The notes beneath the pieces were generated by a model, which saw only the letters and a list, made by a program, of their open reading frames with translations, ran no database searches and was not told the DNA's origin. From Octopus sinensis (Eukaryota), in the NCBI RefSeq assembly GCF_006345805.1, contig NC_042998.1:162192001-162256000 (forward strand): a stretch of DNA of 64,000 bases. Reading direction: 5' to 3'. A program made the translations under genes and the position numbers. Positions 1 through 64,000 of the stretch are shown piece after piece. Numbering within the stretch: the stretch's first letter is position 1; each line of letters opens with the position of its first letter.

Positions 1-242
1 CTGTAGTCAATGAGCCAAGATGGAAGTCTCTAAACATTCCTTTGGTCTGCTAGAAATACCAGTCAAAACTCCTTCAAATCACACTCTACCATATTAAATA
101 AAAAACAAATATGCATTGATTTTTCAGTCATGGTGATAATAAAACTTCAGTATGTCTTGCTGATGAGCATTCAGTCAACAGAATGCAGGACTCATTTTGA
201 ATTAATATACAAATTGCTAGTGTTTTACTGACATATGTACTC

Positions 243-394
243 TTAATACTTGGGTTATTCTGTCAAGTGTAATACTTGTTTAATCACATTGGTTTGAATT
301 AATCACAGCTTCAAGATGTTGATAACATTTTAGAATGACATTGTAGAGTAGGTGTTATAGGCTAGATCTGGCCAGTTTGAACCTAAAACATGTA
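243..394 (+). mobile_element. piggyBac-like MITE (family PB1), left part, split by the foldback element
   Basis: Matches the intact copy at 27691-27918 (TTAGAATGACATTGTAG...GATCTGGCCAGTTTGAAC-TAAAACATGTA). The element resumes at 2461. Confidence 0.75.
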
Positions 395-448
395 GGATCC
401 TTTCAATCTCAGTCATAGATTTTTTAATTATTTTTTTTTAACAAAACA

Positions 449-860
449 GCAGGAGTGGCTGTGTGGTAAGTAGCTTGCTTACCAACCACATGGTTCCGGG
501 TTCAGTCCCACTGCATGGCATCTTGGGCAAGTGTCTTCTACTATAGCCACGGGCCGACCAAAGCCTTGTGAGTGGATTTGGTAGACGGAAACTGAAAGAA
601 GCCCGTCGTATATATGTATATATATATATGTGTGTGTGTATGTTTGTGTGTCTGTTTGTTCCCCCAACATCGCTTGTCAACAGATGGTGGTGTGTTTACG
701 TCGTCATCACTTAGCAGTTCAGCAAAAGAGACTGATAGAATAAGTACTAGGCTTACAAAGAATAAATCCCGGGGTCGATTTGCTCGACTAAAGGCGGTGC
801 TCCAGCATGGCCGCAGTTAAATGACTGAAACAAGTAAAAGAGTAAAAGAGTGAAAGAGTA
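449..860 (+). mobile_element. tRNA-derived SINE family A (CORE-like, OR-type), inside left foldback arm
   Basis: A-box TGGCTGTGTGG, B-box GGTTCAGTCC, CORE-like CTTGGGCAAGTG, internal (TA)/(TG)n, (GAGTAAAA)n tail. AAACAG flanks both ends (possible TSD). Confidence 0.9.
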
Positions 861-1060
861 AACAGTTTGAAACTTTGGATACTGGTTGAATGTGTCATAT
901 TAATATTTTTGACAAAATTTTGTATTTTAGAAGTTATTTCGTGTTGAAGTTGTTACTGCTGTTTGCGAAAGTAATGGAAAAGCAACAACTTCCGGGTCAT
1001 TGGGTCATGAAAAAGAGAGAGAGAGAGAGGTGGGAGAAAAGTATAAAAGATAAGAAAGGT

Positions 1061-1130
1061 GGGTGAGAAAAATAGAAAGTTTTTTTATAGGGAATGGGTG
1101 AGAAAAGCAGAAAGTTCTTTTATAGGGAAT
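1061..1130. repeat. 35-bp tandem duplication
   Basis: GGGTGAGAAAAATAGAAAGTTTTTTTATAGGGAAT followed by GGGTGAGAAAAGCAGAAAGTTCTTTTATAGGGAAT. Confidence 0.9.
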
Positions 1131-2033
1131 ACATAATGTGTGTGTGTGCGTGTGTATTTTTCTCCATCTTATCCAATGTGTCCTCTCATTTATATAATGT
1201 TAGCGTGTGACATCGAGAGAGATTTGGCTATTATTTCCAGCAGGTCAAGCAACTATACAGATTCTCACATTTTCTCACACACATACATACATACATGCAT
1301 ACATACATTCATACATACATACATACATGCATGTACATACACACAAATATGTTATAATCATTTTCAGTTAACTCCTTTAGTGATTGCGCCTGATTTTTAT
1401 ATGTGGCAAATCGTAGAGAGAGAGAGAGTGAGAGAGAGGGTGAGAGAGAGAGCGAGGGAGAGAGAGAGTGAGAGAGAGAGGTAGAGAGAGCAGAGGAGAG
1501 AATGGAGAGAGTGGTGGTGTGTTGATGATCTGAACAACTTATGTAAACTTGCCAATCCCCTACCACTGCATATTCATTTATTAAACCCTCTCCTTTTCCT
1601 TGCTCCCATTCGGGGTCTTATAAGCTTTATATATAAATGTGTGTGTGTGTGTGTGTGTGATGGACAGCAGAAACGCTGCATGAACAACTGTCATCAACTT
1701 CACAATCCCCTTCCTCCTTAAAGCTACGTATTCCTCACACCACCTCCCTTTCCTTTCCTCAGCATTCTAAAAGTTGCATGTATATGTATTGGTGTGTGTG
1801 TGTGTGTGTGTGTGTACATATACAAGTGTCTGTATATTTATGCACATATATGTATGCAGCGTCCAAAACAGATGACCCAATGACCCAGATGTTGTTGCTC
1901 TTCCATTATTTTCACAAACAGCAGTAACTTTAATACGAAATAACTTCTAAAATACAAAATTGTGTCAAAAACGTTAAGAGTAAACCGTGTTCTATGTGAC
2001 ACATTCAACCAGTAACCAAAGTTTCAAACTGTT

Positions 2034-2414
2034 TTACTCTTTTACTTGTTTCAGTCATTTGACTGTGGCCATGCTGGAGCACCGCCTTTAGTCAAGCAAA
2101 TCGACCCTGGGACTTATTCTTTGTAAGCCTAGTACTTATTTTATCGGTCTCTTTTGCTGAACCGCTAAGTTACGAGGGCGTAAACATACCAGCATTGGTT
2201 GTCAAGAAATGTTGAGGGGTGGTGGACAAACACAGACACACAAACACACACACATATATGATGGGCTTTTTTCAGTTTCCAACTGCCAAATCCACTCACA
2301 AGGCTTTGTTCGGCCCAAGGCTATAGTAGAAGACACTTGCCCAAGGTGCCACGCAGTGGGACTGAACCCAGAACCATGTGGTTGGTAAGCAAGCTACTTA
2401 CCACACAGCCACTC
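2034..2414 (-). mobile_element. SINE family A, inside right foldback arm
   Basis: Reverse complement of the family A consensus, at the same position in the arm as the 449-860 copy. Confidence 0.9.
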
Positions 2415-2460
2415 AAAAAAAAATTAATTAAAAAATCTGTGACTGAGATTGAAAAGATCC

Positions 2461-2513
2461 AGCAAGTAGAGTGTTTGGTTTGGATATGGCTAGTTTAAAT
2501 GCTAAAAGGTTAA
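2461..2513 (+). mobile_element. piggyBac-like MITE PB1, right end
   Basis: GGATATGGCTAGTTTAAATGCTAAAAGGTTAA matches the right end of the 27691-27918 copy and ends in TTAA. Confidence 0.75.
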
Positions 2514-4505
2514 TATAGTTCTAAGCCAAATCAGCATGGCACAACATGCTCTAAAGACAGACATTTGAATTACTGGTAAAATCTATCCAATGGGCTTCTA
2601 TGCAGTGTCTACCACAGGTTTGGATGTAATCCAAAACTATGATAAAGATATTTGTTCACAGTGCCATATAGCAGGACTAAACACCTGACTTATAAGTGTG
2701 AAGTGAAATTTTTGAGAGAGTAAAGTGGGATAAAGGGCAGATTTAGCTGGTATTTTTAGCAAGTTTAATTACCAGTCTGAGGCTCCTTCAATGGCTTTTG
2801 TAAGCTTCAGTTTGTAATAACAGGACCACCAGAACAAAACAACTTTTATATATTTCATATACATTGTTTCGTAAAGTTAAGAACAAGTGGCCACCCACCT
2901 CATATAGTTTACATTTGCCCTGGAATATTTTTTCGATATCATTCTAAATCATTTGTGGTTCTCTTAAATACTTTTTCAAATATATCTTAGCAGGAGATTA
3001 TTTGGTAATATTTTTACAGTAACTTAAAGTAGTGTCATTTTTTTCTCACATACTTTACTAAGTATAATTTACAACATTTGATCCAAGTTCTGAGAAGCAT
3101 ATGCTAAAATATATTTTCCTTTACATTTTCCCACAATATTTTACGATATCAGATATGATGTAATTTTGAAAGGATATGTACTGTTATTTCCCTATTAGAT
3201 TTCCTATCCACATAAGCTAACCAGATTCAAAACTTGAAATTACATACATTATTGAAAATGACATAGAATTTATTAACTTCATTTATTACGTAGAATGATG
3301 GCATTTAAACTGCTAAACGCCATATCTGTCTAACATATAAATCTAGAGGGAAATTAAGAAGAGAAATAAATTTTGTAAACATAATAGGTTTTGCTAAAAT
3401 GCTATAATGATGATATTGATGTTGATGATTATGATGGTAATAAATAATGATAATGATGAAAATAAAGATGATAATAACAATAACTATTTTCTTTATTAAT
3501 AAAAATAATAATATTAATTATCTTGGCCTCTGATACTTTAGCAACATAAGTTACAGGGGACTAAAATGTATGAACTATTTAATAGGAGTAGTCATAAGAG
3601 ATTTAGTGCAAGACTGACATAGAATAAACATACATGATGTTAAAGATTACATAAGTGCTAAGATGTAGGATCACATTAACCAGATGTGTTATGTGACAAT
3701 TTTACAAAAGAAGTACAATGTAAAACTATTTAAACATTGTTTCTGATAAGACTCCTTGAAATGGTATTGGCAAACAAAGGAAGAATCAGGCATAAATGTT
3801 CACAAAGGATATCAAATTCAGACAAGAAAGCATTAATCTTAAAATCTATGACAAACTTAGAGTTTTAACAGAAGTTTTCAGCCAGTCGTATTCTGCTCTC
3901 TCCTATATTTAGAAGTCCTGAAGCACAATTTATGACCAAATTTCATGCAGAGGAGTAATTTTTTCATGAATTAATTTGAAGAATTACGTGGGAAAAGTAG
4001 AAGATATTGAAGTGATTTCATGGAAAGACCACAAAAAGAACAATAAGTGCACAACCTTGTCAGTTCTTTGTGTCTTGAGTTAAAATGCCTCTAAGGTTAA
4101 TTTTATTTTTCATTCTGATAGGGTTATTAAAATAAAGTGCAAACCAAGTGCTGGAGTTGATATAATTAACTATTTCTTCCCTACAAATATATGGCCTTGT
4201 ATCTCTATTAGAAATGCTTAGGGTTAGGGAATGCAAATCAAAATCTGTTGCAGTGATACAGCTTCTGATAAATATAATATAGTCCGAAACACTTTGGTGT
4301 GACATCTTCTTGTTGTTTAGCTATCTCAGAAACCCTGATTAAGAAATCATATATAATCAAAAAAGATTCTAACCATAAGCATTCTGTCCTTTTTGCATAT
4401 GCATATTTTGGATACTGTCAAAGATATTCTTTCTTTTAAAAAAAAGTAAGGTGTAATTTAATAGATTTGGCTGCTATTTCTAACAGGTTATGTGATTGCA
4501 TAGAA

Positions 4506-4873
4506 TGGTGGTTTTCAACCATTTTTTTACATTTCGACTCAGTTTTGCTACTGTTTTACTCTGGTGGACCCCAATAGCCATTCCATGTTTAAAAACTAGC
4601 TTTAAAGATAATTCTTACAAAATTCCTGTTTTGTTTTTCATGCATTCATTTGTGTAGGTTTGCAATAGCATTCTCAGAAAGAACTTGTTTCAGTGGCTTG
4701 ATACATTTTGAACCATGTTAAGTGTTAAAGAAATATAGTTGTTTGCTGCAAAAAATACATCTAAAATAAAATGCTTTCATGAATCCCTAAAATACTTCTG
4801 CAAACTCCCATTCTATCATTTTGCTTATGCAGATCCCAAAACATCTTATATGGACCCCGGTTGAGAACAAGTG
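4506..4873 (+). mobile_element. hAT (Charlie-like) MITE
   Basis: Degenerate TIRs TGGTGGTTTTCAACC / GGTTGAGAACAAGTG and GGACCCC subterminal motifs. Homologous to 29642-29928. Confidence 0.7.
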
Positions 4874-5669
4874 ACACAGTAGCCCTCACATTATTTTGTC
4901 TCACTTGAAAGCTTGCTCACCTCCCTTTGGCTCAACTTCAATTAAAGTTTTACTGTGTTGAGGACATGATGAATACAAACAGCAGGAGCAACAGTCATAT
5001 TGTGATTATAGCTTTTAATTACTGGAATATTTTTTAATGATTTTTGATACTAGATGATATTAAAAAATTATATCTCCATACAAAAGTACATCTGAAATAC
5101 ATCAGTTTACAACAAAACAAACATTTAGAGAAGCATCACAAATATGTAAATGATAGCTTTTAATTCACCTGTCATTTTCATACAAAATACTTGTAATCAT
5201 CACTAGTCTATTGAACCTTATGCTTTAATTACTATTCTTCATACTCCAATTACTATTTTTAATTATTATAGTTGAGGACCAGAACTGTTATCTCATTTCT
5301 ATATCCTTTAGTGCATGGAATAACCACTGTTAACTCATATGTAATTCAGAATGTTATACTTCACTTACTCATTTGTGATTTTTCCTAGATGTTGCATAAA
5401 TAAAAAAGGAGGATATTTCACCCAACAAACACTTCTTTTATACCTGTATACCTTTAATCATGTATAATTCATTCATATGTAAGTAATGATTAAAAAAAGA
5501 CTCTGATCAAGACGTTTGTTTCCAAATTTTTGTAGTTTTAGGCTTGATCTTAACTGCATAGCACTTTGGGCACGTGTCATCTACCATTGCATCAAAATAA
5601 CCAATACTTTGTAAATGAAATTTGATTGATAGAAACTGAGTAGAATACCAGCAAAGTTGGCTATATTTA

Positions 5670-6045
5670 GACCGATGGGTCAAAAAAGATATAGGTGGGA
5701 TTTAGAAATTAAAACAGCCGAGTTAAAACACAACTGGTCAGCTGTTGTTGTATGGGGTCCCCATAAGTGTATGATCTCTTGCAGAAATTGGCTACTCTCT
5801 GAACATAAATACGATCAGAAAAATACAGGAGAAAGAAATCCTCTGTGAACCATTGGTGAGGAGTTTGCAAGATGCACTTTCAGTTTCATGCCTATTATTA
5901 TTGGAGCAACAGGGTTCATACCAACCTATGTATAGCAAAGTATGGCTGAACTTGGGGAGAGAATGCCACTCCTTAATACACATGCTAGAAATGACAATGG
6001 TACCTGAGACTATAAAACTCTGCAAGATCTTATAAAGGTTTAGTG
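5670..6045 (+). pseudogene. RLE-type (R4/Dong-like clade) non-LTR retrotransposon ORF 3' relic
   Basis: Frameshifted translation RWDLEIKTAELKHNWSAVVVW / EIGYSLNINTIRKIQEKE..EPLVRSLQ / FSFMPIIIGATGF / LIHMLEM...ETIKLCKIL*RF follows the HNRPD..E..K..Y..L..PIIIGALG layout of restriction-like endonuclease domains. Confidence 0.75.
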
Positions 6046-6126
6046 GGTAATTAATAAAACAAAGCTGGTTAAAATTAACTTAATTAAAGAGCAAAAGGAA
6101 ACATGCATGCACATATACATGCATAC

Positions 6127-6127
<1 letters not shown>

Positions 6128-6192
<65 letters not shown>

Positions 6193-6193
6193 G

Positions 6194-6224
<31 letters not shown>
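6128..6224. repeat. (CTAT)n microsatellite
   Basis: About 24 near-perfect units. Confidence 0.95.
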
Positions 6225-7261
6225 CAAAATAAATAAAAGTATAAGTTAAAAAATGTATAGTAAATGCACAGACAAATGGAGAACAGACTCAGGACTCCAG
6301 TTATTGGCTGGTGGGTCTAACACAATTCTGTGCCTTTATACATACATGCATACACTCACACACATATCTATACAAACAAGCAAACATATATATACATTGG
6401 CAAAATCTTGGGGCTTACTAGCAACAGTCTGAACTACTGAGTTCAGTGAACTTTAAGATTTGGATTTCAAATCTTACATCAAAGAATTGCAAAAACAATA
6501 AAACAATAACAGAATAGCAATATTTTTAATGTGTGTGTATGTATGTGTGTACTAAAGTAAGTTATTATTAAAGTGTAAAACACTTTTTAATCTGCAATCT
6601 ACTAATATTTTACTCACAGAATTGTTTCTCCTTGGGGAGTGTCACCCTCTTTATTGAATGGTTTTGAGTTGTTTCTAATAGTGAAGATAGTTGAAAGTAA
6701 TCTCCAAACTCCCTTACCTTTCTTCTGCGATAATTATGTGACTGGTGTTATTGGCGTATGTGCACACTTCATACTTGACTTTAAGTGTTGAACTTTAAAC
6801 CAAGCACAAACACCTACTTAACAGGTTAGCCTCTAGAAATTAGCTGACTAATTCCTTGTGAATTAATAAAAACAAAAGAAACAAACTTTCTCTCAGAACA
6901 CAGAGTTTTTCCAAGATCAGTGTGGAGCAGCTTCTGACTATTTTACTTCTTCCTAAGCATTGGCCAACCTAATGGAAGGGCCATGATATTCGTTGACTAT
7001 CAACTAAATCACTGAGAACATACAAAACTCTTACTGATCAGCTAGAATGTCAATGACAAAATATCTTTGAAAATGCATTCCAATATTTTCCCCTATCTTC
7101 TTCCATTTTTTCCCCTCCTTCTTCTAAATGTATGACTTTTGTGTGTGCATGTGGGAGATAGTTGAGTTAATGAATATGTTTTGACTTCTTTCTCTTTTTG
7201 TTTTCTAATTATAGTGTTGTTTTCTTTCTTTCTCTCTTTCTTTCTTTTTTGCATTCGACAG

Positions 7262-7295
7262 CCAGTTATGACATATTCTTGGGAAGAAGAAATTG
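7262..7295 (+). CDS. Candidate micro-exon of an unidentified host gene (34 nt, or 30 nt from the tandem acceptor at 7266)
   Basis: Branch-like TTCTAAT (~7203), a long polypyrimidine tract, CAG|CCAG tandem acceptors and donor ATTG|GTAAGT. Open frames read (P)VMTYSWEEEI or SYDIFLGRRN. No protein recognised. Confidence 0.45.
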
Positions 7296-7479
7296 GTAAG
7301 TATCACTTCTCCGACCACTCTTAATATTTCACCTGACCTTCTAGGTGCTTCATATTGACCCTTATATAACTTTCAAGTGCCTCGTTGTTGAGATTCATCA
7401 CTTGTTAACATGGGCAAGATGAGAGATCTATTTAGTACAAAGAGACCAAAAGGTTTGGCAGAATTATCTACGACAGTAT

Positions 7480-7860
7480 TGGCGTTCGTGGTGGCAGTAT
7501 TTTTGTTTTTGTTGGTGGTAGCGTAGTGAAGTTAATTAGCTATGATAGCAGTTGTGTATAGGTAGGTTGTGAAAGTGTTGTCAGCGATGATGGCAATGAT
7601 GTTCTCTATTAGTAGCCTATTGTAATGGTGATTGACTTTTTTCAGTAGTGATAGCAGTGGTGCTGGAGATCACATTTGTTGTTTGTGGCTATCACGGAAT
7701 AAATGGTGGCATTTTTAGTGATAGTAACTTTAATAAAGGTTAGTAGATAGTGTGCTATCATGGCAGCAGCTGTATCATATTCATGTGGGGAGGTGTGGTT
7801 ATAACGATGATGATGATTATAATGATAGTTAATAATGATGTATAACATTGCTAGTAATGG
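7480..7860. repeat. Degenerate GAT/GGT/AGT trinucleotide low-complexity tract
   Basis: Decayed triplet periodicity with stops in all frames. Confidence 0.7.
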
Positions 7861-7954
7861 AATTATTAAAAATTTATTAAATATAATCTATTTAGGAAAT
7901 AGTTTTTGAAATGGAATCTCTTTCTCTCCCACTGTCTCTTTTTCATTGCACGCA

Positions 7955-7963
7955 TGTGTATGT

Positions 7964-7995
<32 letters not shown>

Positions 7996-8095
7996 CTCTC
8001 TCAGTTTGTCTCTTTCTCTCTCTGTCTCTCTCTTGGCTTGTCTCTCTGTCTCTCTGTCTCTCTCTCTCTCTGTCTCTCTGTCTCTCTCTCTCTGT
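7955..8095. repeat. (TG)n-(TC)n compound microsatellite
   Basis: Direct inspection. Source of ORFs at 7888-8243. Confidence 0.95.
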
Positions 8096-9627
8096 TGAAT
8101 GTCTTTCTCTTGCTGCTTCTCCACTCATTTGTTTCAAGCTGTTAATATGCTCTGATGCTATTCAAAGTTATTCATTATATGTTATCCAACAGGAGCTAAA
8201 AAGGATTTTATCACTCAAAGGATCATCTGATGAGAAACTCTGAGTAGCATCAAAGTGGTTCACGAGTGTCAAATGAATAAACTCTACTACATACAGCTTT
8301 CCATGTTTGCTTCCACAAGCATACCTTTTATCATTTACTTGTTTCAGTCATTTTTTACTGCGGCCAAGCTGTTCATTCATAGATACATGTGCACGCATGC
8401 ACACATGCACATACACACACACACGTTTTTATACTGAAATGTATCAATATAAATTTTACTTGTGATTATAGGTAAAGGACTCACAAACTTGTTATATTGA
8501 ATATTTCACTTTAAAAAAAATCCAGTTTACCTGTTAAAGCAAAATAATGAACTGATAAAATAATGCCCTTACTAAAATTAAGTAAGTTACTAATCTTATG
8601 TGGCTTCAAAGACAGAAGTGATAATGAAAATAATAAGCCAAAGATAATGATGGTGGATGTTGCCAAGAAAAGCATTGCTTCAGCTACTCTAACTACAAAA
8701 GACTAGCAAATCTCTACTAACTTCAATACTGACACATAATTCAGAAAAAAAATAACCTCATCAACTATAAATAACAACTGGAATGTGACAAGCAGGAAAC
8801 AATTAGTGCTACTGGTGTGTTTCTTTCTACTTCACCTGATAGCATAGAAAACCTCTACAATCTGGTGCCTATTAAATAAATAAACAAATGAATAATGTTT
8901 AAGAACCGTACATTCTGGCTGGGTATATGGTATACTGGGTATATCACCATTAACTCTACTCTTTATAGGGTAGTAGACTTGGTACAGAGTGTATTCATTT
9001 GTTTCATTTTATGTCTGTTTTTTTTTTACGTAAGTATGGGTTAGATGAATATATTATGGAGGTATTATTTTACAGCTGGATGCCTTTCCTGTTGCTAACC
9101 TATACCTTTTTTTTTAAGTAAGGAATCCCTTATTTTATACATCTTTGAAGACACAAAGCAAGTGGACAATTTGTGTACAGAAGAAATGACAACAATAACA
9201 CAACTCACACCTTATAACTTTGATAGAACACATATGTAAACACATACACACACACACACACAAACACACACATTATTGACGCCATGTACTTAATGTATGT
9301 GTGTTGTTAAATGCTTTCAGACTGTAGTATTTCATCCAAGGGAAGTCCCTTTAAGACATAATGTTAAAAAAGAAAACACTTAATATCTCAAAACCAGGTG
9401 TAATGAATTGCCCTGAAGATGAGTGAAAATAGTAGATATTAATATTTTACTGTTATTTCATCTCATCAGTTGAGTATACTCAAGTCACTCTCAAAAAAAA
9501 TTCAAATTACTGGTCTGAGGTATACAGGCAAAGACCAAAATTATCATTCTGTTGATGTGCAACAGCAAATCTCAGACCAGTGATATGAATTTGTTTTGAG
9601 GCTAACTTGACTATACCGTACCTATGA

Positions 9628-9785
9628 GCTGGAATGCTAATGGTTCATTTGTCTTTACATTCTGAGTTCAAGTTCTACTGTGTCAAATTTGCCTTTTCCT
9701 CCATTTATGGTCAATGAAATAAGTATCAGTCAAGTGCTGGGGCTGATGTCATTGACTCACCCACTTGTGCCAAAATTTCAGACCT
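9628..9785 (+). mobile_element. SINE family B, partial
   Basis: TTCTGAGTTCAAG B-box-like motif and GCCTTT-CATCC-TT-GGTCAATGAAATAAGTA central domain. Confidence 0.75.
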
Positions 9786-9936
9786 AATGGATGTCCACTT
9801 AGTGGTCATCCCTCTTATATGTATGTAATATAATTTTTCTGAATCTTCAGTTTTTTTAATAAGCTAGGCCACTGGTTTTAAATTGATATTAATCAAATTA
9901 ATATTCAATTTTTCACCCTTATTATCTTAAATTTAC

Positions 9937-10350
9937 ATGGCTGTGTGGTAAGTAGCTTGCTTACACACCACAAGGTTCCAGGTTTAGTCCCACTGCGTGG
10001 CACCTTGGGCAAGTGTCTTCTACTATAGCCTCTGGCTGACCAAAGCCTTGTGAGTGGATTTGGTAGATGGAAACTGAAAGAAGCCTGTCGTATATATCTA
10101 TATATATATATATATATGTGTATGTGTGTGTATATGTTTGTGTGTCTGTGTTTGCCCCCCCCCATTTTTTGACAACCAATGCTGGTGTGTTTACGCCCCT
10201 GTAACTTAGTGGTTCAGCAAAAGTGACAGATAGAATAAGTACTAGGCTTATAAAGAATAAGTCCTGGAGTCGATTTGCTCGGCTAAAGGCGGTGCTCCAG
10301 CATGGCTACAGTCAAATGACTGAAACAAGTAAAAGAGTAAAGCGTAAAAG
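9937..10350 (+). mobile_element. SINE family A
   Basis: Full head, internal microsatellite and GTAAAAGAGTAAA tail. Confidence 0.9.
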
Positions 10351-11039
10351 AACATATATATAAATCGTCTTTCTATGATTTTCCCTTTTCCATCTTTCTT
10401 AGTATATATTTTGACCCATAATACGTTCACTGGATTAATAAGACTTTTCCCCCAGTTAATAAGTACTATGCCTACTCATAATAAGTGATAGTCTTTTTCT
10501 CCAAATTGAATAAATTTTAGATTTATATTTTTTCCTTTATTCAATAGACCAACTGTTGTGTTGATGTGCATAGGGTTTGTAAAGTCTTTGCACTCTCTGT
10601 GAATGTGATTGTGATCACTTGACATTGACCTAGTTCTCCTAAAGCTGAACCTGTTCATCAAATAGTAGTAATTGGCATTTAGTAGTGACAATGCTGTCTT
10701 CCACATAAATTCCTTATATGGAGTTCTGAAACCCGCTTTACCCCATTTCTATAATTAGAATATCTTTATTGTTTCCTTCAACTTATTCTTCCCTCTCACA
10801 ACATTGCGGTAGTTTGGATCAACCAAATCTTAATCAGTCAGTTGATGGGCCCCACTACCTCAAATGTTCTTAAAATTTAAATCCACATCTTTGTCTATAT
10901 ATATACCTTCTCTATAATGATACCACTTGATAGAAAAATTTTTGTATTAATGGAAAACCTCTATAATTGGCTGATGAGTACTCGGCATTTTAAATCTGTT
11001 GTAATACTTACAACATTTAATAAAATGATGTAGTACGAA

Positions 11040-11269
11040 ATGATGTAAAGAGCACTTGTGCTGACGCGATGTAAAAGTGCTTGTGCCAGTGCCACATTAA
11101 AAGCACCCAGCACACACTGTGAAGTGGTTACAGTAAGGAAGGGCATTTAGTCATAGAAACCAAGTTGAATCATGCCAGAGCCTGGTTACAGCTCTCTGGC
11201 TACCAGCTCTGGTCAAACCATTTAACACATGCCAGCATAGAAAACAGACATTAAAGAATGATGATGATA

Positions 11270-11303
<34 letters not shown>

Positions 11304-11325
11304 CAATGACAACAATGATGATGAC
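11040..11325 (+). mobile_element. SINE family C (RTE-type tail) with (GAT)n tail
   Basis: AAAAGCACCC...GGAAGGGCAT...CATGCCAGCATAGAAAACAGACATTAAA then (GAT)n. Confidence 0.8.
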
Positions 11326-11624
11326 AGTACTTGAACTTGGTCATTTCTAACTACAGTTTGGTCTTTCACATATCTGTCTTCATCTTGGCTAGATGAAGTT
11401 TCTGTTTGTCTTCCCAAGGGTAAAACAAAACTTCAAATTCTAATGAGAATAGGAGAAGAAATAAAATATTTCATTTGACAATATTCTTTTAAAAACATAT
11501 TTCATTTTCGATTCCTTAACATATCACCTTTATCTTCAACAGGGACAGTCAGAATACCACTTCTTAGAAATATGCCAGGGGTCATAGCATAGATATTTAT
11601 ATATTTCTCTCCTTTCTGTATAAG

Positions 11625-12245
11625 AAGTTGACTTTGCCTTTCATCCTTTTGGGGTTGATAAATATCAGTCAAGCACTTGTCCCCTACACCCAAATTTCAG
11701 GCCTTGTGCCAATAGTAGAAAGGATTATTTTTATTGTAATTATTATTATTATCATTAATGAGATGGCGAGCTGATAAAATTGTTAGCACACCAAACAAAA
11801 TGCTTTGTAGCATTTTGTCTGTCTGCATGTTCTGAGTTCAAGTTCTGCTGAGGTCAACTTCGCCTTTCATCCTTTCAGGGTCAATAAAATGAGTACTAGT
11901 TGAGTACTGGGATTAATGTAATCGATTATTCCCCCTCCACCAAAATTTCAGACCTTATGCTTATAGTAGAAATCATTATTATTATCCTTATCCTTATTAT
12001 TGTTGTTGTTGTTGTTGTTGTTGTTAAGGCAACAAGCTGGCAGATCATTAGCATACTGGGTAAAGTGCTTAGTGACATTTCATTTGTCTTTACATTTAAT
12101 TTCTGTTGTGTCGCCTTTGCCTTCCATCCTTTCAGGGTCAATGAAATAGGTATCAGTCAAGCACTGGGGCTGATGTAATTGACCCACCCACTTACACCAA
12201 AATTTCAAACATTGTACCTATAGTAAAAAAGATTATTACTATTAT
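11625..12245 (+). mobile_element. Three head-to-tail SINE family B copies (11625-11730, 11761-11980, 12027-12240)
   Basis: Each has the GCCTTTCATCCTTT-GGGGT-(A/G)AT(A/G)AA domain and ends in an (ATT)n/(GTT)n tail, followed directly by the next copy. Confidence 0.85.
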
Positions 12246-12251
12246 TATTTA

Positions 12252-12469
12252 TGGTTTCCTTTCATCATAAGTTTATTTCTGTTGCATTAGTACCGGGCAT
12301 CCTCTTGAGGCCAAGAGTAGCAAGCGCACTTTTGTTTTGCTATGCATGCTAAAATTATTACTACATTTATTCCATTTTAGATGGAGAGTGCTTTCTGAAG
12401 TGTATGGGCTGTACTCATCAAAGATATATTTTGTAGTTCATGGAGATTATTGGAGTTACCAGTGTTGTT

Positions 12470-12470
<1 letters not shown>
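12252..12470 (-). mobile_element. R4/Dong-type LINE 3' end inserted in (TAA)n
   Basis: Minus strand reads GNSNNLHELQNISLMSTAHTLQKALSI* (stop 12377-12379), like the Dong/R4 ORF end LQKIVL.STAHILRK.LSI. (AAT)n lies on both sides. Confidence 0.75.
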
Positions 12471-12515
<45 letters not shown>

Positions 12516-12526
12516 TATCATCATCA

Positions 12527-12762
12527 AGGTGGAGAGCTGGCAGAATCATTAGCATGCTGGACAAAATGCTTAGTTGGTGCCATGTTAAAAGCACACAGTA
12601 CACTCTATAGATTGGTTGGCATTAAGAAGGGCATCCAGCTGTAGAAACCATGGCAGAACAGACAATGAAACCTGGTGTGGCCTCTGGCCTTACCAGCTCT
12701 GGTAAAAATCATCTAGCCTATGCCAGAATGGAAAACGAACCTTAAATGATGATGATGGTGAT
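12527..12762 (+). mobile_element. Chimeric SINE: family B tRNA head fused to family C body/tail
   Basis: GGTGGAGAGCTGGCAGAATCATTAGCATGCTGGACAAAATGCTTAG switches at ~12575 to GGTGCCATGTTAAAAGCAC...GAAGGGCATCCAGCTGTAGAAACC...TTAAATGATGATG. Confidence 0.75.
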
Positions 12763-12998
12763 TTGTATATATAATGTAGAAATATTGTTGTTTTAGTAAT
12801 TTTGTATAGAAAAATTATTAACTTCTAAAACTTTACACCTCATTTGAAAAAATTTTAAGTAAAATATAATTTTCTGCTCTTAGCAATAAATTTGTAGAAA
12901 AATCAAGAAACAATACACTTTCAAAGTTATAGATGTAAACTAGTAATACAGAATTTGGAATAGTACCATATTTATGTAACAATAAAAATAAAATCAAA

Positions 12999-13050
12999 TT
13001 AAACCTTTCATTAGCATATTTGAAATGCTCTGTGTTTCTTTCAATTAATT
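12999..13050 (+). mobile_element. piggyBac-like MITE family PB2, left-end fragment
   Basis: TTAAACCTTTCATTAG...GAAATGCTCTGTGTTTCTTTCAATTA matches the start of 56860-57087. Confidence 0.65.
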
Positions 13051-13087
13051 AATGCTGGTGTGTTTACATCCCCGTAACATACATATA

Positions 13088-13270
13088 TACATATACATAT
13101 ATACGATGGGCTTCTTTCAGTTTCCATCTACCAAATCCACTCACTTGGCTTTGGTCGGCTTGAGGCTATAGTAGAAGACACTTGCCCAAGGTGCCATGCA
13201 GTGGAACTGAACTCGGAACCATGTGGTTGGTAAAACAAGCTACTTACCACACAGTCACTCCTGCACCTAT
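13088..13270 (-). mobile_element. SINE family A, 5' half only
   Basis: Head and CORE-like part ending at the internal microsatellite. An opposite-orientation 3'-half scrap lies at 13052-13078. Confidence 0.85.
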
Positions 13271-13510
13271 TGATTAGATTCTGCATCTTTACATGTCTTT
13301 GTTCAAGCAAAATAGCATTGTCATGTTTACTATTCCAATGAACACTATGTCCTATAACCATATGCTTTTAAAAGCAAGTGGAACTAAAAGGAAAGACCTA
13401 CCCTTGCTTGAAAACAAGCAGGAACATATATTCTGAGTGTGCTAGGTATGCACTGCACACCCATCGAAAATGGCAAATTCATAAAAAAATATTAACTTTA
13501 CTCATTTATT

Positions 13511-13738
13511 TACTCTTACTCTTTTACTCTTTTACTTGTTTCAGTTATTTGACTGCAGTAATGCTGGAGCACCGCTTTTAGTCAAGCAAATCGACCCCAT
13601 GACTTATTCTTTGTTAGATTAGTACTTATTCTATCGGATCTCTTTTGCCAAACTGCTAAGTTATGGGGGACGTAAACAGACCAGCACTGGTTCTCAAGCG
13701 ATGTTGAGGTGGGGGGGGGCACAAACCCAGACACACAA

Positions 13739-13771
<33 letters not shown>

Positions 13772-13951
13772 CATATACATATATACAATGGGCTTCTTTC
13801 AGTTTCCGTCAACCAAATCCACTCACAAGGCTTTGGTCGGCCCGAGGCTATAGTAGAAGACACTTGCCCAAGGTGCCATGCAGTGGGACTGAACTTGGAA
13901 CAATGTGGTTGGTAAGCAAGCTACTTACCACACAGCCACTCCTGTGCCTAT
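13511..13951 (-). mobile_element. SINE family A
   Basis: Full-length reverse copy. Confidence 0.9.
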
Positions 13952-15280
13952 TAATAACAAATCTTTATGGAAAACTTTTGTTATATCCCTGCTTGAAATT
14001 TGGTGGGATTGGGTGTGGCAGCACATCCAATACAGCAACCATCACCTGCCACTGGTATCTAGTCTTAAAATACTATCTCTGTAAGTTTTCCTCCATCTTA
14101 TGCCAGCATGGGAAAATAGATGTGAGATGAACATCAACAAAGCAATTATTGCAGGTATAAGACAAATCTGTATTTTCAATCTTATGCAGCATTATAGAGG
14201 GTAAATACAGAAGGTCAGACTATTTATTGCGGTATATCTGTTGTCTTGTGTGAAGACTGTATCATGCATCAAAGACAGAAATCATAGATTTAATGGGGGA
14301 GCTTCGTAACTAAAAATCCATTGTTATGCTAGAAGAAAGCTCACATGACAGCAACAACAATAATAATGCTGCACCCACCACCACCACCAGTAACAACAGC
14401 AATAGCAAAAACAAAAACAATTGCTTTAAAATATTTCTCATTGCATTTTAATCTTTCAACCAGTGACAAGCTAAATACTGCCGCTTCATTGTTGTTAAAA
14501 TCACAAACATCAAAAGAGCACAAGGAAACAAATATTTTGTGAGACTATCAAAATTCAAATTCTACTTTCACACCAACTGAGAATTCATCAAAAATATGAC
14601 ATTTACAGTGCTGGTAGCTTACTATAAAATCCTGTATTGGTCTTTAAGGCATATGACTTTTGTTACATATTGGCAGCAGAAGGAAACTCACAGTGCAATT
14701 GTTGGTGGTTGGTTGCATCAAATTTTCAGTTTCTCTCTCTGATAAATTACATCTCCCTTTTCCTCTTTCTTGTTCTTAGTTCTTTCTATTTCATTCTCAC
14801 ATTCACCATTTTATTTCTCTCTTTCTCTCTCCCTCTCTTGCTCTCCCTTTCTTTACCTCCCCCCCCTCTCTCTCTCTCTCTCTCTCTTATTTCTTTTTAA
14901 AATTTTTCTTTGATTCTTTCAATCTCATCTACTTTTATCTCGGCTCATCCATTTTTCTTTTACCTTTTTAATGGTATGTGTTCCTGCATTTGTATGTGTA
15001 TGAATATTATTGTATGTATCACATATTGCTTTTCTGTCTGTCTGTCTGTCTGTTTCTCATGATTTTTTCCTTCTTTCAATCAGTTTATCATCATCATCAT
15101 CATCCCTTCCACCAACTTAATATTTCCCCCCTTCTTTTTTATCTTCTTCCTCCTCCTCCTCCTTCTCCTTCATTCTCCTTTCTGTCCCACCTCACTCCAA
15201 CAATTACTCAGGACTTTGTGACAGCAGACATTAAGTCTCCATCATTGCTGAATATATTTCAATGATATTAATGAAAAATT

Positions 15281-15545
<265 letters not shown>

Positions 15546-15859
15546 TTTTTTCCCTTCCTTGCTATCAGGAATGATGCTGTTAGCATTTCTGTAGATGTTG
15601 TTGTGTTTTATCTACTGCTGTTAAAACCATTGTTGTTGCTGTTGATGATGATGTTGATATCATATTAATTTGCTGTCATTGCTATTGTCATAGCTCTCTG
15701 TGTCTATCACCCTTTTCACTTTGTTATTGACACTGCTGCTGTTAAAATCCTTTTCTATTATTGATATTTATAATTATTATTATCATTATTATTATTATTA
15801 TCATCATCATGAGTGGCAATGATGATAGTAATGATAATTATTTATTTCTTTATATATAT

Positions 15860-16260
15860 TCTTTTATTCTTTCATTTGTTTCAGTCATTTGACTGCGGCC
15901 ATGCTGGAGCACCACGAATCGACCCCAGGACTTATTCTTTGTAAGCCTACTACTTATTCTATCAGTCTCTTTTGCCAAACCGCTAAGTTACGGGGATGTA
16001 GACACGCCAGCATTAGTTGTCAAGCATTGGTGGGGGTACAAACACAGACACACAAACACACACACATACATACATATATGTGTGTATATATATGTATACA
16101 CACACACACATACAACGAGCTTTATTCAGTTTCCATCTACACCAAATTGGCCTGAGGCTATAGTAGAAGACACTTGCCCATGGCACCATGCAGTGGGACT
16201 GAACCTGGAACTATGTGGTTGGTAAGCAAGCTACTTACCACACACCCACACCTGTGCCTA
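15860..16260 (-). mobile_element. SINE family A
   Basis: Full-length reverse copy with a small internal deletion. Confidence 0.9.
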
Positions 16261-16728
16261 TATATATATATACATGATAGATATAGGAAGGAACATCATC
16301 ATCATCATCATACCAATTATTACTGTTGTTAATAATACCAATAGTGGTGTCATTGCTGTTCACTTTAGAGTTGTCCTGAACATAATATTGACATTGTTTT
16401 CATTACTACTACCGCTGCTGTAATTGTTGTTGTTGTTGTTGGTGGTATTGTTGTTGTTACAGAACAAAAGAATTCTAATGAAAGAATGTTCTTTTGAAGG
16501 GGTTCTTTTTTACTGCATAAATCTATCTGACAGACTTTGCCAGTCAGTCAGTTTCCACCTACATCTTCTTTCTTTCACTGACTTGTTCATATACAAATGC
16601 ACATGCATGTGAGCATGTGTGCATCTGCTCATGTGCTATATGCTCATATTTGAAAATGCATTTGAATGTTTGTTTCTATAGTGGTATATTCAGCTCAAAG
16701 CATACAGTTCTACATGTGTTGGTGAATG

Positions 16729-16968
16729 TTCTTTTATTCTTGTTTCATTCATTTCACTGTGGCCTTGCTGGAGCGCTACCTTGAAGAGGTTTAGTCAAAC
16801 AAATCGACACCAGGACTTATTTTTTAAGCCTAGGACATATCCATGAGTCTCTTTTGATGATCTGTTAGTTTAGGGGACATAAACACATCAATACCGGTTG
16901 TCAAGCAGTGAAGAGGGAACAAACATAGATGCAAAGACTCACACATAGATACTTACATATATACATAC

Positions 16969-17028
<60 letters not shown>

Positions 17029-17177
17029 GGTGGGCTTCTTTGAGTTTCCATCTATCAAATCCACTCACAAGGCTTTGGTCAACCAGAGTCTATAGCAGAA
17101 GGTGCCATGCAGTGGGACTGAACCCAGAACCCTGTGGTTGAGAAGAGTAAGCTTCTTACAATACGGTCACACCTGTA
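16729..17177 (-). mobile_element. SINE family A (variant)
   Basis: Reverse copy, head-to-head with 17218-17625. Confidence 0.85.
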
Positions 17178-17217
17178 TACATACATACATACATATATAT
17201 AGATATACATAGTTATA

Positions 17218-17625
17218 TAGGTGCAGGCATGACTGTGTCGTAAGAAGCTTGCTTCTCATCCACATGGTTCTGGGTTCAATCTCACTGCATGGCACCTTCA
17301 ACAAGTGTTTTCTACTATAGCCTTGGGCTGACCAAGTGAGTGGATTTGGTAGATGGAAACTGAAAGAAGACTGTCGTATATCTGTATATATATATGTGTG
17401 CGTGTGTGTGTGAGTGTGTATTTATGTGTATGTCCTTGTGTCTGTCTTTGCCCCCCCCCCCCATCACCACTTGACAACCAGTGTTGGTGTGTTTACATCC
17501 CCATAACTTAGGAGCTCAGCAAAAAGACCAATAAAATAAGTAGCAGGCTTAAAAAGTGAGTCCTGGGGCGGATTTGTTTGACTGAAACTCTTCAAAGTGG
17601 TGCTCCAGTCAAATGAGTAAAAGAA
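17218..17625 (+). mobile_element. SINE family A (variant)
   Basis: TAGGTGCAGGCATGACTGTGTCGTAAG head through GAGTAAAAGAA tail. Confidence 0.85.
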
Positions 17626-17635
17626 TATATATATC

Positions 17636-17681
<46 letters not shown>

Positions 17682-18418
17682 TATGTATAACCACCAGGTG
17701 TAGGTGTTTTATCCAGTATTTCCTGGAAGAATTTGTCCAGGATATATATACATAAATATATATATTTACTTTTTACCAACGATGTCCTGAAAACCTACTG
17801 ATTCACATTTTTGCAATCCAGAGCATCTCATGCTTCTGATTTTCACATCACAGAACATTGGCGCTCATCTTATTTTCTGCACCTTTCTTACCTAAGTATA
17901 CATGATATCTAGCATCCCTGGTTTTGTTCCTTGATCTTTCTTCTCTTCCGTTCTTTATAAGCCTATCTATTAGATTTTATGCCCAGTTTTATTCCACTAC
18001 ATTGTTATGTTCCATGTAGCTGAAATCTTGCTCCATCAACATACCTGATCTGTGGCTTGTGGTTGTTTGACACACAGAAACTCCCAGTTGTTTTCTATAT
18101 CATATGTTTTTGTTTTCCTTCTTCACTTATGCATGCACAGGCTGGTATTTCTTTGAGCTTACAACTGGCCCAAAGTTACATCTTCCTGTACCATATTGTC
18201 TTATGTATTTTGATCCATCAAGCTCTTACTCTGATGTCTCTAATCACCAGAGTAGTGCATTGTTCACAAGGAAAATATTTAGAATTCATCATCATCACTA
18301 TCTCTTCTTTTTTTTTTTTTTGTTTTGGTGATTATGAAGTCAATTTGGCTTGTGTGTTTTTCTGAGTGGTAGAGGATCAGGTAACTGGTTAATTTCCTGA
18401 AGTTAGTGTTTCAACTGT

Positions 18419-18459
<41 letters not shown>

Positions 18460-21400
18460 ATATATATATATGTATGTATGTATTTACGTATTTATGTATG
18501 TAGTCCTCTAATAGCAGCTAACCAGTGACCCTTAATAAAGAGTCATCATAGGTATGTTGTTCAAGCTTAACAACTAATTAGAAAATGATGTAAACTTTTA
18601 CATGGCTTATTATTTTAAGATAAACAGAATTGAATATAACTTCAAACAAACAATTCTAAGAAATAAAAAATCTGTAAAATTATTTTTTTTTTAAAGATTG
18701 TTTCTAACTTTTACTAAGATGGCATCTGTTCAGAAGAAATTTGATATATTATTCTTGACATTTCGTTTATTTGTTGGTTTTTGTTGTTGTTGTTCTTCAT
18801 GTGGGGAGACTGCTTGAGTGTTTAATTTTGTTTTTCCAGTTTTGAATTTAAAACAAAAATAAATAAGTTCATGAGACAGACTGAAATAATGTCTTTCTTT
18901 CCAGTATTTTCAGTACAACTATTTATTTATTCACTGTTTGCTACAATAGCTGAGCTGTTTAGAAAGTGAAGAAAGAAAAATAAGATGTTTAAATGTTTTT
19001 TTTCTTTTTTATAGTTTTTTTAAGAGAAAAGGCAAACCAAATTTGAGTCATTGAAGAAAAGACACATTAAATTTGTACAAAATATAAAAATCACTGTATA
19101 ATCTGAAATTTAAGTTTCCCTACTCCTTTTTCTGATTCTCCATTAGGAAAGCTACTGATTTAAGGTTAAAGAAAAACTAGTATAAAATATACCTTAAATC
19201 AGCACTTTATTTTATATTAAGGGTGAACCCTTTATTACTTGAGTGATCAGGTAATTGTGGTTATTGAAATATACCTTTGTATACCTGCATCAATATATAG
19301 ATCTGAAAATATTAGCATTAATTTCCCTTGTTGTTATAGTGATTATTAATTTAAAAAAAAGTTAAATGGTTCCAGCATTTCATACAAATAACTGAATATA
19401 TTTTGAAAATATATATTTAAATGTCAACGTTAGGAAACCAAGAACAAAAAGCAGTGTGTGATAATCCTTCTTTACAATGCTAATAGCCATTAAGCTGTTT
19501 AGAAAATAATAGCTGATTTCAAACTTCAACTCTACTAATCAATAAATTTATGCATGTGTAACATTATCTGTGAAGATAGAAACCATAGGATTGTGAACAC
19601 TTTTGTTGATTAAAATAAAAATGATTATTTATGTTAATAAGAAAATAAACTCCAAAACCTTGAAGTGCTGCATTCAAAAAAGTTTCTGTGAATGAATTCA
19701 GTGCATTTATTTTGTTACTATATTTTCTTGTTTTAATATATATAAATTCTTAAAAACAGGATTCAGGGAATCATTAGTTTGTGCAGTGTGGTGGAGAGTT
19801 CCATAATGTCAGTGAACTTATGAAGCATCATTTGCACATTTTATGACATAATATTAAATTGGAGAGATTTCTGATAGCTTAGGTGCAAGAGAAAGCATCG
19901 ATAATTGTTTTCAGGGCTTCCATATGACTGGTGGGAGAAAGATAAGGGATGAAGTTTTCCTCCCATCAGAGACCTGGCCTGACTGCTTACAACTGAGTAG
20001 GATCCACCAAAATGCCTTGCAATCTTGACTGAACTCAAAACCATATGATTGTAAAGCAAACTGGTTAACCATACGTCCATGTGTTCACCTATAAATTGCT
20101 TGTTGTGTAATTTTGCTTGAATTTCATTCCAGTTCTTGTGTGCAAGAAACCTGTTGTGTATCATAGGAGTTGCACAGCTTATAATTTTCTGTTGGTGAAT
20201 AATTGCCTGAAAGTCTCTTTATAGCCAAGTCATTGTGTAGATATTTTTCAATAATTGCAAATGGTTTGCTGTTCTCTACAGAGCCTGATTAAAACAAAAA
20301 TTAGTTCATTTCTGTTACACAAAAGCAGCATAGTGCAACCTTTGAAATGGCAATTTTCTATTAATTTGTTACCATATTTGGCAATTTTCCTCACTTTCTC
20401 CATTTGTTATAAATGATCAGAACTTGTTGAAATGCCAACTCCTAATATTCACATCATCATTTTGTCAGTTTAGCAAGAGGTTTCTTCCAATAACCTCTCT
20501 AGATGATCACTTACCCAGAAAAAAAAACAAAAACACATCCTACATCCACTTTTTCTTTTGCAGACTTTTTTTTTTTTATTAAAACACAGTGCACTCAGAC
20601 ATGAAGGATCAAAGTTGCAGGCTTCCTAATTGACAATGTGGTAAGGTATAAACAATCACAAAATTACTTGTAACAGTTTGAATTCATGTTGATGGTTAAC
20701 AGGATTAACCTATTCATTTCAACTTCTAATTTGAAGGTTGTTTTTTTGTTTTTTGTTATCAAAAGTTGCTTTAAAAACAGAAAAGAAAAGTTTTAACTAC
20801 AATAAACAAATCAGCAAAAATAAAAAAAAAAGAAGTTTTAAGTTTCTGCATAGGATAAAAATGTTGACCATTATGTCCTAAATTAATAATACTCAGTTAA
20901 AATATGTGTTTACGAAGTCGATGTTTAGTAACACAGAATAACTTCTAACTAATGCAATACCGAGAAGTGTTGAAAAAAACTTTATGTAGAATTAGATTTG
21001 GAGTCTTACATCATCATGTGTTTTACTCTACTCTATGAAAAAGATTAAATGATAGACAAAGAATACAAAAACCATTATAAATCCTTATTACTTAAATCCT
21101 TCAACTCAGCACTGTAGTACATCTTGTTCATGTTCTAAGAATAGGAAATAATTCCACTAAGTTCAAATGCTTAGTGAAATTATTTAAATACTTGAGAATC
21201 TACACATATGAAAACTGAATTTCCATCAGACTGTGTAGAATAAACCTGACCATCAGTGACCAAATTTCATTCGTCAGAAAGACAATATCCTGCAACATTG
21301 TTGTGGGAAATGAACCTCAGACCATAGTGGGATATGTTGATCATGCTGGCCGTCTAACTGCATCCTCTGTCAACCTCTCTTTATTTTGACCAGTCTTGCC

Positions 21401-21510
21401 ACTGATCCAGAAGTCATTGATAGAAGTGTGCTACTTTCATTCAGTGCGGTTTTGCCTCACTAAGCTCCAACTCCAGTACAAATCCTGACTTGATCTTTTT
21501 CAAACTACTT

Positions 21511-21852
21511 CATCATCATCATTTAACGTCCAATTTCCATGCTGGTATGGGTTGGACAGTTTGACTGAAAACTGGTAAGTGGCACCAGGTTCCGATCTGA
21601 TGTGGCATGGTTTCTATGCCTGGATTCCCTTCCTAACGTCAACCATTCCAAGAATGTAGTGGGTGCTTCTTACATGCCACCAGCATGGATGCCAGTTATG
21701 TAACCAGCATCAGCCACAACTAGGATCTAACTTGGCTTGCCAGATCTTCTCAAGCACAGTATATATTCCCAAAGTTCTCAGACATTTAGCACTGCCACCA
21801 TGAGGCCCAACGTTTGAAGGGTGCTTTTTATATGCCACTGGCACAAGTGCCA
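21511..21852 (-). mobile_element. SINE family C
   Basis: CATCATCATCATTTAACGTCC-TTTCCATGCTGG...CTGGATTCCCTTCCTAACG on + strand. Confidence 0.85.
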
Positions 21853-23149
21853 TTTAGGCTTCAGCAACAAAATATTTCATTGTAACAGTCTGGGTATCAC
21901 ACATATCTGTAAAAATGTAATAACATCACTTCCATAGTTTCATTATATGGAACGTGTAGCACAAGCAGGAGCAGTCACTAACCTCCAGTTGTCTTATGCA
22001 ACTGCATCCACTGTTGTTCCATTGGTTATCTTCAAAAACAAATAGCAAACAATACAAAACACCTGAATAATGTTATATTTAGATGGAAATTAAATAAAAT
22101 CGAAGCAAAATTTGCTGTAAACATTTCCACTTGGTTTGATTATTCATCGGAGTGGGCTTTCACACTTCATGATGGGACTATAAATGAAAGCAGTTGTCTT
22201 TTTACATTGACTACATGCATTTTAAAAGTACATAAAAGACATTAAATGATGTAGATTGAACTGTAAGAAACAGAGGAGCAGCAGGTTCAAATTTTACTTG
22301 AGACATGTATTTTTGTGTATATTTCCCACCTTTCTTTTTTGTATTGTACTAAAGTCTAAAATCATCGCAATTGAATGTAGGCCTGTCATGTATTTTGTAT
22401 AGCTCATCCCTTTGGTTGTAATCAGTCACCAAATAAAGTTAAAGTTTTATCATAATGAAGGTATAAAAGAAAACATGGTATAGAACTTCATAGAAACTAT
22501 TGATACAGGTTTACCTATTTGCTAAAATGTTAGAAAAACACTATAGTGCAGTCATAGAAACTACAAAATAAGCACTCTCTTCCAATGAATTCTACAATGA
22601 TCTAAAGAACAAAAAGCAAAAACAAAAAAGAAAATAGTTTTTATTTTCTTCATTTCTTTTTAAAATTTTTCTTCAGAGTTTCAAGTTTGATAACAAGTGA
22701 TTTCTATTTTTATTTTTTTATTTTTGATTTCCATTAGTTGGAAAAGAAATAAAAATAAAATTGTAACATAGCAAAAGATGATCTCTTGTTACCAGACACA
22801 TGTTTTGGAGAGAAAAATAAAAAAAAAGTACAGTTGTGTGATTTGATTGGAATTTCACCTTTGTCTGATCAGGTTTAGCACTATGATAGAAGACATGGAT
22901 GAATTCCAACTTGTATATATGCTTTGTCTGCTAGTCTCTTGTTTCGGTGACATGGTTTAATGTCCGTCAACCAACATCAAACATTCTCCCCTCTCCCTTT
23001 TTGTTTTTTTTTGGTTTTCTTTAATTTTCTTTTTCTTTTGTAACATCAAATGCTGTTGTTACACACACATTTTAATGGGATACATGGCAAGAGAATCAGA
23101 GAGAAATAGAAAAATAGAAAATAACTGATAAATAGATGGATAGCTAGAG

Positions 23150-23192
<43 letters not shown>

Positions 23193-23740
23193 CATACACA
23201 CACTCATACATACATACATATACGTAGAGAAAGCAAGAGAAAGAGAAGAAAAATGTGAAATCAGATAAAAATAAGAACCTCTCCAAATAAATAAAAAGAA
23301 TAAGAAAAATAACAAGCAACTGAAATAAAATTACAAGAAAGAGGGATAAATACAGTTTCGTATTATATAAAGTGGAGTAAAATTTGACATAGAATCTCGA
23401 CTAGATATGGATTATTATCTCACACATAGTTATGTCTCTTCATACATAAAGAGGAAGAAAAACAACACTGAGGAAAACAAAAAGAAAAACGAAAATATAT
23501 AATAAAACTAAGCAAAAAAAAAGAAGAAAACATTACAAAACGGAGTTCAATAAATCCATTCAAGTCGAAAATGTGCGTTAATGTGTATGTCATTATTCGC
23601 AGTATGGGTATTTATGCTTGTTTGTGTGTCTGTCATGTGTGTTTATTGATTAGAAGCCAAGAAGCAAAGACTAAAGCTCTGCTGCATTATAAAAGTAACA
23701 CCTTAAGAATGTATGTCAAGACTTTCGACTGATTACTTAC

Positions 23741-23802
23741 TTGTGTTTCTCAATGAGTTGGGGGGGGGGGGTAGGATGGTGCTGTGGTGGACAAATCGGT
23801 AG
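23741..23802 (-). other. Candidate 62-nt exon on the minus strand
   Basis: Minus-strand acceptor TCATTTCATTCTCCAG and donor CAA|GTAAGT. A 12-C homopolymer makes the length and phase uncertain. Two of three frames are open. Confidence 0.3.
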
Positions 23803-23846
23803 CTGGAGAATGAAATGATTTAAGACGCTTTTTTTTTGTTTTTCAG

Positions 23847-23879
23847 GAAGTCAGTTTGTGGATTCAAGGACCCTTTATA
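23847..23879 (+). CDS. Candidate 33-nt micro-exon
   Basis: Strong acceptor (T-rich tract ending GTTTTTCAG) but weak donor ATA|GTAAAC. Phase 1-1 frame reads GSQFVDSRTLY. Confidence 0.3.
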
Positions 23880-23921
23880 GTAAACAAAACTAGGAGAGAT
23901 CAAATGTCAACTGCTAGACTG

Positions 23922-24346
23922 ATCATCATCATTTAACGTCTGTCTTCCATGCTGGCATGGGTTGGACGGTTTGACTGAGGACTGGCAAGCTGGGAGCCTG
24001 CACCAGGATCCAATCTGATTTGGCAAGATTTCTACGGCTGGATGCCCTTCCTAACACCAACCACTCCAAGAGTGTAGTGAGTGCTTTTTATGTACCACTG
24101 GCACAGGAGCCAGTCAAATAGCACTGGGATTGACCACAGTTAAATGGTGCTTATTATGTGCCACCAGCAAGAGTGCCAGCCAGGCAGCACTGGCATTGGG
24201 CATGCATGAATGGTGCTTTTTATGCGCCACCAGCACAGGTATCAGTCAGGTGGCACTGGCATCAGCTACACTCGAATCGTGCTTTTTACATACCATTGGT
24301 ATGGGTGCCAGTCAGGTAGCACTGGCATTGGCCATGCTTGAATGGT
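23922..24346 (-). mobile_element. SINE family C with 4 x 66-bp internal tandem array
   Basis: Typical tail at 23922-24080. Units start at 24081, 24147, 24213 and 24279 (GTGCTT(T/A)TTA...GCACTGGC...AAT(G/C)). Confidence 0.9.
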
Positions 24347-24374
24347 ACACAAGAAAAAAAAATTCTTTTAGCAT

Positions 24375-24788
24375 TCTTTCTTTTATTTTTTACTTGTTTT
24401 AATCATTTGACTGTGGCCATGCGGGAACACTGCCTTGAAGGGTCTTATTAGTTGAACAAGTCAACCCAGGATGCTTTTTAAAGCCTAGTACTTATTCTAT
24501 TGGTCGCTTTTGCTGAACTGCTAAGTTACAGGTATGTAAACACACCAATATCAGTTGTCAAGCAGTGATGGGGGACACAAGCACACACATACATATATAT
24601 ATATATGTATATACGCACACACACGACAGGCTTCTTTCAGCTTCTGTCTACAAAATCAACTCAAAGGCATTGGTTGGCCTCAGGCTATAGCAGGAGACAC
24701 TTGCCCAAGGTGCCATACAGCAGGACTGAACCTGAAACCATGTATTTGGGAAGCAAGCTTCTTACCACACAGCCATGCCTGTGCCTAT
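24375..24788 (-). mobile_element. SINE family A
   Basis: Full-length reverse copy. Confidence 0.85.
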
Positions 24789-25134
24789 GTTTGCCTTATA
24801 ATTTTTTTTTAGTGGCAGAGATTATTCTTAGCTATGAAATTTTATAGTGGGATAGATTATAAAGTATGAATTTTAATCACTTCTTTTTCATTCTGTTGTT
24901 CTGTCACTGGTTTTGGTTACTGGACTGTGGCCATGGTGGAGTACCGATCTTGAAGAAATTTTGTTTTTGTTGTTTCTTTTAGGCAACTTTATCAATCTCA
25001 TTACTTTTTTTGTTGGGCTTTCAAATGTTCCTCCTAATCCCCTGCCTATTGCATAGGATTGTAATGAAAGGTTATCTGAAAGTATGAGATGTAGCCATCA
25101 TGATAGGCAATTTTACTGTGATATTTTTTCTGAG

Positions 25135-25372
25135 ATAAGGTCCTTCTTGAGTCATACTGACTCATAAGGCTAGTTTATTGGTTTTGTCTGGTGCTGGATG
25201 GGTTGCCAGTCCATCACAGGATTACTCATTTTTACTAGCTGAATAGATTAAAGCAACATGAAATGAAGTATTTTGCTTAAGGACACAACACAATGCTTGG
25301 TCCCAGGAATTGAAACCACAGTCTTATGATCATGAGCCCAACAACCCTAACCACTAAACCACATGCCTCCAT
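25135..25372 (-). mobile_element. tRNA-derived SINE family E
   Basis: Minus strand: TGGTTTAGTGGTTAGGGTTGTTGGGCTCATGATC...GGTTTCAATTCC, CORE-like GTCCTTAAGCAAAATAC, then AATCCTGTGATGGACTGGCAACCCATCCAG. Confidence 0.75.
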
Positions 25373-26059
25373 ATCCTGAGATAGTACCTCATATGAACAG
25401 GATCTGTTTAAAAACAATATATATCAGAAGTAAATAAAAATTATCCAACAGCTGCTAGTAAGAATGCTAGATGCACATTTCAGCATCACTAGGTCAACAG
25501 TATGCACTCATGGCCAACTACATGCTTAGATGAAATTTTCTACTACCAAGAAAAGAAAACAATGTATAAACAATCACTTGTGTTGCATATAGCTGTCCCA
25601 CTCAATAAAATCTCTGTTATATTCAACAGAAGCAGTATTAGATTAAAATAGCTATCTGTGTATCATACATAATATAAATACATAATGAAAGACAAATTTA
25701 CTGTAGTATTTGTTCTAAAGTAATATCTCTTATGGATGTGTTGTATTCAAAACCACAATATAAATCAGAGGCAAATGAAAATCACTCACTCAGTAGTTGC
25801 TGGTGAAAATGCAAGGTGCATTTATGCCTTACTGGGTGTTCTGACAAGCATAGAAAGTCAGGTTGTTTGGGCTATTTTGACCGTGAACCACAAGGCGTTT
25901 TATTGTATATATGGGTTGCTGTTGTCCAGATGAGCCCTACACAAATAGACATGATAGAAGGCATTCCAGTCTATATTTTTAATGACATTACATACCTTTG
26001 ACTACATTATCCAATATGCCATTGCATTTTTTAAGGCAGTGAGTGTATGTAATTCCGCT

Positions 26060-26193
26060 AAGATTTGTACAAAAATAACTATTTAAATGTTTTGGGCATT
26101 GTAGAAATATAACTGATTTATTGCAGATAAATTTTAACAAGAAAATATTATGTGAACCTCAAGGGCCATATGGACCCTTGTTGAAAACCACTA
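26060..26193 (+). mobile_element. hAT-like MITE right end fragment
   Basis: GATAAATTTTAACAAG...CAAGGGCCATATGGACCC-TGTTGAAAACCACT, homologous to the end at 61560-61629. Confidence 0.65.
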
Positions 26194-27087
26194 ATAAAAT
26201 GTGTCTCCTGTTGGCTTTATAGTCAGGAAGATTTAAGAAAAGATTCACGTGATAGATGTACTCAAAAGCTTTACTGATGTCAAAGAAAGTATCATCTTCC
26301 ACAGATGTTCTCAAAGCCTAGACACTATTGGTGTTCAGTGTCTAGGGTGGGATGTCTACATATCTGTATGGATTACTCCAGGTGTGCATATGAGTGTGTG
26401 TATGGGTGGGAATGCGTGCATACAATACATGCAATTGTATGAATGTAGTTGTGTATTTAAAGATACTTTTGTATGAGTGTGCTATTATAACTACCTAATA
26501 CTAGCATTACTAGCAATGTACAAATTAAACAATGTTAATCACATTCTCTAAACAAATCTATTTGCCTTCACTACCAACCAGTATACAATCTTGTATGTTT
26601 ATTTAGTGATTCTTTCATCACTACTTCAGCAAATACAGTGAACAATAGTTATGTTAGTGTTAACATAGTTAATACAAGGGCATTAAATAACTAATGAGAA
26701 ATAATTGAGCTGGGATGGGGTAAGAACATTATTTAGTCAATGGCAATATAACCTTTAACATTAATCTGCTTATCATGACATTCATGTAATCAAGTTCTGT
26801 GCTTTTAACAATTTTAACTAAAGAACAAAAGATGTAAGAAAAATATTTAGCATAATGAAGCAAGTTTGAGTGTTATGCTTTAAACAACCTCAACAGGGAA
26901 ACTAAACCGAAGGCATAATTAAACTCTTTAGCATAATTAAACAACTTTGGGTGTTACTTTAATTCTTTCATTACCCTACTTCAACAGCAATAACTTTGAA
27001 AATAACAGAGAATTTATCAAAATAACTTGGCCATTATTAAGCTGGTGCTTGGAACATAAATTAACATGAAATTTTGATGGAAGGTTT

Positions 27088-27475
<388 letters not shown>

Positions 27476-27690
27476 AACTAAGACTATTTTAAAACAGAAT
27501 CAGAGACATTTTCAGATGGCTACCAAAGTGCTTAAACAGCTGCACCTATTGAATGAAAGAGTGTTATGCAAGATATTTTGTTAACAGAATTTGCTGTAAG
27601 AGATATATGTGTAGTAGATATATGAGAGGGCGTCTGTTGGTGAAAACAACTGTGATGGGTGAAAGTCCCTTGGATAACGATTGGCTACAT

Positions 27691-27918
27691 TTAACCCTTT
27701 AGCATTCAGGTTAGTATGTCAAATATAATGCTTATTTATTCATGATGTTTCAAATTAGTCAAGCATTATTTCGTAGCTTTGAGATTTTGATGAGGTGATT
27801 GTATATTTTTAAGATGTTATTGTAGAAAAGTTGTGAGAGGCCAGACATGGCCAGTTTGAACATAAAACATGTAGAATATTTGGGCTGGATATGGTCAGTT
27901 TAAATGCCAAAGGTTTAA
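27691..27918 (+). mobile_element. piggyBac-like MITE PB1, intact
   Basis: TTAA-CCCTTTAGCATT ... AATGCCAAAGGT-TTAA, i.e. TIRs plus TTAA TSD. 228 bp inclusive. Confidence 0.8.
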
Positions 27919-29030
27919 TCTTTCAGTAACAATGTGTCAAATTTATAAAAGTATGAAGGATTTTCTATATTAGACAGCTATAATAACATTGCATAACAAA
28001 ATGTTTATATTTTTGTCTTTGGTCAGTAAATGTTATTTCCTGTTTGCTTCTATTTAGAAGTCAAAGGAAATGACTACTATTCCCTTCAAACTCTGCTTTC
28101 ATGACCTGGATATTCAGCGTTTTCAAACTTACCTATATTTTCCATTACATTTCAGACAAATTCAGCACTGAGTTGCTGAAGCAGAAATATCATTATAGCA
28201 AATATTCTGCTCAATATCAGACTTGCATGTTAGTTGCTTGACCTTAACCACTTGAGCATGCTCCTCAGTGGCTAACAATATGTGCATCTCGGAACATAAG
28301 CAGGAGCAGGAGCAGTGGTGTAGCCTCATAGCCATGCATTGAGAGGGATTTTTTGGCATTTGAATAAATGTAACAAAGGCAAAGTTTGAAGGAAATATTA
28401 ACCATTTTCCATACTTTTAAGGGGTGAGCAAATAGGATATAACAGTTGCGACCCAAGGTCAAAAATCGTGTTATGCAGTATAATTGGATGAAGTGTATAT
28501 CTATGTATACCAAGTATTACACTACTGTTATACTTATTTTCATAGATCCTGCAGCCTTTCATAATTTATTGTTGTTGCTATTGGTAATGATAATGATGAT
28601 GACAATGATGGTGATAATGACAGCAACAATGATGATGATGATGATGATATTTAATTTTTCTTTTCTTCCTCATTATGAATATTAATTTCCTATTTTCAGT
28701 CAGACTTTCACTCACCTCATGTTTTCATCTTCTCCCTACCACAAAGTCATTTTATTTATCAATGTTAGAACAACTGCCAAAATATCTTCCAAAGAACTTG
28801 ACCTTAATTAATTATTTGCAATTACTTCTATCGAATATTTATCCAACAAATTATCAGATTGTTATATAGCAATATTTCATAAGGATTATAGTGATTCTAC
28901 CACAGGCCAGTTATCACATATCTGCTGTCATTCCAGAGTAAATATAATGATAGAGAACTACATAGCATTAGAAGAGAATTTTACCATGTTCTTCATCATT
29001 CAATAAAGACCAATTATATATATATATATA

Positions 29031-29444
29031 TAGGCGCAGGAGTGGCTGTGTGGTAAGTAGCTTGCTAACCAACTACATGGTTCCGGGTTCAGTCCCATTA
29101 CGTGGCATCTTGGGCAAGTGTCTTCTGCTATAGCCCCGGGCCGACCAATGCCTTGTGAGTGGATTTGGTAGACGGAAACTGAAAGAAGCCTGTCGTATAT
29201 ATGTATCTATATATATAAGTGTGTGTGTATATGTTTGTGTGTCTGTGTTTGTCCCCCTAGCATTGCTTCACAACCGATGCTGGTGTGTTTACGTCCCCGT
29301 CACTTAGCGGTTCGGCAAAAGAGGCCGATAGAATAAGTACTGGGCTTACAAAGAATAAGCCCCGGGGTCGATTTGCTCGACTAAAGGTGGTGCTCCAGCA
29401 TGGCCGCAGTCAAATGACTGAAACAAGTAAAAGAGTAAAAGAGT
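29031..29444 (+). mobile_element. SINE family A, young-looking copy in (TA)n
   Basis: Full length, many CpGs retained, (TA)n on both sides. Confidence 0.92.
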
Positions 29445-29641
29445 ATATATATATATATATATATATATAGGTTTTTTTCATATTTTTGTTGTTTTCTTTT
29501 ATTGGATTTTTAAAGAAATCCATTTTGGCTTCACTAACATGAACAGGATTGTACTTGAAAACTGAACATCTTGCTGAAATTACTAAATATGATTATATTT
29601 ACTGTTCTTGTTGAGACCTAAATCAGTCTTAATCATGTATA

Positions 29642-29928
29642 TCAGGGTTCTCAACCATTTTTTATCAATGGACCCCTTTGATTAATATTTTGTTCTGGTG
29701 GACTCCAATAGCTAGTCAATATTTAAAAACTAGTTTTATAGTTACTTCTTTCAAAATTCCTATTTTGCTATTCACACATTCACTTGTGTAAGTTGAACTA
29801 TGTGAAATGTTGAAGAAACCTAGCTGTTTCTTGCTATACATACTAATACAAAAATTTTTCAGGGGCCCTTAAAATACTATTGTAGGTCCCCAGTTTACTA
29901 TTTTGTTGTGTGGAGTTAAGAACCACTA
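29642..29928 (+). mobile_element. hAT-like MITE
   Basis: CAGGGTTCTCAACC ... AGTTAAGAACCACTA. Internally homologous to 4506-4873. Confidence 0.7.
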
Positions 29929-30504
29929 ATGCAAACATATGACCAAAGACATTTCAACAAGAATCAGAAATCCTTTGATTGTATTTTTGATTAATTATCC
30001 TACATGTTCTTCCTTTTTAAGATGGTAGGCTGCTGTGATTTTAAGGAAATTTAGCAACTACTTCCAATGGGTCAAAAATTACTTGATGGTTCACTCCTCG
30101 CTAAGTGTATGATTTGAAGATTCAGCTGCAATTTCTTTAAAAATTAATCAACCACACAGAGGCTCTTTCATATGCTCAGTATCTGGTTACTAACTCTGTG
30201 CTCCAAGAATTATATATCCATTTTTATTCACAGTAATGATGATGATAATTACAATGACATTGACATCACTGATAAACCAAGTGCTGTTGTTCTTACTGTT
30301 GTTGTCATTGTCTTCATCCACAAGGCCCAGGATATTGAGGTCAGTACAAGTGGAAATACACAGGAAAACTACAAGAAAATGCAGGACTTCAACATGAGCT
30401 ACTTCAAGTTTCATGCTTGGATAGAGCATTAATCAGACAGGTTTGTATAAAATACTTTGCATGATCCTGCAATAGTTTGGGATAAAATACAAGTCCAGAG
30501 GGAT

Positions 30505-30750
30505 GAAGGCATCTGGCCTAGTAATTAGCTTGTTGCACTCTCAATAGCAAGATCCTGATTTTGATTCCAGGACTGGGCAATGCATTGTTTTCTTGAGCAA
30601 AACATTTCCTTTTACATTGCTTCAATCCATTTGATTGTAAATGAGTAACCCTGTGATGGACTTGTCCCATTCAATGGGAACACTGTGATCTTGTTTACTT
30701 ATATACCATGGAAACAGGGTAACCAGCCCTATGACAGCTAGGCTTGAGAT
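30505..30750 (+). mobile_element. SINE family E, diverged
   Basis: TGGCCTAGTAATTAG head and GTAAATGAGTAACCCTGTGATGGAC domain. Confidence 0.65.
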
Positions 30751-30904
30751 AGTACTTATGTTTTTTACTGGAATGGTGGATTAGAGGAATCTGTCACCTA
30801 GTTTATCACCACCACCTGGTCCTTAAATGTCATTAGCAAAATGCACTTTGTTTAAAGAGTTTATGGCCCTTTTTTCTATGACTAAGCATGGAAAAAAATA
30901 GTAT

Positions 30905-31285
30905 CTTTTGTATTTTACTTGTTTTAGTCATTAGACTATAGCCATGCTGGAGTACCAACTTTAAGGATTTTTAGTCAAATTAATCAATCCCAGTACTTAT
31001 TCTATTGGTTTTCTTTGCTGAACTGTTAAGTTATGAGGACATAAACACACCAACACTGGTTGTCAAGTGGTAGTGGGGAACAAACACAGAGAGATATATA
31101 TGTATATATGTACATATATGACGGGCTTCATTTACTTTACATGTACCAAATTCACTCACAAGGCTTTGGTTGGCTAAAAGGCTATGGCTAAAAACACTTG
31201 CTCAAGGAGCAACACTGTGGGTCTGAACCCAGAACCATGTGGTTGGAAAGTAAACTTTTTACCACACAGCCATGCCTTCACCTAT
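30905..31285 (-). mobile_element. SINE family A
   Basis: Diverged full-length reverse copy. Confidence 0.85.
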
Positions 31286-31438
31286 ATTTACTTCATGTAA
31301 ATATTTTATAAGCACTGTCTTTAACTTGTCCATATCTTCTGTTAAGTATATTATAGAACACTTAATTATGCTCAATATTGACAAAACACGAGATTTTCAA
31401 TACAGGTTACCTATTTCCTTACTTCTAATTGGAGTGTA

Positions 31439-31546
<108 letters not shown>

Positions 31547-32070
31547 CCTTAAGGAGTCATTCTGATTTGGTAATGTGAGAGTGTTGGGTAAAAATGAATA
31601 GCTCTTTTGTATTGTTCATATATAAATAAGTGGGATAAATAGAAGACATTCAGGACTTTGTATGGCTGCAGGGAGATTATTTAGACTATCAGTCTCCCAA
31701 AGGATAAGCTGTCATTAGTACAACAATGATGACAATAATTGTGTTGGTGGTGGAGTTGGTGGTAGTGTGGATGAGGATGATGGTCATGGGGGTGATAAGG
31801 ATGATAGTGACAGTGGTAGTTGTTGTAGTGATGGTGTTAATGGTGATGAAGTGATGATAATGGTCATGGTGGTGAGAAGATGGTGGAGGTGGTAATTGAG
31901 GGGGAAGTGATGGTAGTTTGGGTGGTAGAGGGGACAGTGGTGGCAGCAGCTTGCACAATGAGGATGACAAGGATGATGATGTTTATGTTAGCATAAATTT
32001 TATAATGACAATGATGATATAGGATAGTGTAATAAGAGAATTTCTTGACAGAGACATTATGGTAGCAACT

Positions 32071-32120
32071 CAGTGGTTCCCAGCCTGGGGTCCGCAAAAG
32101 TAGTATTGAGGGTCTGTGAA

Positions 32121-32152
<32 letters not shown>

Positions 32153-32643
32153 ATGTATATAATTAAGAGAAATAACCTCTATTAAGTAATTCAATTGATA
32201 GTGAAAGATATTTTAAAAATCACTAAATTAAATAAACATTAAATTGACCTTTTTTCATGTGCGTTTCATGACTATATCTTTAAATCGATAATAATAAAAT
32301 CGAGACTATTAAAATTAATTCAATTTAAAGTTAATTTGATTTAAAAATATAGCCACTCTTCAGGTCTAAAATAATAAAATAAATGTATGTATCTTAACAT
32401 ATAATAATTAACAAATAAATATAGAAATATACGTATCATAACAATAAGTAATCAAATGAAATGTAACAATATTAATGAAAAATAAAATCATAACTTATCT
32501 TATTGAAGAATACGAGTTAACTGAAATTTTAAACGTTAAACTCAGAACCTAGCATTGCTATATATATATATATACATAAAGATAAGCATATTAAAAGGGG
32601 TCCATGGGAAAATTCATCTAGATAAAAGAGTTGGGAACTACTG
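32071..32643 (+). mobile_element. hAT-like MITE with perfect 8-bp TSD
   Basis: TIRs CAGTGGTTCCCAGCC / AGTTGGGAACTACTG, TSD TAGCAACT at 32063-32070 and 32644-32651, GGGGTCC subterminal motifs. Confidence 0.85.
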
Positions 32644-32683
32644 TAGCAACTGAATACACACATGATGACAATGGTGATATTCA

Positions 32684-33300
32684 TTTCAAATTTTGGCACA
32701 GGGCCAGTAAGTTCATGACAAGGAATAAGTGAATTATATCAAAACCCAGTACTCAGCTAATACTTATTTTATTGACTCCCAAAAGGATGAAGAGCTAAGT
32801 TGACACTGGTAGAATTTGAACTGAGAATGTAGAGACAGGCGAAATGTGACTAAGAATTTTGTCTGGCATGCTAGTGATTCTGTCAGCTCACCACCTGAGA
32901 TGGCAATGGTAATATTGCAAGACCAGAAATTTGGTGGGGGGGGGGGTAGGTTGATTACATTGACCCATGTGTTCAACTAGTACTTATTTTATTGACCCCG
33001 GTAAGGATTAAAGGTAAAGTGGACCTTTGTGGAATTTGAACTCAGAACATGAAGATGGACAAAATAGTAGTAAGCATTTTGGCCAGCATGCTGATGATTT
33101 TGCCAGCTCACTGCTTTATAGTAATTGATAATATTGATTTCATACATAGATATGAGACCAAAAATAATTTATGGAGACAGAACAGTCAGTGATAGCACAT
33201 CCCTAGTACATGACTGATACTTTATTTTATTGGCCCAGGAAAGATGAATGGCATAGTTGACTGCAGCAGTATTTGAACCTAAACATAAAGGGATGCAACA
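32684..33300 (-). mobile_element. Three tandem SINE family B copies (32684-32896, 32913-33114, 33139-33300)
   Basis: Reverse complements of family B (TACTTATTTTATTGAC...GGATGAA...GAATTTGAACT). Confidence 0.8.
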
Positions 33301-33381
33301 AACTACAGTAATGTATTTTGTTCAACACTTTACCATGGTTAATTTTACCATTATAACAAAAAAGGCAAACATAGAGAATTA

Positions 33382-33799
33382 CTAGCATGCCAGGGAAAAT
33401 GTTTAGCTGCATGTCATCCATCTTCATGGTCTGAGATCAAATACCACCAGGGTCAACTTTGCCTCTCATCCTTTCAGGGTCACTAAAATAAGTACCAGAT
33501 GAACACCAGGATCAATGTAATTGACTTAAATGCTGGCCTTGTGCCAAAATTTGAAATCATTATTATAATTATTAGGAAAGTGGTGTGCCGGCAGACCTGT
33601 TACCATGACAGACAGAAATGCTTAGCGACATTTTGTCCATCTTTAAATTCTGAGTTTACATTCCACTGAGGTTGACTTAGTCTTCCATCCTTTTGGGGTC
33701 GATAAAATAAGCACGAGCTTAGGACTGGGGTTGATGTAATCAACTTACCCACTCCCCTGAAATTCCTGGCTTTGCACAAAAATTTGAAATCATTATTAT
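33382..33799 (+). mobile_element. Two tandem SINE family B copies (33382-33572, 33577-33799)
   Basis: Family B domain and ATTTGAAATCATTATT tails. Confidence 0.85.
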
Positions 33800-34959
33800 C
33801 TATAGCTAACATGATACTAATTATAGATTCTAATCAATAAATTATTTGTATTTAAAAAGCGGTTAATTGGCTGATGTCTCTCTAGAATAAATAAATCAAG
33901 TACCAGTAAAGTACTGAAGCTAATTCAAAGAGTTTATGCCTTTCCCTGCAAAACTGGTCTATGCTTGCTTCATCTAAAGAAATCAATATTATAAAATTTT
34001 TTAGTTAAACTATCTCATATTTTATATAATCAGATCAGCTAAAGGACCATCATTCTTAGTTAAATTATCCCCACACTTTACATAATCTGCTCAGCCAAAG
34101 GATTATAGTTCTCTCTCTCCTCTTCTCTCTCTCTGTTTATTTTAATAATGGCTTGTAGAATGATGAACCACACACTCATAACAAATATAAGACTATTTTA
34201 TCATTTATATAGCAAATATTAGAAATCTGTTATGAAAGACATACATATATGTGTGTGTGTGTGTATATATGTATATATATATATATTTATTTATATATGT
34301 GTGTGTTGTTATTTGTCTCTCGCTCTTCTCTCTACCATTATCTTCACTACATCAATAAACCAGATCGTTCCATTTTATCCACTGTATCAAATTTGCAACC
34401 CAAAATATCTATAAATGAGAATACAATCATGGCTAATCAATCTTATCTGGCTGCATTTAATCATTGAGTCTATCTGTAATATGTCTAATGAAAACTGGGC
34501 AAGTTGCCAAAAATGAAAATATAAAAAAAACAACTTTGCTCTTTGACATAATAGAAAATTCTATAACATCAGGTCTAAACCAAAGAATTGGCAGTGTTTA
34601 ATCAGAACTGAAAATCACAGCCATTTCAGAAGATTTACCCTATCATAAACAAATCAGTATTAACTACAAGTATGTTATAGAAATCCACCAACACCCCACC
34701 TCTCCAGAGCATTGATCCCTTGAGAAAGAAAGCCATTTTGTTACCCCACTGGAATGTATCTACTGATCTATCACTGTAATCCTCACCCTACAAACCTCCA
34801 TGTGCAGTGTATATGGAATTAAATAAATCTTTCTTTATGAACAGATCTGCAAGTTGACTGTAAAGCAAGACTAAGCTGTAATGAATTTTAATCACCTGAT
34901 AAATACTTTGTTGATGAGAACTGGACAAGTTACACACACACACACGTACATATACACAC

Positions 34960-34991
<32 letters not shown>

Positions 34992-36589
34992 GCATACATG
35001 CACACACACACACACATATATGTGCATACATATATACATGCATAAATATATATATCAATAGATAAGTGTGTGTGTGTACATAAAAACTCCTCCTTTCCCT
35101 CCACCTCCACCTCATCATTTTACCATGTGTTCTCCATGCTCACATAGATCAACCAGGTTTTCAGCTACTAATTTACATGTTGAAGAGTAAATTCTATTAT
35201 CTGTGGCAGACCTACACATCCCTTGCCAGCCAACCTAGAAAATTGGTCTTTGACTGGTGATTATATGTGCATTTGGTTGTGTGTGTCTGTACATGCATGC
35301 AAGTTATTATTTATGCTTTCTATACATATATATGAGTGTATGAGATTATGTTTTATAACTCCTGATAGATATCTGTTTTTTTCTTATGAAGAAAAACTTT
35401 CATGGTTAAAATTTAATTGAAGCTTCTTCAGGGGATAGTATAGAAAGAATGGGAAAGAAAATTATAACGGCCTATCTGAGTTAGCCAGTGATCTACACTG
35501 AACAGCAGAAATTTTTGAAATATGCTTTCAGTCAGTTTAAATGTAAATCAACTTATAAAAGAAATCAGTGTTTCCTCAAAATTTTAATAAAAACTTGAGC
35601 TTATTGTTTTAATTATTTAATGATGAAAATCTCAATAAAGTCATTAAATAGAATTTAGACCTAATTATTTTATTAAAATTTTTTTTTAAACTGACAGCCT
35701 AATCTTATATATACATATTGACTTCATCATTTTTTTCCTTGAAGTGAATCTGTAAACAACTCATGAACTGTGAACAAATTCACTTAGAACCAAGACAGGA
35801 TTACTTCTGCAAACAAGTCACCAAATAAAGAAAATCTATACAACTTTTCTAACCCACACCAACTTGGAAACAAGACCTAACACATCATCATCATAAATTA
35901 ATGTCCATTTCCCATGCTGGCAAATAAGTGAGATATATGCTACTTTGGGATTTATTAAAATTTTTTTCTCTTCCGTAGAATTCAGACTGGTCCCTAACAA
36001 AACAATGAGCCTCTTTTAATCAAGTCATGCTAGCTCTTGTGGTTTGTAGCTATCTGAATTGAATGAGGTATGCATATAAGTATAAGTGTGCTGTGTATGT
36101 GAGTGCATGTGGATAAACCTATACTCAAGTAGTTGGTGAACATATGTTAGTACACAACTGTGTGCATGCTTCATTACTTGTTATAAAGTAAGATGAATAA
36201 TATTGTACTCAGAATATAACTTTACAAAACGAACGAACTAAATATTACAACAATTTGAAACTGAAGTGTAAAGTGGTGAATTCTAATTTCAGTTTACCCC
36301 TGATGCAAAGTAAATTGTTTGTACCACAGTAAGTGTGCTAAGGCAAAAAGAGCTAATCCATAACAATGAGCCAATATATATCTATGTCACCTGGTAGAGT
36401 CCATTATGTGTTTTTCTCCAAATGAATTAACATGAGCTTAAATAATTAACATCACATAATCAAATTGTGTCCACAGATTGGATGACAATAAACAATGTTT
36501 TGTGTTGAGACAACTGGGGTTGTCTCATTACTATTTATGTATGTGTATGCATGTGTATTCCATATGTATATATTGATTGTGTGCCTGTG

Positions 36590-37205
36590 TACCTAGAAGT
36601 CTCTCACAGAATCTTTGAAATTTAAAATTTTTCTTTGTACCTCTCATAGATTGTATTTGAAGAATGCAAATCAACCTGCTTTGTTCTTTTTTGGAGAACT
36701 CCAGTGTTTTTAGGTTTTTTTTATGCAGATCTGTTGTTACATAGTCCAGTGAATCTATGATAATAAGGAGAAATGAAAATCTATAACCTGAATATAAGAA
36801 CTGTTGGTTTCTCATTGGTTCACCATAGAAGTTTTCATTTTAAAAAATTTTTGATGAGATGTTCACATCCACTAAGCTGTTCCCTGACCAGTTACAGCAA
36901 TGACCGGCCTATTGTGCTAACATTAAATTGTTGTTTTCATTGGAATGTTCTACTAGTGTTCTTTATTCTTAAAATTATGGATATTTTCTGCTTCTGGTGT
37001 GCCTTTAGTTATGGCTGTCAGGACAGTCCTTCCTGCATTGTAGACTGCTGTATTGACAGTGTCATGTCTCAAATGATGGTACTATCTTGTGAATAATTTT
37101 GAATGTTGCTGTTGATATGGGAGATATCTTCTATCTTGGTATGTTTAAAATTGACACTTTTCAATGCTGTGTGGAGGTCTAGAAGCACTCTAATAATTCT
37201 CATTC
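36590..37205 (-). pseudogene. RLE-type non-LTR retrotransposon 3' relic (zinc-knuckle remnant + RHD + restriction-like endonuclease)
   Basis: Minus strand, with frameshifts: IEDISHI / YHHLRHDTVNTAVYN / EH**NIPMKTT..HNRPVIAV / VDVNISSKI / FYGEPMRNQQFLYSGYRFSFLLIIIDSLDYV..LKTLEF..LICILQIQSMRGT. Homologous to 5670-6045. Confidence 0.8.
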
Positions 37206-37224
37206 TGGCCAATAAAATTATATT

Positions 37225-38090
37225 GTGATATTCCTGTTTGGCCAATTTAATTATATTGGCCAAAGAGGAATATCACTCCATCAAAGAACTACTCTCCACA
37301 AAAAACAAATCCGCCACCAACAATACAGACAGATACAGGTTAGTGAACACATAGAAAGGTGTGCTAGGAATCTTAATCCTAATTTCCTAATTTTCCCCTT
37401 CGATCAATGTTCACAGAACACCTCAGTACAACAAAGAATGAATAAAAAGGCAACTTTCATCAATAAATATCTTCCCCAACTCAATATGAACACATAACAT
37501 AATACAGAACACTACTAACCTTTCAATTAATACCACTAACCTCCATACATCCCATACACCATTCACATTATAGATCTATATCTACCCTAATTGCACCAAA
37601 TCCAGAACTACTTACCTCCCTTATACATAATCATTTTACTCAGGACTAGTATACTTGACACCGTTCATTAATCGGTGTGCATTCAAAGCAATGATTAGTA
37701 AATTCACGAAACGAGTATGCTTTTGAATCTCTTTAACAATTCACAATAATGACTTTTATTACTTTTATTCCTACTTCAGTTCATCTAATTATATATATCT
37801 ATTGTTACTTTTCATAAAAAGCCTTTACTTCTTTTGATTTCCAATGTGCTTTTTGCTTATTTTTCTTCTTACTTTCCCCTTACATTTCCACGTGTAGTTT
37901 CTATTTTCTTTTTTGTAACATATTTCTATTATATATGTAAGTATTCGTATGTTATATGTATATATATGTGTATTTATGTTACTTTCTGCATATATTCCAC
38001 TGATGAGGCAAAGCTTTTCTTATACAAAACCAGAAATCCGGGATGTGGAATTATCCAGTAATTTTTTGCTAGTTTATTTTGTCTTTTTGT
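37225..38090 (+). mobile_element. Penelope-like element 3' portion: GIY-YIG endonuclease relic, 3' UTR and pLTR-like end
   Basis: ORF 37225-37497 contains YIGQ(R/T)GISLHQRTTLH..QIRH....VSEH...F.......R..K..FI..Y.PQLN, the GIY-YIG layout of PLEs. A hammerhead-like motif follows at 37994-38051. Confidence 0.8.
37994..38051 (+). ncRNA. Degenerate minimal hammerhead-ribozyme-like motif (PLE pLTR type)
   Basis: ATTCCA-CTGATGA-GG...CCA-GAAAT-CCGGG-AT-G-TGGAAT. Stem I is a perfect 6 bp and the CUGAUGA/GAAA cores are present, but G sits at the cleavage position and stem II is poor. Confidence 0.45.
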
Positions 38091-38882
38091 CTTCTCTCCT
38101 GGAGCTGTATGAACATTTGATGTGGTTTTAGAATCAGGTTTTGGCTGCTATATCCAGCGTGGAGGTATTTCTTAGATACCCTAAATTATAATTTTATATA
38201 TATGTGTGTGCGTGTGTGTATGTGTGTGTGTACATTCTCTGTTATATTACTTTGAGAGGGTCAGTCTGCCAATGATAACATAAAGAGTGGCAATTGTTTG
38301 CTGCTTTAGTAATTGATTATATCATACATGCCTTTCTACACCACTATAATCATTACAGTGCCTTCACCAAGATTTCTTTGGATGTCAGGTACTTATAAAT
38401 CAAAGAAGGTACTGAGTCAATGTGTCTATATGTAACAAGTATGTGTGTGTATGTATACACACGCACACACACACACATATAGTAGAGAGACAGACAGACA
38501 GACAGACCTACAGAGGAACCAGCTACTGAAATCAACAGACTTACCAATTACTGAATCAAACTTCTCGATTCCAAGCTTCAGTAACATACCTTACTCTCAT
38601 TCTTCATTCCATGACAATAGTATTTCCCAAGAGAAAGACTCTTTAAGTAATGGCAATAGTGGATTCATTTCACAAAGCTTTGCCATACCTATTGCCCATA
38701 TTGATGAATTTTGTCATTCAAACAGAACATCAAACCACCCGAAAGATTAAATTTGTCACTTTATTATTGTGCTAAATTGTATAAGCATGAAATCTAATTT
38801 AAAATTACTATCATACGATTGTTGTTCCCTTTTGATAATTTTACCATGTCATACTTTATTGTTTTACGTAAAGAAAGAGTAG

Positions 38883-38913
<31 letters not shown>

Positions 38914-38929
38914 CCTCTGTATGTATATA

Positions 38930-39225
38930 AGCATTGCTTAATGGTTAGGGTACTTGACTTATGATTGTCAGGTTGTGGGTTCAATTCCTGGCAGCACTTT
39001 ATGTCCATGAGTAAGGTACTTTATTTCAAGTTACTCCAGTCTACTCAGCTGGCAAAAATTGGTTGTACTAGTAATTCAAAGAGCCAACCTTGTCACATCC
39101 TGTATCACACTGTATCTCCCTAAGAACTACATTAAGGTGTGTGTATCTCTGGAGTGCTCAGCCATTTTCAAGCCTTGCTGTTGATCAGATCAACTGGAAC
39201 CGCAAAGTGCTGTCATCATAACAGA
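38930..39225 (+). mobile_element. tRNA-derived SINE family D
   Basis: TGGTTAGGGTACTTGAC...GGGTTCAATTCCTGG head, GAGAACTAC-TTAAGG and GATCAACTGGAAC 3' region. Homologous to 58612-58920. Confidence 0.8.
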
Positions 39226-39229
39226 CATA

Positions 39230-39490
39230 GTACTTTATTATCTCCGTTTCTTTCAACCTCTTCTTACAAACATTTTTCTAATCATTCTCTATGCTTGACT
39301 ACTAAATCTACAGGTTTTTTTTTTTTCATTCGCTCTCTGTTTATTTTCTCTTATTCTTTTCTGTTGAAGAGCATAGGCTCAAAACGTAAAAGACATTTTC
39401 ATTTTCCTGAGCATCAAACTAATACATCTGCTTGTTGCTCATACACCGGTCTTCATCTTTTGTTTTTCTATAAATTTCAGCTATATATGT
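39230..39490 (+). mobile_element. Penelope-pLTR-like non-coding repeat with decayed hammerhead motif
   Basis: CTGTTGA-A-GAGC-ATAG-GCTC-AAAAC-GTA at 39361-39388. A second, reverse copy lies at 61205-61470. Confidence 0.55.
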
Positions 39491-41383
39491 ATATATATAT
39501 ATAATATATATATATATACGAGCAAAACGCCCCCACCCCGTCCAATGGACAGTGCTGAATAAAAAGCAGTCAGTGTTTTCTTTTCATTAAAAAATAATTA
39601 AGCATGTCTTTATTTCAATAAAATTTTTTGTTTTGTTAAACGAAGTTAAGGCAAAAAAAACTTCTTGAGAAATCAAATAGTCTTTCCTTCCTTCATGCCA
39701 AGTTTGAAGTTGAACTAACAGCCATTTTCAACTTCCTTGGCAGTTCACTCACCTCTTATTTATTGGAATCGGTTAGTCCACCTTCAGTCACATGGGAGTA
39801 TTCAGGATTCTCCCATAACACATACCATAAGGAGTGTTTTTTTTTTATGGCAGTGATATAATATATCAGTGTAAAATTGCAGTGGCAGCTACTGACAAAC
39901 TAATGAACATAGTTATATAGCTGCAGAATGGTGACCTGAGTGATATAAAGCACTTAAAAAAAGGACAGGGAAATAAAAATTGCAGCCAATGTATATCTGG
40001 GACGTGATTTTATAGAAATGGTTATGTAATATGCATGCCTTCATTTTTTAATATACTCTGTGCAATATCATATGAAGCAGACAGAAATTTGATTAACATA
40101 ATCAAACTAGGGATATCATAAATGACATAATTTCCATAGTTTTTTCTTTTATTTTCATGTACTAATTTTTGTATACTTGTATCATATGAATTGGGGGCTT
40201 TTAATATGGATAAACTTTTAAACATAAGGTAGGATGTGGTGCCTATTTTTCATCAGGGTTGAATTAGGCATGACATATGTACCAACGACAGAGTTTGAAC
40301 TTTAAACCATGAGTCAGTGATCAACTGCCTCCAGCCATCAGCTATTGAACGTTGGACAAATTGACTGTATAAATTATTATTATCCATTAGGAATAATCTG
40401 CTGCAATATAACAATCAAGCTACATTGATTTCTCTATAACAGAATGTGAAAAAGGAAAAGTGGAAGCAATGAATTCTGGGATTGAAACAAAATGCTTCTT
40501 TGAAAGGTTAGGAAACAGTCTCCTGAAAACATGTCCAATATAAATTGGTCATTACTGCTTCAATCCTAAACAGGACATAGGAAGTCAAGAAAGATATGTT
40601 ACAGGATTTGTTTTTATTTATAAGCCAATTTATGTAAGTATCTGTGTGAAAAATATGAATTTGTGTAGATTATCAATACATTGGTAACCTAGCACCACTT
40701 GGAAAGACAGACTTCAGCTAGTAGAAAGACTTATCTTTCATGATAACTGACAGTGATTCATTTGTTTTCTGAATCGCAGTGAGCACTTGGCGCATTATAC
40801 AAGTGGTAAAACCAATGTAGAGGTCATTTTTATTGGCCTCATGACACATCTCCCTTGTTGAAGACGGCAATGATTAAGATTGTACATGTGCATTCACTCA
40901 CTTGAATTGTCGGTAGATACAGAGCTGTTGTTTGCGTTACCCACTTCTCTCTCCTCCCAACCGTCTCTCTCTATCATCTCACATATATGTATATATATAC
41001 TGCTTCTACTATATTTCTTCTATCATTCTCCCTCTCTTCCACACATGTTCACAAGCATTTAGTCCTGGTTGCAGACATAACACAAACCTCTGGCTTGCAG
41101 CTTGTCAATGCCAAGAGATAACTTTATCAAACATGGCTGAAATATAGTAACACTTGACTCCTACTGCTGCAAGATGAGAGATGTGTGCACATAGTTTTAA
41201 GTGAGCATTCATCAATACAGCAACACTGTCTCCTAAGTGTACAACATTTAGGACTATGACAAAAGACAAGTGAATGTGTAGGGTCTATGGAAATTTGTAA
41301 AAGTGTGCATGCGTGTTTGTTCTTGTACATGTTATTTATATGAAATATAGCATAAAGTTATATGGCATGTATATATATACACA

Positions 41384-41590
41384 TAGGTGCAGGAGTGGCT
41401 GTGTAGGTGCAAGAGTGGCTATGTAGGTGCAGGAGTGGATGTGTGGGAGGAAGTTTGCCTTCCAACCACATAGTTCCAGGTACAGTCCCACTGCGTGGCA
41501 CCTTGGGCAAGTGTCTTCTACTATAGCCTTGGGCTGACCTAAACCTTGTAAGTGGATTTAGTAGATGGAACCTGAAAGAAGCCCATCGTG
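41384..41590 (+). mobile_element. SINE family A 5' half with triplicated 20-bp head
   Basis: TAGGTGCA(G/A)GAGTGG(C/A)T(G/A)TG repeated at 41384, 41404 and 41424. Confidence 0.85.
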
Positions 41591-41694
41591 TATATATACA
41601 TATCTCTATCTATATCCCTATCTCTCTCTCTCTATATATATATATATCAGTACATAAATGTATGTATGAATATATTTATGTGTCTGTCTGTTTG

Positions 41695-42060
41695 TTTGAT
41701 CAGTCATTGGATTGCAATCATTGCTGGGATGTTGCCTTAATGGGTTGAAGTTGTACAAATCAACTCCAGTATTATTTTTTTACAGTCTGGTGTTTAAACA
41801 CTAAGTTACAGTGACATAAACAAACCAATACTGGTTGTCAAGCTATGATGGAGAACAAACACCAAGACACACATGTATATATACATACACACACACACAC
41901 CTACGCTACACACACACACACATGTATGTATGATGGGTTTCTTTCAGTTTCTATGTATCAAAAACACTCACAAGATTTTGGCTAGTTCAGAGCCAAAGTA
42001 GAAAACACCCAAAGTTCCACATAGTGGGAGTGAACTCAGAACTATGTGACTGGAAAGCAT
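41695..42060 (-). mobile_element. Old SINE family A variant
   Basis: Diverged reverse copy, tail-to-tail with 41384-41590. Confidence 0.7.
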
Positions 42061-42140
42061 GTGTGTGTGTGTGTGCATGTGCGTACTTTTAATCATTGAT
42101 ATTTTTTTCAAGCCTAGCATATAATAGAGATCTATAAATA

Positions 42141-42500
42141 TTAATTTCAAATGTTTTTTGGCACAAGGCCAGAAACTTTGGGGTGTGGGGGCATAAGTCA
42201 ATTACATCAACTCCAGTAGTCTACTGGTACTTATTGTATCGACCACAAAAGGATGAATGGCAAAATCAACCCCGGCAGAATTTGAACTCAGAGCATGCCT
42301 TGTATGATAACAATCCTGCCAACTCACTGCTGTATAGAGATCTATAAATATTGGCTTCAACTTTTGTCACAAGGCCAGCAATTTCAGGGAAAGAGAAAGT
42401 CAATTACATCACCCACCAGTGCTCAACTGGCTCTTATTTTATCGACCCCAAAAATATGAAAGGCAAAAATTGATATCTGCAAAATTTGAATTCTGAACAT
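42141..42500 (-). mobile_element. Two tandem SINE family B copies
   Basis: Reverse family B domain at 42141-42330 and 42350-42500. Confidence 0.8.
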
Positions 42501-42502
42501 TT

Positions 42503-42688
42503 ATACAGTTCTATATTTAAGAGATGAGGAATTATGTACATTATTTACATTATTTATATCTGACAGATATTTGTCCTCATCTTGCTTGTTGTTAACACAG
42601 TGTTTTGGTTGATATACCCTCCAGCCTTCATCTCAGGTGTCTTGGGGAAATTTCGAACCTGGGTTCTCATTCCTAAGGTACTTTACAA

Positions 42689-42755
<67 letters not shown>

Positions 42756-42879
42756 TAGTATATTTTTTATATCATGCTTTCACTTCACTACCGAGCACAG
42801 CTCTGTGTGCCTTGGGTATGTGCTGTGATTTGTTGTGATGCTCTGATGGTTATTGTATGGAAAGTATTCTGCGTAGGAA

Positions 42880-42925
<46 letters not shown>

Positions 42926-43000
42926 TAGGTCACTTCCTGGAATCGAACTCGGAATCTTGGGGTTAGTAGCCCACTCTCTTAACTACTATGCCATATGCCC
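42503..43000 (-). mobile_element. tRNA-headed SINE-like element with hammerhead-like/Penelope-type tail, interrupted by a Dong insertion
   Basis: Minus-strand head GGGCATATGGCATAGTAGTTAAGAGAGTGGGCTACTAACCCCAAGATTCCGAGTTCGATTCC (42927-43000), (AAT)n, then a tail with GACAC-CTGAGATGA-AGGCTG..CAACC-AAAAC-ACT-GTGTT (42594-42641). Confidence 0.65.
42753..42880 (-). mobile_element. R4/Dong-type LINE extreme 3' end inserted in (AAT)n
   Basis: Minus strand reads LRRILSIQ* then 3' UTR. (ATT)n tracts on both sides. Confidence 0.6.
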
Positions 43001-43054
43001 TGAATAATAATAACAATAATAATAAAATATAGACACACAAACATGTACACACAC

Positions 43055-43086
<32 letters not shown>

Positions 43087-43385
43087 TTGTATATACATAT
43101 TTTAAAAATCATATTAGTGTGTTGAGTCAGCTGAGCACTCTCACTCAAAGTGTCTTTTTCATTTAACAGAAATTTATTTAATTATTTATTCATTTATTTA
43201 TCAATGTAGCCTATGGAATTGAGGTTGGGTAGGATTGTGGCACAAGAACAAACGCCAGTTTTTGAAACGAGGTGCTGTTGCTGCCAACTACTACTAAGAC
43301 TAGTAATACCATAAATCACACACATACGCACACATACAGATATACGTATATATATATACACACATACACACACATATATATATAC

Positions 43386-43434
<49 letters not shown>

Positions 43435-43899
43435 ATAGTTGAACTAAAATATGTGATTGTGCAGACCATCAATAGGAATATATTGGATTCATATATATGG
43501 GGTGCTGGACAACAATGGCATTTAAAAAATTGGTAAAGGGTATTCTAACTTCACAGACAACATGACAGAAGATTGAAAGAAAGTGTTTTTTTGTATCATA
43601 CTCTAATTTTCTATAGATGATGATGGTGATGTTGGTGGTATTTGGTCATCTCTGTTATTCTCATGCATTTATAATAGTTTCTGAATTGGATTTTAATAAT
43701 TAGATAAATAAAATTTCCAATGCCACTGACAATGTGTGCATTGATAAATATATTTACACACGCATATGTGTATATGGAGTACTCGTCTGAACTATGGTCT
43801 TCCAAATCTCATACAAGTAATGCCACACACACATGCATATAATTCTATATATTATATATGTAATTATATATGCATTTGTGTGTATGTACATGTGTGTAA

Positions 43900-43966
<67 letters not shown>

Positions 43967-44142
43967 AAGTGAAGACATGGCTCCGTAGTAAGAAGATTGC
44001 TTCCCAGCTACATTATTCCAAGTTCAGTCCTACTGCATGGCACCTTGGGCAAGTGTCTTCTACTATAGCCTCAGGATGATTGAAGCCTTGTGAATGTATT
44101 TGATGGCCAGACACTGAAAGAAGCCTGTCATATATATACACA

Positions 44143-45414
44143 CAAGAGTTGGACAAAACAATAGAAACACCGAGCATAATTGAATCATAATTTTGAAATA
44201 TCTATAAAACCATCAAAAGCCTGTTTATTTTTATGTTTTTTTTATTTATTATTAGTGTTGTTTAATATGTTTTGCTAAAGTTGCTGTTTCTTTTCAGATA
44301 TCCTCAGAAAAAGGTAATTAAAATTCATTAAAATGACAGATCAATCAGAGTTTCAAAGAGGTCAAATTGTTTGTGCTCAAATGGCAGGTGCTAGCATAAT
44401 GAAAACAGCCAAAATGTTTTGTATATCAAGAAGAACTGTCTCGAAAGTAATGACAGCTTTGAGAAAGTGGGAAAAACCTCCTCATCAAAACAAAACTCCA
44501 GAAGAAAACCAAAACTTTCAGATAAGGACTGCTGGACTCTCATGCAAATTGTTAGAAAGGATCACAAAAGTACAGCTCCCAGATTTACTGCAGAGCTTAA
44601 TGACTACCTCAGGAACCCATTTTCCACAAAAATCGTTCACTGGTAGCTGCACAAAGCCGGATTTCATGGGAGGGCTGCAATCAGAAAACAACTACTTTCA
44701 AAAACAAACGTTGCAAAGTGTTTAGAGTTGAGTAAAAACCTACAGAATTGGTCTGCAGAGCAGTGGAAGAATGTTATTTTCTTGGACATGTCATCCTTTA
44801 CTTTATTTCCGACCACTGGCCAAGTATACATGTGGAGACTGCCAAAAGAAGCACTTGATCCAGGCTGCCTTCTTCCAACTGTTAAACATGGGGGAGGATC
44901 TGTGATGATCAGGGGTGGGGGCTATATCTTGGAAATCCGCAGGTCCAATGGTTTCCCTTCATGGCAGAATTAATAGTCAAGACTATTTAAGCATTTTATC
45001 TGATCAAATTCATCCTATGGTTGTGGTAGTGTTTCCAGAGGGAAACACAATCTTTCAGGATGATAATGCAGTAATTCACACAACTAAAGTTGTTACTGAA
45101 TGGCACGAGGCACATTCTGGTGACATTGAACATTTTATCTGGCCAATACAGCCCCCAGATCTCAATATCATCGAACATTTATGGTGCATTTTAGAAAAAC
45201 AAGTAAGGAGTCGATATCCTTCACCATCATCACTACAAGAACTGGAGACTGTTTTAGCTGAAGAATGGACAAAAATTCCTTTGGAAACAAACTTTGTATG
45301 AGTCCATACTTTGTAGAATTCAAGCTGTGATTACTGCCAAAGGCAGCCCTACCCCATATTAAAATAAATTTGTTTGAAATTTTAAGGTGTTTCCATTATT
45401 TTGTCCAACCCCTG
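44143..45414 (+). mobile_element. Full-length Tc1/mariner transposon, DD36E (Incomer-like), inactive
   Basis: 29-bp TIRs CAAGAGTTGGACAAAACAATAGAAACACC / rc CAGGGGTTGGACAAAATAATGGAAACACC. CA on each side is consistent with a mutated TA TSD. 1272 bp. Confidence 0.92.
44333..45362 (+). pseudogene. Tc1-family DDE transposase pseudogene
   Basis: HTH N-terminus (QRGQIV...SRRTVSKV), WKNVIFLD (D at 44785), TVKHGGGSVM, FQDDNA (D at 45062), PPDLNIIEHLW (E at 45173): 36 residues between D and E. About 3 frameshifts and a TAG at 44644. Confidence 0.92.
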
Positions 45415-45431
45415 CATATCTGCATATCAAT

Positions 45432-45711
45432 GAAATTCCAACTATGTCTGATTAATATGATTTATTATTTGCAATTTTTACAATTTACAATATTGAGATA
45501 AACTAGTATTTTCATGTGCTACGTTATTAACAAGTTTATATAGTGACAGTCATGTTCAACAGTTGACAACAGTAGTCAATTGTGGAACACGACTGTCACT
45601 ACATAAACCTGATGATTGTGTAACACATGAAAGTACTGGTTTATTTCAATATTGTAATATTGTAAAAATTGCAAATAATAAAACGTGAAAATCAGACTTA
45701 GTTGGAATTTC
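45432..45711. mobile_element. Palindromic (hairpin) MITE
   Basis: The left half GAAATTCCAACTATGTCTGATT...GTTGAC pairs with the right half across a 7-nt loop AACAGTA (45568-45574). Embedded in TA context. Confidence 0.85.
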
Positions 45712-45723
45712 TTTAATTAATAG

Positions 45724-45730
45724 GTATGCA

Positions 45731-45780
<50 letters not shown>

Positions 45781-45790
45781 TATAATATAC

Positions 45791-45821
<31 letters not shown>

Positions 45822-45840
45822 ATATATATATATATATAAC

Positions 45841-45871
<31 letters not shown>

Positions 45872-45874
45872 CAT

Positions 45875-45906
<32 letters not shown>

Positions 45907-45969
45907 CATATATATTATATACATATATAAGATATATACATATATATATATATACCTATATATATATAC

Positions 45970-46002
<33 letters not shown>

Positions 46003-46214
46003 CATATATATATATACATATATATATATATACATATATATATATACATATATATACATATATATATATATACATATATATACATATATATATATACATA
46101 TATATATATACATATATATATATAGATATATATATACATATATAATATATATATATATATACATATATAATATATATATATAACATATATATATATATAC
46201 ACTATATATATATA

Positions 46215-46290
<76 letters not shown>
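45724..46290. repeat. ~570-bp (TA)n/(TACATATATA)n array
   Basis: Direct inspection. Source of the YI-repeat ORFs. Confidence 0.95.
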
Positions 46291-47371
46291 ATACACACAC
46301 TACTTGACAACTGGTATTGGTGTGTTTATGTCCCTGTAACTTAGAAATTCAGCAAAAGAGAATGATAGAAAAAGATAGTACTGCTGAAAAAGATAGTACT
46401 GGTGTCGATTTATTCAACAAAAAATGTCTTCAAGATGGTGCCCCAGCATGGCTGCAGTCTGACAACTGAAATATATAAAAGATAAAAGACATACACACAC
46501 ACATGGCTATAGTATGCACACACATGCATATGTGTGTGTGTGTGTGGTTGCATGTGCTTCAGTATGTATATACTGGTTTTACTTATGTGTTTATAAGATA
46601 TAAAAGAGAGCCTTTAGGATATTTATCTTCCTCTATATATTCTGTATATATGTTTGTATAAATATGTATTTACTCACATAGACTGATATATAGTTTTCTT
46701 GGAATTTAGACATCTAATCCCTTTCCAATGTCACGAGATATCAGTGAAATTCTCTTGTGAATGGGGTCTTTGCTAATGATTCACCATGATTTATTTGAAT
46801 CCACAGCCATCACATTTTATACTGATGCCAGTCTGCCAATCATAACATAATAACTTCCTTGTACTGCTATTCATTGTCAATTCATCAAGTTCCTTGAGAG
46901 ACAGCTTAACAGCTTTGTTGTTGTTTGACATGCAAGCATTAAAGCTTTCAAGAATGCAATTAGTAAATCTCATGTCCTGCACATTTTATATATTCAACCA
47001 AGGGAAAATAACTCTGTGGTGTAAAACACTTCAGCTTTCTAAAATGTTAAAATATATCAACGTTTTTATATTAAGTTTCCTGTTTGAACTAGGTTTGATT
47101 CTCCTTAGTTTATTAATGTAATAAACAATCCTTCCTCCACTGAGGTAGTTCTGCTTTTGTGGCTAGGATATTTGGCTCATGCTTATAGGGTCATCAATTC
47201 AAAATTATATTTGTGTGTTGAGTCAGTTGAGCCTTCTCACTTAAAGTGTCCTTCTCATTTAACAGAAATTAATTAATTAATTTATTTATTTATTCAATTA
47301 TTTATCAATGTAGCCTATGAAACTTAGGCTATGTAGGATTTTGGCAGAAGAACAAATGCCAGTTTTTAACA

Positions 47372-47615
47372 AGGATTCCCAGTAGTGCATTGAGTCCTTG
47401 AGCAAGAAATTTTATTTCTTGTTGCTCCAGTCACTTCAGCTGGCAAAAGTGATTCGCACTTGTAATTTAAAGGGCCAGTCTTCTTACACTCTAGGTCATG
47501 CTGAATCTCCCCGAGAACTGTAGTAATAAGGGTATGCATGTCTGTGAAGCAATCAGCCACTTGCATATTGATTTCACAAGAAGGCTGTTCAGTTGATCAG
47601 ATCAACTGGAACACT
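47372..47615 (+). mobile_element. SINE family D, 5'-truncated
   Basis: GTCCTTGAGCAAG...AAAGGGCCAG...GAGAAC...GATCAACTGGAAC. Confidence 0.75.
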
Positions 47616-47624
47616 TATCATTTC

Positions 47625-47960
47625 ATCTGTCTTCATGTTCTGAGTTCAAATTTTGTTGAAGTCAGCTCTGTGTTTCATCCTTTTGGGGTTGACAAAATAA
47701 GTACCAGTTAAACATTGGGGTTGATGTAATCAACTTCCGCTCTTCTGAATTTACTGGCCTTGTGCTGAAATTTGAAACCGTTATTATGATTAATAGAGTA
47801 GTATATATTCCTTGTGGTTTTTATTCAGGCCGTTTATATTTTGAGTTCAAATCTTACTGAAGTCAGTTTTGCCTTTCTTTCTTCTAGGTTTGATAAAATA
47901 AAGTCCTGGAATCACTTTAATTGACTACAAATTCCTCTACAAATTTTCAACCTTTTGCCT
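47625..47960 (+). mobile_element. Two SINE family B copies
   Basis: Family B domain at 47625-47790 and 47820-47960. Confidence 0.75.
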
Positions 47961-48359
47961 CCTCTGTATAATTATATACAAATCACACCCATTTTGTGTT
48001 TACAATATTTTAGCTTCAGCCACTGACCCATATGTAAGAATCATGTTACATTTTATGAATGCTGTTTGCAGCTTCGCTGGCAATTGCATTTAAATTATAT
48101 ATGCATTTAGTTGAAGCAAGTCCAGTTATTGCTAATACTGTTTAGCTAGGTCCTGGAACCATAGACATTATAGCAACATATTTATAAAATCTATGCCCAG
48201 AACAAATAGACCAAGCAGTGATTTTAAATATCACTCTTGACTGACTACATGACTGCTGACATACATAGCATCTAATGGGATTACAACGGGCCAGTAGAGA
48301 ATGAAACATATGTTTTGCACACATGATAGGTGTGCGTGTGTTTGCAAATATATGTGTGT

Positions 48360-48394
48360 ATATACACACACGTACATGTACGTATATGTATATA

Positions 48395-48426
<32 letters not shown>

Positions 48427-48476
48427 CATATTATATATATATATATATACACATACATATATATATACACACACAC

Positions 48477-48511
<35 letters not shown>

Positions 48512-48605
48512 CACATACATATATATATACACACACACATATATATATATACATATACATATATATATATATGTATATATACACACACACAGAGATATAT
48601 GTATG
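48360..48605. repeat. (TA)/(CA) compound microsatellite
   Basis: Direct inspection. Confidence 0.9.
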
Positions 48606-50049
48606 TTCATGGTATTGTGGTAGGATAATATAAGCATAATATAAGCATTCCCAAACTGATTTTAATGAACTTTATTAAAAATGCATTTATAATATCCACA
48701 CAATGATTTCATGAGTCAATCACTACTCCAAGTTCACTGAGATAAGGCTAAACTGCATCTAGTCATGAATCTTGCACAACATCCCGGGTGATGCGAGGAA
48801 GTTTTAAGAAATATTTTATCCACTTGTATCATGCTTTTATTTTAATAGCTATGCAAGTGTCAACAAAACCCATTTGCATGTAATTCACATATCCAAGTCA
48901 TGTCTTTCACTAATTTGAAACTGTTTGGCATATTTTGTTTCTGGTGTTCTCTTTGGTGTTTCTATTTTTTCTTTGCTTCTGCCACCCCCTCACTATCTTT
49001 TTGAACATGTATACTTCTCTCTCTCTCTCAAAACTGTCAATATTTTCCAGCATGTTTAATAAAACATATCTTAAACTGGCCTCTTAATATAATGCTTGGC
49101 CATTAGGTAGAAGCACTGGCTCAGGAACGAAATTTGCTTAGGCAGGGCAAACCTAGGCCCAAAACTTTTTTACAGACAAAGTCTTATTGCTTTTTCTTAA
49201 ATTTATTTTTGTTCTTTGAGAAGAAACCTAACTACAAGCTACTTTTTACAGCCCACTTTTAACTCATTGTCTTCTAAATGAAAAGTAAGTAGGGGTGCAA
49301 ATTTTGATTTTGCACACAATATAAATTTTAGATGCACTTTCATCCCCTGCACCTCTTATTCCTGGGTTCATAGGTGGAAGGCCATCAGATTGCCTGTGGA
49401 AGTTACTTCAAGGTAGCTGTAGATCAGGAGGTGTGCACTATGGAAGAGTAGTATTACCAGAGTTAGTGCTAATTGGACTTGTGCTAGGGTTTGGTTGCCT
49501 GGATGAAAGTGTCTGATGTTGAAAAATAACTAAAGACCCCAGGAAACTTCATTGATGATGCTCCCAGATGCTTCAAAATATGATGTATGGAAAAACTTGT
49601 TTTTAGTACTCATGGATTTATTTTTTGTCACATTTTAAGGTGGCAAGCTTGCAGAACCATTGCACACTGAGAAAATGCTTTACAACTTTCGAAGAGGTAT
49701 TTGGCAGCATCACCTCTAGCTGAACAATTATTGTGTTGATGAAGAGAAATAACCCAGAAATTGCGATACACTGATATTGTTTTGAACTGAGTGGAGGTGT
49801 TAGATTCCCTTGTTCGAAAATATAAAGACACATATCATGTCGTATAGCCAGATGGAGACGATGTCTCCTGGGGCTAAATTATAGCAACATTCATCCTAAA
49901 CCAGGACTGCCATGTTATATTGGCAAAAAATTTTTACTCCAAAGTACTGTTGTTGAATATCTCACATTGTGAGATTTACAAATAGTAATTTTCTAACTTT
50001 TTGTCTGTTTTAATGTTCTCAGTTCAAATTCTACTGAGGTAGAATTTTC

Positions 50050-50272
50050 CTTTGAGGTAGTGAGTTAGCAGAATCATTAGCACATTGGGCAAAATGTTTA
50101 TTGGTATTTTTTCAGTCTTAATGCTTTAAGCTCAAATTCTGCCAAGGTTGACTCTGCCTTTTGTCCTTTCATGGTTGATAAAACTAGTACCAGTTGAGCA
50201 CTGGGGTCAATGAAATCAACTTACCCCCTACCCTGATATTGCTGGCTTTGTATCAAAATTTGAAACCAACTT
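50050..50272 (+). mobile_element. SINE family B
   Basis: GGTAGTGAGTTAGCAGAATCATTAGC head to AAAATTTGAAACC tail. A further B fragment lies at ~50000-50045. Confidence 0.8.
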
Positions 50273-50393
50273 TGGTTACATCTTTCTATCAAAATAGGAT
50301 ATACTGTTTTTTGGTAATTTTATCAACAAATCAATAGACAAAGAGGTGGGAAGTTGGGACCTATATGAATAATATAGAAAACCATTCAACACA

Positions 50394-50782
50394 GATGTGT
50401 GGCTAGGAAGTTCACTTTACAACTACGTGGTTTCTAGTTCAGTCCCACTGTGTGGCACTTTGAGCATGTGTTTACTATTAGAGTCCTGAGCCAACCATTA
50501 CCTTGTTAGTGAGTTTTGCAGAAGGAAACTGTGTGGAAGCCTATCATGCATACATATGTCGAAGTGTGTGTGTGTCTCTCTATGTGTATTTGTGTTTCCT
50601 ACCTTCTTCCCTTCTGCTGATCATCACTGTAGGTTTTGCAGGTTTCTTTTACCAGTTTGGCAAAAGAGACCAGCAGAATAAGTACCAGACTTTTAAGATT
50701 TAAGCACTGAGATTGATTTGTTCATCATTCAAGGTGGTGCCTCCCAGTGTAAGACAAACAAAACAAATAAAAGATAAAGAAT
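50394..50782 (+). mobile_element. Old SINE family A variant
   Basis: TAGTTCAGTCCCACTGTGTGGCACTTTGAGCA and GGCAAAAGAGACC-GCAGAATAAGTACC motifs. Confidence 0.7.
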
Positions 50783-52075
50783 GTATTTACGGGCTAAGCT
50801 GTGTGGTCCACATATCTCACACTATGCTACTGACAGCAGCCTTCATCAAAGTCATTCTAATTTTGAGCATTCCCTGCATGGTGCATCAGGGACTACATTA
50901 TCTAATGTACCCACCTCTTTTTTTTTAAGGATGAAACTTTAGGATGATTTGAGATTCCAGTGTTCATTGCTATTGTTGTTGTTGTTGTTGTTATAACTAC
51001 CCTATGGAATTATTTTGGGGGGAAATTTACTTTAAATATGTAGCTTATTTCTGATTCTCACACTTGGATACCTGTAATCTCACCTCTCACATAAAGCAGA
51101 AATAATCACAATAACATTATTATTATTTAAATAGTATCACTTAATATGTGTGATATCTGTTATAACTTTGGTCTATGAAAAGAATGTTAAAAGATTTTGT
51201 GGTTTCATTACTGTTTATTTTTTCCTTTGACACAATCAAGGAAACATGCATTGTCTCCCTTCATATTTCTATTAAATTCATCCATAAATTATTGATATAA
51301 TCATAAGATAAGATGTGTAAGATAGATAGAAAATTTCACCTTCATTGCAGGTGTTAAATGTGATTTCATATGAGATAAATAGGTATAAATAAATAAAAAT
51401 AGAAAGGTGAATGAAAATGATTGCTTGGATTTCAACTCATGAAAGGATATGTAACAAAACTTAAGGAAATTTGATTGGCGGTTTAAGGTGTGATTTCAGT
51501 ATTTAAGGTAAATGACTGCAGAGTCTGATGTTGCCTTATAAAGTGTATGAACAAAAAAATAATAAAAAATTAACCCGAACAAACCAAGGGTGTCAGTCAC
51601 AATGTTGCCAAATTTTATATTCATTAATAAGATTAGTGTAATGTGTCAGCTAAAATTATTTTCTCTTATCCACTCCATCTCAGACTCAGACAGGGCTGGT
51701 CTCTTTGATTATCAGAAAAAGGCAATTTAATTTGTGATCTGAAGTTTTAATTTATCTGGTGTGAAACAACTGTAGAAGTTTTGGGATAAATTTTTGTTCT
51801 TTCAGGCTCCACTGACCTGACTAAGCAGACAATAAAGCATTCAGTCTAAGGCAATAACTAAAATGAGCTTGAGCACCCAATCATTGTTTATCATCAACTT
51901 CATCATCAGCATCACTGTATGTCAGAAACTGGCACACAAACCAAGCTACAGGGCATATTGTTTGGAGAAGACATAAAGAAACATGTGCTTTGCCCATATA
52001 TATATTTGTATATATGTATGTGTGCATGATCAGGCATGTGTATATTATACATATATATATATATATATCTATCTA

Positions 52076-52128
<53 letters not shown>

Positions 52129-52882
52129 ATCATCAGTAAATCATAAATCTGAAAGAGAAACACACTCTAAGTTATAAAGCAATAGAGTAACTAGATTAAA
52201 GATAGTTATGGTCGGTCTATGGGGTGACTCAGGTTTTCATGTCCATAAAGTGCTTATCTGTACAACATTTCTTCAGAGCCTAATAGCTGGTGGCCTATAA
52301 CCTACACACTCACTCACACACACACACACACACACACATCTATAATACATTAAAAGTCATACTGAGTATTGCTTGCTTGCTTGCAATGTTACTCAGGCAA
52401 ACTGGCGCATAATGGGAAAATACTATGAATTAAGTTTCCACTAAAATATAAACACAAGTGGAATGAAGCAAATTTTGCATAACTTGGATAAGTAGTTGTG
52501 AAGATATTAAGAGCTTTTGGGGGGTGTAAATACACAAAACGGTGAATAATGGGAAAAGTCCCTGAAATTAACTTGATCCTGAAAGATAAGTAACTCTTAC
52601 ACAGTGACTTGACGATGAAAAATGTTTCTATTTTTGCTTTTCTTAAACACAATATTTTAATCATTTAGAAATATTTTTAAGTGAATGTGTTTCAAAAGCG
52701 TAAGTTGTTTGTACAATAAGTATTATATTTTAGCTTTCTTTAAACAGACAATATTTTAAGGTTTTTAAAATTATTTTCAATTGAATACCATACCCCAAAT
52801 TTTTTTGGGCATAAATATTTCGTAAAAGACCTGTTCGTAACCGCAGTGTGAAATAATTTTTTCCATAGGTATTTTTCAAGTG

Positions 52883-52934
<52 letters not shown>

Positions 52935-52937
<3 letters not shown>

Positions 52938-53680
52938 TAAAAAATTATATATAAAAAAAGGAACAAGAACGTGAAATACACAAAGAGACGAACACAAGAA
53001 ACGGACAGGTCATTCAAAGCCTTTAATCTTCAGTCAGAAACCGAATCATCATAGCAAATTTCGGCTGATTAATCCTGATATTGCTCTGACACGGCCAGCC
53101 CCAATGAAAAACTAAGCTGCGAGCATTAGATTTCTTGGAAAAAGGATCGAATGTAAACGAAACAAGGACAGAAAAACGGACGAAGCCACACGAATATAAA
53201 TACAAAAAACAAAAGCAAAAATAAAAATAAAAACAAAAACAAGAATGGTAATAACAGGATAACAGCAGGTGTCTTACGACTTCAGACAAATTTAACTTAT
53301 CTAGCAGGCGTGTTTTGAAAAAAAGCCTTTTCGGCAGACGAAAACAATGTTGAACCGGCATCGGTCACCAACGGAATGGCTGGTTATTCAGCAGGTCACA
53401 TAAGGGTAGAGAGAGAGAGAGAAAGAGAGAGAAAGAGAGAGAAGGAATTAAAGAGGGTGGAAGAAACACGTGAGTGTAGGGAGAGAGAGAGAAAGAAGGA
53501 ATTAAAGAGGATGGAAGGAAGAGGGGGGAAGAGACAGAGCGCGCCAAAGATGGCTTGGCAACAGAAGCAATGGCGCACAGCGAGAAAGACAGAGAAATGT
53601 GAGAGAGTGGGGGAGTGTGTGTGTATATATATATATATGTGTGTGTGTCTGTGTGTGTATGTATACAGAAACACACACAC
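52935..53680 (-). mobile_element. CpG-rich non-coding repeat, possibly Penelope pLTR-related
   Basis: CpG-rich relative to flanks and bounded by microsatellites. The minus strand has CTGAAGA...TTTGAATGACC near its end. Family assignment is tentative. Confidence 0.4.
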
Positions 53681-54599
53681 ACAAACACTCACAAATGGCC
53701 TTTTCTGTACGATTTCTGTCAACTAAATTTCACTGATAGGGCAATAGTCAACTAAAGGCTCACCAAAAGCAGATGATACTTGTCCAAGAAACTGAAACAG
53801 TAATTTAATATCTTTTCTTAATGGTCTGTAGATCTGCAGGTACATTCTACTAAAGTCTTGTATCTATAAAAGAGAAGGATATGACATGATAGCCACTGTC
53901 AAATGTTAAGCTTGTGTCTTTTCAGGTATTTATTCTAACGGTTTATAAAACTCTACTGATAAACAAATATGTTCTACTCATAAAAAACAAGTTACTTAAG
54001 AACCTCTCTCATTATATAATTACATATTCATAATTATGTAATGATTATGATCTGTGTTATTTTACTTAAACCATTAAATTCTATTTATAATTGTTAAATT
54101 CATCATCATAATTCCTATTACTTCAATTTGTTTGTAATACTTGAAACAATAAGAAATTTGATATTGTCATCTTAATAAAGAGTAGCAGAAAATTGAGGAG
54201 GGGAGGCTGTTATGGAGCTGGTAGTGGTAATGGTGGCTGTGATGATGGAAATGCTGATAATGAGACATCATTTAATAGAACTCTCACCATTGTTCTCCCT
54301 CTTTCACTAAATTTTGTTATATTTTTCATAATTATCATTAAGATAAATATTTAGAAATTTCTCCCTAAAGAATATCTCAAAGACAATGCACTGGTGCCAC
54401 CACAATACTCTAAAACTATAGAATCTTCCATACGTTTTCATCTCTTGCCCTTTCTTTCTCTCTTTTTCTGTTTTTCCTAGCCAGCCCACCAGTGCTTACA
54501 TCAGTAATATCTTTGTAGCATTTTCTAAACTATATAACCCTTTGATTACTTTGAAGGTTTGGTTCTTTCATGTAAGTCTCTTATACACAGCTATTTATA

Positions 54600-54873
54600 T
54601 AATACACACATATATATATATACACATACATAAATTCGTTTGCGTGTATATATGCATATATATATATATGTGTGTGTATATATATGTGTATATATATATA
54701 TACATGTATATATGTATATATATATATTACATATATGTATATATATATACATATATGTATATACATATATATATATAGTTATATATATATGTGTGTGTGT
54801 GTGCATGTATATATGTGTGTATGTATATATATATATTATATGTATTCATATGTATATATACATATACACATAG

Positions 54874-54904
<31 letters not shown>

Positions 54905-54995
54905 TACATGCATATAGATACATATATAAACACACACATATACACACACACGTGTGTGTGTGTATATATATGTTTGTGTGTGTGTATGTATGTCT
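54600..54995. repeat. ~400-bp TA/TG/CA compound microsatellite
   Basis: Direct inspection. Confidence 0.9.
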
Positions 54996-55535
54996 GTATA
55001 CTCATATTTGTGTTTGTGTCATGTTACTGATGCTAAAGTTATATATTTCAAAACAAGAAATTTTTCAGAATGGGTAGGAATAAGAGAAAACGTTTTCTTT
55101 TATAGATTTTATCTCAATAAAAGTATTGTTTTTTAGTTCTTTAAAAAAATTATTTTGTCTTTTATTTCCAAACACTTCAGTAAGAATTTCACAATTGTTT
55201 TCAAATATATTCAAATGTATTCCCATTTTTTAAAAACTTTTTCTCTTTTTATTTATTTATTTTTTTTTTTCAATTTCATTTCTGCCCTTTACTTTAAAAA
55301 AAATATATTTACATTTTTGAAATTTTTGAAAAGACAGAAAAATACCTTTTTGAGTGAAGTAACTATATAATTTTGCAAGTGCATGCACATATATACATAA
55401 ATGCATATGAACACTTACACACACACAAATGCTATATATATATATATATATATGATATATGTATGTTAATATGTCGCTATGAAGCCACTGAAGATTCTGT
55501 CTTTGCTTCATGTGTGTGTGTGTGTGTGTGTTTGT

Positions 55536-55567
<32 letters not shown>

Positions 55568-55716
55568 CGAAATAATAAAACATCCTTTCTTTTGAATACA
55601 GTATTTTTTCTTCTTCACTTTTGTTGATTTTCTTGTCATTTATGGAGTGCAAGTACATTGTGACATCAAATAAAGCTTTCTTTAATTGTTTGATGAAATG
55701 GCTGCTAACAAAATTG

Positions 55717-55769
<53 letters not shown>

Positions 55770-56387
55770 TGTGTGGGTGTGTGAATACACACACATGCAT
55801 ACACATACATATATATATATATGTGTGTGTTTGTACGTGTGTAGGGGTTTTCAAGTAAGAGATGACATCTTCCAGTAAAAATTGCATATATATGTGTGTA
55901 CTTATTTATACCTATCATGTATGTGTATTTATATATATATATATGTGCATGTGGGTGTGTATATGCATTTATGTGAGTATCTGTATATATATATGTGTGT
56001 GCATGTGAGCATGTATATGCAGGAATGTATGAGTGTGTTTCTGTGTCTACTCTGGTTTGTGTACCTATGTGTTTGTTTACAATTGTGATTTTCTGAAAGG
56101 TGCTGAGCTACAAGTAATGACGAAGTTCTCATTTCTCCAATCAACAGACCAGCTGCAGCCTGTGAGACTTCAAAGTCATATGGAATAAGAGATATTTTGC
56201 TGAAAACAGTTGAAGTTTAGCAACAGAAGGTGCATGTGGCCATAAAATAATGCCTCAATAATATATTCTTCTAATTCATGCTAGCATAAAATAAAATGAG
56301 TATACAAATGAAATCTTATATATATATATTGGTGTTAACTATCTCTCTATCAACGTACACATGTTTATATGTGTGTGCATGCACTCA

Positions 56388-56430
<43 letters not shown>

Positions 56431-56634
56431 ACATGAATATATATATATATACATATAAAGAATGAAGAATGGAGTTAATGAAATTATTTTTATAACATTG
56501 TTTACAATCATTTTAACAATTCACATTTTGACCAATCTTGTGTCAAGTTCTTAACATTTCATGAGGTAAATGTCTAGATTATGTACCCCAACCTTTACCT
56601 GTTATTGATATACACACATATATATAGTACAGCA

Positions 56635-56835
56635 AGGTAGCAGAATCTTTAACAGAGCAAAATGCTTCACAACATTTCATCTGCCCTTATTTTCTGAGTT
56701 CAAATTCTGCTGAGGTTAACTTTGCCTTTCATCTTTTCAGGGTCAATAAAATAAGTACCAGTTGTGCACTGGGATTGATGTAAGTGACTTATCCCCCCAC
56801 TTCCCTTGCTGGTCTTGTGCCAAAATTTGAAACCA
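56635..56835 (+). mobile_element. SINE family B
   Basis: TTCTGAGTTCAAATTCTGCTGAGGTTAACTTTGCCTTTCATCTTTTCAGGGTCAATAAAATAAGTACC. Confidence 0.85.
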
Positions 56836-56859
56836 ATATACACTTATATATTCATTGGC

Positions 56860-57087
56860 TTAACCCTTTCATTACTGTAATTATTTTGAGATGCTCTGTG
56901 TTTCTTTCAATTATTTTAGATATAACAAAAAATTTATCAAAATAACTTAGTTATCACTCAACTAGTGTTAGGAACATAAATTGTGACTAAGGTTTGGTAG
57001 AAGATTTTAATTCAAAACTTATGGAAACAAGACATTTGTACTCAGATCCAGAACCGGTTTCAACTGGGTTGATAACGAAAGGGTTAA
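56860..57087 (+). mobile_element. piggyBac-like MITE PB2, intact
   Basis: TTAA-CCCTTTCATTAC ... ATAACGAAAGGG-TTAA. 228 bp inclusive. Confidence 0.85.
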
Positions 57088-58611
57088 AAGCTGCACTCTG
57101 TGTTGACTTTTATGTTAGCTCCTGTGGAGAGCTAATTGGGCCTTGGCCAAAAACTTAAGAGTGCAATAGTAATAAAGCATTTATTGGTACCCTACCAATA
57201 TGGTATTGCTTTAAATTCAGTTTAAATGAAAAACTTGTTAGTTCACAAATTTTTGGAATTCTTTTAAAATTTGAATTTTCAACTGTTAGCATATAACAAA
57301 TCTTCATCCAGACCTGGATGTTCAAGAACTGAATGAAGGATAAATATTCAATCCCGGGATCATCCTGATTCCAAAAAGGTATAATATGTCTATGTGGAGC
57401 AAATGTAGACTGAGATACAGGAATACCGGATGGACATACAGACAGAATTTTGTGTTTATTATTATAGATATATACGTTTATGTGTTTCTGTGTGTATGTG
57501 TGTATGTCTTTGTTACTGTTCTTAGCTGTCATTTTTATTGTTATTGTTGTAGTTACAGAAGTAGAAAAATATTAGTTTAAATGTTGACAGTGTTTTTCAG
57601 CTTGATGAATCCTTCTATGCTTTGAGCTCGAATTTATTCATAATTCATTTTAATTTTCCCTTCTATATGGTTTATAAAATAAATACAGAATCATTAACTA
57701 TGACCAACACAGTATTCGTTTTGAACAAAGGCAACCACAAGAGTTTGAAATACTGTTATTGTGAATTTTTCTATTTTCTAGAAAGTTTATTTTTTAAATG
57801 GATTTATGAAATAAATAATATATACAAAGGATTAACAGGTATACAAATATTTTGAAAATACCTCACATAGTGATGACTGTGCCCGGCATAATTACAGGCT
57901 TCTCTTTGGCAAGGCATGGCACCTGTTCAGCCACCCTGCCTGGGATATGGTAGCATAGCATCATGGGACTGCAGCATGATCGATTGTGAAGAGACAGTGG
58001 AAAAGCTCAACTGAGCCAATGTTGCTTCTTACACTGATGCTGAGTGGAGGAATCCTTGGGGATCACCAAACTCTCTCAAGAGAGTAACTGTAATGCATTC
58101 ATAGTGATGGCACCTGTGGTTGAGTAATCAGGTAATGAAAGAATTACTTTGACTCAAGCTCCCAATTCAAATTCATAATAATGGAATTGGATGGTGACAG
58201 AGAGTCATGGCTATCTGCAAAAGCAGTGAAAAAAATAATGATGGTTCCTAATTTAAACACAAAGCCAGTACATTGATAGCTGTGATAGACTGGTTCTTTG
58301 TTTCATTGATTTCTGTGGGGGGATGGTTGACTTCTGTAGGATTTGAAACCAGAAAGTAAAGATCAAGAATAAATATTGCATGATATACTTTCTGATACTC
58401 TAACAATTCTACCAACCCACAACCCTCAAGATACCTTATTAAGAATAGTGCTTCGTTGGTCACTAAATGCACAGTATGTAATTTGGGCAAGAAAACTTTG
58501 TTAAACTTTGTTAAAATTAAAATTTTAAAATAAAATAGAAAGCATTTATTGAATGAAAATAAAAATAGTGAGCAAAAGAAAGATTCACAATATTTGTTAA
58601 GCTTCTAGTGT

Positions 58612-58920
58612 TAAATAATGGTTAGTATATTTGACTCACGATTGTAAATGCTTGAGTTCAATTCCTGGCAACACAATGTGTCCTTGAGCAAAATACTTTA
58701 TTTCACATTGCTCCAGTCCACTCAGCTGGCAAAAATGAGTTGTACCCGTATTTCAAAGGGCCAGCCTTGTCACATTCTGTGTCACACTGAATTTCCCTGA
58801 GAACTACGTCAAGGATTCTTGTGTCTGTGGAATGCTCGGCCACTTGCACGTTAATTTTATGAGCAGGCTGACCATTGATCCACTCAACTGGAGCCCTCAT
58901 TATTGTAACTGACAGAGGGC
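58612..58920 (+). mobile_element. tRNA-derived SINE family D, full length
   Basis: TGGTTAG...GAGTTCAATTCCTGG head, CORE-like GTGTCCTTGAGCAAAATAC, and GAGAACTACGTCAAGG body. Confidence 0.85.
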
Positions 58921-59119
58921 TGGTTTTTGTTTAATATATATATGTATATATAATAATAATAAATAATAATATTAGGGAATAAATTATTATTCCAACCTTA
59001 CAGGTAATTCAGTATAATAATATTAGATTGAATTTCGTAATATGAATATGATATATGTATATAACTAATTTAGAGACGAATCACCATTCCACAACTCTGT
59101 CAATATTGTGCTTGCTTCA

Positions 59120-59275
59120 AAGATATCAAAGGCAGTGGGCAGGCAGAATCTTTAGCACACCAGACAAAATGTTTAGCGGTATTTTGTCCGTCTTCACATT
59201 CTGAGTTCAAATTCCACTGGGGTTGACTTTACCTTTCATCCTTTCATTGGGGTTGATTTAATCAACTTACTCACT
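59120..59275 (+). mobile_element. SINE family B, internally deleted variant
   Basis: Shares its 5' flank and the same internal deletion with 61988-62185. Confidence 0.85.
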
Positions 59276-59460
59276 CAGTCAATCATACATTATATGATTG
59301 TAATAATCTTACTGTTCAATATTATATGTTATTAAAATTTTAGATTAGTATTTGGTATGGTATATATCTCACAGCATGATTTTGGATGGGTTCTTCATTG
59401 ACTGAGTTGTGGAATGGTGGTGCATCTCTAAATTAGTTATATATATATATATATAACTTT

Positions 59461-59831
59461 GCATCCCCAAAGTCCATCCCTCCTCACCATGGTGGGAACG
59501 CTGGCAACGGGTAGTGTCAGAGCTATGCCGTTGGGAACTTCGGTTCCTGGTAGGGCTAGCCAAGGCGGATTGGTCTGACACCGAGTGGTATTAGGGCCAC
59601 AACTCAGCAGATGGGGCTCTGGTGAAAATCATCGGAGTGTCTGTTTCAGCAACCGGTGGCTCCTCGGTTGTTCTGTCCCTGCGTCTGCGGACAATCTGCG
59701 GCAAACAGGATGTCTCTACATGTGGGATTGTTGGGGACCGCTTGTGAAATCCACATATTCCCACGAAACTTCTTCCATGAGTAGAAGAAGCCAACTCAAC
59801 CCACCCAGGGTGAATATCGTCACAAGTCAAG

Positions 59832-59835
<4 letters not shown>
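59461..59835 (+). other. GC/CpG-rich island between (TA)n tracts, possibly an RTE LINE 3' fragment
   Basis: Much higher GC and CpG content than the flanks, ends in CACAAGTCAAGTC, and has a weak ICGK..GL.G..H zinc-finger-like trace. Confidence 0.35.
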
Positions 59836-59887
<52 letters not shown>

Positions 59888-60415
59888 ATATATTTATATA
59901 CACAAGAGTTAGAGAATGGTACATTAAGGGTACATGTGTCTGTGGAGTGCTCAGCTACTTGCATGTTAATTTCATGAGCAGGCTGTTCTGTTGATCAGAT
60001 CAAATGGAACTCCAGAAGGATAAAAGGCAAAGACGAACTCAATGGGATTTGAACTCAGAAAGAGCTGAAGCAAACACAAAAAGCATTTTCTCTGATACTC
60101 TAATGATCCAGCAAACCCACTGCCCTTCTCATGCTAAGTAATGGCTACATGCTAATAATTTTCAAAACTGCTATTGGCTTAGATTCTGTTACACTGGATG
60201 CTGTTATTTTGGAAGTTTACTCTACATCTGTTCACACTCCTCAATTAAAGATTTGTGGCTTCTACATTATGTAAGTAATTATAATCACTGTTGTTTCTTT
60301 CATAACTAAATTGCTTGGGGTTATGTGGTATGATCTAAGGCAGTGGTTTTCGATCATTTTTTGCTTGTGGACCCTATAATTCCTATTTTACTTGGATGTA
60401 CCATCCTAGCCATTC

Positions 60416-60706
60416 ATCATTATCATCATCATCGTTTAACATCTGCTTTCCATACTGGCATGGTTTGACTGAGGACTGGCGAGCCAGATGGCTACACCAG
60501 GCTCCAATCTGATCTGGAAGAGTTTCTACAGCTGGATGCCCTTCCTAATGCTAACCACTCCGAGAGTGTAGTAGGTGCTTTTATATGCCACCACCACGAG
60601 GGCCAGTCAGAGGCGGTACTGGCAATGGCCACACTCAAATGGTGTTTTTTATGTACCACCTGCACAGAAGCCAGTTCAGCGGCACTAGCAACGACCTCGC
60701 TTGAAT
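60416..60706 (-). mobile_element. SINE family C with two ~66-bp units
   Basis: Family C tail. Units start at 60575 and 60642. Confidence 0.85.
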
Positions 60707-60924
60707 GTTGTTTTTCCTCCCTCTCTCTCTCTATATATATTTAATATTTAGCAAAAGCAACAGAATGATTCAAGGGCCAAGTGTTTCATGCATTGGCACT
60801 CATCAAACACAAACTTTCAGCCCCTGAATCATTTTGTTCCCTCAGTCAAATATTAATGAAAATATACATGTATTGTAAGTTCTATTTTCCCTGTCTGCAT
60901 CACGATACTTGTAATTATATCTAT

Positions 60925-61173
60925 ATATATATATCACCGTTATCACTATGACTGACCAGGCTATCAGATGTTGCTACACATCGCTGGTCACAATGCACTT
61001 CACATTTTTTAACCTTCAAATGACGCCACCACCACTCCCTTCCAGAGCCTCATGGAGCTTTAGGTGTTTTCGCTCAATAAACACTCACAACGCCTGGTCT
61101 GGGAATCGAAACCGTGATTCGTGATTCTACAAAACCATGAGTCTGCTGCCCTAACCACTGGGCCATTGCACCT

Positions 61174-61174
<1 letters not shown>
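60925..61174 (-). mobile_element. tRNA-derived SINE (family F)
   Basis: Minus-strand head GGAGGTGCAATGGCCCAGTGGTTAGGGCAGCAGACTC...GGTTTCGATTCCCAG. Confidence 0.75.
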
Positions 61175-61204
<30 letters not shown>

Positions 61205-61225
<21 letters not shown>

Positions 61226-61470
61226 GAAATTTACAGAAAAACAAAAGATGAAAAGATGAAGACAGGTGTATGAACAACAAAACGGTGTATTAGTTTGATG
61301 CTCAGGAATGTGAGAAAGCCTTTTATGTTTCAAGCCTATGCTCTTCAACAGAAAGGAATAAAAGAAAATAAACAGAGAGAATAAAAAAACTTCTAGATTT
61401 AAGACGGAAATAAGAAGAAAGGGAGAGAGAAAGGCAAAGTAACAACATACAGAGTATGAAAAAAACAAAG
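61205..61470 (-). mobile_element. Penelope-pLTR-like repeat, second copy
   Basis: Reverse homolog of 39230-39490, with CTGTTGAAGAGCATAGGCTTGAAACATA on the minus strand at 61318-61355. Confidence 0.55.
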
Positions 61471-61987
61471 TTCAAAAATGTTCACTGTTTAAAAACTATT
61501 AGCAATTGTATAAAAAAATTGTTAAAATATTTTGTATATTGTAGCAATTTATTGCCAATAGATAAATTTTAACAACAAAACCTTATATGGACCCCCAAGG
61601 GACATATGGACCCTGGATGTGAACCATTGTTCTAAGGCAGCTAAGTTCTTCAACTAATTTTTCATACCTTACCTCAAGTTCGTTTATATTGCTCATGTTT
61701 CTTCAGAGAAGCAGAAATATCAAACGATTCTATTTTTTGACTTTATAAGACTGAGCCATTTTTTTCAATAGTAAGCTCTTTATGGACTAAATTTGCCACC
61801 CAGATTTGAATCTTTATTGTGTATTTCCAGATGTGTTATTAATACTCTTGACAAAGTGATTAATCTCACAATTTTCTCTTTCATATCTAACCATAAATCT
61901 GATGCTAGTTGCCATTGTAACAAATATTTATCAATGATTAGATGACTGCCTTTGTATAGAGAAGATGAATATACAAAGCTATATTAG

Positions 61988-62185
61988 AAGATATCAAAGG
62001 CAGTGGGCAGACAGAATCTTTAGCACACCAGTCAAAATGTTTAGGGGCATTTTGTCCGTCTTCACATTCTGAGTTCAAATTCCGCTGAGGTTGACTTTAC
62101 CTTTCATCCTTTCATTGCGGTTGATGTAATCAACTTACTCACCCACCCAACACTGTTGGCTGTGTGCCAAAATTTGAAATCTATA
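61988..62185 (+). mobile_element. SINE family B, internally deleted variant (twin of 59120-59275)
   Basis: AAGATATCAAAGGCAGTGGGCAG start and CCTTTCATT(G/C)(G/C)GGTTGAT deletion junction. Confidence 0.85.
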
Positions 62186-62806
62186 TTACAAGATATTTCA
62201 TATCTTATGTGGCATTTAAGTGTTTTTTGATTTTTGAAAGTTTCACAGATTTATGAGACATGTGGTATATCACACAGACCTCATGGGGAAACAGCTTTGA
62301 GTCTACAAAAAAGAAAATCCTTATTTTTGTTTTTTTATGCTTTGGTTGCTGCCAGTATTGTAATTTATAATTAATTATACCCCAAAGAGAACACAGACTA
62401 CCCAGGCATCTAATCCTGCATATAATTTTCAAGTCTGAGAATAAGTGTCTTGTTGCTTCAGAATTCTTCCTCCCATGGTCATTCAGTGCTGTGTCACTAA
62501 TCAACCCCAAAACTGATTAATGGTTCTAAACATCAGTGTTGTTTAATTTGTATTAAATGTTAATTTTTTTTTTTTTTGTTATGATGTTTAGTAGGTTAGA
62601 CCCAACCAAAATTACTTTCGTGCTGTAATCTAAGATTTAACTTACCTCTACAGTTTCCTGGTAGAAAATGACTAACCAATTAGTTGATGCTGACAATACA
62701 CTAGAAATAAGATTCAAGTCATATCATTTTACTGAAACTTGAACAATTTATTAAAGCTCTCTTTTTCCTCATTTATGTCTTTCTTTATAGTGATGAGAGA
62801 AGTAAA

Positions 62807-62843
<37 letters not shown>

Positions 62844-63216
62844 ATGTATTCATTGTTATTTTACTGTTATTCTGCTTAACTGAAGCCAGATGTCTCAGCT
62901 GGTTATTAACATGTCATATTTTTAGAGAATTTTACAGAAGAATAGTGAATATGATAAATTGGTTTGTTTGTGTCATTGAAGTGATCTGGTGAGAGTAAAC
63001 AAATACAAGTCGAGTTTGACCCTTTTCTAAAGACAAAAAGAAACAAGATCGTTTTGCAAAGTTGAAGTGTTGTGGGTTTGGTGGGTTTCAAGTTGGAAAA
63101 TTCTTGAATTTAATAAATCAAATCTTTGCATGTATAAAACGGTTTTCTTGTGCGTGTATGTGTTTTGGTGTTTGTGTGTGTATGTGTGTGTGTGTGTGTG
63201 CATATTTCTTTATCTC

Positions 63217-63636
63217 TTACTTTTATCTTTTGCTCGTTTCAGTCATTAGACTGTGGTCATACTGGGGCACTACCCCGAGGAGTTTTCGTTGAACTGATCA
63301 ACCCTAGTACTTACTTTATTTTTTTGTTTTTAAGCCTGGTACTTATTCTTTTGGTCTCTTTTGCTGAACTGCTAAGTTATGGGGATGTAAACATACCAAC
63401 ACCAGTCGTCAAGTGGTGTTGGTGGTGGGACAAACAGACACAAAGATACATACACATACTAACACACACACACACACACTCACATATACGACAGCCTTCT
63501 CTTAGATTCCATCTACCAAATCCACTCACAAGGCTTTGGTTGACCGGATGCTATAGTAGAGGACACTTGCCCAAGGTGCCATGCAGTGTGATTGAACCCA
63601 GAACCACATGGTTGGGAAACAAACTTCTTACCACAC
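63217..63636 (-). mobile_element. SINE family A
   Basis: Full-length reverse copy. Confidence 0.85.
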
Positions 63637-63655
63637 ATATATGTATAAATATATA

Positions 63656-63890
63656 TCATCATCATCATCATCATCATTTAATGTCCTTTTTCCATACTAA
63701 AACGGGTTGGACAATTTTACATGAACTAACAAGCTAGAGAAGCTTGTACTGAGCACTAGTATCTACTTTTGCAGGGTTTCTACAGCTGGGTGCCCTTTCT
63801 AGTGCCAACCATTTCACAGAATGTGCTGGGTGCTTTTTCCATGGCACCAGCACTTGTGAAGCCACCAAGTAACTTGCAAGAAAAGACCGT
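63656..63890 (-). mobile_element. SINE family C
   Basis: (CAT)n tail and GGGTTTCTACAGCTGGGTGCCCTTTCTAGTGCCAACC. Confidence 0.8.
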
Positions 63891-64000
63891 TTTTCAACTC
63901 AGTGATTACAAGTATTGAGGTATATGTAAATATGATAGAAGGACAAGAGCAAGCATCTTGTTGAAGAGATGAATGTCTGGCTTCCCCATCTGACTGGCTC

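What the first reader, a model, noticed from the sequence alone, without database searches (positions are those of the whole stretch)
395..2460. Foldback element with the same SINE sitting at the same site in both inverted arms
Seen: two ~600-bp inverted arms (395-1008, 1872-2460). Each is ~45 bp of outer terminus, a family A SINE, then ~150-160 bp of inner arm. The non-SINE parts on both sides of the SINE are clearly homologous between the arms. The unit splits a piggyBac-like MITE and has an imperfect 8-bp duplication (AACATGTA/AGCAAGTA). Inference: the SINE inserted once into a ~200-bp TIR (AAACAG flanks it) and was copied to the other arm by arm-to-arm conversion or foldback repair. The alternative is two independent insertions at one preferred site. 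GG termini with an 8-bp TSD fit Merlin or Mutator/foldback types better than hAT (CA termini). If the element was mobile, it would spread SINEs as ready-made dsRNA hairpins.
Basis: partly seen in the sequence, partly recalled or inferred. Interest (0 to 1): 0.7.

Follow-up and report, generated by a model that had tools for sequence, protein, structure and literature searches.

The report
Long-armed DNA transposon carrying paired SINEs
A 2.07-kb non-coding cut-and-paste transposon has two roughly 600-bp inverted arms that each hold the same SINE, most likely because one arm was copied from the other; this is an ordinary case of nested transposons with an unusual layout.

Summary
Window 395-2460 is a 2066-bp unit with inverted arms of 614 and 589 bp and an 863-bp microsatellite-rich loop. 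Each arm consists of an outer terminus, a SINE with its 5' end outward, and an inner segment.

A second copy of the interrupted 113-bp repeat lies at 27807-27919. It acts as an empty site. With 395-2468 removed, the flanks align to it without gaps, so the 8-bp duplication is real and the unit arrived by insertion.

GG termini plus an 8-bp duplication match the published non-protein hallmarks of Merlin transposons. No transposase is present, and no related copy could be reached.

The arms differ equally inside the SINE (8.9%) and outside it (7.9%), and the SINE 3' junction is the same in both arms. This favours one SINE insertion followed by arm-to-arm copying.

Three corrections apply. The 5' junctions differ, because the right arm lacks 13 bp that include the upstream AAACAG. 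The two SINEs are not sister copies in the window's tree, which is star-like with one exclusive shared change. The host repeat has no inverted termini, so calling it a piggyBac-type MITE is unsupported.

Whether a mobile family exists could not be tested, because no collection available here holds this genome. Interest is modest.

The parts
328..386 (+). Left part of the interrupted 113-bp dispersed repeat (the host of the insertion), up to the duplicated 8 bp
   Evidence: Window 328-394 aligns to 27807-27873 at 80.6%. TTAG at 330-333.
387..394 (.). Left copy of the 8-bp target-site duplication, AACATGTA (contains the palindrome ACATGT)
   Evidence: The sequence occurs once, at 27866-27873, in the empty paralogue.
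395..443 (+). Left arm, outer segment. The terminus is GGATCCTTTCAATCTCAGTCA. The segment runs through a T9 run (431-439) to AACA (440-443).
   Evidence: 93% identical to the reverse complement of 2415-2460. The terminal 21-mer is found only at the two ends.
444..449 (+). AAACAG, upstream copy of the SINE's own 6-bp target duplication. It is present only in the left arm.
   Evidence: Direct reading. Absent from the right arm.
450..859 (+). Left-arm SINE with its 5' end outward. It lacks about 7 nt of the family's 5' end. It has box A-like TGGCTGTGTGG at 456, box B-like GGTTCAGTCCC at 499, an internal (TA)n(TG)n at 606-660, and a tail (AGTAAAAG)n at 833-859.
   Evidence: At least 14 other copies in the window. 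The 5' end is defined by the multiple alignment. The tail is reported by TRF.
860..865 (+). AAACAG, downstream copy of the SINE target duplication
   Evidence: The same hexamer follows the right-arm SINE.
866..1008 (+). Left arm, inner segment. It ends in the 8-bp doublet GGTCATTGGGTCAT.
   Evidence: 91.8% identical to the reverse complement of 1872-2028, with indels of 17 and 3 bp. No other copy in the window.
1009..1871 (.). Loop of 863 bp. It is non-coding and rich in (GA)n, (CATA)n and (GT)n. It contains a 35-bp unit twice (1060-1130) and a roughly 130-bp unit twice (1531-1659 and 1681-1812, 68% identical).
   Evidence: TRF, the unit alignment, ORFs that are only low-complexity, and Rfam hits that are only microsatellite look-alikes below threshold.
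1872..2028 (-). Right arm, inner segment
2029..2034 (-). AAACAG on the minus strand, placed between SINE tail and inner arm as in the left arm
2035..2414 (-). Right-arm SINE with its 5' end outward. It starts at GAGTGGCTG directly after the T9 run. Its tail is shorter by 15 nt and its internal microsatellite by 12 nt.
2415..2460 (-). Right arm, outer segment, with terminus GGATCTTTTCAATCTCAGTCA
2461..2468 (.). Right copy of the 8-bp target duplication, AGCAAGTA (6 of 8 identical to the left copy)
   Evidence: Aligns to AACATGTA of the paralogue.
2469..2514 (+). Right half of the interrupted 113-bp repeat
   Evidence: TTAA at 2510-2513.
27807..27919 (+). Uninterrupted paralogue of the host repeat. 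It serves as the empty site.
   Evidence: It has no inverted termini and two internal direct units of about 45 bp.

Best explanation
Window 395-2460 is one copy of a non-autonomous cut-and-paste DNA transposon with long inverted arms, of the foldback-like or '2-TIR' type.

**Shown**
- It was inserted into a copy of a 113-bp dispersed repeat with an 8-bp staggered cut.
- Its ends are inverted repeats that begin with GG.
- It has no coding capacity.
- Its arms are homologous over their whole length, including a SINE of about 400 bp.

**Inferred**
- Before the SINE arrived, each arm was about 200 bp.
- One SINE retrotransposed into the arm sequence at ...T9AACA|AAACAG|TTTGAAAC..., duplicating AAACAG.
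- Within about 1% divergence of that event, the whole arm including the SINE became present at both ends. This happened either because the second arm was made as an inverted copy of the first, or because one arm was converted by the other.
- The arms then diverged by 8-9%. They also acquired indels. One is a 13-bp deletion that removed the upstream AAACAG and the first 3 nt of the SINE in the right arm.
- GG termini plus an 8-bp duplication point to mobilisation by a Merlin-type transposase supplied in trans.

**Open**
- It is not known whether the two-SINE form is what transposed here, or whether the arms were equalised at this locus after insertion.
- A transcript through the unit would fold into a hairpin of about 600 bp. 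That is a prediction, not an observed function.
For: - **Insertion and target duplication.** Flanks 328-394 and 2463-2514 overlap by 8 bp on the paralogue 27807-27919. The joined flanks align without gaps over 113 bp.
- **Termini.** GGATCC.../GGATCT... is found only at the two ends.
- **Arm homology outside the SINE.** The outer segment has 3 differences in 45 positions. The inner segment has 12 in 146. Neither has another copy in the window.
- **Equal divergence.** Non-SINE 15/191 (7.9%) against SINE 30/337 (8.9%), Fisher p = 0.75. Outside CpG sites the values are 5.8% and 5.0%.
- **Same 3' junction and orientation.** Both arms read tail, then AAACAG, then TTTGAAAC.
- **The SINE was unworn when the arms split.** The left copy has 13 private changes and the right copy 17, out of 347 sites against the window consensus. 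Together these account for the arm-to-arm SINE difference. Only one change is shared exclusively (704 T).
- **The target is not a usual one.** Other copies in the window mostly sit in or beside (TA)n, so AAACAG is not a typical target.
- **No coding capacity**.
- **Merlin hallmarks.** GG termini, 8-9-bp duplications and TIRs of 24-462 bp are given in PMC8101967, which also reports many Merlin sequences in Octopus bimaculoides.
- **Hairpin.** The RNA minimum free energy is -1132 kcal/mol against about -540 for shuffles. 535 of 614 left-arm bases pair with the right arm.
Against: - Only one copy is known, and no relative with zero, one or two SINE-bearing arms could be examined.
- The two SINEs are not sisters in the window's neighbour-joining tree. 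The left copy is marginally closer to the copy at 29036 (8.3%) than to the right-arm copy (9.2%).
- Five non-CpG differences between the arms are states shared with other young copies: 521 and 708 with the copy at 29036, 672 and 701 with the copy at 9938, and 664 with the copy at 13944. My rough estimate is that about 1.5 would be expected by chance. This hints at different source copies.
- The arms differ in 5' junction, tail length and internal microsatellite length. These are exactly the features that vary between independent SINE insertions.
- The target duplication has 2 mismatches in 8, which is somewhat more than the arm divergence predicts.
- Superfamily assignment rests on two nucleotides and a duplication length.
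Confidence: 0.6

Rival explanations
1. Two independent retrotranspositions of the same young SINE subfamily hit the same site, in the same orientation relative to the arm, in both arms of an existing long-TIR element. The left insertion made a 6-bp duplication. The right insertion was more 5'-truncated and came with a 3-bp target deletion instead of a duplication.
For: - The right arm reads T9|GAGTGGC...tail|AAAACAG|TTTGAAAC. This is what an insertion with a small target deletion (AAC lost) would give.
- Tail length, internal microsatellite length and 5' truncation all differ between the arms.
- The two copies are not sisters in the tree, and they share states with different other copies.
- They share only one exclusive change.
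Against: - The first-strand nick would have to fall at the same nucleotide, give or take one, in both arms.
- There are five other young copies in 64 kb. From that density, the chance of a second hit at that position and orientation is about 1e-4 without a hotspot (my inference).
- AAACAG is unlike the (TA)n-type targets of the other copies.
- SINE and non-SINE divergence are equal, which this model leaves as a coincidence.
- This model also needs loss of target sequence at the right 5' junction.
Confidence: 0.1
2. The paired arms were built only at this locus. A simpler element with short inverted termini, or with a SINE in one arm only, inserted here. The long arms arose afterwards at this site by arm-to-arm conversion or local inverted duplication. 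In that case the two-SINE form was never mobile and no family of it exists.
For: - No other copy of the arm sequences in the window or in any reachable collection.
- The target duplication has 2 mismatches in 8. This suggests the insertion is at least as old as the arm split.
Against: - A family of even 1000 copies in a genome of a few gigabases would rarely show a second copy in 64 kb, so absence from the window says nothing.
- The reachable collections do not contain this genome at all. Its very abundant SINE is absent from them.
- This is a variant of the best explanation rather than a contradiction of it.
Confidence: 0.2
3. It is not a transposon. The unit is a templated or fold-back repair product, or an assembly artefact, and the duplicated 8 bp are a coincidence.
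For: - No transposase is present, no second copy is known, and the duplication is imperfect (6 of 8).
Against: - Removing the unit and one 8-bp copy restores a gap-free match to the paralogue.
- The ends are precise inverted repeats that begin right at the duplication.
- The arms differ by 8-9% with several indels, and the loop is asymmetric. That is unlike the near-perfect palindromes produced by sequencing or assembly chimeras.
Confidence: 0.05

Closest known systems
Non-autonomous Merlin-superfamily DNA transposons (Feschotte 2004, as summarised in PMC8101967)
   Same: - Terminal 5'-GG on both inverted repeats.
- 8-bp target duplication.
- TIRs can be long (24-462 bp). The arm without the SINE is about 200 bp.
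- Merlin transposase sequences are reported as abundant in Octopus bimaculoides, and recently active Merlin families are listed for O. vulgaris.
   Different: - There is no DDE_Tnp_IS1595 coding sequence here.
- No TIR match to an autonomous Merlin could be sought.
- With the SINE included, the arms (589 and 614 bp) exceed the published TIR range.
- That the window comes from an octopus rests on my recollection of the SINE and on one weak protein hit. It is not verified.
Galileo '2-TIR' elements of Drosophila (P superfamily, foldback-like; PMC3573991)
   Same: - Non-coding elements of 1.7-2.2 kb made mostly of long inverted arms.
- The arms grow by recruiting adjacent internal sequence that is 'duplicated and inverted' into the other arm.
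- The arms within one copy are about 95% identical.
   Different: - Galileo makes 7-bp duplications, and its arm growth involves its own internal sequence and tandem repeats.
- Here the duplication is 8 bp, the termini begin with GG (I recall Galileo's as different; not checked), and the recruited sequence is a foreign retroposon.
Drosophila Foldback (FB) and other foldback elements (Tetris, PMC4079207; Tm1, PMC3169594)
   Same: - Long inverted arms make up most of the element (58% here).
- No coding capacity.
- Strong hairpin potential.
   Different: - From my own knowledge, FB-type arms are built of tandem subrepeats and FB/Mutator-type elements make duplications of about 9-10 bp.
- Here the arms have no tandem substructure apart from the SINE's own microsatellite and tail, and the duplication is 8 bp.
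Ordinary inverted SINE pairs in transcribed regions, such as inverted Alu pairs that act as double-stranded RNA and RNA-editing substrates
   Same: - Two copies of one SINE family in inverted orientation within 2 kb, able to pair in a read-through transcript.
- The window has another such pair at 16730-17650.
   Different: - Ordinary pairs arise from independent insertions, have unrelated flanks, and cannot move as a unit.
- Here the flanks on both sides are homologous, and the pair sits inside one transposon with a target duplication.

Membership tests
Merlin superfamily (non-autonomous member) | 8- or 9-bp target-site duplication | tested here: met
   AACATGTA/AGCAAGTA. The 8-bp overlap of the flanks on the empty paralogue is shown. 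The criterion is from PMC8101967.
Merlin superfamily (non-autonomous member) | Conserved terminal 5'-GG-3' on both TIRs | tested here: met
   GGATCC... at 395 and GGATCT... at 2460 on the minus strand.
Merlin superfamily (non-autonomous member) | TIR length 24-462 bp | tested here: inconclusive
   The arms are 614 and 589 bp with the SINE and about 200 bp without it.
Merlin superfamily (non-autonomous member) | Encodes a DDE_Tnp_IS1595 transposase, or shares TIR sequence with an element in the same genome that does | not testable with these tools
   This copy has only low-complexity ORFs. The host genome is absent from every DNA and protein collection reachable here.
hAT superfamily | 8-bp target-site duplication | tested here: met
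hAT superfamily | Short TIRs beginning with CA or TA (YARNG). This criterion is from my own knowledge. | tested here: not met
   Both termini begin GGATC.
Foldback (FB) / Mutator-type foldback elements | Long inverted arms that make up most of a non-coding element | tested here: met
   1203 of 2066 bp are arms.
Foldback (FB) / Mutator-type foldback elements | Arms built of tandem subrepeats. This criterion is from my own knowledge. | tested here: not met
   In the arms, TRF finds only the SINE's internal microsatellite, its 8-bp tail repeat and one 8-bp doublet.
Foldback (FB) / Mutator-type foldback elements | Target duplication of about 9-10 bp. This criterion is from my own knowledge. | tested here: not met
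   The duplication is 8 bp. A 9-bp reading would make the termini asymmetric.
P superfamily / Galileo-type 2-TIR element | 7-bp target duplication (Galileo; PMC3573991) | tested here: not met
   8 bp here.
tRNA-derived SINE (the repeat inside each arm) | Many dispersed copies with defined ends and a 3' tail of short repeats | tested here: met
   At least 14 further copies, a common 5' end ..AT|AGGYRCAGGAGTGG, and an (AGTAAAAG)n tail.
tRNA-derived SINE (the repeat inside each arm) | tRNA-like head with polymerase III A and B boxes | tested here: inconclusive
   Box-like motifs TGGCTGTGTGG (456) and GGTTCAGTCCC (499) lie 43 nt apart. ARAGORN finds no tRNA, and Rfam gives no tRNA match even at E <= 1.
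tRNA-derived SINE (the repeat inside each arm) | Flanking target-site duplication | tested here: inconclusive
   The left copy is flanked by AAACAG at 444-449 and 860-865. The right copy has only the 3' hexamer.
piggyBac-type MITE (the interrupted host repeat) | TTAA at both ends | tested here: inconclusive
   The paralogue has TTAA at 27809-27812 and 27915-27918. The filled copy has TTAG at 330-333 and TTAA at 2510-2513. Only two copies are available.
piggyBac-type MITE (the interrupted host repeat) | Terminal inverted repeats | tested here: not met
   No inverted repeats in 27790-27935. The repeat instead has two direct units of about 45 bp.

The most novel reading that the evidence does not exclude
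A still-recognisable family of Merlin-type foldback transposons carries an inverted pair of the genome's dominant SINE inside its arms and has moved in that form. Wherever it landed in a transcribed region, it would deliver a ready-made double-stranded RNA hairpin of about 600 bp. Such a hairpin could be a substrate for RNA editing or small-RNA pathways, and the element would couple a retroposon to a cut-and-paste vehicle.
Probability: 0.12. Interest if true: 0.55.

Novelty: new member of a known kind. Interest (0 to 1): 0.3.

Why it matters
- It is a clean, datable example of how the arms of a long-TIR transposon grow. A foreign retroposon that lands in one arm ends up in both. This is the same kind of arm dynamics described for Galileo, but with a SINE as the recruited sequence.
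- If other copies exist, the family would show that a DNA transposon can carry SINE pairs around as hairpin-forming cassettes. That would be relevant in a genome where SINEs are reported to make up about a tenth of the DNA (O. vulgaris), if this window is indeed from an octopus, and where I recall RNA editing of double-stranded transcripts being prominent.
- If this is a single copy, it is an ordinary nested-repeat curiosity.
- For annotation, such units are easily mis-split into two SINEs plus 'unknown' fragments.

Tried and rejected
**Searches for other copies outside the window**
- A scan of metagenome contigs with the terminal 21-mer gave three hits. All were chance matches in bacterial contigs of 42-57% G+C, with no similarity beyond 21-29 bases.
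- A scan of viral contigs with an inner-arm 22-mer found nothing.

**Searches through spurious ORFs**
- I searched the large protein collection with ORFs that cross the inner arm (alignment A1) and the junction of SINE 3' end and inner arm (alignment A3). Neither gave a hit.
- Because even the SINE-derived part found nothing, this genome's ORFs are not in that collection. A first attempt failed because the query was under 40 residues.

**Host identification**
- An exact look-up of a window ORF was not on record.
- A homology search with the Tc1-like pseudogene gave mostly unnamed hits at 43% identity. One partial UniRef hit was from Octopus bimaculoides (74% over 26% of the query). This is suggestive only.
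- The two longest source contigs fetched (L004, L005) contain no copy of the SINE, so they come from other organisms.
- The SINE core 24-mer is absent from the bacterial/archaeal genome collection and from the viral contigs.
- A literal search for SINE sequence strings in papers found nothing.

**Other checks**
- Rfam and ARAGORN gave no tRNA or other RNA family for the SINE. The only matches were microsatellite look-alikes below threshold.
- A possible related terminus at 14912-14927 is a chance match in CT-rich low-complexity sequence.
- I asked whether each arm is itself a small complete element, which would make this a composite transposon. The arm's outer and inner ends show no inverted similarity, so I rejected this.
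- The head-to-head SINE pair at 16730-17650 is only about 80% complementary and I saw no homology in its flanks, so it is not a second example.
- The bacterial promoter and terminator scan is irrelevant here and showed no enrichment.
- A literature search for a SINE present in both TIRs of a DNA transposon found no precedent. The search was limited.
Full report
**1. What is there**

Window 395-2460 (2066 bp) consists of a left arm (395-1008, 614 bp), a loop (1009-1871, 863 bp) and a right arm (1872-2460, 589 bp). The repeat finder reports six collinear inverted pairs that together cover 388-1008 against 1872-2467 at 86-95% complementarity. A global alignment of the left arm with the reverse complement of the right arm shows the same order of parts in both.

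| Part | Left arm | Right arm (minus strand) |
|---|---|---|
| Outer segment | 395-443, then AAACAG at 444-449 | 2415-2460 |
| SINE, 5' end outward | 450-859 | 2035-2414 |
| Hexamer AAACAG after the SINE | 860-865 | 2029-2034 |
| Inner segment | 866-1008 | 1872-2028 |

The coordinates were checked base by base.

**2. Is it more than chance?**

The SINE is abundant, with at least 14 further copies in the 64-kb window. Two SINEs in inverted orientation within 2 kb would therefore not be remarkable. Another such pair lies at 16730-17650 and is only about 80% complementary.

What is special is the sequence on both sides of the SINE. The outer and inner segments match each other between the arms and match nothing else in the window. 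The terminal 21-mer occurs only at the two ends, against 0.03 expected.

**3. It is an insertion with an 8-bp target duplication**

The flanks belong to a short dispersed repeat that has an uninterrupted second copy in the window. Flank 328-394 matches 27807-27873, and flank 2463-2514 matches 27868-27919. The two flanks therefore overlap by 8 bp on the paralogue.

After removal of 395-2468, the joined flanks align to 27807-27919 over 113 bp without a gap, at 80.5% identity. AACATGTA occurs once in the paralogue, at 27866-27873. In the filled site it appears as AACATGTA on the left and AGCAAGTA on the right. The target contains the palindrome ACATGT.

The unit has inverted termini that start exactly at the duplication. 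It therefore behaves as a cut-and-paste DNA transposon. It has no coding capacity: its ORFs are translations of microsatellites and SINE sequence, and the loop is made of (GA)n, (CATA)n and (GT)n plus two short duplicated units.

**4. The host repeat**

Similarity between its two copies ends at TTAA on both sides of the paralogue, and at TTAG and TTAA in the filled copy. However, the repeat has no inverted termini at all. It consists of two direct units of about 45 bp. The label is unverified.

**5. The SINE and its junctions**

The multiple alignment of window copies puts the family's 5' end at ..AT|AGGYRCAGGAGTGGCTGTGTGG. The structure continues with:
- box A-like and box B-like motifs at 456 and 499;
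- an internal (TA)n(TG)n microsatellite;
- a 3' region;
- an (AGTAAAAG)n tail.

ARAGORN and Rfam do not recognise a tRNA in it, so 'tRNA-derived' rests on the motifs only.

In the left arm the SINE starts at CAGGAGTGG, about 7 nt short of the family's 5' end. It is flanked by AAACAG on both sides. I estimate the chance of such a 6-mer match at these positions in this base composition at below 1%.

In the right arm the 3' junction is the same (tail, AAACAG, TTTGAAAC). The 5' junction is not. The SINE starts at GAGTGG directly after the T9 run, and the 13 bp AACAAAACAGCAG of the left arm are absent. The right-arm copy also has a tail shorter by 15 nt and an internal microsatellite shorter by 12 nt.

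'Same SINE at the same site' is therefore shown for the 3' junction and the orientation only.

**6. One insertion or two?**

Evidence that favours one insertion:
- **Divergence.** The outer segment differs at 3/45 positions, the SINE 5' part at 10/152, the SINE 3' part at 20/185 and the inner segment at 12/146. Pooled, non-SINE is 7.9% and SINE is 8.9% (Fisher p = 0.75). Outside CpG sites the values are 5.8% and 5.0%. All parts of the arm look equally old.
- **Private changes.** Against the window consensus, the left copy has 13 private changes and the right copy 17, out of 347 sites. Their sum equals the arm-to-arm SINE difference. Only one change (T at 704) is shared exclusively. If there was a single insertion, the arms split while the SINE was still essentially unworn. 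My estimate is that 0-1 shared changes in 347 sites corresponds to under about 1.4% divergence.
- **Same nick site.** Independent insertions would have to use the same nick site, give or take 1 nt, in the same orientation. Five other young copies lie in 64 kb. At that density I estimate the chance at about 1e-4 without a hotspot.
- **Unusual target.** The other copies mostly lie in (TA)n-like targets, not in anything like AAACAG.
- **Common indels.** Large indels are frequent in these arms; there is a 17-bp and a 3-bp indel in the 150-bp inner segment. A later 13-bp deletion is therefore unremarkable.

Evidence that does not favour one insertion:
- **Tree.** The neighbour-joining tree places both arm copies in the young clade with the copies at 29036, 13944 and 9938. 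It does not make them sisters. The left copy is 8.3% from the copy at 29036 and 9.2% from the right-arm copy.
- **Shared states.** Several arm-to-arm differences are states shared with other copies: 521 and 708 with the copy at 29036; 672 and 701 with the copy at 9938; 515, 706 and 716 (all CpG sites) with the copy at 13944. With five young copies this cannot be told apart from homoplasy. It does mean that the tree gives no positive support for a single origin.

Weighing these points, I put a single insertion followed by arm copying well ahead of independent insertions (about 0.1). It is not proven.

**7. How the SINE came to be in both arms**

Two routes fit the data, and one copy cannot separate them:
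- The second arm was created as an inverted copy of a SINE-bearing first arm.
- A SINE landed in one arm of an existing element, and that arm converted the other.

Growth of arms by sequence that is 'duplicated and inverted' into the other arm is documented for Galileo 2-TIR elements of similar size (PMC3573991).

It is also open whether the two-SINE form is what inserted here. The target duplication has 2 mismatches in 8. At 8.5% divergence I calculate P(2 or more mismatches) at about 0.15. This mildly suggests that the insertion is at least as old as the arm split.

**8. Which transposon superfamily?**

Merlin elements are described as having TIRs of 24-462 bp 'with conserved terminal 5'-GG-3'' and 8- or 9-bp duplications (PMC8101967). 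Both hallmarks are met here, and the SINE-free arm of about 200 bp is within the published range.

The same paper reports 191 Merlin sequences in Octopus bimaculoides. A 2026 repeat annotation lists recently active Merlin, hAT and Mutator families in O. vulgaris. It reports SINEs at 11.6% of that genome, and bursts of TIR elements and SINEs at Jukes-Cantor distances of 0.09 and 0.065 (PMC13282606).

The other candidates fit less well:
- hAT-type termini are not met.
- Foldback/Mutator-type arms of tandem subrepeats with duplications of about 9-10 bp are not met.
- Galileo's 7-bp duplication is not met.

Membership in Merlin cannot be completed without a transposase-bearing relative.

That the window comes from an octopus is my recollection of this SINE. 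It is supported only by one partial protein hit and is not verified.

**9. Hairpin potential**

Folded as RNA, the unit has a minimum free energy of -1132 kcal/mol, against about -540 for shuffled sequence. 535 of 614 left-arm bases pair with the right arm. Both SINEs point inward, so their own polymerase III transcripts would be of the same sense. Double-stranded RNA would need a read-through transcript.

**10. What could not be done**

The decisive test is to count genomic copies with zero, one or two SINE-bearing arms. It was out of reach. The terminus, the inner arm, ORFs crossing the arms and even the SINE core are absent from every collection available here. Contigs fetched through protein hits belong to other organisms.

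**11. Verdict**

The structure is real and correctly described in outline. It is most likely a non-autonomous, Merlin-like long-TIR transposon whose arms were copied from one another after a single SINE insertion. It is a nice but not surprising example of nested repeats. Its interest would rise only if a mobile family carrying the SINE pair is found.

Noticed in passing
window 44333-45301 (+): Decayed Tc1/mariner-type transposase gene in a single frame with four in-frame stops. Pfam gives DDE_3 at 1.3e-10 and a weak helix-turn-helix match. The best full-length relatives are 43% identical and unnamed. One partial hit is from Octopus bimaculoides in UniRef.
   Followed up: partly
window 16730-17176 (-) and 17223-17650 (+): Two older copies of the same SINE family lie head to head, separated by 46 bp of TA/CATA repeat. 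They are only about 80% complementary. This looks like an ordinary inverted SINE pair, not a second foldback unit; I did not test its flanks separately.
   Followed up: yes
window 41389-41445: One SINE copy carries its first 20 nt or so (TAGGTGCAGGAGTGGCTGTG) three times in tandem at its 5' end.
   Followed up: no
window 13108-13264 (-) and 13511-13945 (-): A SINE copy that has only the 5' half lies about 250 bp from a full copy in the same orientation.
   Followed up: no
window 27807-27919; also 328-394 plus 2469-2514: A 113-bp dispersed repeat is bounded by TTAA (TTAG at one end of one copy). It is made of two direct units of about 45 bp and has no inverted termini. Its nature is unknown.
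   Followed up: partly
SINE copies across the window, e.g. 29036, 16254, 43978, 17175 and 17223: Most SINE copies sit in or beside (TA)n tracts, and nearly all full-length copies are preceded by ..AT. This suggests either a TA-rich target preference or two more bases belonging to the SINE's 5' end.
   Followed up: no
window 515-560 (and all other SINE copies): The SINE's central CCTTGGGCAAGT...GCCTCGG stretch recalls the CORE domain of MIR and OR1-type CORE-SINEs. This is from memory only and was not tested.
   Followed up: no
window 1531-1659 and 1681-1812; also 1060-1130: The loop of the element holds a tandem pair of units of about 130 bp, 68% identical, each ending in (GT)n. It also holds a 35-bp unit twice at 91% identity.
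   Followed up: partly
window 1865-1871: AAAACAG, the SINE's target motif, also occurs right at the boundary between loop and right arm. About 0.4 such matches are expected by chance in 2 kb, so it is probably meaningless.
   Followed up: no
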